A stretch of 32,000 nt of DNA. Source: Caldivirga maquilingensis IC-167 (GTDB lineage Archaea > Thermoproteota > Thermoprotei > Thermoproteales > Thermocladiaceae). This document shows, one piece after another, positions 1 to 32,000 of this stretch (positions are counted from its first letter, which is position 1; each line of letters begins with the position of its first letter). Location of the stretch: positions 1,230,001 through 1,262,000 of the forward strand of contig NC_009954.1 in NCBI RefSeq assembly GCF_000018305.1, written 5' to 3'. Made by a program: the position numbers and the translations under genes. The notes beneath the pieces were generated by a model. The model saw nothing but the letters and a program-made list of their open reading frames with translations, searched no databases and had not been told where the DNA came from.

Positions 1-758
1 GCCACGGCTTAACAGTGGAGTTCAGCGCCGAGGATGCAACTAGAAGTGACTTAGACTTCCTAATCAATGTGTTTCAAAGCGTGGTGAACGCTGGGGCCGA
101 TAGGCTTGACATAGCTGATACTGTTGGGGTTATGTGGCCCAGTAGGATTATGAACCTGGTTAAGGTGATTAAAAGCAATGTGAAGGGTAATTACCTACTC
201 AGTGTTCACTGTCATGATGACTTCGGGATGGCTGTAGCCAATAGTGTAGCCGCGATAGAGGCTGGGGCTGATCAAGCTCATGGTACAATAAACGGTGTTG
301 GGGAGAGAGCCGGTAATGCGGCATTGGAGGAGATAGCCTCAGCTGTTAAATTCCTACTGGGTTATGATACTAGGATTAGGTTCAATAAGATTAAGGATGT
401 TTCAGACACAGTGTCAAGGTTCTTTAAGATACCTGTACCACCCAATAAGGCTATAGTCGGTGCTAATGCCTTCTCCCATGAGTCGGGCATACACGTGCAC
501 GGTATCTTAAGTAACCCCCAGACGTATGAACCCATTGACCCCACTATGGTTGGTATGAGTCGTAGAATAGTCCTAGGTAAGCATAGTGGTAGGCATTCAG
601 TGGAGTATGCCTTAAAGATGATGGGTATTGAACCCAGTAATGAACTAGTCATGAGGATACTCCACCGCATAAAGCAACTGGGTGACTCAGGGAGTAGCTT
701 AACATGGGAGGACTTTAAAAGGATAGTACTAATGGAGATTAACAGTGAGTCAGCATGA
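1..758 (+). CDS. 2-isopropylmalate synthase / homocitrate synthase family protein, C-terminal part (5' end outside window)
   Basis: The frame is open from base 3 (HGLTVEFSAEDATR...). HMGL-like TIM-barrel motifs are present: HCHDDFGMAVANSVAAIEAGA, GTINGVGERAGNAALEE and FSHESGIHVHG. Only about 90 aa follow HESGIH, so this is a short form without a long LeuA regulatory domain. The stop overlaps the next start (ATGA at 755-758). Confidence 0.85.
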   Translation, partial: HGLTVEFSAEDATRSDLDFLINVFQSVVNAGADRLDIADTVGVMWPSRIMNLVKVIKSNVKGNYLLSVHCHDDFGMAVANSVAAIEAGADQAHGTINGVGERAGNAALEEIASAVKFLLGYDTRIRFNKIKDVSDTVSRFFKIPVPPNKAIVGANAFSHESGIHVHGILSNPQTYEPIDPTMVGMSRRIVLGKHSGRHSVEYALKMMGIEPSNELVMRILHRIKQLGDSGSSLTWEDFKRIVLMEINSESA

Positions 759-1762
759 GGATAGCCGTAATAAGGGGGGATGGAATAGGCCCTGAGGTTG
801 TTGACTCAGCCTTAAGGGTCCTTAAGGCCGCTGCGGCTAAGTATGGGTTAACCATTGAGCTTCATGATGTTGAAGCCGGTGACTCAGCCTTAAGCAAGTA
901 TGGTGAAGCATTACCAAGTAAATACTGGGGTATTATTGAGTCCTCAGACGCCATACTAAAGGGGCCTGTGGGGGAGAGTGCTGGTGATGTTGTGGTTAAG
1001 TTAAGGAGGGGCCTTGACCTATACGCCAACATTAGGCCAGCTAAGGTGTATCCGGGTGTTAAGGCGCTTAGGGATGGGGTTGACTTAATCATAGTTAGGG
1101 AGAACACTGAGGATGTTTACGTTAGGGCTGAACACATGTTGACGAATGACGTGGCAGTGGCCTTAAGGGTTATTTCAAGGAGAGCCAGTGAGAGGATTGC
1201 TAAGGTTGCCTTTGAATTAGCTAAGGCGAGGAGGAATAAGGTAACCATAGTCCATAAGGCCAACGTATTAAGTGTAACAGATGGCTTATTCAGAACAGTG
1301 GCTAGGGAGGTTGCCTTAAAGTACCCTGGAGTTACAGTTAATGAAATGTACATTGACTCCGCTGTAATGGATATGGTTAGGAGACCCCAGGACTTCGACA
1401 TAGTGTTAACCACCAACCTCTACGGTGACATACTAAGCGATATAGCCGCCTACGTAACCGGCAGCATAGGCTTAGCCCCATCAGCAAACATGGGTGATTC
1501 AAAGGCAATGTTTGAACCAGTTCACGGCGCCGCATTCGACATAGCCGGTAAGGGTATTGCTAATCCAACAGCCACAATACTCTGCATATCCTGGATGCTT
1601 AAATGGTGGGGTGGTAAAACGGGCAATGGGAGTTACGTAACCGCCGGTGAGGCGATTGAACGTAGTGTCCTAAATACCTTAAGTAGCGGTAAGTTAACCC
1701 CAGACCTAGGCGGTGGCTTAACCACTAATGCATTCACCGAGGAGGTTATGGCACACTTATGA
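755..1762 (+). CDS. leuB: 3-isopropylmalate dehydrogenase / homoisocitrate dehydrogenase family (beta-decarboxylating dehydrogenase)
   Basis: 335 aa. The N-terminus IAVIRGDGIGPEV and the motifs LYANIRP, IVRENTEDVY, NLYGDILSD and HGAAFDIAGKGIANP are typical of the IDH/IPMDH family. The gene is translationally coupled to the upstream synthase. IPMDH and HICDH cannot be distinguished by eye. Confidence 0.85.
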   Translation: MRIAVIRGDGIGPEVVDSALRVLKAAAAKYGLTIELHDVEAGDSALSKYGEALPSKYWGIIESSDAILKGPVGESAGDVVVKLRRGLDLYANIRPAKVYPGVKALRDGVDLIIVRENTEDVYVRAEHMLTNDVAVALRVISRRASERIAKVAFELAKARRNKVTIVHKANVLSVTDGLFRTVAREVALKYPGVTVNEMYIDSAVMDMVRRPQDFDIVLTTNLYGDILSDIAAYVTGSIGLAPSANMGDSKAMFEPVHGAAFDIAGKGIANPTATILCISWMLKWWGGKTGNGSYVTAGEAIERSVLNTLSSGKLTPDLGGGLTTNAFTEEVMAHL

Positions 1763-1943
1763 TTAATCCATCACAGCGCCTTTATGCCACAGGCATATTC
1801 CCTAAGATAATTAGTAGAGTCATATTCATTACTTAGCACTGCTACTGCAATTACTGAAAGGGTATTACTGATTCCTTACACTAGTATAGGGGGATGGGTT
1901 AGGAACATATTAGTCATCAGTGGCTATTTAGGTTAAATTTAAA

Positions 1944-2471
1944 ATGAGTAAATTAACCGGGTTAACTATGCCTCAACTAGTAGTGGAGGGTAGGGTCATT
2001 AAGGTTGGGGATAACATTGATACTGATGTAATAATCCCAGCCAAGTACCTGGTTTACACTGATCCATCAATACTGGGTAAGCACGCCATGGAGCCCCTTG
2101 ACCCCAACTTCTATGAGAAGGCTAAGAATGGTGTAATACTTGTTGGTGGAAGAGCCTTCGGAATGGGTTCAAGTAGGGAACAAGCCGCAATAGCGCTTAA
2201 GGCCGCTGGGGTTAAGGCTGTATTAGCGGAGTACTTCGCTAGGATATTCTACAGGAATGCAATAAACAATGGGCTCCCAGTCTTAACTGTACCGGGTGTA
2301 AGTAAGATGATTAATGATGGTGACCACGTACGTGTCATAGTTGATACAGGTGAAATTATTATAAATGATTCAAGGGTTATTAAGGCTAAGCCAATAACGG
2401 GAGTAGCCCTTGAAATACTACTTAAGGGCGGATTACTGAATTACCTAAAGAGTAGTGGCCAGTCTAAGTGA
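1944..2471 (+). CDS. leuD: 3-isopropylmalate dehydratase / homoaconitase small subunit
   Basis: Contains [55 protein letters not shown] (aconitase swivel domain). The TATA-like ttaaatttaaaa ends at 1944, so the in-frame ATG at 1968 ([10 protein letters not shown]...) is the more likely leaderless start. Confidence 0.85.
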
Positions 2472-2699
2472 ATTAAGGTTTACTTAAGCCCCATATTAAT
2501 GAAGGCCTCAGCGAAGCGAATATATTCAACCCATGGTTTTCAATCCATAAGGCCTTATAAATTCTTGATAACCCCCGTGGGTAATGGGATTATTAAGTGA
2601 ACGTGATCCCAGTCTTAATAATACCCTAATCCCAATCCCCTCACATTAACACTGATTCCCACGAATTATTTTTAACCCGAGTCCACTTAATTCAAGTTA

Positions 2700-3542
2700 A
2701 TGTGCAGGATGCTGGTAATGATAGGGCATTTAGCTGACTTCATTAATCAGTATGAGGATGTGGTTAATGGTTTAATTAAGGCGGCTTCAAACGACCCATA
2801 CGGTAGTAGACTGTATGGTGAAGCCAGGCACAGTGACGGTTGGGGTAAGGTGACGCTTGTGAGTAGACTGGGTGGTGAGCCATCATTAACAGTGCATAGG
2901 AGTGTTAACCCAATATACTCGGATTCATTACCCAATTCCCCATTAAGCGGCTTAGTGAATGATGGGGTATTCATTGAGATGATTCATGCAAGGGCAGCCA
3001 GCACAGGTACTCCAATCAACCTCTTCTCCACCCACCCTGTTCATGCAGTAACCGGTACTGGGGATGAGGTTTACATGATTCATAATGGTTCATTTAAGAA
3101 AGAGGAGCTCATTAAGGTACTCGGCCTAGGTGAGTGGGTTGAGGCTAAGTACAATGATACCTTTGTAGCTAATTTAGCATTAGCCAGGAGGGTGTTAGGC
3201 AATATTACTATTGATGATTTAAGGTGGTTACTAGGCTTCATGAGAACTGGCGCTAACCTAGGTGTAATGCTTGTTAAACATGATATGATTCAAGTAATAG
3301 TCGGCGGCTACCATGCTAGGCTTAATGATGGTAAGGATAAGGAGCGTGACGACTACTATAGGCTTTACTGGTGTAGGGTTGGGGAATCAAGCCTCTACGC
3401 ATCATCAACAATAGTGGATTACTACAAGCCACACGGCTTAGCCAACTGTGAGCCACTTAATAATGGTGAATACCACTCATATAATATTAACCCACGTACA
3501 GGTGATGTAAAGCTTAATGATAAGTGGTTAATCAGTAATTAA
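2700..3542 (+). CDS. class II (Ntn-type) glutamine amidotransferase-like protein
   Basis: The N-terminus MCRML places the nucleophile Cys at position 2. The segment IHARAASTGTPINLFSTHPV resembles the H-x-R-x-A-T...N-x-HPF block of YafJ/EgtC-like GATase-2 proteins. A TATA box ttatttttaa ends 24 nt before the ATG. Confidence 0.65.
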   Translation: MCRMLVMIGHLADFINQYEDVVNGLIKAASNDPYGSRLYGEARHSDGWGKVTLVSRLGGEPSLTVHRSVNPIYSDSLPNSPLSGLVNDGVFIEMIHARAASTGTPINLFSTHPVHAVTGTGDEVYMIHNGSFKKEELIKVLGLGEWVEAKYNDTFVANLALARRVLGNITIDDLRWLLGFMRTGANLGVMLVKHDMIQVIVGGYHARLNDGKDKERDDYYRLYWCRVGESSLYASSTIVDYYKPHGLANCEPLNNGEYHSYNINPRTGDVKLNDKWLISN

Positions 3543-3598
3543 CTTAAACTAACCTGTTAGGTTAATTACTTTAAAATCAGGTTAATGCCGGTGCATCA

Positions 3599-4639
3599 AT
3601 GAGGGCTAGGGCCTTAGTCCTAAGGGAATTCAGTGGGAGGCTTAGGCTTGAGTCCATTGATGTTAAGGAACCCGGTAATGATGAGTCAGTGTTAGTTAAG
3701 GTTATTGGAGCTGGAATGTGTAAGACAGATGTTAGGCTATGGAAGGGTACTGAGCCTAGGGAGGGCTTTAAACTACCCTTCGTCCTAGGTCATGAGAACG
3801 CGGGCATAGTGGAGGAGGTTGGGGGTAAGGTTAAGGGGCTTAAGCCGGGGGATAAGGTACTTGTATACGCAATTTGGGCTGACCCAGGCTGCAAATACTG
3901 TAGGGTGGGTAAGTGCATGCAGTGTAGGGATCAAAGCATACCAGGTCAATCAAACTACTACGGTGGGTATGCGGAGTACCTTTACGTACCGGATTACAGG
4001 TATTTAGTGAGGATAGACATTGATCCAGTTGAGACAGCCCCCTTAGCTGACGCTGGTTTAACATCATACTCAGCGGTTAAGAAGAGTATACCGTATCTTT
4101 ACCCAGGTTCACTGGTGATAGTTTACGGTATGGGTGGCTTAGCCTCATATGCAGTGCAGTACCTTAGGAAAATGACCCCATACGTCACCGTTGTGGCCGT
4201 ATCGAGGAGTGATGATAAGCTTAAGTGGGCTGAGGAATTAGGCGCCCACTATGCCGTTCACCCAAGTGAATTAGCCAGTATTGTTAAGAGCGTCAGCACT
4301 GATGGTGCCTCAATTCTCCTCGACTTCGTTGGCAATGAGGAGTCCGCTAAGGCAGTGTCATTACTTGAGCCGGGTGGTGCAGTGGTGTTGGTTGGCATGG
4401 AGGGTAAATCATACCCAATCCCCGTCTTCGATACTGTTGCCTGGCAGTACACGGTTATTGGGAGTAATTACGGTAGTATTAATGAGATGGAGGAGATGGT
4501 TAAGTTCATTAAGGATCATGGGGTTAAGTCATATATTGAGAAGATACCGTTAAGCGAGGGGGATGTTAACGATGCCTTAGTTAAATTAAGTGAGGGTAAG
4601 GTGCTTGGAAGATTCGTGATAACACCATGGGGTGGTTAA
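3599..4639 (+). CDS. zinc-dependent alcohol dehydrogenase (MDR superfamily)
   Basis: Catalytic-Zn motif GHENAGIVEEVG with C at GAGMCKTD, structural-Zn Cys cluster CKYCRVGKCMQC, and Rossmann-like VIVYGMGGLASYAVQ. A TATA box ctttaaaat ends 22 nt before the ATG. Confidence 0.9.
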   Translation: MRARALVLREFSGRLRLESIDVKEPGNDESVLVKVIGAGMCKTDVRLWKGTEPREGFKLPFVLGHENAGIVEEVGGKVKGLKPGDKVLVYAIWADPGCKYCRVGKCMQCRDQSIPGQSNYYGGYAEYLYVPDYRYLVRIDIDPVETAPLADAGLTSYSAVKKSIPYLYPGSLVIVYGMGGLASYAVQYLRKMTPYVTVVAVSRSDDKLKWAEELGAHYAVHPSELASIVKSVSTDGASILLDFVGNEESAKAVSLLEPGGAVVLVGMEGKSYPIPVFDTVAWQYTVIGSNYGSINEMEEMVKFIKDHGVKSYIEKIPLSEGDVNDALVKLSEGKVLGRFVITPWGG

Positions 4640-5417
4640 CATGATTAGGAGGTTCTGGTTAGCTAAGGTCGGGGATCATGGGGAGGTCCCTGGACCGGAG
4701 GTGTATTGGATGAGGGATTTCGATAAGTGGGTTAGGTTAAGCTTCTACACAATGATAATTGATACTGATGACGGCTACGTCCTAGTGGGCACTGGTTTAG
4801 TTAGGGATTTAACCCTTAGGAATAAGTTCCTAAGGGAGTGGGCTGGTAGTGATAGGTGTAGGTTCACTGTTCAGGATAATGAGAGGATTGAGAACATATT
4901 AAAGAGACTTAAGTTAACGCCTGATGATATTGCACACATCATAATAACCCCGGTGCAGGACTACACGGTCGGTGGCTTGGACTTGTTTAAGAAGGCTAAA
5001 ATATACTTCTCAAGGAGGGGTTGGTTTGAGGATGTTGTTAACCCTAAGCCATCCCCATTCCTAAACAGGGACGTTTACCTACCTAAGTATGTTAGGGATT
5101 ACTTATTTGAGGAGGCTTGGGGTAGGATAATGCTTCTTGATGATGAGGATGAGGTTGTTGATGGTGTTAGGGTTAAGTGGACTGGTTGCCATCACAGGAG
5201 CTCAATGGCAGTAATAATTAACACTAAGGATTACGTGGTTAGTTTAACGGACTCAGCCTTCACCCTTAGGAACATTAGGGAGAACATACCCATAGGTATA
5301 GCTGAGGATATTTACGAGTGCCTAAACGCCTACGAGTACCTGAGGGCTAGGAGTAAGGTAATTATACCAGCCTACGACCCAGATAACGTTAACACCTTCA
5401 GGGAATGGTTCATTTAA
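4632..5417 (+). CDS. metallo-beta-lactamase-fold-like protein with degenerate metal-binding motif (function unknown)
   Basis: 261 aa. DDIAHIIITPVQDYTVGG occupies the place of the lactonase-type xxxHxHxDHxGG block, and TGCHHRSSMAV and PAYDPD resemble later MBL motifs. The start is either GTG 4632 (8-nt overlap with the ADH gene) or ATG 4641 (2 nt after the ADH stop). Confidence 0.45.
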   Translation: MVNMIRRFWLAKVGDHGEVPGPEVYWMRDFDKWVRLSFYTMIIDTDDGYVLVGTGLVRDLTLRNKFLREWAGSDRCRFTVQDNERIENILKRLKLTPDDIAHIIITPVQDYTVGGLDLFKKAKIYFSRRGWFEDVVNPKPSPFLNRDVYLPKYVRDYLFEEAWGRIMLLDDEDEVVDGVRVKWTGCHHRSSMAVIINTKDYVVSLTDSAFTLRNIRENIPIGIAEDIYECLNAYEYLRARSKVIIPAYDPDNVNTFREWFI

Positions 5418-5482
5418 ACACCCTTATTAAGTAATTTTATCTGAAACCTATTTTAAAGTGATTAAACGTTAACCACGCAGTA

Positions 5483-6490
5483 ATGAAGATAGAGCTACTG
5501 GTGTCTGAGGGTGAGGTAACTGTTGTTACCGAGGGTGGGAAGACAATGTTCAGGAGCATTGATGATGCCTTAGCCTACATTAAGAGCATGATTAATAACA
5601 GTGAATGCGTCCGCAACTCATGGTACATTAGAGTACCATTAATGAGGATACTTAACCTACTGGCCTACGCCTCAGATAAGGGTCTTAGGAACGTTAAGGA
5701 AGCCTTACTGAGTTACCTGAAGGCTAATGGTTTAAGTGAATCCAATGTTAGGGTTATTGAACCAACCCTACAGGCTCTAGGCCTGGTTAACAATGGCGTA
5801 TTAACGGAGGATGCTATTAGGATTGGTGAATTATTCAGGAGGGGCTTACTCACTGAGTGCGCTAGGTTAATGATGAAGATGGCCTACGGTAACTGTGTCT
5901 TAAGGAGCATGTTAATTAACTATAAGCCAGGTAACCCGGAGTCATTGAAGGCCATTGGATTAAGGAGGAGGGATGAGTTGAACTACACAATTCAATTACT
6001 TGACTTCATGATAAGTGGTGGATTAATTGGCTGCGTTGACTCGGTTAATGAATTCCTACACAGCAAGTGCAGTAGACCGGTGTGCGAATGCTGTGGTAAT
6101 TACCTAACATACTACATACTCAGTAGGTTGCTTTCATTTAAGTTATTTGATTACCTCGACTTACCTAGGCTGGGGTATTCACCCGTAATTAGTAATGAAG
6201 GCATATTCCTAATGCACCCAAATGGTGAGGATAAGGTTCCTGTGGTAAGTAGAATCATTGAGTTTAATCAAGCCAACTACACACCTGGCTTAAGGGAGAT
6301 TGTGGACTCCATTGAGCAGGAATTGAGGAGGAGTAATGTGAGTAGGGCCGTGTTAATAATACCATTCACCGTTAACTACGGTGACTGCAGTATAGGTAAG
6401 GTCTATGTCTCAACATACTTAAGGGGAGTATTCACCTACGCTAAAATATATGACCCACATGAGTTAACCGGGGAATCAACCATTAATTAA
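5483..6490 (+). CDS. hypothetical protein
   Basis: A 335-aa ORF with normal local codon and amino-acid usage. A TATA box attttaaag ends 25 nt before the ATG. There is an internal Cys cluster (CSRPVCECCG). I recognise no family. Confidence 0.6.
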   Translation: MKIELLVSEGEVTVVTEGGKTMFRSIDDALAYIKSMINNSECVRNSWYIRVPLMRILNLLAYASDKGLRNVKEALLSYLKANGLSESNVRVIEPTLQALGLVNNGVLTEDAIRIGELFRRGLLTECARLMMKMAYGNCVLRSMLINYKPGNPESLKAIGLRRRDELNYTIQLLDFMISGGLIGCVDSVNEFLHSKCSRPVCECCGNYLTYYILSRLLSFKLFDYLDLPRLGYSPVISNEGIFLMHPNGEDKVPVVSRIIEFNQANYTPGLREIVDSIEQELRRSNVSRAVLIIPFTVNYGDCSIGKVYVSTYLRGVFTYAKIYDPHELTGESTIN

Positions 6491-6492
6491 GC

Positions 6493-7032
6493 CTAGTACT
6501 TATCGAGGTATGCGGCCATGATGTAGGCGTCTTCACCATCATGGTAATAACCCTTAACCACATCAACAATCACGTAGCCTAACTTCTCATATAGGCTAAT
6601 GGCTGGTTTATTAGAAACCCTAACCTCCAGGTAAACCTCACTGGCCTTGTAGAAGTGCTTCATAGCCCTCATTGACCTAACCATTAAATTATACCCAATC
6701 CCAATCCTCCTATACTGGGGTAGAACACCAATGGATACAATGTGCCCCTTCCTCACTATACTCCCCTTCCTTAAATTAGACCAGCCGAACTCAACCCTAC
6801 TCATTACGTAACCAGCCGTCTCACCGTTAACCTTAGCCACAATGAAGGCTTTGGGGAATGATAAGTGATGCTCAACGAAGAAGTATGATGGGTAATTCTC
6901 AGGTAAGACAGCCCTATTAATCCTAATAACATCCTCCAAGTCACTCATATCAAACTCCTTAATAATGAACTTAACACCACCCTTACCAGTAATCTCCTCA
7001 GCACCTTCAAGCTTCTCAGTGACCACACCCAT
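6493..7032 (-). CDS. GNAT N-acetyltransferase, archaeal Ard1/RimI-type protein N-alpha-acetyltransferase
   Basis: GNAT motif A is present as VLPQYRRIGIGYNLMVRSM (Q/RxxGxG), with a downstream EVRVSNKPAISLYEKLGY block. The size (179 aa) is typical. An AT-rich TATA (aatatataaatattt, 7053-7067) sits upstream on the minus strand. Confidence 0.85.
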   Translation of the reverse strand: MGVVTEKLEGAEEITGKGGVKFIIKEFDMSDLEDVIRINRAVLPENYPSYFFVEHHLSFPKAFIVAKVNGETAGYVMSRVEFGWSNLRKGSIVRKGHIVSIGVLPQYRRIGIGYNLMVRSMRAMKHFYKASEVYLEVRVSNKPAISLYEKLGYVIVDVVKGYYHDGEDAYIMAAYLDKY

Positions 7033-7224
7033 GAAGCATTAGCTGGAGTGAGCTAATATATAAATATTTGTCCCAAGTCAATAATCCCCTCATTAACTAC
7101 AATGATATTAAGATAAGGAATGATTAAATAACCGTGAAGGGGAATGAGTTTAATTAATGCTGGGAGCCTTCAATAGGTGCGGCGTCATGTTAACCCTGTA
7201 AGTGGCCTTAATCCCCTAAATTAT

Positions 7225-7242
7225 GAGAAAAACTTAAAAAAT
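7225..7242 (+). promoter_or_regulatory. BRE/TATA promoter of tRNA-Tyr (GAGAAAAACTTAAAAAAT)
   Basis: A purine-rich BRE-like element plus TATA box ends 25-27 nt upstream of tRNA position 1 (7267). The 16-mer at 7225-7240 is identical to 28692-28707 in the CRISPR leader. Confidence 0.7.
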
Positions 7243-7266
7243 ACTTATGAGCCAAGTTTAGTGAAG

Positions 7267-7384
7267 CGGCCCGTAGCTCAGCGGCAGAGCACCCGGCTGT
7301 AGTCAGCCCCACGGGGGACAATTCACTAAATCCCCGTGGCCGGAAACCGGGGGGTCCCGGGTTCAAATCCCGGCGGGCCGACCA
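7267..7384 (+). tRNA. tRNA-Tyr(GTA): tRNA-Tyr (anticodon GTA) with a 43-nt intron at the canonical 37/38 position and a genomically encoded CCA
   Basis: I folded the cloverleaf by hand. Acceptor stem CGGCCCG/CGGGCCG (C1-G72, the archaeal/eukaryal Tyr identity pair). D stem GCTC/GAGC. Anticodon stem CCCGG/CCGGG with loop CT-GTA-G|intron|A. T arm CCGGG-TTCAAAT-CCCGG. Discriminator A at 7381, then CCA at 7382-7384. Confidence 0.92.
7303..7345 (+). other. tRNA-Tyr intron
   Basis: The intron is inserted between G37 (7302) and A38 (7346). It contains a perfect 8-bp internal helix CCACGGGG/CCCCGTGG. GGCT/AGCC pairing across the anticodon is compatible with a bulge-helix-bulge splice motif. Confidence 0.85.
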
Positions 7385-7421
7385 GCAGTATTCTTATTAA
7401 ACTGGGTTAAGTAATATTCAA

Positions 7422-8819
7422 GTGAAGGCAATACTCCAAAGGTCACCCATTGTTAGTAGGCTTACTGGATCATGCGGATACCCTGTACCTGACCCTGTGG
7501 CCGTGGCCCAGGGAATGTCCATGACCTCCCAAGACTCATTAACAGTACTGGACACCTACGGCTTCATTAGGCACCTCGGTGAGTTAACGGTATCCTCAGT
7601 GAGGGGTTCCATGGTTATAGCAGTCATTGACCTATGGGACATTAGACCCCTCTGCAGGTTAGTTAACCTACCGTGCCTTGAGCCTTGGGATGAGGATAGC
7701 TTAAGCGTCGCGTTAAATGAGGCTTTTCAATATAGTTCAGTTGTGGAGAAGCCATACATCATTAGGCTTAACCCCCTCTTATCAAGGTCACTTTGCCCCA
7801 GGCTTAATGAGGTTAAGGTACTGGTTAATAGGCCTGTCTTCAATAGGAATTGGGGTATTGGGAATAGGTGGAGGTTACCTGAACAATGGGGTAATAATGA
7901 TGAGCGGGTTAAATTAATCCTAAGTAGGGCCAGGGAACATGTGAAGAGTGGTGACGTATTAGTTGAGGGTTACCTGCCAGCTGACTCATCAGCATCAAGG
8001 AGCCTCTACGTTAATCCACTACCCATTAATGAACTCTCAGGGGTTAAGATTGTTGAGGAGGCTAGGCCATTCATGATTAATTTAATCAAGGGGGTTAACC
8101 CAAATGTTGAGTTCAAGGATTCTAAGGCTAAGTTCGACTCAATAGTGAGGGATGCCTGGAGGGTGATTGATAATGGACCCATTGATCCAGCTGCATTAAT
8201 AAGATTCTGCCTACTTAAACTAGTGAGGGAGGGTAGGCTTGGTAATGTACCTATAGTGGTTTCCTCACCATACCTAATTAGGTGGAGTGAAACGGTAATG
8301 CGGCCTGACTATAACCCAAACCCCACCTACTTCATGCCCAGGAACATTAATGATATCACGGATGCAACCCACATTAATCCACTAGCCTTAGTTAAGGGTA
8401 TTGGGGATTACTCATACGGTAGTAAGGTAACCGTGGTGACATCATGTGATGTATACGATGATGCGGGTGATGGCTCAATTGTAATTATTAATGACCAATG
8501 CCCACCCCCAGCCAATGTAAGCGTCATAGAGGTTAATGGGGGTGTGGAGCTTGATAGGGTATGTCAATTAATAACCAGTACCCTAGATAATGGTGGCGTA
8601 GCCTGGATTAGGCTTAGCGGGTTTAGAAGTGAATTAAAGGCTGTAGTTGACAGGAACCTATGTGACCTATGCGGTGACTGCATTGCACTTAAGTGCAGTG
8701 CAATAACTACTGATGAGCAGGGTTACCCAAGGATTAATACTGATGAATGCATTGGGTGCGGGTTATGCGTAAGCGCATGCAGTAGGGGTGCCATAACACT
8801 GTTTAAGCCAGGATCCTAA
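7422..8819 (+). CDS. diverged indolepyruvate/2-oxoacid:ferredoxin oxidoreductase alpha-like protein with C-terminal 2x[4Fe-4S] ferredoxin domain
   Basis: The C-terminus has CDLCGDCIALKC (Cx2Cx2Cx4C) and CIGCGLCVSAC (Cx2Cx2Cx3C), arranged as in IorA. The N-terminal blocks GYPVPDP, GSMVIAVIDLWD and KPYIIRLNP loosely recall IorA/POR pyrimidine-binding-domain blocks. The start is GTG, and a TATA box ttcttattaaac ends about 21 nt upstream. Confidence 0.5.
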   Translation: MKAILQRSPIVSRLTGSCGYPVPDPVAVAQGMSMTSQDSLTVLDTYGFIRHLGELTVSSVRGSMVIAVIDLWDIRPLCRLVNLPCLEPWDEDSLSVALNEAFQYSSVVEKPYIIRLNPLLSRSLCPRLNEVKVLVNRPVFNRNWGIGNRWRLPEQWGNNDERVKLILSRAREHVKSGDVLVEGYLPADSSASRSLYVNPLPINELSGVKIVEEARPFMINLIKGVNPNVEFKDSKAKFDSIVRDAWRVIDNGPIDPAALIRFCLLKLVREGRLGNVPIVVSSPYLIRWSETVMRPDYNPNPTYFMPRNINDITDATHINPLALVKGIGDYSYGSKVTVVTSCDVYDDAGDGSIVIINDQCPPPANVSVIEVNGGVELDRVCQLITSTLDNGGVAWIRLSGFRSELKAVVDRNLCDLCGDCIALKCSAITTDEQGYPRINTDECIGCGLCVSACSRGAITLFKPGS

Positions 8820-8932
8820 AACCAGCATTAAGACTGAGTTACCTAGGTTTCATTAACTGGAGCCATCACTGTTACTTAACCCTAAATCCAAGGGGGATCA
8901 TTATTTACTAGGTAATGCATCAGCACGGGTTC

Positions 8933-9604
8933 CTAAATCCTATTACGCCTTACTTTAACGCCATGGCGTCTAAGTTGCTCCTCCAGTTCACTATATATTA
9001 ACGTTACATTATTAATCAGCGTATTCTTCAACTCAACAGCATCCACATCAGCTATTGGTGGAAGTAAGAAAACCACACTCCCGTGGCTGAGCTTATACAT
9101 ACTCATGAATTCCCCGCTTAACTCATCCATGTTCTCATCCTTAAGATCATCAAGCACATCCCCATACCAGTTAATTAACTTGTTCAACTTACTCATTACA
9201 CTTATGGGTAATATTCCCGTCGTTATGAAGATACCTTCCCCCGGGTGCCTGGGCCATTGGGGTTCTGGTATAATCTTACTCGCATCCCTAAAACCACCGC
9301 TCCTGGTTATGGTAATTACACTGGCCTTAACCTCCCTTGAAAGCACTTCACCTACTGCAGTCATTCTAAGGTATATGTCCTCAAGGTCACTCCCGGGTAG
9401 ATCTAGAATTTGGCTAATTGGGTATACTGCAGTCTCAATTACCACAAGCCTAGGCCAGCTGCAGAGGTTGAGGCATTTGCATAATTTATCCACGAAGTTC
9501 CTTGAATCAGTGTAGTTAACATCACCCTTAGTTAATTTAACGTAATCATCCTTAATTAAACCGGCTACAATTGGTAAAGCCACCATTAGCACTGCCTTAT
9601 CCAC
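8933..9604 (-). CDS. hypothetical protein
   Basis: A 223-aa ORF with a TATA-like gtataaacc about 25 nt upstream on the minus strand. The + strand ORF at 9105-9515 is its low-complexity antisense shadow. I recognise no family. Confidence 0.6.
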   Translation of the reverse strand: MDKAVLMVALPIVAGLIKDDYVKLTKGDVNYTDSRNFVDKLCKCLNLCSWPRLVVIETAVYPISQILDLPGSDLEDIYLRMTAVGEVLSREVKASVITITRSGGFRDASKIIPEPQWPRHPGEGIFITTGILPISVMSKLNKLINWYGDVLDDLKDENMDELSGEFMSMYKLSHGSVVFLLPPIADVDAVELKNTLINNVTLIYSELEEQLRRHGVKVRRNRI

Positions 9605-9702
9605 ATGTTAATGATCAACAGTAGTGTATAAACCTTAATAGTAACTGTGGATAGGTTTTAACTTGAAGTAATGCCTACGCCTCTAAGCCATTGATTAATA
9701 AT

Positions 9703-10017
9703 CTACGTTACTTCAATTTGAGTACTGCAGGAGTACTCATTACCATCCTCATCCCTAGGCTTCCAAACAATCTCGTATTTCCCGCTCTTAACCTGCGCCC
9801 CCTCGTTATTTACCTGAAACCAAGTCACCATTATTGAGGAGGATGGTGGGATTAATACCTGGGGAGGCTCCATGGTGAACACTACTCCTGATGATGAGTC
9901 AAGCACTTGCCATGAACCAATGTAAAGTGCCCTATCACTAATGTTAGTTAGCATAATGTAAACCACTTCCCCAAGTTTAAACTTCCTCCTATCAACCTGA
10001 ACAATGCACTTACCCAT
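9703..10017 (-). CDS. small hypothetical protein (beta-rich, Ig-like by composition)
   Basis: A 104-aa ORF. A TATA box (cttatttaaatat, 10042-10054 on the + strand) sits about 25-37 nt upstream of the start on the minus strand. No motif recognised. Confidence 0.55.
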   Translation of the reverse strand: MGKCIVQVDRRKFKLGEVVYIMLTNISDRALYIGSWQVLDSSSGVVFTMEPPQVLIPPSSSIMVTWFQVNNEGAQVKSGKYEIVWKPRDEDGNEYSCSTQIEVT

Positions 10018-10140
10018 TTTAAATCAAGTAACTCGCTCGACTTATTTAAATATGCAATAAGCCCCTAAGCCTTATTGAGGCATGGGTATTATGTTCATGG
10101 TGCAAAAGTATATATTTAGTGAAGAGGGTGCGGTTGCCTT

Positions 10141-10998
10141 ATGATTAAGGGCACTGTGGTCACGGTGCTTTCATCCAATGAGGCTGAGGCCATTAAGCTG
10201 GCTGAGTTAATGGGTAAGAGGAGTGAGGAGCGTATTTACTATAGGAAGAGGGATGAATTAGTTAAGTCAATTCTCGTACCGCCGGTTAATAGGATTATTG
10301 ATGAGGCAGTGGCGTTATCCATATCCTCAGTCTTCTACCTCAAGGTGCCTAGTGAATTAACCTGGATTGATGGTGAATTAGCCCTATTAGCCGAGGCCTC
10401 GGGGTTAAGGGGAGTGGTGATGCCTGATGATGCCGACGGCTTCAGGAGGGTTTTCAGGGAGTTGAGGATAAGTAACTACGTCTCCGAGTTCACTGAAATT
10501 GACGCTGATGCTGAGGATGTTGGTGTGGTTTACGTGGATAGGGCCTTCAATGTTAAGGGTGTTGGCCTAGTGGTATTGGGCTTTGCGTTAACGCAGGTGA
10601 GTGTTCATGATAAGTTAATGGCATTACCAATGATGAAGGAGGTTGAGGTTAGGAGTATTCAAGTCCTTGATGAGGACCAGGACTCAGTATTACCGGGTAC
10701 TAGGGTTGGGTTAGCCTTGAGGAATGTTAGGCTTGAGGAGATTGAGGGTATTCAAGCCTTAATTAAGCCTGGGGTTAAGTTAACCAGTGAGGTTAAGGAT
10801 TTCGTGAAGCTTAAGTATGCTCATGATGCTGAATTAGTACACGTAATTGCCTGCGGTGTGAGAACCATGGGTAAGGTTAATGAATCAGTGATAAGCCTTA
10901 AGGATAAGCTACCAGTCAACTGCAGGGCATTAATAATCAACGTTAATGCCAAGCCCAAGACACCCAGGATATACGGTTACGCAGACCTTAAGGCCTAA
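10141..10998 (+). CDS. EF-Tu domain-2-containing protein (SelB/aIF2-gamma-like beta-barrel) lacking recognisable GTPase motifs
   Basis: VDRAFNVKGVGLVVLGFALTQVSVHDKLMALP...VEVRSIQVLDEDQDSVLPGTRVGLALRNVRLEEI matches the translation-GTPase domain II pattern. The N-terminal ~130 aa have no GxxxxGK[ST], DxxG or NKxD motif. A TATA box aaaagtatatattt lies about 22 nt upstream of the ATG. Confidence 0.6.
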   Translation: MIKGTVVTVLSSNEAEAIKLAELMGKRSEERIYYRKRDELVKSILVPPVNRIIDEAVALSISSVFYLKVPSELTWIDGELALLAEASGLRGVVMPDDADGFRRVFRELRISNYVSEFTEIDADAEDVGVVYVDRAFNVKGVGLVVLGFALTQVSVHDKLMALPMMKEVEVRSIQVLDEDQDSVLPGTRVGLALRNVRLEEIEGIQALIKPGVKLTSEVKDFVKLKYAHDAELVHVIACGVRTMGKVNESVISLKDKLPVNCRALIINVNAKPKTPRIYGYADLKA

Positions 10999-11040
10999 TC
11001 CCAGTGAAGGGTTTAAATACTCCGATATCGAGTATTACCC

Positions 11041-11580
11041 ATGAGGAGAATGCATCACCACTTGCATCACGGTTACGTCAGTGATGAGGTAATCGACTTA
11101 ATAACCAGTAATACACCTCAGAACGGTGTAGCCGCCGACTTAGGATGCGGTTCAGGTAGATTCTGCCCAATACTACTCAGAAAGGCCAGTAAAGTGTATT
11201 GCGTTGATGTTGATGAGTACGCCATTAAGATGGCTAAGGATTACGTTAAGGATGAGAGGGCTGTTTTCCTAAACGAGGACGCATCATCAACATCAATACC
11301 ATCAGGCACCGTGGACTTAGTGATAATGGTTAATTCATTCCACGACATGGAGGATAAGAGTAAGGTAGCCTCAGAGATAGGTAGGATACTTAAGCCAGGC
11401 GGCTTAGCCATAATAATTGAGTCGAAGCCAGGCCTATCAATACCCGGACCACCACCGTGGATTAGGATGAAGCCTGAGGACGTCCTAAAGTACTTCAATA
11501 GCCAGTACTTCAAGCCAATTGAGGTTAAGGATTTAGGTAACTTCAACGCAATAATAATTAGAAGAACATTAACTAAATAG
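11041..11580 (+). CDS. class I SAM-dependent methyltransferase
   Basis: Motif I is VAADLGCGSGRF, the post-I acidic residue is in VYCVDVD, and LKPGGLAIII forms a motif-III-like block. The N-terminus is His-rich (MRRMHHHLHHG). A TATA box gtttaaatac ends about 21 nt before the ATG. Confidence 0.85.
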   Translation: MRRMHHHLHHGYVSDEVIDLITSNTPQNGVAADLGCGSGRFCPILLRKASKVYCVDVDEYAIKMAKDYVKDERAVFLNEDASSTSIPSGTVDLVIMVNSFHDMEDKSKVASEIGRILKPGGLAIIIESKPGLSIPGPPPWIRMKPEDVLKYFNSQYFKPIEVKDLGNFNAIIIRRTLTK

Positions 11581-11671
11581 TGAAAAACACTCACACACCA
11601 TGAAACCTACCACACAATTGATTACGTATAACCCAGTAGCCACCGCAGCCTACTATTTACCGTATTTAGTC

Positions 11672-11718
11672 GGGGCCGGGCCTAAGCCCCCTTGAGTCAG
11701 CTGGCACCGGCTGACTCA
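11672..11718. other. GC-rich double-hairpin element in a convergent intergenic region (candidate small structured RNA or terminator structure)
   Basis: Hairpin A is GGGGC(11672-76)/GCCCC(11686-90); an alternative fold is GGGC-CTAA-GCCC. Hairpin B is a perfect 9-bp stem, TGAGTCAGC(11693-11701)/GCTGACTCA(11710-11718), with an 8-nt loop. The local GC content is clearly above that of surrounding non-coding DNA. Confidence 0.4.
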
Positions 11719-11740
11719 TGGTTAATGACCCTAATGTGGG

Positions 11741-12301
11741 TTAGGTTAATACCCTTAACCCAGTACTGAAGTTGAAGCTTAAGTTATAGTCTTCACTACT
11801 CTTCTTAACAGTGAACTCAATGTTAACGTCCTTTAACCTACTCATCTTGGCTGATAATTCAGCTAGTAGTTCATTAAGGTCCTCGAAGAGTAATGGGGCG
11901 ATCTTACTCGGTATCTCAATACTCATGGTGAATGATGCTTTGCTAACTTTACCAGTTAATATATCCTTATACTCACTGTAGTAGTAGTGTCTAGCCACCT
12001 GGGGTGGTAGTATTGCGTTGAAGATTCTTATTAATAAGTCAGCCCTCCTGTGGGATAGCATGCTTATCATTAATACGGCTAATGGCTCAGTAATATCCTC
12101 AATGCTAATTAACCTAACATTCCTCTTCTTAGCCTCCTCAACAGCCTCGGGTAGGAATAACTTGGCTGCAACAAAGGATTGATTGACGTATGAGGCCTTA
12201 ACAACATCCTCCCCAGTGGCCACGGCCCTAATGTGGCCCCTTAATTCACTCCCCTCAATCCTGAGCATGAATGAGCCATCCTCATTCAGCTCAAGCAGCA
12301 T
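11741..12301 (-). CDS. hypothetical protein
   Basis: A 186-aa ORF with ordinary composition, divergent from the MFS gene. No family recognised. Confidence 0.6.
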   Translation of the reverse strand: MLLELNEDGSFMLRIEGSELRGHIRAVATGEDVVKASYVNQSFVAAKLFLPEAVEEAKKRNVRLISIEDITEPLAVLMISMLSHRRADLLIRIFNAILPPQVARHYYYSEYKDILTGKVSKASFTMSIEIPSKIAPLLFEDLNELLAELSAKMSRLKDVNIEFTVKKSSEDYNLSFNFSTGLRVLT

Positions 12302-12341
12302 TAGCTTAAAGAGTAATTAAACCCTAATAATGTTTACTCAA

Positions 12342-12367
12342 TTAAACCAGGATATAGTCTGGTTTAA
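12342..12367. promoter_or_regulatory. perfect 9-bp inverted repeat overlapping the MFS-gene TATA box (candidate operator)
   Basis: The sequence is TTAAACCAG-gatatagt-CTGGTTTAA. Its right arm runs into the TATA box tttaaata (12363-12370), which ends 25 nt before ATG 12395. Confidence 0.5.
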
Positions 12368-12394
12368 ATACACCTAGTTTAAAGGTGAAGGTAA

Positions 12395-13606
12395 ATGAAG
12401 TCGTTAACTGAGCGAAGGATTAATTGGATGATGGCCCTAATGCCCTACAGCATCGCCATCGGTCCCCTGGGCACTTTACTAACACTTGAAATAGCGTCAT
12501 TAAAGGGTACTCCAATAGACGTTAGCTACGCCATGTCAGCCGGCTCAGCGGCCGGTGTTGCGGCGCCGTTGATATGGGGTTTTCTACTGGATAGGTACGG
12601 TGGTAGAAGGGTCTTAACCCTAGGCTTCCTTGGGTCAGCCCTATTCATGCTGGCCCTAGCCTACTCATCAAGCATACCTCAGATAGCCCTCTACTATGCA
12701 GCCGCCTCATTATTCTCATCGGCTGTTGGTGTATCGGCAAGCATGATTATTGTGGGTTACTCAAGTAGATCTAAGTGGAGTGAATCTTACTCAAGCCTAA
12801 ACTTCATTAATTCACTGGGTTACCTGATAGGTGACTTAGCCGCTGCGGTTCTTTCAGGTTTCCTAAGCATTAAAACTATAATACTATCCATGGGTTTATT
12901 ATCACTCGCCTCAGTAGCCTTAACCGTATTAACAATGCCCAGGGAGGTAGTTAAGGTTAGTAATACTAGTAATGACCCACCTAAGTCAAAGGGTAGGGTA
13001 ATGGGGTTAGGTGACTTAGTTGACTTAATAATACTGTATTCAGCCCTCATAATATTCTACATTTCATCAGGCATATTCAATACGCTTTACCCATACGGCC
13101 TAAGGGTGGGTGGGTTATCTAAGACGTGGGTTATGGGGGTGATCTCAATGGGCCTGGGGGTTCAGATAATGGGCTTTAAACTAGCACCACGCCTAATAAA
13201 TAGGCTTGGCGGCAACGCTAAGGCTGCCTCAAGTTCATTAATCCTAAGGGGCTTATCCTACTCCCTAATAGGGTTAACATCATCAACACCAGTAACCCTA
13301 ATCGCCACGGGCCTAACCCTATACCCACTGGCCGCTGGGTTAGCATTCTCAACATTCTACACTGCGTCCAATGTAATGATCTTTGAGAGGCTTAAGAATG
13401 GTAAGGAGGGTAGAGGCCTTGGGGTCTACAACGTGGTCACGGGCTCAGCCTACTTAACGGGCTCCCTAACCTCAGGCTACTTAGCTAACTCAATAGGCAT
13501 AGGGCAGAGTTACGTTATAGCTGGGGTGATGTTATGGGGTTCAGCGTACTTATTCAGGCTGATTGATAAGAGTAAGGTTCCTGAATTAACCAAGGTATCC
13601 GCCTAA
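12395..13606 (+). CDS. MFS transporter
   Basis: 403 aa with roughly 12 hydrophobic segments. The loop 2-3 motif LDRYGGRRVL (D-R-x-G-R-R) and the two-halves organisation with a central hydrophilic loop (PREVVKVSNTSNDPPKSKGR) fit the family. Confidence 0.85.
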   Translation: MKSLTERRINWMMALMPYSIAIGPLGTLLTLEIASLKGTPIDVSYAMSAGSAAGVAAPLIWGFLLDRYGGRRVLTLGFLGSALFMLALAYSSSIPQIALYYAAASLFSSAVGVSASMIIVGYSSRSKWSESYSSLNFINSLGYLIGDLAAAVLSGFLSIKTIILSMGLLSLASVALTVLTMPREVVKVSNTSNDPPKSKGRVMGLGDLVDLIILYSALIIFYISSGIFNTLYPYGLRVGGLSKTWVMGVISMGLGVQIMGFKLAPRLINRLGGNAKAASSSLILRGLSYSLIGLTSSTPVTLIATGLTLYPLAAGLAFSTFYTASNVMIFERLKNGKEGRGLGVYNVVTGSAYLTGSLTSGYLANSIGIGQSYVIAGVMLWGSAYLFRLIDKSKVPELTKVSA

Positions 13607-13956
13607 TGATTCCTCGTTCTAAAGCGTGAAGCTTTCAATTACTTAACCCATAATCCAAGTTATGTTTATTACCTAATTCATGTTAAAAATGCTAAATTAC
13701 GAGGAGGATTTAGTAAACACAGGTATTGTACCTCATGATAGGCCTACCAGTATTAGCTTCTATGAAGAATAAGTAAAACCCCACTTGATTGAGGTCCGTT
13801 AAGAATATGTTGAAGATGTATTGATGCTAAGAGGATTAGGAAATGATAATTAACCGTAGCAACTGTAATGCTCCCATGATCTTTAATGACTAGGTGTGGT
13901 TAAGTAATGGTGGAGTTGCATGCTAATGCATTTAAGCCTGTACCTAATCCAGTAAT

Positions 13957-14934
13957 GTGCCTAGGATTGGTGTTACGTTAGGTGACCCGGCTGGGATTGG
14001 TTATGAAATAGTGGCTAAGGCATTATTAAAGCTAAGTAACCCTGAGGTTGAATTAACGTTAATAGGTAACCTGGAGCACTTTAAGAGGGTTTTAGGGATG
14101 CTTAAGATTAGTGATGATGTTCTTAATGGGGTTAGGTTTATTGATATTCCAGGAGGCCCCTTTGAATTCGGTAAGGTTCAGGAGGAGGCTGGTAGGGTTT
14201 CCCTTGAGAGTGTTAGGAGGGGTGTTGAATTAGCCATGGCTGGTGAGATTGATGCCTTAGCCACAGCACCAATTAATAAGGAGGCTTGGATTAAGGCTGG
14301 TTCAAGCTACATAGACCACACTACGTTGCTTCAAGCATTAACAAAGTCCAAGGAATCATTAACAGTCTTCGAGACGAGGAGACTGAGGATACTATTCTTA
14401 ACGAGACACATGCCGTTAGCTGATGCAATTAAGGAGATTAAGGCAGCCAATGTGCTTAATGGCATAATCAACGCAAGCAGGGTACTTAAGGCCCTTGGTG
14501 TTAGGAGGGGGAGGATAGCTGTTGCGGCCTTAAACCCACATGCAGGTGAGGGTGGTTTACTGGGTAGGGAGGAGATTGATGAGATCACCCCAGCGGTTAA
14601 GGAGGCTAGGGTTAAGTACGGTATTGATGCCTACGGCCCAATACCAGCTGACTCAGTCTTCCACCTAGCCGCCCAGGGCCACTATGATATAGTGCTTTCA
14701 CTCTACCATGATCAAGGCCACATCGCAGCTAAGACATATGACTTCAAGAGGACGGTTAGCCTAACCCTGGGTCTACCATTCCTAAGAACATCAGTTGACC
14801 ATGGAACAGCCTTCGATATAGCTGGTAAGGGGATAGCGGATGAAACAAGCATGCTTGAGGCAATCAGGAAGGCAGTAAGGTACGCAAACCAGTATAAGAG
14901 AAGATGGAGAAAAGCCTTCAAGGAGACTAATTGA
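13957..14934 (+). CDS. pdxA: PdxA-family NAD(P)-dependent dehydrogenase (4-hydroxythreonine-4-phosphate dehydrogenase-like)
   Basis: Contains IGVTLGDPAGIGYEI, ATAPINKEA, LNPHAGEGGLLGREE, LYHDQGHIAAK and SVDHGTAFDIAGKGIADE, the characteristic PdxA blocks including the metal-binding His residues. The start is GTG. The physiological substrate is uncertain (see findings). Confidence 0.85.
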   Translation: MPRIGVTLGDPAGIGYEIVAKALLKLSNPEVELTLIGNLEHFKRVLGMLKISDDVLNGVRFIDIPGGPFEFGKVQEEAGRVSLESVRRGVELAMAGEIDALATAPINKEAWIKAGSSYIDHTTLLQALTKSKESLTVFETRRLRILFLTRHMPLADAIKEIKAANVLNGIINASRVLKALGVRRGRIAVAALNPHAGEGGLLGREEIDEITPAVKEARVKYGIDAYGPIPADSVFHLAAQGHYDIVLSLYHDQGHIAAKTYDFKRTVSLTLGLPFLRTSVDHGTAFDIAGKGIADETSMLEAIRKAVRYANQYKRRWRKAFKETN

Positions 14935-15380
14935 TTTTTATAATGAGTGTAATTAAGTAGCTTTAATTTACCTGGAACTAGTCTTAATTCACCTTCCTTT
15001 TAATGTTATTATTACTATGGAATTCATAATCGGCTTAGTTACTGCTATAGTGCTTACAGTCACTGTGCTTAAACTAACACTGTACATGGAGTATAGGCTA
15101 TTATTGAGCATTATTATGCTATTATCAATATTCCATGGACTTGATGCAAAAATAATGCAGATATTGCTAATGGTGAGTATACGTCAGTGTAGTAAAAGGT
15201 AGATTAACTAGAAATCCGCGGGTTTCACCATAGCGCAGGCTTATAATTAATGATGCTTTAGATCAAGTGCTTTTATCTTAATTAATTATGGGTTCATACG
15301 CATTAAATTCGACATTAGCATATTAATAAAATGATCAATGAAAATGTTAATGCAGGTGATGAGGTTGGATGGCTTAATGA

Positions 15381-16862
15381 TTAAGGATTATGTTTTACCA
15401 TTGGGAATGGTATTACTTCCTTAATGGAGTATTGCCCAGTCAGCACCATTACTAGCCTATCAATGCCTATGCCTAATCCACCTGTTGGTGGCATTCCGTA
15501 GCTTAGGGCCAGGACGAAGTCGTAGTCGTAGGGATGCGCCTCCTCGTCACCTCCCTTGAAGCGTTCAGCCTCCTCCTCGAAGAACTTGTGCTGTAGCTGG
15601 GGATCATTAAGCTCAGTGTAGGCGTTGGCCAGCTCCATTCCGGCAATGTATAATTCAAACCTCTCTATTAAGCCTGGCTTAGACCTATGTGGCTTACATA
15701 ATGGTGTAGTCTCCTGTGGGTAATCAGTAATGAAGGTTGGTTGAATTAACTTAGGTGCCACTAATTTATCAAATAGCTTCTCAATCATAAGCCCCCTAAC
15801 GTACTGCCCACCCCTAGGTACCAGCCCATTCTCATTCATTAATCTCCTCAACTCATCATCACTCATTGACTCAACGTTCTTACCCAGCTCATTACTTAAG
15901 GCCTCATACATTGTTAGTCTCCTGAACGGTGTAGTTAACTTAACCTCAACCTTACCTTCACCTATAGGGTACTCCACCATGTCCTTACCAGTAACCTTCA
16001 CTGCCACTTGATGAATCAAATCCTCCGTAAGCCTCATGATATCATTGTAGTCCGCGTAGGCCCAGTATAATTCAAGCATTGTGAATTCCGGGTTATGGTA
16101 AACATCAATGTCCTCATTCCTGAAGACTTTACCAATCTCGTAAACCTTATTGAAACCCCCAATTATGAACCTCTTCAAGTAAAGTTCAAGGCTAATCCTA
16201 AGGTACCAGTCCTCATCAAGGGCATTAACATGAGTCTTAAAGGGCTTAGCCAAGGCACCACCGTAGACTGGTTGAAGTATTGGGGTTTCAACCTCCATGA
16301 ACCCCATTGAATTCAAGAACTCCCTAATGGCTTGAATAATCCTGAACCTGGTTTGAATAATCCTCCTAGCCTCACTATTATAGAGGAAGTCAAGGTACCT
16401 ATGCGTATACCTCCACTCAGTGGTGTATTTACTCCAGTCAGGTGGCTCAAGGAGCGCCTTAGCCAATAATGCGTAATCATGAACCAGTAGCGTTAACTCA
16501 CCCTTAAGCGTGTAGAATAAGTCACCCTCAACCCCAATTACATCACCCCTATCCACATATCTATGAAACTCCTCAAACCTATCCCCAAGCTCATTAACCC
16601 TCAAGTAGAGTTGAAGCCTCTCACCCTCATCGAAAATATCAACGAATGAAGCCTTACCATGCCTCCTAACGTTAGCCACCCTACCCACCGTCCTAATACC
16701 CTTAAGGAATGGATCATGGCTAATAGGGTACTTCTTAGCTAGCTCCCTAATCTGACTTATCGTGTGGGTAATCTCAAATTTATGTGGATACGGGTTAACA
16801 CCCCTACTCCTCAACTCCTCCACGATCCTTAACCTATTCGGGTCCCATTGAGGCTTATACAT
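15381..16862 (-). CDS. lysS: lysyl-tRNA synthetase, class II
   Basis: The N-terminus has [14 protein letters not shown] and an OB-fold. Motif 2 is [28 protein letters not shown]. Motif 3 is [27 protein letters not shown]. Confidence 0.92.
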
Positions 16863-16953
16863 ACTGATGCGTTAAGTTCAATGCGGATAGTCTTAATAAA
16901 CATTGTACCACATGCAACCCATGGGTAAAGCCCTAAAAGCGCAGTGAAGTATA

Positions 16954-18015
16954 GTGTGTCTGATGCAGGTAATTGATGATGATTTAGTGGATGCATTGAC
17001 AATCCTCGGCTTATCAAGGAAGGAAGCCACTGTATTAGCGTACCTACTCCTTAAGGGTAGTGCCACGGCTAGGGAGATTATGGCTGATTTATCTATTCAC
17101 CAGCCTCAATTATACAATATAATGGTTTCACTTGAGAGGAAGGGTTTCATTAATGTTCAGCAGAGTAAGCCTAAGGTATATGCGCCAATAAGCATGGGGG
17201 TTATAATGGAGATGATTGAGGGTGAGATGCTTAAGCGTAAGCAAGCTGTGGTTAAGGCATTAACATCATTAACCAGGGGTGATAAGGCACGGAACCTACT
17301 ATGGGTTACTAGGGGTATTGATAACGTTATCTATAATTCAGCATCCTTAATCCAAGAGGCCAACAGTGAATTATATGTATCAGCCCCACCAGTGTTATTG
17401 AGTAGGTTACTTAAGTACATGAGTAGCATTGATCCCAAGGTTAAGGCGTATATTTTAGTGTACCCTAGTTTAAATGATGAATTGTTAAATGAATTGAAGG
17501 GTATTAAGAGTGTTGTTGAGGTTAAGGTGAATAGGCTTGGCCCATTCTACTTCATTTCACCAAACGCGGAATCCTGCGTATTCGCATCCAGTAGGGTTAG
17601 TTTACTTAGGGAACCTGAGACATACGGGTACGTGTTTAGAGATAGGACAATGACTCTTCAATTCATTCACGGATTCTTCGATACATGGAGGCGGGCTCAG
17701 ACGGTTTACAGGAGAGGCTTTAAGCCCTCTGACTACCCACTGGTTTTTAACTCACATAGATTCGCCACGTGGGAGATCCTTAAGGCTAAGGAATCTAAGC
17801 TAAGCATTGAGGTTAGGGTTAAGGGCTACTTAACGAGCAGTAATGAGGAGGTTGATGTAACTGGGATACCACTTAACGTAACGATAGATAGTGATATAGT
17901 GAACTTTGAACTATTACCCAGTAACGGCAATAAAGCATTACTCATAGGTGGTACTAACGCCTTAATTGAGGATATTGAATCAGAGTACATTGAAATCAGA
18001 CTTATGAATCAATAA
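16954..18015 (+). CDS. TrmB-family transcriptional regulator (sugar-responsive type with C-terminal effector domain)
   Basis: The N-terminal wHTH is LGLSRKEATVLAYLLLKGSATAREIMADLSIHQPQLYNIMVSLERKGFINV...KPKVYAPIS, followed by a long C-terminal domain. The likely true start is ATG 16963, because the weak TATA ccctaaaagc ends about 23 nt upstream of it. Confidence 0.85.
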   Translation: MCLMQVIDDDLVDALTILGLSRKEATVLAYLLLKGSATAREIMADLSIHQPQLYNIMVSLERKGFINVQQSKPKVYAPISMGVIMEMIEGEMLKRKQAVVKALTSLTRGDKARNLLWVTRGIDNVIYNSASLIQEANSELYVSAPPVLLSRLLKYMSSIDPKVKAYILVYPSLNDELLNELKGIKSVVEVKVNRLGPFYFISPNAESCVFASSRVSLLREPETYGYVFRDRTMTLQFIHGFFDTWRRAQTVYRRGFKPSDYPLVFNSHRFATWEILKAKESKLSIEVRVKGYLTSSNEEVDVTGIPLNVTIDSDIVNFELLPSNGNKALLIGGTNALIEDIESEYIEIRLMNQ

Positions 18016-18056
18016 GTTACATTTGAATCAACTGAACCAGTAATGCTCCTAATTTA

Positions 18057-18085
18057 TACTATATAATGTAGTAAAATTTTTAAAC
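18057..18085 (+). promoter_or_regulatory. binding-protein gene promoter: imperfect palindrome TACT-N9-AGTA abutting the BRE/TATA box (aaaatttttaaac)
   Basis: TACT (18057-60) and AGTA (18070-73) sit inside a 16/21 self-complementary segment. The TATA box tttttaaa (18077-84) ends 21 nt before ATG 18105. Confidence 0.5.
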
Positions 18086-18104
18086 TTACGAGGCAGCTTC
18101 ACCT

Positions 18105-20486
18105 ATGTCTGGCAGGAGTAACTCAACCCTAGTTGTGAAAGCAATACTAGTGGCGGTGGTTATCCTGGCGGCAGCATATAGCGCAGTCACAGTGCAGGCT
18201 CAACAGAAGCCTCAAATAATAGGAGGCAACCCTGTCACAATAATATTAACACCAGGTTCACCCATGTGGAATCCCTATGCGCCAAGTAACATGATTGGCA
18301 ACACATGGGATTACCTACCATTAGCGGCGTTTAATCCATTGACTGGCCAATTCTGGCCTATTCTAGCTGAGAATTGGACTGTTCAAGTTCTCCCCAATGG
18401 TAGTGGCATATTAACAATCTACCTTAGGCCTGGCTTATACTGGTATAATGGTTCAGTAGCGATTCCCTTCACTGCTTGGGATGTTTACGCTGAGTTCTAC
18501 ATTGGCATGAAGGTGCTCGCTTGGTATGTGCCTTGGATTAACCAATCCCTTGTTGATGAGGATATTAGAGTATTGAATAATTACACTATTCAATTCCTAT
18601 TCCAAAGATGGACACCGTACATACCATATTGGCTATTAACAAGTTGGATTGATGTACCATACGCCGCATGGAAACCAATAGTGGATAAGTTAAGGACAAT
18701 GAACGCAACGCAGGCAGCGTCATTCACATCTAATGTAACAGAGTATGTTGTACCGTATTATGGTTTATACCCATATTACTTAAGTTACATTAGCACAACA
18801 TACCTTCACTTCACCCTTGAGCCGCCTAACTTATTATCATCATGGTATAAGGTCTTCCCATTCGCATCATGGGGGTACTATGATCCAACGGCAATAGTAT
18901 GGGAGACTGGCGGCAATACGCAGGCCTTAAGCGGTATGTTAGCTGGGAAGATAACGTATGATTGGATTGGTTTATCCGAATCCCAGCTTAAGGTCATTAA
19001 TAGTACACCAGGTTGGTCTTCATTCGCCTTACCAGTATTCTCAGTAATGGGTATTGCCATTAATCCTAATTATTATCCTTGGAATATTCCTCAGGTTAGG
19101 GAGGCTTTATGCGATGTTATTAATAGGACTGAGGTTGCTGCAGCATGGGGCTTAGCCATTAGTAAACCAGACTACTACCCCACCCCAGTAATACCTGGGA
19201 CTGAAGACACTTACCCGCCTGATGTTAGGCAATTCATCATACCATGCTCCTACAACTGGACCAAGGCCGAACAACTCCTTGAAAGCCTAGGATTCACAAA
19301 GAAGGGAGAATACTGGTACACACCAAACGGAACAGAATTAACACTCTATGTTTATGGTCCAGGTGGATTCACTGATTGGATGACAATGGCTAGTGATGCT
19401 GTTGAGCAAATGCAAGCATTCGGTATCAATGCCAAGTTAATTGGGCAGGATGTTGGAGTATTCTGGAGTAGTACATTACCTAATAGTGAGTACGAGGGTG
19501 CTACCACGTGGCTTAATTCAGCTAATGGACCAGCCTACAGTAGTATGTGGGGGTTATTAGATTGGCCTTGGTGGACTACTGGAGTAGCCATTCAGGCATG
19601 GCATAAGGGTAGTGAGGTTTGGCCATTCCAGTGGCCTAATGGTACATGCACACCAGTTATCTTACCCACTCAGCCACCTGTCTTCACTAATGGTACCATA
19701 GTGTGGTGTGTCAACTCAACATACGGCTACATTAACATAACCAACTGGCAGATGCTTGAGAATATCGCTGCTCCAGGAACACCTCAATACGACTTGATGA
19801 TGAAGATAATATTCGCATGGTATGATTACTTCGTTCCAATAGTGCCGCTTTATAATAAGCTTGAGCCGTATGAATACATGACATCTGTAATGGATCCAAA
19901 CTGGTTATTCCAACCATGCATAATCAATAAGTACCCAATATTAACGTATGAACTAGAATTCATGCCATGGGGCTATGGTAACTCCTTATACAGTGACCTA
20001 CATATAATAATCGCATGGGGTCTTGTTGCACCAAAAGGTGTTGTTCCTCCTGTTGCTCAAGCTATAGCTAATGGTTCATTGTGGACTAAGTATCCTCAGT
20101 ATGCTGCATTCCTAGGTATTCCTAATCCTGATCCTTCACTGCAGCAGTGTGTTGCATCATACTTCCATATACCGTATACTCCAGTATCAACCACTACTTC
20201 AACCTCAACCACAACCACTACGACTACTACTCCAGTGACTACTACTTCAACGACTACTAGTACTACCACTTCAACTGTTACCTCAACCACTACTGCCGTT
20301 TCAACAGTCACTAGCACAGTCACAACCACTGCTGTAAGCACTGTAACATCAACAGCAACCACTACGGCAGTATCAACAGTAACAGTAACCAAACCAGTGG
20401 TATCAACAGCATTAATAGCAGGAATAGTAATCATAGTAATAGTCATAGCAGCAGTAGCAGCAATAATAGCGTTGAGGAGAAGATAA
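18105..20486 (+). CDS. ABC transporter substrate-binding protein, family 5 (oligopeptide/oligosaccharide type), membrane-anchored glycoprotein
   Basis: 793 aa. The N-terminus is a signal/anchor (VVKAILVAVVILAAAYSAVTVQAQQ). The large W/Y/P-rich domain is typical of archaeal DppA/OppA-like sugar binders and carries many N-x-S/T sequons. A ~70-aa S/T/V-rich stalk follows, then a C-terminal TM helix ending in RRR. This architecture is known from Sulfolobus oligosaccharide-binding proteins. Confidence 0.8.
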   Translation: MSGRSNSTLVVKAILVAVVILAAAYSAVTVQAQQKPQIIGGNPVTIILTPGSPMWNPYAPSNMIGNTWDYLPLAAFNPLTGQFWPILAENWTVQVLPNGSGILTIYLRPGLYWYNGSVAIPFTAWDVYAEFYIGMKVLAWYVPWINQSLVDEDIRVLNNYTIQFLFQRWTPYIPYWLLTSWIDVPYAAWKPIVDKLRTMNATQAASFTSNVTEYVVPYYGLYPYYLSYISTTYLHFTLEPPNLLSSWYKVFPFASWGYYDPTAIVWETGGNTQALSGMLAGKITYDWIGLSESQLKVINSTPGWSSFALPVFSVMGIAINPNYYPWNIPQVREALCDVINRTEVAAAWGLAISKPDYYPTPVIPGTEDTYPPDVRQFIIPCSYNWTKAEQLLESLGFTKKGEYWYTPNGTELTLYVYGPGGFTDWMTMASDAVEQMQAFGINAKLIGQDVGVFWSSTLPNSEYEGATTWLNSANGPAYSSMWGLLDWPWWTTGVAIQAWHKGSEVWPFQWPNGTCTPVILPTQPPVFTNGTIVWCVNSTYGYINITNWQMLENIAAPGTPQYDLMMKIIFAWYDYFVPIVPLYNKLEPYEYMTSVMDPNWLFQPCIINKYPILTYELEFMPWGYGNSLYSDLHIIIAWGLVAPKGVVPPVAQAIANGSLWTKYPQYAAFLGIPNPDPSLQQCVASYFHIPYTPVSTTTSTSTTTTTTTTPVTTTSTTTSTTTSTVTSTTTAVSTVTSTVTTTAVSTVTSTATTTAVSTVTVTKPVVSTALIAGIVIIVIVIAAVAAIIALRRR
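20286..20390 (+). repeat. three tandem copies of the peptide unit TTTAVSTVT(S/V)T encoded with divergent synonymous codons, inside the S/T-rich stalk (low-complexity span about 20176-20400)
   Basis: The units are 20286-20321, 20322-20357 and 20358-20390. Units 1 and 2 encode an identical 11-aa peptide but differ at 9 of 11 codons, including two Ser TCA/AGC box switches. Confidence 0.8.
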
Positions 20487-20573
20487 GGCAAATAAAAAAT
20501 TAAGAATCAAATTAAAATATTTATTTTGATTTTATTATTAAGGTTTAAAAAATTCTGGGTATGTCTCTGCATT

Positions 20574-21689
20574 ATGGGTTTGAGTGGTCAGGTTAAGGTT
20601 AGGGTTGGTTTAATAGGTGCTGGTGGTATTGCTAACGTTCATGCAAGGTACTATAGGGAGCTTCCCAATGTGGAGTTAGTGGGTGTTGCTGAGGTGGTTA
20701 AGGAGCGTGGTGTTGAGTTTGCTAAGAGGTGGAATATTCCTGAGGGGAACGTGTTCACTGATTATAGGGAGATGATTGATAAGCTTAACTTGGATGCGGT
20801 TAGTATTACCACGCCGCATAGATTCCACGCTGAACCAACAATATATGCCCTTAAGCATGGTGTTAATGTGCTTGTTGAGAAGCCCATGGCATCAACAGCC
20901 GGTGAGGCTCTTGAAATGTATAGGGCTGCCGCCTCATCTGGGAAGATTCTTGAGGTTGGTTTTCAGAATAGGTTTGAGGCTCAGATAATTGCGGCTAAGA
21001 GGATTGTAGCCGGTGGTCTCCTTGGGGAATTCTACTATGGTGAAACCCTGGCTGATGGTAGGAGACGTAGAGGTATCCCCACTACTCCAACATTCTACAC
21101 TAGGGAAATGGCTGGTGGTGGTGTTTTACTCGACTTAGGCTGCTACGCCATTGATAATGCAATGAATATTCTAGGCTTCCCTGAGGTGGTTAGTGTTAGT
21201 GGTCATGTTTTCACAGCAATTGGGAGGAGTAGGGATGCTATTGTTGAGGGTGGGTGGGGTGCCTGGGATACTGAGAAGTTTGAGGTTGAGGACTTCGTTG
21301 TGGCTAAGATAGTACTTAGGAATGGGGGCGTGTTGATGCTTAAGGAGGCTTGGGCGATGCATAATAATGAGCTTGGTAGACCATTCTACATGGGGACTAG
21401 GGGAGGCATTAAGCTTAACCCACTTGAGGTTTACAGGGATGAGTGGGGCCACATGACCACAACCACGGTGCAGTTACCTAATAGGGATGCGTGGAGGGAT
21501 AAGATTGGTAAATTCATCGATGCTGTGATTAATGGTAAACCATCGCCAATAGACCCGAGGGAAAACGTCTATGAGCAATTCATACTCGAGGCCATATATG
21601 AGTCCGCTAGGCAGAATGGTGCTGAGGTTAAGTTAACCATACCTGATGAGGTTAAGCCAATACTAAACCAATACACTAAGGGTGCTTAA
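20574..21689 (+). CDS. Gfo/Idh/MocA-family NAD(P)-dependent oxidoreductase
   Basis: Rossmann fingerprint VGLIGAGGIANVH, the EKP motif (VLVEKPMA), and GFQNRF. The ORF track starts at TTG 20526, but the TATA box gtttaaaaaa (20543-52) ends 22 nt before ATG 20574, so I call 20574 as the start. Confidence 0.88.
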   Translation: MGLSGQVKVRVGLIGAGGIANVHARYYRELPNVELVGVAEVVKERGVEFAKRWNIPEGNVFTDYREMIDKLNLDAVSITTPHRFHAEPTIYALKHGVNVLVEKPMASTAGEALEMYRAAASSGKILEVGFQNRFEAQIIAAKRIVAGGLLGEFYYGETLADGRRRRGIPTTPTFYTREMAGGGVLLDLGCYAIDNAMNILGFPEVVSVSGHVFTAIGRSRDAIVEGGWGAWDTEKFEVEDFVVAKIVLRNGGVLMLKEAWAMHNNELGRPFYMGTRGGIKLNPLEVYRDEWGHMTTTTVQLPNRDAWRDKIGKFIDAVINGKPSPIDPRENVYEQFILEAIYESARQNGAEVKLTIPDEVKPILNQYTKGA

Positions 21690-21691
21690 TA

Positions 21692-22690
21692 ATGGTTGTT
21701 AAAGTAGCCTTAGTGAGCTTCGCCCATGTACACGCCCCAGGGCATGTGGAGCAATTGCTTAAGAGGAGTGATGTTGAGGTATTGGGTGCATTCGATGATA
21801 ATGAGGAGAGGGGTAGGCATTACGCTAATAGGTATGGGTTAAGGTTATTTAAGACAATTGATGAGTTAATTAAGGCTAAGCCAGACATAGCCGTAATTGA
21901 TTCAGAGACATCAAAGCATAAGTACTACATTGAATTACTGGCTGAAAGCAGTATTCACTTATTCTGCGAGAAGCCTATTGGCGTTAACCTTAAGGATGCC
22001 TTAGAGATAAGTAACATAGTTAAGAGGCATGGCGTATTATTCACAACGGGCTTCAACTCAAGGCTTAACCCGGAGAACACTAAGGCTAGGGAAATCCTAT
22101 CCAGTGGTGCCTTAGGGAAGGTAAGCATGATTAGGGTAAGGGTGGCTCACCCAGGAGCCATTGATAAGTGGTTTAAGGATTGGAGTGAATGGTTCACTGT
22201 AAGCCAATACTCAGGGGGTGGTGGTTTCCTTGACCTAGGTATACATGGGGCTGACCTACTAAGGTTCCTGCTTAATGATGAAGCCGTTGAGGTCACGGGC
22301 ATTGTAAGCAACTTCACGGGTAACTACAATATTGATGATCAAGGAGCAGCAGTGGTAAAGTTCAGTAAGGGGACTTTAGGCATATTGGATGCCGGGTGGA
22401 CCCAGGTCCTTGAGGGCTTACCCTGGTCACCCCTTGAGATTTACGGTGAGGAAGGTTCATTAATTAGGGTTGAGCTTGGTCTAATGTACTACACTAGGAA
22501 ACAGAGTGGTTGGTTTAAACCAAGGCTACAGGGCGCGGTTAAAACAACCTTGGACGAACTTATTGACGCCGTTTCCAAGGGGTCTCAATTAAGCGTAGTG
22601 ATTGATGACGCCGTTAAGGCACAGGAGATAATTGAGGCTGCGTATAGGAGTAGTGCAGAGGGTAGGGTTATTAAATTACCATTAACATGA
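21692..22690 (+). CDS. Gfo/Idh/MocA-family oxidoreductase paralog with non-canonical N-terminal dinucleotide-binding fingerprint
   Basis: FCEKPIG (EKP motif) and GFNSRLNP are present. The first beta-alpha turn reads VALVSFAHVHAPGH instead of GxGxxG. The gene starts 3 nt after the previous stop, and its own stop overlaps the next start (ATGA at 22687-90). Confidence 0.8.
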   Translation: MVVKVALVSFAHVHAPGHVEQLLKRSDVEVLGAFDDNEERGRHYANRYGLRLFKTIDELIKAKPDIAVIDSETSKHKYYIELLAESSIHLFCEKPIGVNLKDALEISNIVKRHGVLFTTGFNSRLNPENTKAREILSSGALGKVSMIRVRVAHPGAIDKWFKDWSEWFTVSQYSGGGGFLDLGIHGADLLRFLLNDEAVEVTGIVSNFTGNYNIDDQGAAVVKFSKGTLGILDAGWTQVLEGLPWSPLEIYGEEGSLIRVELGLMYYTRKQSGWFKPRLQGAVKTTLDELIDAVSKGSQLSVVIDDAVKAQEIIEAAYRSSAEGRVIKLPLT

Positions 22691-23916
22691 AGCCGCAGTT
22701 AATAATACTGGTATTATTAGTAATAATGGTACTGGCACCATCGGCATTAGCCCTAAACGCAGTGGGTGTGTCGGATAATGGGACAGCTGAGCTTTGGAAT
22801 GGATCGATAATACACTACTCATACCACGTTAATGCAGTGATGGGTTACTTAACGCTTTACAACGCGTCATTCACCATAATAAGCCTAGCCGCCTCAGGTA
22901 ATGTTGCAAGTATTCAATTAAACCTAGTGGTAACAAATGGCATAGAGTACTTCTGGGTTCAGAATATTGCGCATATTGGGGAATTTAATGGATCCAGGTA
23001 CATGGTTTGGTTTTGGGACGACTTATGGAACATAACTAGGGTTAATGCACTACTGGATCTCTCATTGATTAAGGGTAATAGAACATACCCAGTCACAGAG
23101 CATTACGCATACTACTACAGGTATGTGGCTCCCCCAGTAATGCTGGTTAAGGCGCCGTTCACGGTATCATGCATGGTTACGGTTAATTTAACCCACGGCT
23201 ACATTAACGTGAATTACTGGTATAGGTTAAACAATACGAGGCTTGATACCGGGTGGGTTAAGTACGATGACGTGTTGATTAAGGTTAATTCAACGAGGGC
23301 CTACATAATCATCGGTGGATTTAACCCAGGTAACTTAAGTAATGACATTGAGTGGGTTACCGCAGGCTACACTGCGGCTGCTCAATTATACGTGTTTAAG
23401 TGGAATGCATCAATGATACTAATGTATAGGTACAATGGATCATGGTTCACACCCCCAGGTGGCCAATCCAGGTCCTTCGACACAGGTGAGTCAGTTAACC
23501 CAATTGCCGGAATAAGTGAGAGTTACATTAACGGTATTGTGCATCAGGAGTACGGTAGAGTGAACTCAACCTACCTATGGTTAATTAACGCATCAGTGAA
23601 CTTAAGGCGTAATGAATTAATAATACGTGTAACGCCAAGTGGGGCTAGGTGGATTGCGGTAATTAATGGTAAGGCCATGTTATTGAATTCAAGTGAAACC
23701 ATTATCAACACCGGGAACTGGGCTAGCGGTAGGTATAAGTTAACGTTAACATTATATGCAGGTGACGTTGGGATTTATGAATACGCCTATGAATTCACGA
23801 TTAAGGGCGTGGGCGTATGGCTTTGGTTAATCCCCCTAGTAATAGTGTTACTAATAATTGCAATTTACCGTGGAATTCTTAAATACGGCGCCAGGGCTTT
23901 AAGGCGTTATGTATGA
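22687..23916 (+). CDS. thermopsin-like (peptidase A5 family-like) secreted, membrane-anchored glycoprotein
   Basis: Signal peptide MKPQLIILVLLVIMVLAPSALA. I count 15 N-x-S/T sequons. The block GIEYFWVQNIAHIGEF...WFWDDLWNIT resembles the thermopsin block YAYWLQDVGQF...FIDNVWNLT as I recall it. The C-terminus has a TM helix (VWLWLIPLVIVLLIIAIY). Confidence 0.6.
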   Translation: MKPQLIILVLLVIMVLAPSALALNAVGVSDNGTAELWNGSIIHYSYHVNAVMGYLTLYNASFTIISLAASGNVASIQLNLVVTNGIEYFWVQNIAHIGEFNGSRYMVWFWDDLWNITRVNALLDLSLIKGNRTYPVTEHYAYYYRYVAPPVMLVKAPFTVSCMVTVNLTHGYINVNYWYRLNNTRLDTGWVKYDDVLIKVNSTRAYIIIGGFNPGNLSNDIEWVTAGYTAAAQLYVFKWNASMILMYRYNGSWFTPPGGQSRSFDTGESVNPIAGISESYINGIVHQEYGRVNSTYLWLINASVNLRRNELIIRVTPSGARWIAVINGKAMLLNSSETIINTGNWASGRYKLTLTLYAGDVGIYEYAYEFTIKGVGVWLWLIPLVIVLLIIAIYRGILKYGARALRRYV

Positions 23917-24997
23917 TTTAATAATTATTGGTAGTGGACCCGCAGGTAATGCCGCTGCATTAGTTGCTTCAAGGCTGGGTGTTAGGGCATTGATTATTGA
24001 TAAGTCCAAGCACCCCAGGGTTAAGCCGTGTGGTGGTGGATTAACACCTAAGACGATTGCGTTATCAAGGATACTTGGATTAGACTTGAGCGAGGTTATT
24101 GAGCATGAATGCGGTGAAGTATTAGTGGTGACGCATGCTGGTTCATTCGTAATGAGGTTTAAGGAGCCTATGATAAGGGTCTCCAGGAGGGAGAGGTTGG
24201 ATGAATTCATGTTTAATGAAGCCGTTAATAATGGTGTTGAGTACGTTAATGACGAGGTGCTTAGGGTTAGGGAAACGCCGAGTAAGGTTGAGGTAATAGG
24301 TAGGAGTAGTGTGTATGAGGCTAAGTGGGTTATTGGGGCTGATGGGGCGCCATCAAGGGTAGGTAGGTCAATTGGGGTAATGCCTAGGTCAAATGCAGTG
24401 GCATTAATGAACATAGCCTCAGGTAACCCAATCATTAACACTGGGGATGCCTGCATACTTGACTTCACTAGGATTAAGTGGGGTTACGCATGGTTATTCC
24501 CACTGAGCCACGGTGAATACGATGTTGGATTAGGCTCAGCTTTAAAGGGTAGGTACAGTAACTTACTGTTAAGCTACGTTAATGAACTCGGCTTGAAACC
24601 AGGCAGATTAATAGGCCACCTAATACCCTACAGGCCACCTAACTCAGCCTCAACCCGTAGAGTAATGTTAACTGGGGATGCCTTAGGTTTAGCTGACCCA
24701 GTTACCGGGGAGGGTATTTTCCAAGCAATGATGAGTGGTGCGTTGGCTGCCTTATCATTAAGGAGCAGTAATGCCACCGAGTACTATGATTCAATAATAA
24801 CCAGTTACCTTAGGGATAATCAATACGCATTAACGGTAGCCTACGTTGTTTACGGTCTTGATTCACAGTTCCTAAGCCGATTCCTAAAGATAACAGGCTT
24901 CAGTGAACCTGGTGCAGTCCGCATTATTGAGAAGGTTACTGGGGGTAAGTTAACGTATAGGGATGCTGTTAAGGAGGTTATTAAATCCATGATATAG
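23909..24997 (+). CDS. geranylgeranyl reductase family FAD-dependent oxidoreductase
   Basis: N-terminal FAD fingerprint YDLIIIGSGPAGNAAALVASRLG...IDKS, KPCGGGL, GADGAPSRV and LTGDALGLADPVTGEGI, the typical GGR blocks. There is an 8-nt overlap with the upstream gene. Confidence 0.88.
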   Translation: MYDLIIIGSGPAGNAAALVASRLGVRALIIDKSKHPRVKPCGGGLTPKTIALSRILGLDLSEVIEHECGEVLVVTHAGSFVMRFKEPMIRVSRRERLDEFMFNEAVNNGVEYVNDEVLRVRETPSKVEVIGRSSVYEAKWVIGADGAPSRVGRSIGVMPRSNAVALMNIASGNPIINTGDACILDFTRIKWGYAWLFPLSHGEYDVGLGSALKGRYSNLLLSYVNELGLKPGRLIGHLIPYRPPNSASTRRVMLTGDALGLADPVTGEGIFQAMMSGALAALSLRSSNATEYYDSIITSYLRDNQYALTVAYVVYGLDSQFLSRFLKITGFSEPGAVRIIEKVTGGKLTYRDAVKEVIKSMI

Positions 24998-25086
24998 TAA
25001 GTACCATCATAATTACGTGCAGTGCATTGAGTAAGCCACTAGTATTATGCGCTAGAAATATAAATCTCTAATTAACTAGCACTGTA

Positions 25087-25842
25087 ATGATTATTAGGTT
25101 TTACTCCATTACGGGGAGGACGGAATCCATTGAGAATGAGGTTAGGGCCCTTGTTAATGACATTAAGGCTGAATTAGCTAAGAGGGGTGTGGGTGAGGAT
25201 AAGGTTAGGTTAACTATTATTAAGGTTAGGGGTGATGTTATTGATGATGTTATTAAGTACCTTGATCAACCTGAAGGCAAAATACCAGGCCAATATAAGT
25301 CACTTATAGTTAGGATGAGGCAGGATGGGGTTTCATCATTCCCAGCCATGGTTATTAACGATAGGAAGGTGGCTGAGGGTAGTGAATTAACAATGGATGC
25401 CATTAAGGCTGCATTAGCTAAGGAACTTAAGGAGGAATTCAACCTAGAGATACCTTCAGTAACCTCACCAATACCCCAGGCTCAACCAGTATCAACACCC
25501 CAACCCCAGCCAATCCAACCCCCACCTCCACCCCCACCGGAAATTCCACCACCTCAGGCTATTCAACCCCAACCAGTTAAACCCATAACACCTCCACCGA
25601 CCCCACCGCCTCCAGTGACTCTGCAGACTCCGCCAACTCCGCCTCAACCCACGCAGGTTCAACAGACGGTAACAATACCAGAAACCCCAGTAACCACTGG
25701 GGAGCTTGGGTTTAAGATAGTTAACGGTAGGCCTGATAACTGCAATGACTGCGTCTACTATGGTGCGCATAAGGGTTACTGCTACTTATTCGGCTTTAGG
25801 GTTAATGACCCATCAAAACCACCCTGTAAATCAATAGCCTAA
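25087..25842 (+). CDS. proline-rich two-domain protein: thioredoxin-fold-like N-domain without CxxC, P/Q-rich linker, small C-terminal Cys4 domain
   Basis: The N-domain (MIIRFYSITGRTESIENEV...FPAMVINDRKVAEG) resembles small Thioredoxin_3-type proteins, but RTES replaces the redox CxxC. A ~85-aa P/Q/T linker follows. The C-terminus is CNDCVYYGAHKGYCYLFGFRVNDPSKPPC. A TATA box aaatataaat ends 21 nt before the ATG. Confidence 0.6.
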   Translation: MIIRFYSITGRTESIENEVRALVNDIKAELAKRGVGEDKVRLTIIKVRGDVIDDVIKYLDQPEGKIPGQYKSLIVRMRQDGVSSFPAMVINDRKVAEGSELTMDAIKAALAKELKEEFNLEIPSVTSPIPQAQPVSTPQPQPIQPPPPPPPEIPPPQAIQPQPVKPITPPPTPPPPVTLQTPPTPPQPTQVQQTVTIPETPVTTGELGFKIVNGRPDNCNDCVYYGAHKGYCYLFGFRVNDPSKPPCKSIA

Positions 25843-25914
25843 TGGAATACATTAAACCGGTGTTGCAGGGAAAATAAGTTTATAAACCCAATCCTGAAGA
25901 TGCCCCCGTAAAGT

Positions 25915-26307
25915 ATGCAGGGGGTAGCATTGTTTGAGGTGCATGGTGATAAACGCATGGTTTACTTCGACTTAAGCGTCATTGGCTTAAGTCAAGTAAA
26001 CGTGGAGGAGAGTCAATTTGAGGTTCTTAATGAGATTGAGAATGAGCTACATGACTTAATAGGTAGATACGGCCCAATGCTAACAAACGATATAGGCCTC
26101 GAGTACAATGATTGGCCAACCAGTAGGGGAATAGTGTTAGCACGCCTATACATGAAGGACAGTGAAGTTAAACTAGTCCTCCTGGCATCATATGAAAGAA
26201 GCCTAATAAGTAGAATAAGCAGTAAGTTGAGTAAACTAGGTTGGAAACCAATATTCATCTTCGACATAAGGAAGATTATGAAAAGCACCAGGTTCCCTCA
26301 ACGTTAA
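25915..26307 (+). CDS. hypothetical protein
   Basis: A 130-aa ORF. A TATA box agtttataaa ends 29 nt upstream. No family recognised. Confidence 0.5.
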   Translation: MQGVALFEVHGDKRMVYFDLSVIGLSQVNVEESQFEVLNEIENELHDLIGRYGPMLTNDIGLEYNDWPTSRGIVLARLYMKDSEVKLVLLASYERSLISRISSKLSKLGWKPIFIFDIRKIMKSTRFPQR

Positions 26308-26360
26308 GTCCCCAGGTTAAGAAATAGTAAACATAACCGCGCATTTTAATGACCCAGTTA

Positions 26361-26370
26361 AGTTTTAAAT
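26361..26370 (+). promoter_or_regulatory. TATA box of tRNA-Arg (agttttaaat)
   Basis: It ends 23 nt upstream of tRNA position 1, the same spacing seen for the other promoters in the window. Confidence 0.6.
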
Positions 26371-26392
26371 CAGCCCAAGGTTAACCAACCCA

Positions 26393-26468
26393 GGGCCCGT
26401 AGCTCAGCATGGATTAGAGCGGCGGCCTTCTAAGCCGTAGGACCCGGGTTCAAATCCCGGCGGGCCCG
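26393..26468 (+). tRNA. tRNA-Arg(TCT): tRNA-Arg (anticodon TCT), intron-less, CCA not encoded
   Basis: Hand fold: acceptor GGGCCCG/CGGGCCC, D stem GCTC/GAGC, anticodon stem GCGGC/GCCGT with loop CT-TCT-AA, variable loop AGGAC, T arm CCGGG-TTCAAAT-CCCGG, discriminator G. Confidence 0.93.
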
Positions 26469-26588
26469 CTAACCTCCACTTGAATTTCAATGAGAAGCAA
26501 TTACTGGGATTAGTTTAGTAATGCATTAAGGTTTATTAAGGAACCAATGGATAATCACTGAAATATCTTAATTTTAAAATAAAATTTC

Positions 26589-28445
26589 TCAAATACCTAG
26601 GTATATAATTAGTATTATTGCTATGGTTAAGCCTAGTAGGATGCCGGGGATGGTGTTGGTCTTAGATTCTCTTAATGCGTTAATGGCTTTAGGTATTAGT
26701 GAGCCGGTTATTATTAGGGTGGTTAGTTCGGTGATGAGGCTTAGTATGGGTGAATGGTTGAAGATCACTGCACTAACTAACGTGAGTAGGATCACGGTAA
26801 TCCAGACGCCGGCAATCCTCCTCTTCACTGCTGATGCGAGGTAGAGTAGGGCGAAGAATAATGATAAACCCAAGTAATAATACATGTGCATTGGGAAGTA
26901 GAAGTAACGAAGAATAGTTAAAACACCAAACACTTGAGCCAAACACCAATAAAACACAGACACAGAACCAAACACAACAGCCAAGAAAACCCTAGCGGAG
27001 AAACGCCTAGGTGTGGGGCGTAATGTTATGGGGTTACTTATTGGGTGAAGTTTCGATAAGTGGCGTAACGTCTTGGAGGTACCCTGTGGGGTCGCCATCT
27101 CTATGGGTTTATTTTTAGCATCGATTATTCCTGGGAATACTATGGTGAGGATCCTTCGGGTGTCTGGGTTCAATCCATGTAGGTTGCCATAAATGGGTTT
27201 TTCAACATCAATTCCAGCCCTAATCAAGGCATCTTTAATCCTTTCACTAATCCTCATGATTAACTCCTCATTAACCTGGCAACCCCCTTCCCTAGCCTCG
27301 TTTAGGTAGGTGTTGATGATGTGGCTAACCCCAGATACAAGGGAACTTTCCGTGAAACCTAGTTTATTCCTTGCATAGAATGCTATGAAATTCCTGAGCT
27401 CAGCATCACCCCTAATGAATCTACACTTATTAGGTAGCATAAATACGTTAGGGAATACATGATGCAGCATCATACATAATCCTGGGGAGGCATCCTCTGG
27501 GCATGATCCAGTGACCCCAAGTCTGTTTACCCCTATGGCGTCGAGTTCATTAATAATGTAATTACTAATGACTTCGCCCACCGCTATGCATCCCATTAAC
27601 TCTGCCTTGTTTAATGCCGATGTTAATACTTCAATGGTCTCCTTAATAATGATACCAGGATCCCTAACACCCCTTAACCTCATTAAATGATCCTTATCAA
27701 CAATTAAACCAGGTGCACAATTACCCGGCGATGGCAATGTACCCACGCTAATGGGGTTTTCCCGTATGTTTTTCACACCTTCATAAATCTCACTCAGCAT
27801 GCTGCAGGGATTTAACTCATTATTGAATAGCTTCTCTAATACATAGTACCCATGTTTAGCCAGGTTATTGAGTGTTGGATCTATGGATTTAACACCTAGC
27901 AAATGCTTCATGGAGTATATTAAATAAATGAGCGAGTGATACAGGTAGTAGAAACATTGGTAGGTGTCTGAGAAGGACCCATCATTACCAATGCAATGGA
28001 GGACTGCAGCATCAATATACTTCTTACTCATCTCATCAATGTTAAATCTTTGCTTAAGAGTCGTCATTATATAGGCATCCTCAATAGCGAAGGTCAGGGC
28101 CCTAGCTACATTGGATTGTGGCCTAAGCCAAAGTTCAGGGCAGTTTCTTTGCCTATAATGGGCGAATTCCCTATGCATCAACTCATGTCTAAAAATCTTA
28201 ATCAATTCCTCAAAGCCCTCACTCCTAACATACTGCTCAAGGGCATTTGGATCAATTATTAACGTATCCTGAATCTCCGAGTAAGCCATAATGTAACTCT
28301 CCACAGAACCTGAAGATGCTACAACACACTTAATACCCAACTTAGTACAGGCATCAAATACACAATCCACCGATGAACCCCAAGTACTTAGCCTCTTTAG
28401 GAAGCATTCCCCAAGTTCATTATACACGGAGTTTTCTTGAGACAT
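26589..28445 (-). CDS. Cys-rich membrane-anchored protein with HExxHxxxxH zinc-metallopeptidase-like motif (function unknown)
   Basis: 618 aa. The N-terminal ~480 aa are soluble and contain ...SSGSVESYIMAY..LIIDPNALEQYV...LIKIFRHELMHREFAHY. This HExxHxxxxH context resembles the putative metallopeptidase domain of DUF2201/SprT-like proteins. I count 15 Cys. The C-terminal ~130 aa carry about 5 hydrophobic helices. The start lies 285 nt from the first CRISPR repeat, and the gene is divergent from the array. Confidence 0.7.
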   Translation of the reverse strand: MSQENSVYNELGECFLKRLSTWGSSVDCVFDACTKLGIKCVVASSGSVESYIMAYSEIQDTLIIDPNALEQYVRSEGFEELIKIFRHELMHREFAHYRQRNCPELWLRPQSNVARALTFAIEDAYIMTTLKQRFNIDEMSKKYIDAAVLHCIGNDGSFSDTYQCFYYLYHSLIYLIYSMKHLLGVKSIDPTLNNLAKHGYYVLEKLFNNELNPCSMLSEIYEGVKNIRENPISVGTLPSPGNCAPGLIVDKDHLMRLRGVRDPGIIIKETIEVLTSALNKAELMGCIAVGEVISNYIINELDAIGVNRLGVTGSCPEDASPGLCMMLHHVFPNVFMLPNKCRFIRGDAELRNFIAFYARNKLGFTESSLVSGVSHIINTYLNEAREGGCQVNEELIMRISERIKDALIRAGIDVEKPIYGNLHGLNPDTRRILTIVFPGIIDAKNKPIEMATPQGTSKTLRHLSKLHPISNPITLRPTPRRFSARVFLAVVFGSVSVFYWCLAQVFGVLTILRYFYFPMHMYYYLGLSLFFALLYLASAVKRRIAGVWITVILLTLVSAVIFNHSPILSLITELTTLIITGSLIPKAINALRESKTNTIPGILLGLTIAIILIIYLGI

Positions 28446-28729
28446 CCCACAACCACCTGGGGAACACGGGGGTTGTGTTGGTTTGTGGTTTTATTCTTGT
28501 TTGTGATTCCTGTCTTCTTTCATTGAGTCAAATATATATTCTATATATTGTCATTGGCACAGTTTCATTGTCATTCTTCATTTCTTTCAATTAGCACAAC
28601 CATTAGGGGGCTTCATTACACCATCAGCACAGGAATGTGAGTGCACAGAATGGTGGAATGGTTGTGCCAATGATAAACAAAACAGGCAGTAGAGAAAAAC
28701 TTAAAAACCCTAAAAAAGCCAATGTATTA
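28446..28729 (+). promoter_or_regulatory. CRISPR leader / divergent intergenic region
   Basis: An AT-rich 284-bp region on the side opposite the degenerate terminal repeat. It contains the palindrome AATATATA-ttc-TATATATT (28531-49), the direct repeats ATTGTCATT (28549-57 and 28568-76), GCACAG(G)AATG repeats (28626-28652), and a BRE/TATA at 28692-28707. Confidence 0.7.
28692..28707 (+). promoter_or_regulatory. CRISPR array promoter (GAGAAAAACTTAAAAA)
   Basis: A BRE-like purine run plus TATA box ends 23 nt before the first repeat (28730). It is identical over 16 nt to the tRNA-Tyr promoter at 7225-7240. Confidence 0.65.
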
Positions 28730-29356
28730 GAAAATCCCAAAAGGGATTAGAAAGTATGGAACACATGTATAGATAGAGACCTAGAAACCTACACGAGTTG
28801 AAAATCCCAAAAGGGATTAGAAAGTATCCGTTTAGTGTTCCCCTTGCTTCCACGTGGAGGATTCGAAAATCCCAAAAGGGATTAGAAAGTTCCCACTTCC
28901 TTAATGTACTCATAATTTTTTAATTATTTTTTGAAAATCCCAAAAGGGATTAGAAAGTTCTAAATAATTTAATGAATCCTGACACAAGTGACTTAATGAT
29001 TCCTGAAAATCCCAAAAGGGATTAGAAAGTCAAAATTGAGCGCACTAAAGATGGCGGTAGGTAATTAAGGAAAATCCCAAAAGGGATTAGAAAGCAATAT
29101 TATCATGGTTTATGCATAAAGTTACAGGTTCTAGAAAATCCCAAAAGGGATTAGAAAGGTAATTATATATATCACTTAACGTTACTTCGTTAAACGCGTA
29201 GGAAAATCCCAAAAGGGATTAGAAAGCTGATGTATCCATATTTCTGCAGAATAGAGTCCGGTATTTGAAAATCCCAAAAGGGATTAGAAAGTTTCCTTGA
29301 TTATTGACTTGACTACTTTCTCTGTTTCCCCGAAAATTCCAAGAGGGGTTAGAAAG
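28730..29356 (+). CRISPR. CRISPR array: 10 x 25-nt repeat GAAAATCCCAAAAGGGATTAGAAAG with 9 spacers (45, 40, 43, 47, 40, 39, 43, 40 and 40 nt)
   Basis: Repeats start at 28730, 28800, 28865, 28933, 29005, 29070, 29134, 29202, 29267 and 29332. The first nine are identical. The last (GAAAATTCCAAGAGGGGTTAGAAAG) has 3 mismatches, which marks the leader-distal end. The repeat ends in GAAAG like other crenarchaeal repeats and has a palindromic core AATCCC-AAAA-GGGATT. The spacers are unique. Confidence 0.97.
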
Positions 29357-29416
29357 GTAAGGAATAGAAGGTGTGAAAATGCTTAAAAATGATCCTTAAA
29401 GGGGATTAATTCTAGG

Positions 29417-32000
29417 GTGTCTGCTATTGATTTTAAACTAGGTTCAAGGTATGATCCATTGAAGGTTGAGGAGGTGGTGTTGAAGTTCTGGGATGAAGCT
29501 AAGATACCTGAGAAGTGGAGGAGTTTTAAGGGGGAGGGGTTATTCACTTTCCTTGAGGGTCCGCCGACAACTAATGGTTTCCCTCATGTTGGTCATGTTA
29601 GGGGTAGGACGTATAAGGATATTGTGTTAAGGTATATGAGGCTTAAAGGTTACTCGCTTTGGGTTCAGGGTGGTTGGGATGAGCAGGGGTTACCTGTTGA
29701 GATTGAGGTTGAGAGGAGGCTTGGGGTTAAGACTAAGAAGGATATTTTCGATAAGATAGGGGCTGAGCGATTCTCGGAGGAGTGTAATTCACTTGTGGAT
29801 TATTACCTTAAGTACTGGGTTGAGGATGGTACGAAGAGGCTTGGGCTTTGGCTTGATGTTGAACACGCCTATGAGACTAGGAGGCCGTACTACATTGAGC
29901 ATGTTTGGGCATTCATAAAGAACATGCATGAAAAGGGTTTACTCACTGAGGATTACAGGGTATTACCATTCTGTCCAAGGTGTGAGACGGCGCTTAGTGA
30001 TGCTGAGGTTGATCAGGGTTATGAGGATAGGGAGGATCCATCAATATTCGTGAAATTCCCAGTGGATGGTAGTGAGGGTGTGTATTTGGTTATTTGGACA
30101 ACAACCCCCTGGACACTGATTGATAATGAGGCCGTTGCCGTTAATCCTGATGCAGATTACGTACTTGTGAGGGTTAAGGGGAGTAATGGTACTGAGTATT
30201 GGTGGCTTGCCGAGAGGCTTATGCAGAGTGTTCTTAATGCAGCTAATGTTAAGGAGTTTGAGATAGTTAAGAGGGTTAAGGGGAGTGAACTTGAGGGGAT
30301 TAGGTACATTCACGTCTTCCTAAATGAAGTGCCCATTCATAAGACCCACTCAAATGCGCACTACGTTATTGCTGAACCCTTCGTAACCCTTGAGGAGGGA
30401 AGCGGCCTAGTCCACATAGCCCCAGCCCACGGTCCAGAGGACTTTGAGGCGGGTAGGCGTAGGAACCTACCTATTACTAATAGTGTTGAGATAAATGGGG
30501 TATTCAATAGTAATGGCGGGGTCTTCAACGGTATGTATTGGCTTGATGTTAATAGGAGGGTTATTGAGGAGCTTAGGCATAGGGGCCTACTGGCTCATCA
30601 AGGTACAGTGATGCACAGGTATCCGCACTGCTGGAGGTGTGGGACGCCTTTAATATATAGGACTGATAGGCAGTGGTTCATAAGGATATCAAGCCTCAGG
30701 GGCAGTTTAGTTAATGAATTATCTAAGGTTAGGATTATTCCACAAAGCTTAAGGAACAGGTTCGATGACTGGGTAGCCAATATTAGGGATTGGGTAATAT
30801 CAAGGAGTAGGATTTGGGGTACGCCACTACCAATATGGAGGTGTAGGGATGATCCAAGTAAGGTAATGGTAATCGGATCAATAGAGGAGTTGAGGAAGCT
30901 TGCCGTTGAACTACCCAATGTACCTGATGAGAAGCTTATCCACAGACCCTGGATAGATATGGTTAAGTTAAGGACCCCCGACTGCAGTGAGTGGGTTAGG
31001 GAACCCTTCGTTGGTGACGTTTGGTTAGATAGTGGTGTAGCCTGGATAGCCGGTGTTGATGGATTGAGGAATAGGGAGCTTTGGAGTAAACTATACCCCT
31101 ACGACTGGGTCACTGAGGCTGTGGATCAAACCAGGGGCTGGTTCTACAGTCTACTAGCCACCTCAGTGGCCTGGATGGGTAAGGCACCCTACAAAACCAT
31201 ATTGATAACTGGGCACGTGGTGGATAAGTATGGGCAGAAGATGAGTAAGTCGAAGGGTAACGTGATTTGGGCAAGGGACCTCATGAGTAGGTATGGGGCT
31301 GACGTCACTAGGCTTTACCTAGCCTCTAAGGCAGCCCCATGGGAGACCCTGCCGGTTAACCCAGATGAGTTTTCAGGTATTAGGAATATTCTAACTGTTC
31401 TATGGAATAGCGTTAGGTTCGCTGACATGTACATGAGGCTTGATAACTATGACCCAAGGGGGCATAGTATTAATGAGGTTTTACCTAAGGCTAAGAGCGA
31501 GGATAAGTGGATGCTCTCAAGGTACTTCAGTAGGTTAAGTAGGATAACCCAGTACCTTGATGAATTCAGGATTCATGAGGCTGCAAGGGAGTGGATAAGC
31601 CTGATTGTTGATGATGTGAGCCACGGTTACATTAGGCTAATTAGGCGTAGGGTATGGGTTGAGGGGAGTGATGACGATAAGCTAGTAGTCTACACCGTGC
31701 TTTACAACGTGCTTAAGGGTGCAATAGTGATTGGGTCGGTTTTCACACCATTCATAACCGAGTACTTGTACAAGGCCTTCGTTAGGGATGCAGCCGATAG
31801 CGTTCACTTAGCCCCAATGCCGGAGATTAGGCGTGACTTAATTAATGAGAGGCTTGAGAAGGCCTACGACGCAATCTTCGAAGCCTTCTCACTAACAGCC
31901 GCTATTAGGAATAATTTAGGCATTAAGCTTAGGTGGCCGTTGAGTGACATGCAGGTTAAGGTTAAGAATAGTGAAATCACTGAAACAGTGCGTGAATTAC
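29417..32000 (+). CDS. ileS: isoleucyl-tRNA synthetase (N-terminal ~861 codons; 3' end beyond window, hence absent from the ORF track)
   Basis: I translated it by hand from GTG 29417: VSAIDFKLGSRYDPLKVEEVVLKFWDEAKIPEKW...EGPPTTNGFPHVGH (HIGH motif, in frame at 29585), GWDEQGLPVE, HCWRCGTPLIYRTDRQWF, and KMSKSKGN (in frame at 31238-31261, the KMSKS motif). There is no in-frame stop to base 32000. A TATA box cttaaaaat (29382-90) ends 27 nt upstream of the start. Confidence 0.93.
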   Translation, partial: MSAIDFKLGSRYDPLKVEEVVLKFWDEAKIPEKWRSFKGEGLFTFLEGPPTTNGFPHVGHVRGRTYKDIVLRYMRLKGYSLWVQGGWDEQGLPVEIEVERRLGVKTKKDIFDKIGAERFSEECNSLVDYYLKYWVEDGTKRLGLWLDVEHAYETRRPYYIEHVWAFIKNMHEKGLLTEDYRVLPFCPRCETALSDAEVDQGYEDREDPSIFVKFPVDGSEGVYLVIWTTTPWTLIDNEAVAVNPDADYVLVRVKGSNGTEYWWLAERLMQSVLNAANVKEFEIVKRVKGSELEGIRYIHVFLNEVPIHKTHSNAHYVIAEPFVTLEEGSGLVHIAPAHGPEDFEAGRRRNLPITNSVEINGVFNSNGGVFNGMYWLDVNRRVIEELRHRGLLAHQGTVMHRYPHCWRCGTPLIYRTDRQWFIRISSLRGSLVNELSKVRIIPQSLRNRFDDWVANIRDWVISRSRIWGTPLPIWRCRDDPSKVMVIGSIEELRKLAVELPNVPDEKLIHRPWIDMVKLRTPDCSEWVREPFVGDVWLDSGVAWIAGVDGLRNRELWSKLYPYDWVTEAVDQTRGWFYSLLATSVAWMGKAPYKTILITGHVVDKYGQKMSKSKGNVIWARDLMSRYGADVTRLYLASKAAPWETLPVNPDEFSGIRNILTVLWNSVRFADMYMRLDNYDPRGHSINEVLPKAKSEDKWMLSRYFSRLSRITQYLDEFRIHEAAREWISLIVDDVSHGYIRLIRRRVWVEGSDDDKLVVYTVLYNVLKGAIVIGSVFTPFITEYLYKAFVRDAADSVHLAPMPEIRRDLINERLEKAYDAIFEAFSLTAAIRNNLGIKLRWPLSDMQVKVKNSEITETVREL

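What the first reader, a model, noticed from the sequence alone, without database searches (positions are those of the whole stretch)
26589..28445. Uncharacterised Cys-rich HExxHxxxxH membrane protein sharing a divergent control region with the CRISPR leader
The 618-aa ORF has an unusual architecture. A large soluble N-terminal region carries a single zinc-metallopeptidase-type signature (FRHELMHREFAH). The preceding context (SSGS...IIDPNAL...) resembles the 'putative metallopeptidase' domain normally fused to VWA domains in MoxR-partner proteins. Here it is instead followed by about 350 aa of unrecognisable sequence with many cysteines (15 in total by my count) and a C-terminal bundle of about 5 TM helices. 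Its start codon is only 285 nt from the first CRISPR repeat, so it shares the leader as a bidirectional intergenic region. It is the only non-housekeeping gene next to an otherwise cas-less array. It also sits in an AT-richer stretch bounded by tRNA-Arg and ileS. I see two possible readings: a CRISPR-linked accessory or membrane effector protease, or cargo of an old integration event. I recognise no similarity to any Cas family.
Basis: partly seen in the sequence, partly recalled or inferred. Interest (0 to 1): 0.78.

Follow-up and report, generated by a model that had tools for sequence, protein, structure and literature searches.

The report
Orphan-headed archaeal membrane protein beside CRISPR
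The gene is real: it encodes a Caldivirga maquilingensis membrane-anchored protein whose rear half belongs to an undescribed Thermoproteales domain family, but nothing supports a working link to the neighbouring CRISPR array, and its protease-like HExxH motif is unverified.

Summary
It is the C. maquilingensis IC-167 hypothetical protein WP_012186242.1/A8ME17.

What changes is the anatomy and the CRISPR reading.
- **Recognisable rear half.** Residues ~243-618 are one degenerate and one intact copy of a ~100-aa helical "two-Cys" module, then a basic linker and a TM anchor. Pyrobaculum, Thermoproteus and Vulcanisaeta proteins share this module. It has no Pfam, NCBIfam or PDB match. AlphaFold2 (AF2) models it at pLDDT 94.
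- **Orphan head.** Residues 1-240 match nothing among 1.84 billion representative proteins.
- **HExxH not conserved.** None of 16 relatives has the motif, and no zincin (zinc-metallopeptidase) profile matches.
- **No CRISPR link.** None of eight independent homologue loci carries CRISPR or cas.
- **Variable region.** The two closest Caldivirga genomes lack both gene and array upstream of ileS; synteny starts just after the last repeat.

Best reading: a species-specific member of a lineage-specific membrane-tethered family, sitting by chance beside an orphan array. Interest is low to moderate.

The parts
26589..28445 (-). Whole CDS: 618 aa plus stop. It is C. maquilingensis IC-167 hypothetical protein ABW02023.1 / WP_012186242.1 / UniProt A8ME17.
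   Evidence: in-frame coding score is positive in all five segments and negative (at most 0.03 in the TM segment) in the other frames
27726..28445 (-). Orphan N-terminal head, aa 1-240. It is predicted helical and cytoplasmic and has 8 Cys.
   Evidence: No homologue at E<=0.001 among 1.84 billion representatives. No Pfam, PHROG or PDB sequence hit. AF2 pLDDT is below 50 for aa 36-134. No module copy is present.
28158..28187 (-). HELMHREFAH, aa 87-96: HExxH plus a His four residues further on. A possible Glu ligand lies in AIEDAY at aa 119-124.
   Evidence: chance expectation 0.024 for HExxH and 0.0006 for the extended motif; absent from all 16 family representatives
27441..27719 (-). Degenerate copy of the two-Cys module, aa ~243-335. 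It keeps the Cys pair C243/C286 and the terminal HHVFPNVF motif.
   Evidence: hmmsearch iE 0.002; hhalign probability 85%, E 5.8e-6 over 71 columns; alignment
27111..27425 (-). Intact two-Cys module, aa 341-445: three long helices, a beta-hairpin and a short helix. C341 is nearly invariant in the family and C389 is invariant.
   Evidence: phmmer hits E 1e-21 to 1e-3, all centred on aa 337-460; family HMM iE 1.6e-28; alignment A1; AF2 pLDDT 94 and pTM 0.85; no Foldseek match with E<=0.001 in PDB or BFVD, the viral structure library
26991..27110 (-). Basic, Pro-rich linker, aa 446-485 (...RPTPRRFSAR). It is predicted disordered and cytoplasmic.
   Evidence: pLDDT below 50; relatives have the same kind of linker
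26592..26990 (-). Membrane anchor, aa 486-618: five TM helices with very short loops. The topology is N-in/C-out by the positive-inside rule (KRR after TM2, K/R-rich loop after TM4).
   Evidence: phmmer alignments to P0015 and P0017 extend into it, to aa 556-559; the shared AVK(R/P)xW..G.W pattern appears
28446..28729 (.). Divergent intergenic region and CRISPR leader, 284 nt, 38% GC. A BRE/TATA-like GAAAAACTTAAAAA lies at 28694-28707, 30 nt before repeat 1. An AT-rich TATATA block lies at 28528-28548, about 90-100 nt upstream of the ORF's ATG.
   Evidence: pattern inspection only; no transcription data
28590..28671 (-). Long inverted repeat with 15-nt arms, ATTAGCACAACCATT / AATGGTTGTGCCAAT. 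A second CACAACC/GGTTGTG pair at 28448-28477 abuts the ORF start.
   Evidence: I3; the minus-strand RNA fold has z -4.8 against -1.9 on the plus strand; 4 of the window's 7 CACAACC copies lie in these 284 nt
28730..29356 (+). CRISPR array: 10 repeats of 25 nt, 9 spacers of 39-47 nt, terminal repeat degenerate.
   Evidence: no cas family in any scanned ORF of the window; three spacer cores have no exact match in viral contigs
26393..26469 (+). tRNA-Arg(TCT), 119 nt beyond the ORF's stop codon. Its 3' half is 90% identical to a stretch inside a fusellovirus integrase gene.
   Evidence: (H19/H20)

Best explanation
ORF618 is a species-specific, membrane-tethered cytoplasmic protein.

**Shown**
- Its rear 375 residues follow the plan of an undescribed Thermoproteales family: one or more ~100-aa helical modules with a conserved Cys pair, then a basic Pro-rich linker, then a TM anchor. 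Here there is one decayed and one intact module.
- In relatives, the same module is joined to a Ser/Thr kinase plus ankyrin repeats, to a CAP domain, or to a transglutaminase-like domain. A weak copy of the module also sits in a protein with CDC48_N domains.
- In two lineages, two module genes flank a ~450-aa coiled-coil protein with a hydrophobic N-terminal segment.

**Inferred**
- The N-in topology places the head and both modules at the inner face of the membrane.
- The module is a docking or oligomerisation unit, possibly stabilised by a disulfide or a metal through its Cys pair. It holds a variable 'head' at the membrane.
- In this protein the head is a 240-aa orphan domain. Its HExxHxxxxH may make it a zincin-type metallopeptidase that cuts a membrane-proximal cytoplasmic substrate. 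I put that at about 30%. Otherwise the motif is fortuitous and the head is a non-catalytic helical domain.
- The position next to the CRISPR array reflects a rearranged, variable segment between tRNA-Arg and ileS. It does not reflect a functional link.
For: - **Family membership.** An exhaustive phmmer search gave 16 relatives, all matching aa ~337-460, two of them on into the anchor. The family HMM scores iE 1.6e-28. A second, decayed copy has hhalign probability 85%. The Cys pair is conserved.
- **Module is a real fold.** AF2 gives the module pLDDT 94.
- **Relatives and taxa.** They come from Vulcanisaeta, Thermoproteus and Pyrobaculum, with Pkinase+Ank, CAP, DUF553 and CDC48_N partners.
- **Coiled-coil neighbour.** It is conserved at 48% identity between L009 and L013.
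- **No CRISPR or cas at homologue loci**.
- **Variable region.** The gene and array are missing upstream of ileS in the two closest Caldivirga genomes, and synteny starts 20 nt after the array.
- **Species-specific.** The cluster look-up names only C. maquilingensis, and there is no close relative in 5.8 billion clusters.
- **Real coding sequence.** Coding potential is positive along the whole ORF.
- **Topology.** It follows from the sequence.
Against: - The head cannot be modelled (pLDDT below 50) and has no homologues, so its function is a guess.
- The coiled-coil partner is not in this window.
- Only about four homologue loci have 9 kb or more of sequence, so a weak CRISPR enrichment cannot be excluded.
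- The CACAACC palindromes spread across the shared spacer could mean common regulation of both promoters.
Confidence: 0.55

Rival explanations
1. CRISPR-linked accessory or effector protein. This is a membrane-anchored metalloprotease expressed divergently from the leader. It would act in CRISPR immunity as an abortive-infection effector or as an adaptation or regulation factor.
For: - It lies directly beside the leader and is the only non-housekeeping gene at the array.
- The spacer carries two palindromes sharing one 7-mer, 4 copies against about 0.04 expected.
- Membrane-associated and protease ancillary effectors are known for type III systems (10.1101/270033; PMC10808066).
Against: - No CARF, SAVED or other sensor domain, and no Cas, NCBIfam or PADLOC hit.
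- No cas family in any scanned ORF of the window.
- Only 1 of 9 family loci is CRISPR-linked, and that one is this locus. This is far below the recurrent linkage required by the CRISPRicity criterion (10.1101/270033).
- The HExxH head is unique to one genome.
- The closest Caldivirga genomes lack both gene and array at this site.
Confidence: 0.06
2. Decayed cargo of a mobile element that once integrated at tRNA-Arg. ORF618, and perhaps the mini-array, arrived by horizontal transfer, and the integration machinery has since been lost.
For: - The tRNA-Arg 3' half is 90% identical to an attP-like stretch inside a fusellovirus integrase gene.
- ORF618 and the adjacent 130-aa ORF have the lowest CAI in the window, 0.59 and 0.57 against 0.64-0.77.
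- GC is lower here.
- The segment is absent from related genomes at this site.
Against: - No second att copy in the window.
- No integrase fragment or any other ORF of 60 aa or more with a family hit between the tRNA and ileS.
- No homologue in phage, plasmid or IMG/VR collections.
- The rear half belongs to a family found in chromosomal contexts of other Thermoproteales.
Confidence: 0.2
3. The HExxH is a chance motif. The head is a fast-evolving, non-enzymatic helical domain, and the protein is purely an adaptor or scaffold.
For: - About 2% of proteins of this composition carry HExxH by chance.
- No zincin profile matches.
- AF2 predicts only helices, with none of the beta-sheet expected in a zincin fold, though at low confidence.
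- No relative keeps the motif.
Against: - The extra His at +9 and a downstream Glu (AIEDAY) fit zincin ligand spacing.
- The motif sits in a predicted long helix (aa 78-99). The segments before it (KCVVAS, SYIMAYS, TLIIDP) look like strands by eye.
- A neighbouring Pyrobaculum gene (L024 12117-14816) encodes a protein with a weak module match that also has a lone HELIH.
Confidence: 0.4

Closest known systems
Undescribed Thermoproteales 'two-Cys module' membrane proteins, e.g. Vulcanisaeta sp. JCM 14467 WP_054849042.1 (Pkinase+module+Ank+TM), Pyrobaculum ferrireducens WP_014290028.1 (2 modules+TM+CAP), and a Thermoproteus sp. MAG protein MEL9991890.1 (P0017)
   Same: It shares the ~100-aa helical module with the conserved Cys pair, often in tandem, followed by a basic Pro-rich linker and a TM anchor. 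The anchor pattern K(R/P)xW..G.W is shared with P0008, P0015 and P0017.
   Different: It has a unique 240-aa HExxH head. One of its modules is decayed. It has no ectodomain. No coiled-coil or second family gene lies nearby. It is the only member next to a CRISPR array.
That family's motif is recalled from memory, not tested here.
   Same: It has HExxH in a predicted helix, a further His four residues on, and a Glu about 30 residues downstream.
   Different: No profile match to any zincin family at E<=10. There is no VWA or MoxR partner. The motif cannot be shown to be conserved, and there is no confident fold.
Type III CRISPR membrane or protease ancillary effectors: Cam1 (PMC10808066); CARF-TM-Lon proteins and CorA (10.1101/270033)
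   Same: It is a membrane protein with a bulky cytosolic part, encoded beside CRISPR elements.
   Different: Those proteins carry a CARF/SAVED sensor and recur in cas10 loci. Here there is no sensor domain, no cas genes and no recurrence. The Foldseek hit to Cam1 (8t64_A, E=4) is noise.
DUF973 (PF06157), archaeal membrane proteins
   Same: The multi-TM anchor of relative P0003 matches DUF973 below threshold (E 3.5e-5, 23.6 bits against a cutoff of 26.4).
   Different: The query's own anchor gives no Pfam hit.

Membership tests
Zincin-type metallopeptidase (any family; DUF2201_N in particular) | HExxH motif within an alpha-helix | tested here: met
   HELMH lies at aa 87-91 inside predicted helix 78-99. 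The helix prediction has low confidence.
Zincin-type metallopeptidase (any family; DUF2201_N in particular) | Significant profile or sequence match to a curated zincin family | tested here: not met
   Pfam at E<=10 for the whole protein, aa 1-242 and aa 44-134 gave none. NCBIfam gave none. PDB sequences gave none.
Zincin-type metallopeptidase (any family; DUF2201_N in particular) | Motif and third ligand conserved among homologues | tested here: inconclusive
   The head has no homologues to compare. The 16 relatives of the rear half have no HExxH.
Zincin-type metallopeptidase (any family; DUF2201_N in particular) | Zincin fold: mixed beta-sheet packed on the active-site helix | tested here: inconclusive
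   AF2 pLDDT is below 50 over aa 36-134, with no strands predicted. Foldseek on the full model gave nothing below E 0.27.
Zincin-type metallopeptidase (any family; DUF2201_N in particular) | Zinc binding and peptidase activity | not testable with these tools
   This needs biochemistry.
CRISPR-associated (Cas or ancillary) protein | Homology to a known Cas or ancillary family, or a CARF/SAVED sensor | tested here: not met
   No Pfam, NCBIfam or PADLOC hit.
CRISPR-associated (Cas or ancillary) protein | Recurrent genomic linkage to CRISPR/cas across genomes (CRISPRicity, 10.1101/270033) | tested here: not met
   0 of 8 independent homologue loci have an array or a cas Pfam family. The sample is small: only L011, L013 and L024 have 10 kb on each side.
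CRISPR-associated (Cas or ancillary) protein | Located in or next to a cas operon | tested here: not met
   No ORF of the 32-kb window that was scanned has a cas family hit.
Thermoproteales two-Cys module family (undescribed) | Significant match to the module | tested here: met
   phmmer E down to 1.2e-21. The family HMM scores iE 1.6e-28 at aa 345-440. A second copy has hhalign E 5.8e-6.
Thermoproteales two-Cys module family (undescribed) | Conserved Cys pair, one before helix 1 and one in the GC after helix 2 | tested here: met
   C341/C389, and C243/C286 in the decayed copy. C53 of alignment A1 is invariant and C5 is conserved in at least 90% of sequences.
Thermoproteales two-Cys module family (undescribed) | Module followed by a basic Pro-rich linker and TM helix or helices | tested here: met
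   aa 446-485 form the linker and aa 486-617 form five TM helices.
Thermoproteales two-Cys module family (undescribed) | Neighbouring coiled-coil protein and second family gene (seen in two lineages only) | tested here: not met
   tblastn of the coiled-coil protein against the window found nothing, and the window has only one module gene.
Integrated element at a tRNA gene | Duplicated att (partial tRNA copy) and an integrase gene or fragments | tested here: not met
   The only other hit to the tRNA 3' end is a different tRNA at 7353. No integrase family was found.

The most novel reading that the evidence does not exclude
The two-Cys module marks a Thermoproteales-specific, membrane-associated signalling or conflict system. 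In it, a common docking module, working with a coiled-coil partner, carries swappable heads: kinase, zincin-like, CDC48_N, CAP or transglutaminase-like. On this reading the C. maquilingensis member is a defence-island effector, co-regulated with the adjacent CRISPR array through the shared CACAACC palindromes in the 284-nt spacer.
Probability: 0.07. Interest if true: 0.7.

Novelty: new variant of a known kind. Interest (0 to 1): 0.28.

Why it matters
The result removes a tempting false lead. One adjacency plus an HExxH motif does not make a CRISPR effector.

What remains has modest value:
- A small, confidently modelled domain family restricted to Thermoproteales. It has no entry in Pfam or NCBIfam and no structural neighbour found.
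- The family combines promiscuously with kinase, ankyrin, CDC48_N, CAP and transglutaminase-like domains, and has a conserved coiled-coil neighbour.
- The family could be registered as a new domain and studied as a membrane-docking unit in these archaea.

The orphan head is an example of a species-restricted domain grafted onto a conserved chassis.

Tried and rejected
- **Word-indexed protein search** with the whole protein found only itself. With module alignment A1 it found nothing. With the head at E<=10 it found nothing. The negative result rests on the exhaustive search.
The single protein found no relative in GTDB genomes or in viral contigs.
- **CRISPR repeat searches.** The exact repeat is absent from metagenome contigs. 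A relaxed pattern gave three single, non-array hits. The repeat is absent from viral contigs. Three spacer cores have no exact viral match.
- **tblastn** against phages and plasmids gave nothing.
- **Spurious cluster member.** P0019, from a TARA ocean sample, proved unrelated.
- **Weak Rfam hit.** A SNORD74 match in the leader (E 0.73) was rejected as chance.
- **PADLOC hits** on relatives were generic kinase, ankyrin and coiled-coil matches.
- **Literature.** No paper mentions the protein accessions.
- **A failed script.** A shuffle simulation timed out and was replaced by the analytic expectation.
Full report
**Observation**

The ORF at 26589-28445 on the minus strand encodes 618 aa. It has 15 Cys and one HExxH, HELMHREFAH, at aa 87-96. 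Five hydrophobic helices lie between aa 486 and 617.

On the plus strand, ten 25-nt repeats (GAAAATCCCAAAAGGGATTAGAAAG) run from 28730 to 29356. The last repeat is degenerate and sits next to ileS, which starts at 29417. The leader is therefore the 284-nt spacer 28446-28729 that also precedes the ORF. tRNA-Arg(TCT) lies at 26393-26469.

GC drops to 0.36-0.42 across this stretch. No ORF of the window that I scanned hits a cas family. A codon-usage log-odds score is positive in the annotated frame for all five segments of the ORF. It is negative (at most 0.03 in the TM segment) in every other frame, so the whole ORF, including the N-terminus, is real coding sequence.

**Identity**

An exact look-up identifies the protein as ABW02023.1 / WP_012186242.1 / UniProt A8ME17, a 'hypothetical protein' of Caldivirga maquilingensis IC-167. 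No paper in the library mentions these accessions.

**Anatomy**

Pfam, NCBIfam, PADLOC and PDB sequence searches on the whole protein give nothing.

An exhaustive phmmer search of 1.84 billion representative proteins returns 16 relatives. Every best match falls in aa ~337-460, and two extend into the TM region to aa 556-559. The shared piece is a ~100-aa module that is often tandemly repeated, 1-4 copies per protein.

The alignment shows one invariant and one nearly invariant Cys. A family HMM scores the query's aa 345-440 at iE 1.6e-28. It also detects a decayed second copy upstream (iE 0.002), which hhalign confirms (probability 85%, E 5.8e-6, 71 columns). No copy lies in aa 1-236.

The resulting layout is:
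- aa 1-240: orphan head
- aa 243-335: decayed module
- aa 341-445: intact module
- aa 446-485: basic Pro-rich linker
- aa 486-617: five TM helices

The K/R-rich linker, the KRR after TM2 and the K/R loop after TM4 give an N-in/C-out topology by the positive-inside rule. This topology is an inference from the sequence. Four of the 15 Cys are the two module pairs.

**Structure**

With the module alignment, AF2 gives pLDDT 96-98 for aa 341-445 in the full-length model. The head is unreliable: pLDDT is below 50 over aa 36-134, which includes the HExxH.

**The family**

Members come from Vulcanisaeta sp. JCM 14467, a Thermoproteus MAG, Pyrobaculum ferrireducens and hot-spring metagenomes. The module is followed by a linker and one or more TM helices. 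Its domain partners are:
- an N-terminal protein kinase with ankyrin repeats (P0008/P0021), encoded two genes downstream of a PP2C phosphatase
- a CAP domain (P0004, P0015)
- a transglutaminase-like DUF553 domain (P0002)

In two lineages, two module genes flank a ~450-aa coiled-coil protein that is 48% identical between them. In P. ferrireducens, the gene next to the CAP member encodes an 899-aa soluble protein. It has a weak N-terminal module match, a lone HELIH and two CDC48_N/CDC48_2 pairs.

**The HExxH head**

Nothing in 1.84 billion representatives matches aa 1-336. PHROGs and PDB sequences give only noise.

Given the protein's composition, HExxH is expected 0.024 times by chance. The exact HExxHxxxxH is expected 0.0006 times, but that spacing was chosen after the fact. 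None of the 16 relatives has HExxH.

Some features are compatible with a zincin: a predicted helix around the motif, a Glu about 30 residues downstream, and strand-like segments before it. All of these rest on reading the sequence by eye. I put about 30% on a real metallopeptidase.

**CRISPR link**

I examined eight independent homologue loci: L009, L011, L012, L013, L016, L017, L018 and L019/L024, 94.6 kb of locus sequence in total. A k-mer array finder found no CRISPR array in any of them, though it recovers the window's own array. The precomputed Pfam lists show no cas family.

So the family's CRISPR-linked fraction is 1 of 9, and the one case is the query itself. Recognised ancillary genes are defined by recurrent linkage, and typically carry CARF-type sensors in type III loci (10.1101/270033; PMC10808066). 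The sample is small, because only three loci have 10 kb on both sides.

In the 284-nt spacer, a BRE/TATA-like element sits 30 nt before repeat 1. The nearest AT-rich box for the ORF is about 90-100 nt from its ATG. The two putative promoters are therefore well separated (pattern inspection only).

One feature remains unexplained. The 7-mer CACAACC occurs four times in the spacer as two inverted pairs, against about 0.04 expected. The larger pair forms a hairpin that is much more stable on the minus strand, with z -4.8.

**Genomic setting**

The closest genomes available are Caldivirga sp. UBA161 (IleS 92% amino-acid identity) and MU80 (85%). In both, an unrelated 874- or 795-aa protein with a hydrophobic N-terminal segment lies upstream of ileS. 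Neither has a CRISPR array, a tRNA-Arg or ORF618 there. Nucleotide similarity to the window begins at 29376, 20 nt after the last repeat.

ORF618 has nearly the lowest codon adaptation in the window: 0.59, against 0.57 for the adjacent 130-aa ORF and 0.64-0.77 for the rest. The tRNA-Arg 3' half is 90% identical to a stretch inside a fusellovirus integrase gene, which is the pattern expected of an attP site.

Against an integrated element, there is no att duplicate, no integrase, and no viral or plasmid homologue. This is a variable, rearranged region. A past integration is possible but unproven.

**Verdict**

The gene is real and is an odd chimera: a conserved Thermoproteales membrane-docking chassis carrying a species-specific head. 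The protease reading is untested.

The most useful by-product is the undescribed two-Cys module family and its conserved coiled-coil neighbourhood.

Noticed in passing
window 26420-26469: The 3' half of tRNA-Arg(TCT) is 90% identical over 50 nt to a stretch inside the integrase gene of Betafusellovirus yellowstonense (FJ870917 / NC_013585). This is the pattern expected of a fusellovirus attP/attB pair. No second att copy is present in the window.
   Followed up: partly
window 28446-28480 and 28590-28671: The CRISPR leader / ORF618 upstream spacer holds 4 of the window's 7 CACAACC copies as two inverted pairs. The larger pair has 15-nt arms 52 nt apart and folds with z -4.8 as minus-strand RNA, against -1.9 on the plus strand. 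It could be an operator, a small RNA or a leader feature; the cause is unexplained.
   Followed up: partly
window 29376 vs L002 7103 and L003 9997: Synteny with Caldivirga sp. UBA161 and MU80 begins 20 nt after the last CRISPR repeat. Upstream of ileS those genomes carry an unrelated 874- or 795-aa protein with a hydrophobic N-terminal segment instead of the array, ORF618 and tRNA-Arg.
   Followed up: yes
L009 911-6605; L013 10001-15296 (also L010, L014, L015): There is a conserved trio: a module protein, a ~450-aa coiled-coil protein with a hydrophobic N-terminal segment (48% identical between lineages), and a second module protein with 2-4 module copies and a large C-terminal region beyond the TM helix (a DUF553 transglutaminase-like domain in P0002).
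   Followed up: partly
L024 12117-14816 (Pyrobaculum ferrireducens CP003098): An 899-aa soluble protein lies next to the CAP-domain family member. It has a weak N-terminal module match, a lone HELIH (faint PhageMetallopep hit, E 0.15) and two CDC48_N/CDC48_2 pairs.
   Followed up: partly
L011 8697-11545 (Vulcanisaeta sp. JCM 14467): A family member fuses a Ser/Thr kinase domain, the module, ankyrin repeats and TM helices. A PP2C-type phosphatase gene lies two genes upstream, in a region full of small ORFs with no family hits.
   Followed up: no
P0003, P0015, P0017 and L013 13083-15296 (N-termini): Several relatives start with Cys-rich helical segments carrying paired CxxxC motifs, for example CVESC...CLEWC and CYDNC...CYSIC. 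These resemble twin-CX3C hairpins. Together with the module's Cys pair, this suggests cytoplasmic disulfides or metal sites.
   Followed up: no
window 7267-7381: Rfam finds a 115-nt tRNA (56.7 bits) that ARAGORN missed. It is probably an intron-containing tRNA.
   Followed up: no
window 25087-25842 and 25915-26307: Two ORFs without family hits lie just upstream of tRNA-Arg, between the FAD-binding oxidoreductase gene and the tRNA. One is a 251-aa protein with a long Pro-rich centre and a C-terminal CxxC...C...C cluster. The other is a 130-aa ORF with the lowest codon adaptation in the window (0.57).
   Followed up: no
window 28730-29291: Rfam (CRISPR-DR17) calls the repeats on the minus strand. 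The degenerate terminal repeat at 29332 and the ...GAAAG 3' end typical of crenarchaeal repeats (from my own knowledge) instead indicate plus-strand transcription from the 28446-28729 leader.
   Followed up: partly

What the first reader, a model, noticed from the sequence alone, without database searches (positions are those of the whole stretch)
28730..29356. Cas-less 10-repeat CRISPR array wedged between housekeeping genes, with a hairpin-capable repeat
The array is unambiguous: nine identical 25-nt repeats plus one 3-mismatch terminal repeat, with unique 39-47-nt spacers. No cas gene lies within 2.3 kb on the left or 2.6 kb on the right (tRNA-Arg and the 618-aa protein on the left, ileS on the right). 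The repeat ends in ...ATTAGAAAG, one base longer than the ATTGAAAG 8-nt tag of Sulfolobales repeats. Unlike most crenarchaeal repeats, it contains a perfect 6-bp palindrome with an A4 loop (AATCCC-AAAA-GGGATT). That leaves only AGAAAG 3' of the stem, so Cas6 cleavage at the stem base and cleavage 8 nt from the repeat end would give different handles. Several spacers are very AT-rich (for example 28890-28932 and 28958-29004), which suggests AT-rich viral or plasmid targets. I found no match to any spacer inside this window.
Basis: seen in the sequence. Interest (0 to 1): 0.6.

Follow-up and report, generated by a model that had tools for sequence, protein, structure and literature searches.

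The report
Ordinary CRISPR array, cas genes elsewhere
This is a genuine but ordinary CRISPR array, one of nine scattered through an archaeal genome whose guide-cutting and interference genes lie about 325 kb away, and comparison with related repeats predicts the usual 8-nt guide handle.

Summary
Ten 25-nt repeats lie at window 28730-29356: nine identical, and a terminal one with three changes. They are separated by nine unique spacers of 39-47 nt, and no cas gene is in view.

The "Cas-less orphan" reading does not hold for the whole genome:
- The 2.08 Mb genome has nine arrays with this repeat.
- All nine have the same ~200-nt leader, including this one (window 28530-28729).
- About 325-350 kb away lie one intact Cas6, a full type III-B (Cmr) module and a type I-A module.
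- Cas1 and Cas2 were not found, so the arrays are probably frozen.

The 6-bp hairpin is real on paper (-7.4 kcal/mol at 37 C) but marginal at 85 C (+0.75). Across 18 related repeats, only the inner three pairs always form and covary. The outer two pairs are a lineage-specific extension.

The repeat aligns without gaps to a sister species' repeat and to the S. solfataricus AB repeat, whose cut was mapped at the base of the inner stem. That predicts a cut after repeat position 17 and an 8-nt handle with two substitutions, not a tail one base longer.

No spacer target was found, and no expression data could be obtained. Sibling arrays of this genome were noted earlier in this scan and also judged ordinary.

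The parts
28441..28529 (+). Extended leader, shared only with a subset of the sister arrays (those at genome 1583k, 1611k and 780k). It abuts the start codon of the divergent 618-aa gene at 28445.
   Evidence: the leader of genome array 1583k aligns from window 28441, 1611k from 28465 and 780k from 28489. One search shows the alignment.
28530..28729 (+). Core CRISPR leader, conserved upstream of all nine arrays of the genome.
   Evidence: a MAFFT alignment of the 350 nt upstream of each array shows about 200 nt of near-identical sequence ending at the first repeat.
28701..28717 (+). Two A/T-rich boxes (28701-28707 and 28711-28717) conserved in all leaders. The first is centred about 26 nt before the first repeat and is inferred to be the TATA-like promoter element.
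   Evidence: Conservation and position read. The promoter role is inferred from the usual archaeal TATA-to-start distance and was not tested.
28730..29356 (+). The CRISPR array: 10 repeats of 25 nt and 9 spacers.
28730..28754 (+). Repeat 1, used as the reference copy. Stem: 28733-28738 pairs with 28743-28748. The conserved inner stem is 28735-28738 with 28743-28746. The predicted Cas6 cut is after 28746, and the predicted 8-nt 5' handle is 28747-28754.
   Evidence: Fold, covariation, and homology of position to the mapped cut in the S. solfataricus AB repeat (PMC4041471). The cut site is inferred.
28755..29331 (+). Nine unique spacers interleaved with repeats 2-9: 28755-28799, 28825-28864, 28890-28932, 28958-29004, 29030-29069, 29095-29133, 29159-29201, 29227-29266 and 29292-29331.
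   Evidence: No matches in the own genome (37), the phage collection (24), plasmids (44) or 120 genomes of the class (60). Cores of spacers 1-4 are absent from the viral contig collection (38-41).
29332..29356 (+). Degenerate terminal repeat with 3 changes. It marks the trailer end and so fixes the orientation. The two changes in the stem turn standard pairs into G-U wobble pairs.
   Evidence: Pairs 6-17 and 7-16 for row own_terminal.
29357..29376 (.). Junction. Similarity to the ileS side of four sister species starts at 29376, 20 nt after the last repeat. To the left of this point, gene order differs.

Best explanation
This is a working-type CRISPR array served in trans. It is one of nine dispersed arrays in a complete 2.08 Mb crenarchaeal genome, which earlier notes of this scan name Caldivirga maquilingensis. 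All nine share one repeat and one leader.

Inferred mechanism:
1. Transcription starts at the conserved A/T-rich box at the end of the leader and runs rightwards on the + strand.
2. The genome's single intact Cas6, 325 kb away, binds the short inner stem-loop of each repeat.
3. Cas6 cuts after repeat position 17, at the base of the conserved 4-bp inner stem.
4. The resulting crRNAs carry an 8-nt 5' handle (UUAGAAAG), which differs from the canonical AUUGAAAG by two substitutions.
5. [quoted passage not shown]

The two extra A-U pairs that make the stem look 6 bp long involve the first two handle bases. They are a lineage-specific extension that contributes little at about 85 C. Because Cas1 and Cas2 are missing and Cas4 is truncated, the array can no longer gain spacers.

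Shown: the array, the shared leader, the cas gene inventory and the covariation of the stem. Inferred: transcription, the cut site, loading into effectors, and current activity.
For: - Same repeat at nine loci plus one solo copy: 54 hits against 0 for the reversed control.
- A leader of about 200 nt is conserved upstream of all nine arrays.
- Cas6 matches PF10040 at 48.7 bits, above the 25-bit cut-off.
- Cmr1-6, Csx1, CARF proteins, Csa3, Cas7, Cas5a, Cas3' and Cas3'' are present.
- Cas1 and Cas2 are not found by Pfam or NCBIfam models in a 99.97% complete single-contig genome, while the controls do find them elsewhere.
- Cas4 is present only as its C-terminal half.
- Covariation over 18 related repeats: pairs 7-16, 8-15 and 9-14 form in 18/18, with CG, AU, GC and UG types. 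83% of cells are paired, against 30-47% when partners are slid. 0 of 500 shuffles reach the observed score. Pair 6-17 forms in 11/18 and pair 5-18 in only 8/18.
- A sister species' repeat has the same 4-bp inner stem directly before a near-canonical 8-nt tail, aligned without gaps.
- The S. solfataricus AB repeat is 25 nt, its stem's 3' strand ends at position 17, and its cut was mapped to the base of that stem, giving an 8-nt handle (PMC4041471).
- Hairpin energy is -7.4 kcal/mol at 37 C and +0.75 at 85 C.
Against: - There is no expression or processing data.
- The Cas6 is very divergent from every solved Cas6: the best PDB sequence match has E = 0.0026, and it scores below the NCBIfam Cas6 cut-off. 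I did not verify its activity or its active site.
- One compensatory change at the outer pair 5-18 (A-U here, C-G in genome G011) hints that the extended stem may be under selection. That fits less easily with a cut inside it.
- The distance from stem base to repeat end is not constant in the family (6, 8 or 9 nt), so the stem base alone does not fix the cut.
- No spacer has a known target.
Confidence: 0.75

Rival explanations
1. Inert relic. The array is a leftover of a decaying CRISPR system and is no longer transcribed, processed or used. The surviving Cas6 or the effectors would be non-functional.
For: - The adaptation genes are gone and Cas4 is truncated.
- A second cas6 copy is frameshifted into four pieces.
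- The surviving Cas6 scores below NCBIfam's cut-off.
- No spacer has a target.
Against: - Nine of ten repeats are still identical, and the leader is conserved across nine loci. Long neutral decay would not leave this.
- All Cmr and type I-A genes read as intact open frames with family matches.
- Two of the three changes in the terminal repeat keep pairing as G-U wobbles.
Confidence: 0.12
2. Non-canonical handle. Cas6 here uses the full 6-bp stem and cuts at its base, giving a 6-nt handle. Alternatively it cuts at the position equivalent to the start of the three-base ATT that precedes the tail, giving a 9-nt handle. Either way this lineage would have a crRNA tag of unusual length.
For: - The perfect 6-bp stem leaves only 6 nt at the 3' end.
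- Pair 5-18 shows one compensatory A-U to C-G change in G011.
- Many Cas6 enzymes cut at the base of a stem (PMC4041471).
Against: - Only the inner 3-4 pairs are conserved across the family. Pair 5-18 forms in 8/18 repeats.
- Ungapped alignment to the sister species' repeat and the Sulfolobus AB repeat puts the mapped cut 8 nt from the end.
- 8-nt handles are found in nearly all Cas6-dependent type I and III systems reviewed in PMC5965381; that review notes one 13-nt exception in Synechocystis.
- The outer A-U pairs add little at growth temperature.
Confidence: 0.13

Closest known systems
Multi-array CRISPR-Cas systems of Crenarchaeota (Sulfolobus solfataricus P2 loci A-F with type I-A, III-A and III-B effectors; PMC4041471)
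   Same: - Several dispersed arrays share a repeat family and are not contiguous with cas genes.
- Cas6 acts in trans and supplies more than one effector type.
- Repeats are 24-25 nt with a short stem-loop directly before the last 8 nt.
- The AB repeat aligns to this one without gaps at 17 of 25 positions (my count from the sequence printed).
   Different: - There is one intact Cas6 instead of five paralogues.
- No Cas1 or Cas2 is present.
- The predicted handle has two substitutions relative to AUUGAAAG.
- The stem can extend by two A-U pairs past the predicted cut.
Repeats ending in the same 7-nt tail in other Thermoprotei (16 of 120 genomes, 13 of 39 genera)
   Same: - The length is 25 nt.
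- The tail is the same.
- The core 3-bp stem sits at the same columns and shows covariation.
   Different: Most have only 3-4 bp, leaving 8 or 9 unpaired nt. The 6-bp perfect stem is seen only here and in three relatives (G018, G011, G023).
Thermus thermophilus Cas6A/Cas6B substrates (PMC3902920)
   Same: A weak 4-bp stem-loop lies just upstream of the cut site and is not expected to be stable without the protein.
   Different: These are bacterial, with 36-nt repeats and a G-C-only stem. The enzymes have catalytic histidines. I did not examine the active site of the Cas6 here.
True orphan CRISPR arrays (arrays in genomes with no cas genes)
   Same: No cas gene lies within tens of kb of the array.
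   Different: This genome encodes Cas6 and two effector modules, and the array carries the same leader as the cas-adjacent arrays.

Membership tests
CRISPR array | Series of near-identical direct repeats of 23-50 nt at regular spacing | tested here: met
   Ten 25-nt repeats, nine of them identical, with a period of 64-72 nt.
CRISPR array | Unique spacers of similar length | tested here: met
   Nine spacers of 39-47 nt, with no repeat of any of them in the genome.
CRISPR array | Conserved A/T-rich leader on one side, degenerate repeat at the other | tested here: met
   The leader is shared by nine arrays. The terminal repeat has 3 changes.
CRISPR array | Cognate cas genes in the genome | tested here: met
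   Cas6, Cmr1-6, Cas7, Cas5a, Cas3' and Cas3'' at genome 1584-1610 kb, flanked by arrays with the identical repeat.
CRISPR array | Transcribed and processed into crRNAs | not testable with these tools
CRISPR array | Spacers match mobile elements | tested here: inconclusive
   No match in phages, plasmids, the own genome (37) or 120 genomes of the class (60). Exact cores of spacers 1-4 are absent from IMG/VR (38-41). Spacers 5-9 were not scanned there, and no search of metagenomes that tolerates mismatches was possible.
Crenarchaeal type I-A / III-B repeat family (Sulfolobus AB-like) | 24-25 nt repeat with a short stem-loop whose 3' strand ends 8 nt from the repeat end | tested here: met
   The inner stem 6-9 / 14-17 ends at position 17 of 25. 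Core pairs form in 18/18 relatives with covariation.
Crenarchaeal type I-A / III-B repeat family (Sulfolobus AB-like) | Canonical 8-nt tag AUUGAAAG | tested here: not met
   The last 8 nt differ at positions -8 and -6. The same variant tail is widespread in the class.
Orphan (cas-less) CRISPR array | No cas genes anywhere in the genome | tested here: not met
Complete adaptive CRISPR-Cas system | Cas1-Cas2 adaptation module present | tested here: not met
   PF01867, TIGR00287 and TIGR01573 give no significant hit in the complete genome. Cas4 is present as a fragment only.

The most novel reading that the evidence does not exclude
In this lineage Cas6 either cuts inside a helix that extends two pairs beyond the scissile bond, or produces a handle that is not 8 nt long. 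The type I-A and III-B complexes would then accept a tag that differs from the canonical one. The nine arrays would also be kept as a frozen immune memory in a genome that has lost Cas1 and Cas2.
Probability: 0.15. Interest if true: 0.4.

Novelty: new member of a known kind. Interest (0 to 1): 0.2.

Why it matters
It matters little beyond annotation. It shows that an array without neighbouring cas genes should be checked against the whole genome before it is called an orphan. It also gives a concrete, testable prediction for the cut site (after repeat position 17) and the 8-nt variant handle of a repeat family found in about a third of the Thermoprotei genera sampled. The retention of nine perfect arrays after loss of the adaptation genes is a small example of CRISPR decay in progress.

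Tried and rejected
- Organisms carrying the repeat: an exact scan of the species-representative genome collection gave 0 hits (the window's own genome may be left out of that collection).
- Spacer targets, all negative:
  - Phage collection: only E = 0.6 hits to Yersinia phages.
  - Plasmids: only E = 0.6 hits.
  - Own genome: only 13-18 nt matches.
  - 120 genomes of the class: only repeat-to-repeat hits and short AT-rich matches to spacer 3.
  - Exact 22-25 nt cores of spacers 1-4 in IMG/VR: 0 hits each.
Spacers 5-9 therefore remain unscanned in IMG/VR, and no metagenome scan was made.
- Pfam PF01881 did not detect Cas6. It also misses the Sulfolobus control, so this was not informative. PF10040 does detect it.
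- Genus-wide absence of Cas1 (0 of 6 genomes) was considered as a finding and rejected. The five sister genomes are drafts that also lack most other cas genes: Cas7 in 1/5, Cas4 in 1/5, Cas6 in 2/5.
- Three related repeats with other loop lengths (G047, G054, G006) were left out of the column-wise covariation count. Taken singly, they show a 3-5 bp stem followed by 8 unpaired nt.
- The paper linking Caldivirga and CRISPR in a Taiwanese hot spring says nothing about Caldivirga arrays.

Full report
**1. The observation**

The region at window 28730-29356 holds ten copies of a 25-nt repeat. Nine are identical, and the last (29332-29356) differs at three positions. The period is 64-72 nt, and the nine spacers are 39-47 nt long. 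A pattern search of the whole genome gave 54 hits, against none for the reversed control. The flanks are also as stated: tRNA-Arg, a 618-aa ORF on the minus strand, and an ileS-like frame from 29417.

**2. Not an orphan**

The window lies at 1,230,001-1,262,000 of a single-contig genome of 2,077,567 bp, 99.97% complete. Earlier notes of this scan name it Caldivirga maquilingensis; I did not test that name.

The same repeat, with at most one or two base variants, forms nine arrays plus one solo copy:

| Genome position | Repeats |
|---|---|
| 232.5k | 6 |
| 288.2k | 4 |
| 370.3k | 3 |
| 780.1k | 3 |
| 1258.7k (this array) | 10 |
| 1583.1k | 5 |
| 1588.5k | 12 |
| 1611.6k | 7 |
| 1700.2k | 4 |

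Aligning the 350 nt upstream of each array shows about 200 nt of near-identical leader ending at the first repeat in all nine. In the window this is 28530-28729. A subset of the arrays shares similarity back to about 28441. The degenerate repeat at the far end and the leader together fix the orientation as + strand.

**3. The cas genes**

Between genome 1583.7k and 1610.4k, flanked by three of the arrays, I found:
- a C-terminal fragment of Cas4
- a 295-aa Cas6 (PF10040, 48.7 bits against a 25-bit cut-off)
- two CARF/ring-nuclease-like proteins and Csx1
- Cmr6, Cmr1, Cmr5, Cmr4, Cas10/Cmr2 and Cmr3
- Csa3, Cas7/Csa2, Cas5a, Cas3' and Cas3''

This array lies 325 kb from Cas6. A second cas6 copy next to the 1611k array is broken into four frames.

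Cas1 and Cas2 gave no significant hit with Pfam or NCBIfam models, although the same searches found them in 7-8 control genomes. The system can therefore process and use guides but very probably cannot acquire new spacers.

**4. The hairpin**

Alone, the 6-bp hairpin has -7.4 kcal/mol at 37 C. At 85 C it has +0.75 kcal/mol, and only about 13% of molecules would be folded. The growth temperature of about 85 C is from my own knowledge of the named species.

To see whether the stem is more than chance, I collected related repeats:
- A mismatch-tolerant search in 30 relatives found three.
- A search for any array whose repeats end in the same 7-nt tail found such arrays in 16 of 120 genomes of the class, 13 of 39 genera.
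- A sister species of the same genus has large arrays with a 25-nt repeat of the same geometry and a near-canonical tail.

An ungapped alignment of 18 repeats was scored for the 6-bp structure:

| Pair | Repeats in which it forms | Pair types seen |
|---|---|---|
| 9-14 | 18/18 | CG |
| 8-15 | 18/18 | UA, CG |
| 7-16 | 18/18 | CG, AU, GC, UG |
| 6-17 | 11/18 | UA, UG |
| 5-18 | 8/18 | AU, CG |
| 4-19 | 17/18 | AU, GU |

Overall, 83% of cells pair, against 30-47% when partners are slid by one to three columns, and no shuffle out of 500 reached the observed covariation score. Related sequences can inflate such numbers, but the double changes at pairs 7-16 and 8-15 occur in different lineages.

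The core stem is therefore a real, conserved feature. The perfect 6-bp form is an extension seen only here and in three relatives.

**5. Where the cut falls**

The comparison resolves most of it:
- The inner 4-bp stem (positions 6-9 with 14-17) ends exactly 8 nt from the repeat end.
- In the sister species the same inner stem directly precedes a near-canonical 8-nt tail.
- In several other genomes a 4-bp stem again precedes exactly 8 nt.
- The S. solfataricus AB repeat, printed in PMC4041471, is also 25 nt and aligns to this repeat without gaps. Its stem's 3' strand ends at position 17. [quoted passage not shown] - 8-nt handles are found in nearly all Cas6-dependent systems in the review read; it notes one 13-nt exception in Synechocystis.

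I therefore predict a cut after position 17 (window 28746 in repeat 1) and the handle UUAGAAAG. In the ungapped alignment this differs from AUUGAAAG at positions -8 and -6, so it is not 'one base longer'. The change at -8 is what lets the stem extend by two A-U pairs.

This is an inference; I put it at about 70%. Two points count against it: the single compensatory change at pair 5-18 in one relative, and the variable number of unpaired bases after the stem in the family (6, 8 or 9).

**6. Spacers**

None of the nine spacers matches elsewhere in the genome, in the phage or plasmid collections, or in 120 genomes of the class. Exact cores of spacers 1-4 are absent from the viral contig collection.

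The nine spacers average about 0.35 GC, and all 42 unique spacers of the genome average 0.38, against 0.43 for the genome.

**7. Context**

In four sister species, similarity to the ileS side begins at window 29376, 20 nt after the last repeat. Upstream of that, three of them have a roughly 490-aa gene that this genome lacks at this site. The array therefore sits at a species-specific junction, which fits its being part of the variable genome.

**8. Verdict**

This is a genuine CRISPR array of an ordinary kind: one of many dispersed arrays of a crenarchaeal type I-A plus III-B system, served in trans. Earlier follow-ups in this scan reached the same view for sibling arrays of this genome. What I add is the family-wide covariation analysis and the resulting prediction of the cut site and handle. 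Interest is low. The only open points are the experimental handle length and whether the arrays are still used after the adaptation genes were lost.

Noticed in passing
all nine arrays of the genome (G000); in the window, spacers starting at 28755, 28825, 28890, 28958, 29030 and 29292: The first base of the spacer is T in 23 of 42 unique spacers, against 33% T overall in spacers (one-sided binomial p = 0.003, one of six positions tested). This may reflect a bias in how spacers were acquired or a fuzzy repeat-spacer boundary.
   Followed up: partly
G000 1583088-1583382 and 1700150-1700374: These two arrays share their leader and their first three spacers, the third being 5 nt shorter in the 1700k copy. 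One is therefore a segmental duplicate of the other.
   Followed up: no
G000 1583727-1583751 (L009:3727-3751): A solo repeat with only the last ~35 nt of the leader sits directly before a Cas4 C-terminal fragment. A mercury reductase and an ArsR-type regulator lie between two outward-facing arrays, where an adaptation module would be expected.
   Followed up: partly
G000 1610518-1611258, minus strand (L010:12518-13258): A second cas6 copy is broken into four pieces in three reading frames, 34-56% identical to the intact Cas6, and lies beside the leader of the 1611k array.
   Followed up: partly
genus-level genomes G001-G005: Cas1 (PF01867) was not found in any of the six genomes of the genus, but was found in 18 of 25 genomes of the four other genera of the family. 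The five sister genomes are drafts that also mostly lack Cas7, Cas4 and Cas6, so this is probably an assembly effect. G005 nevertheless has arrays of more than 20 repeats.
   Followed up: partly
window 28560-28600 and equivalent positions in all nine leaders: A ~35-nt block in the middle of the leader, about 130-170 nt before the first repeat, is nearly invariant in all nine leaders and more conserved than its surroundings. It could be a protein-binding site.
   Followed up: no
window 29357-29376 and L054-L056: Gene order breaks 20 nt after the array. Three sister species have a ~490-aa gene directly upstream of ileS whose only relative in this genome is a 35%-identical paralogue at 1082k.
   Followed up: partly
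window 28710-28913 (-) and 28373-28594 (+): ORFs of 67 and 73 aa overlap the array and the leader. They are almost certainly not genes.
   Followed up: no
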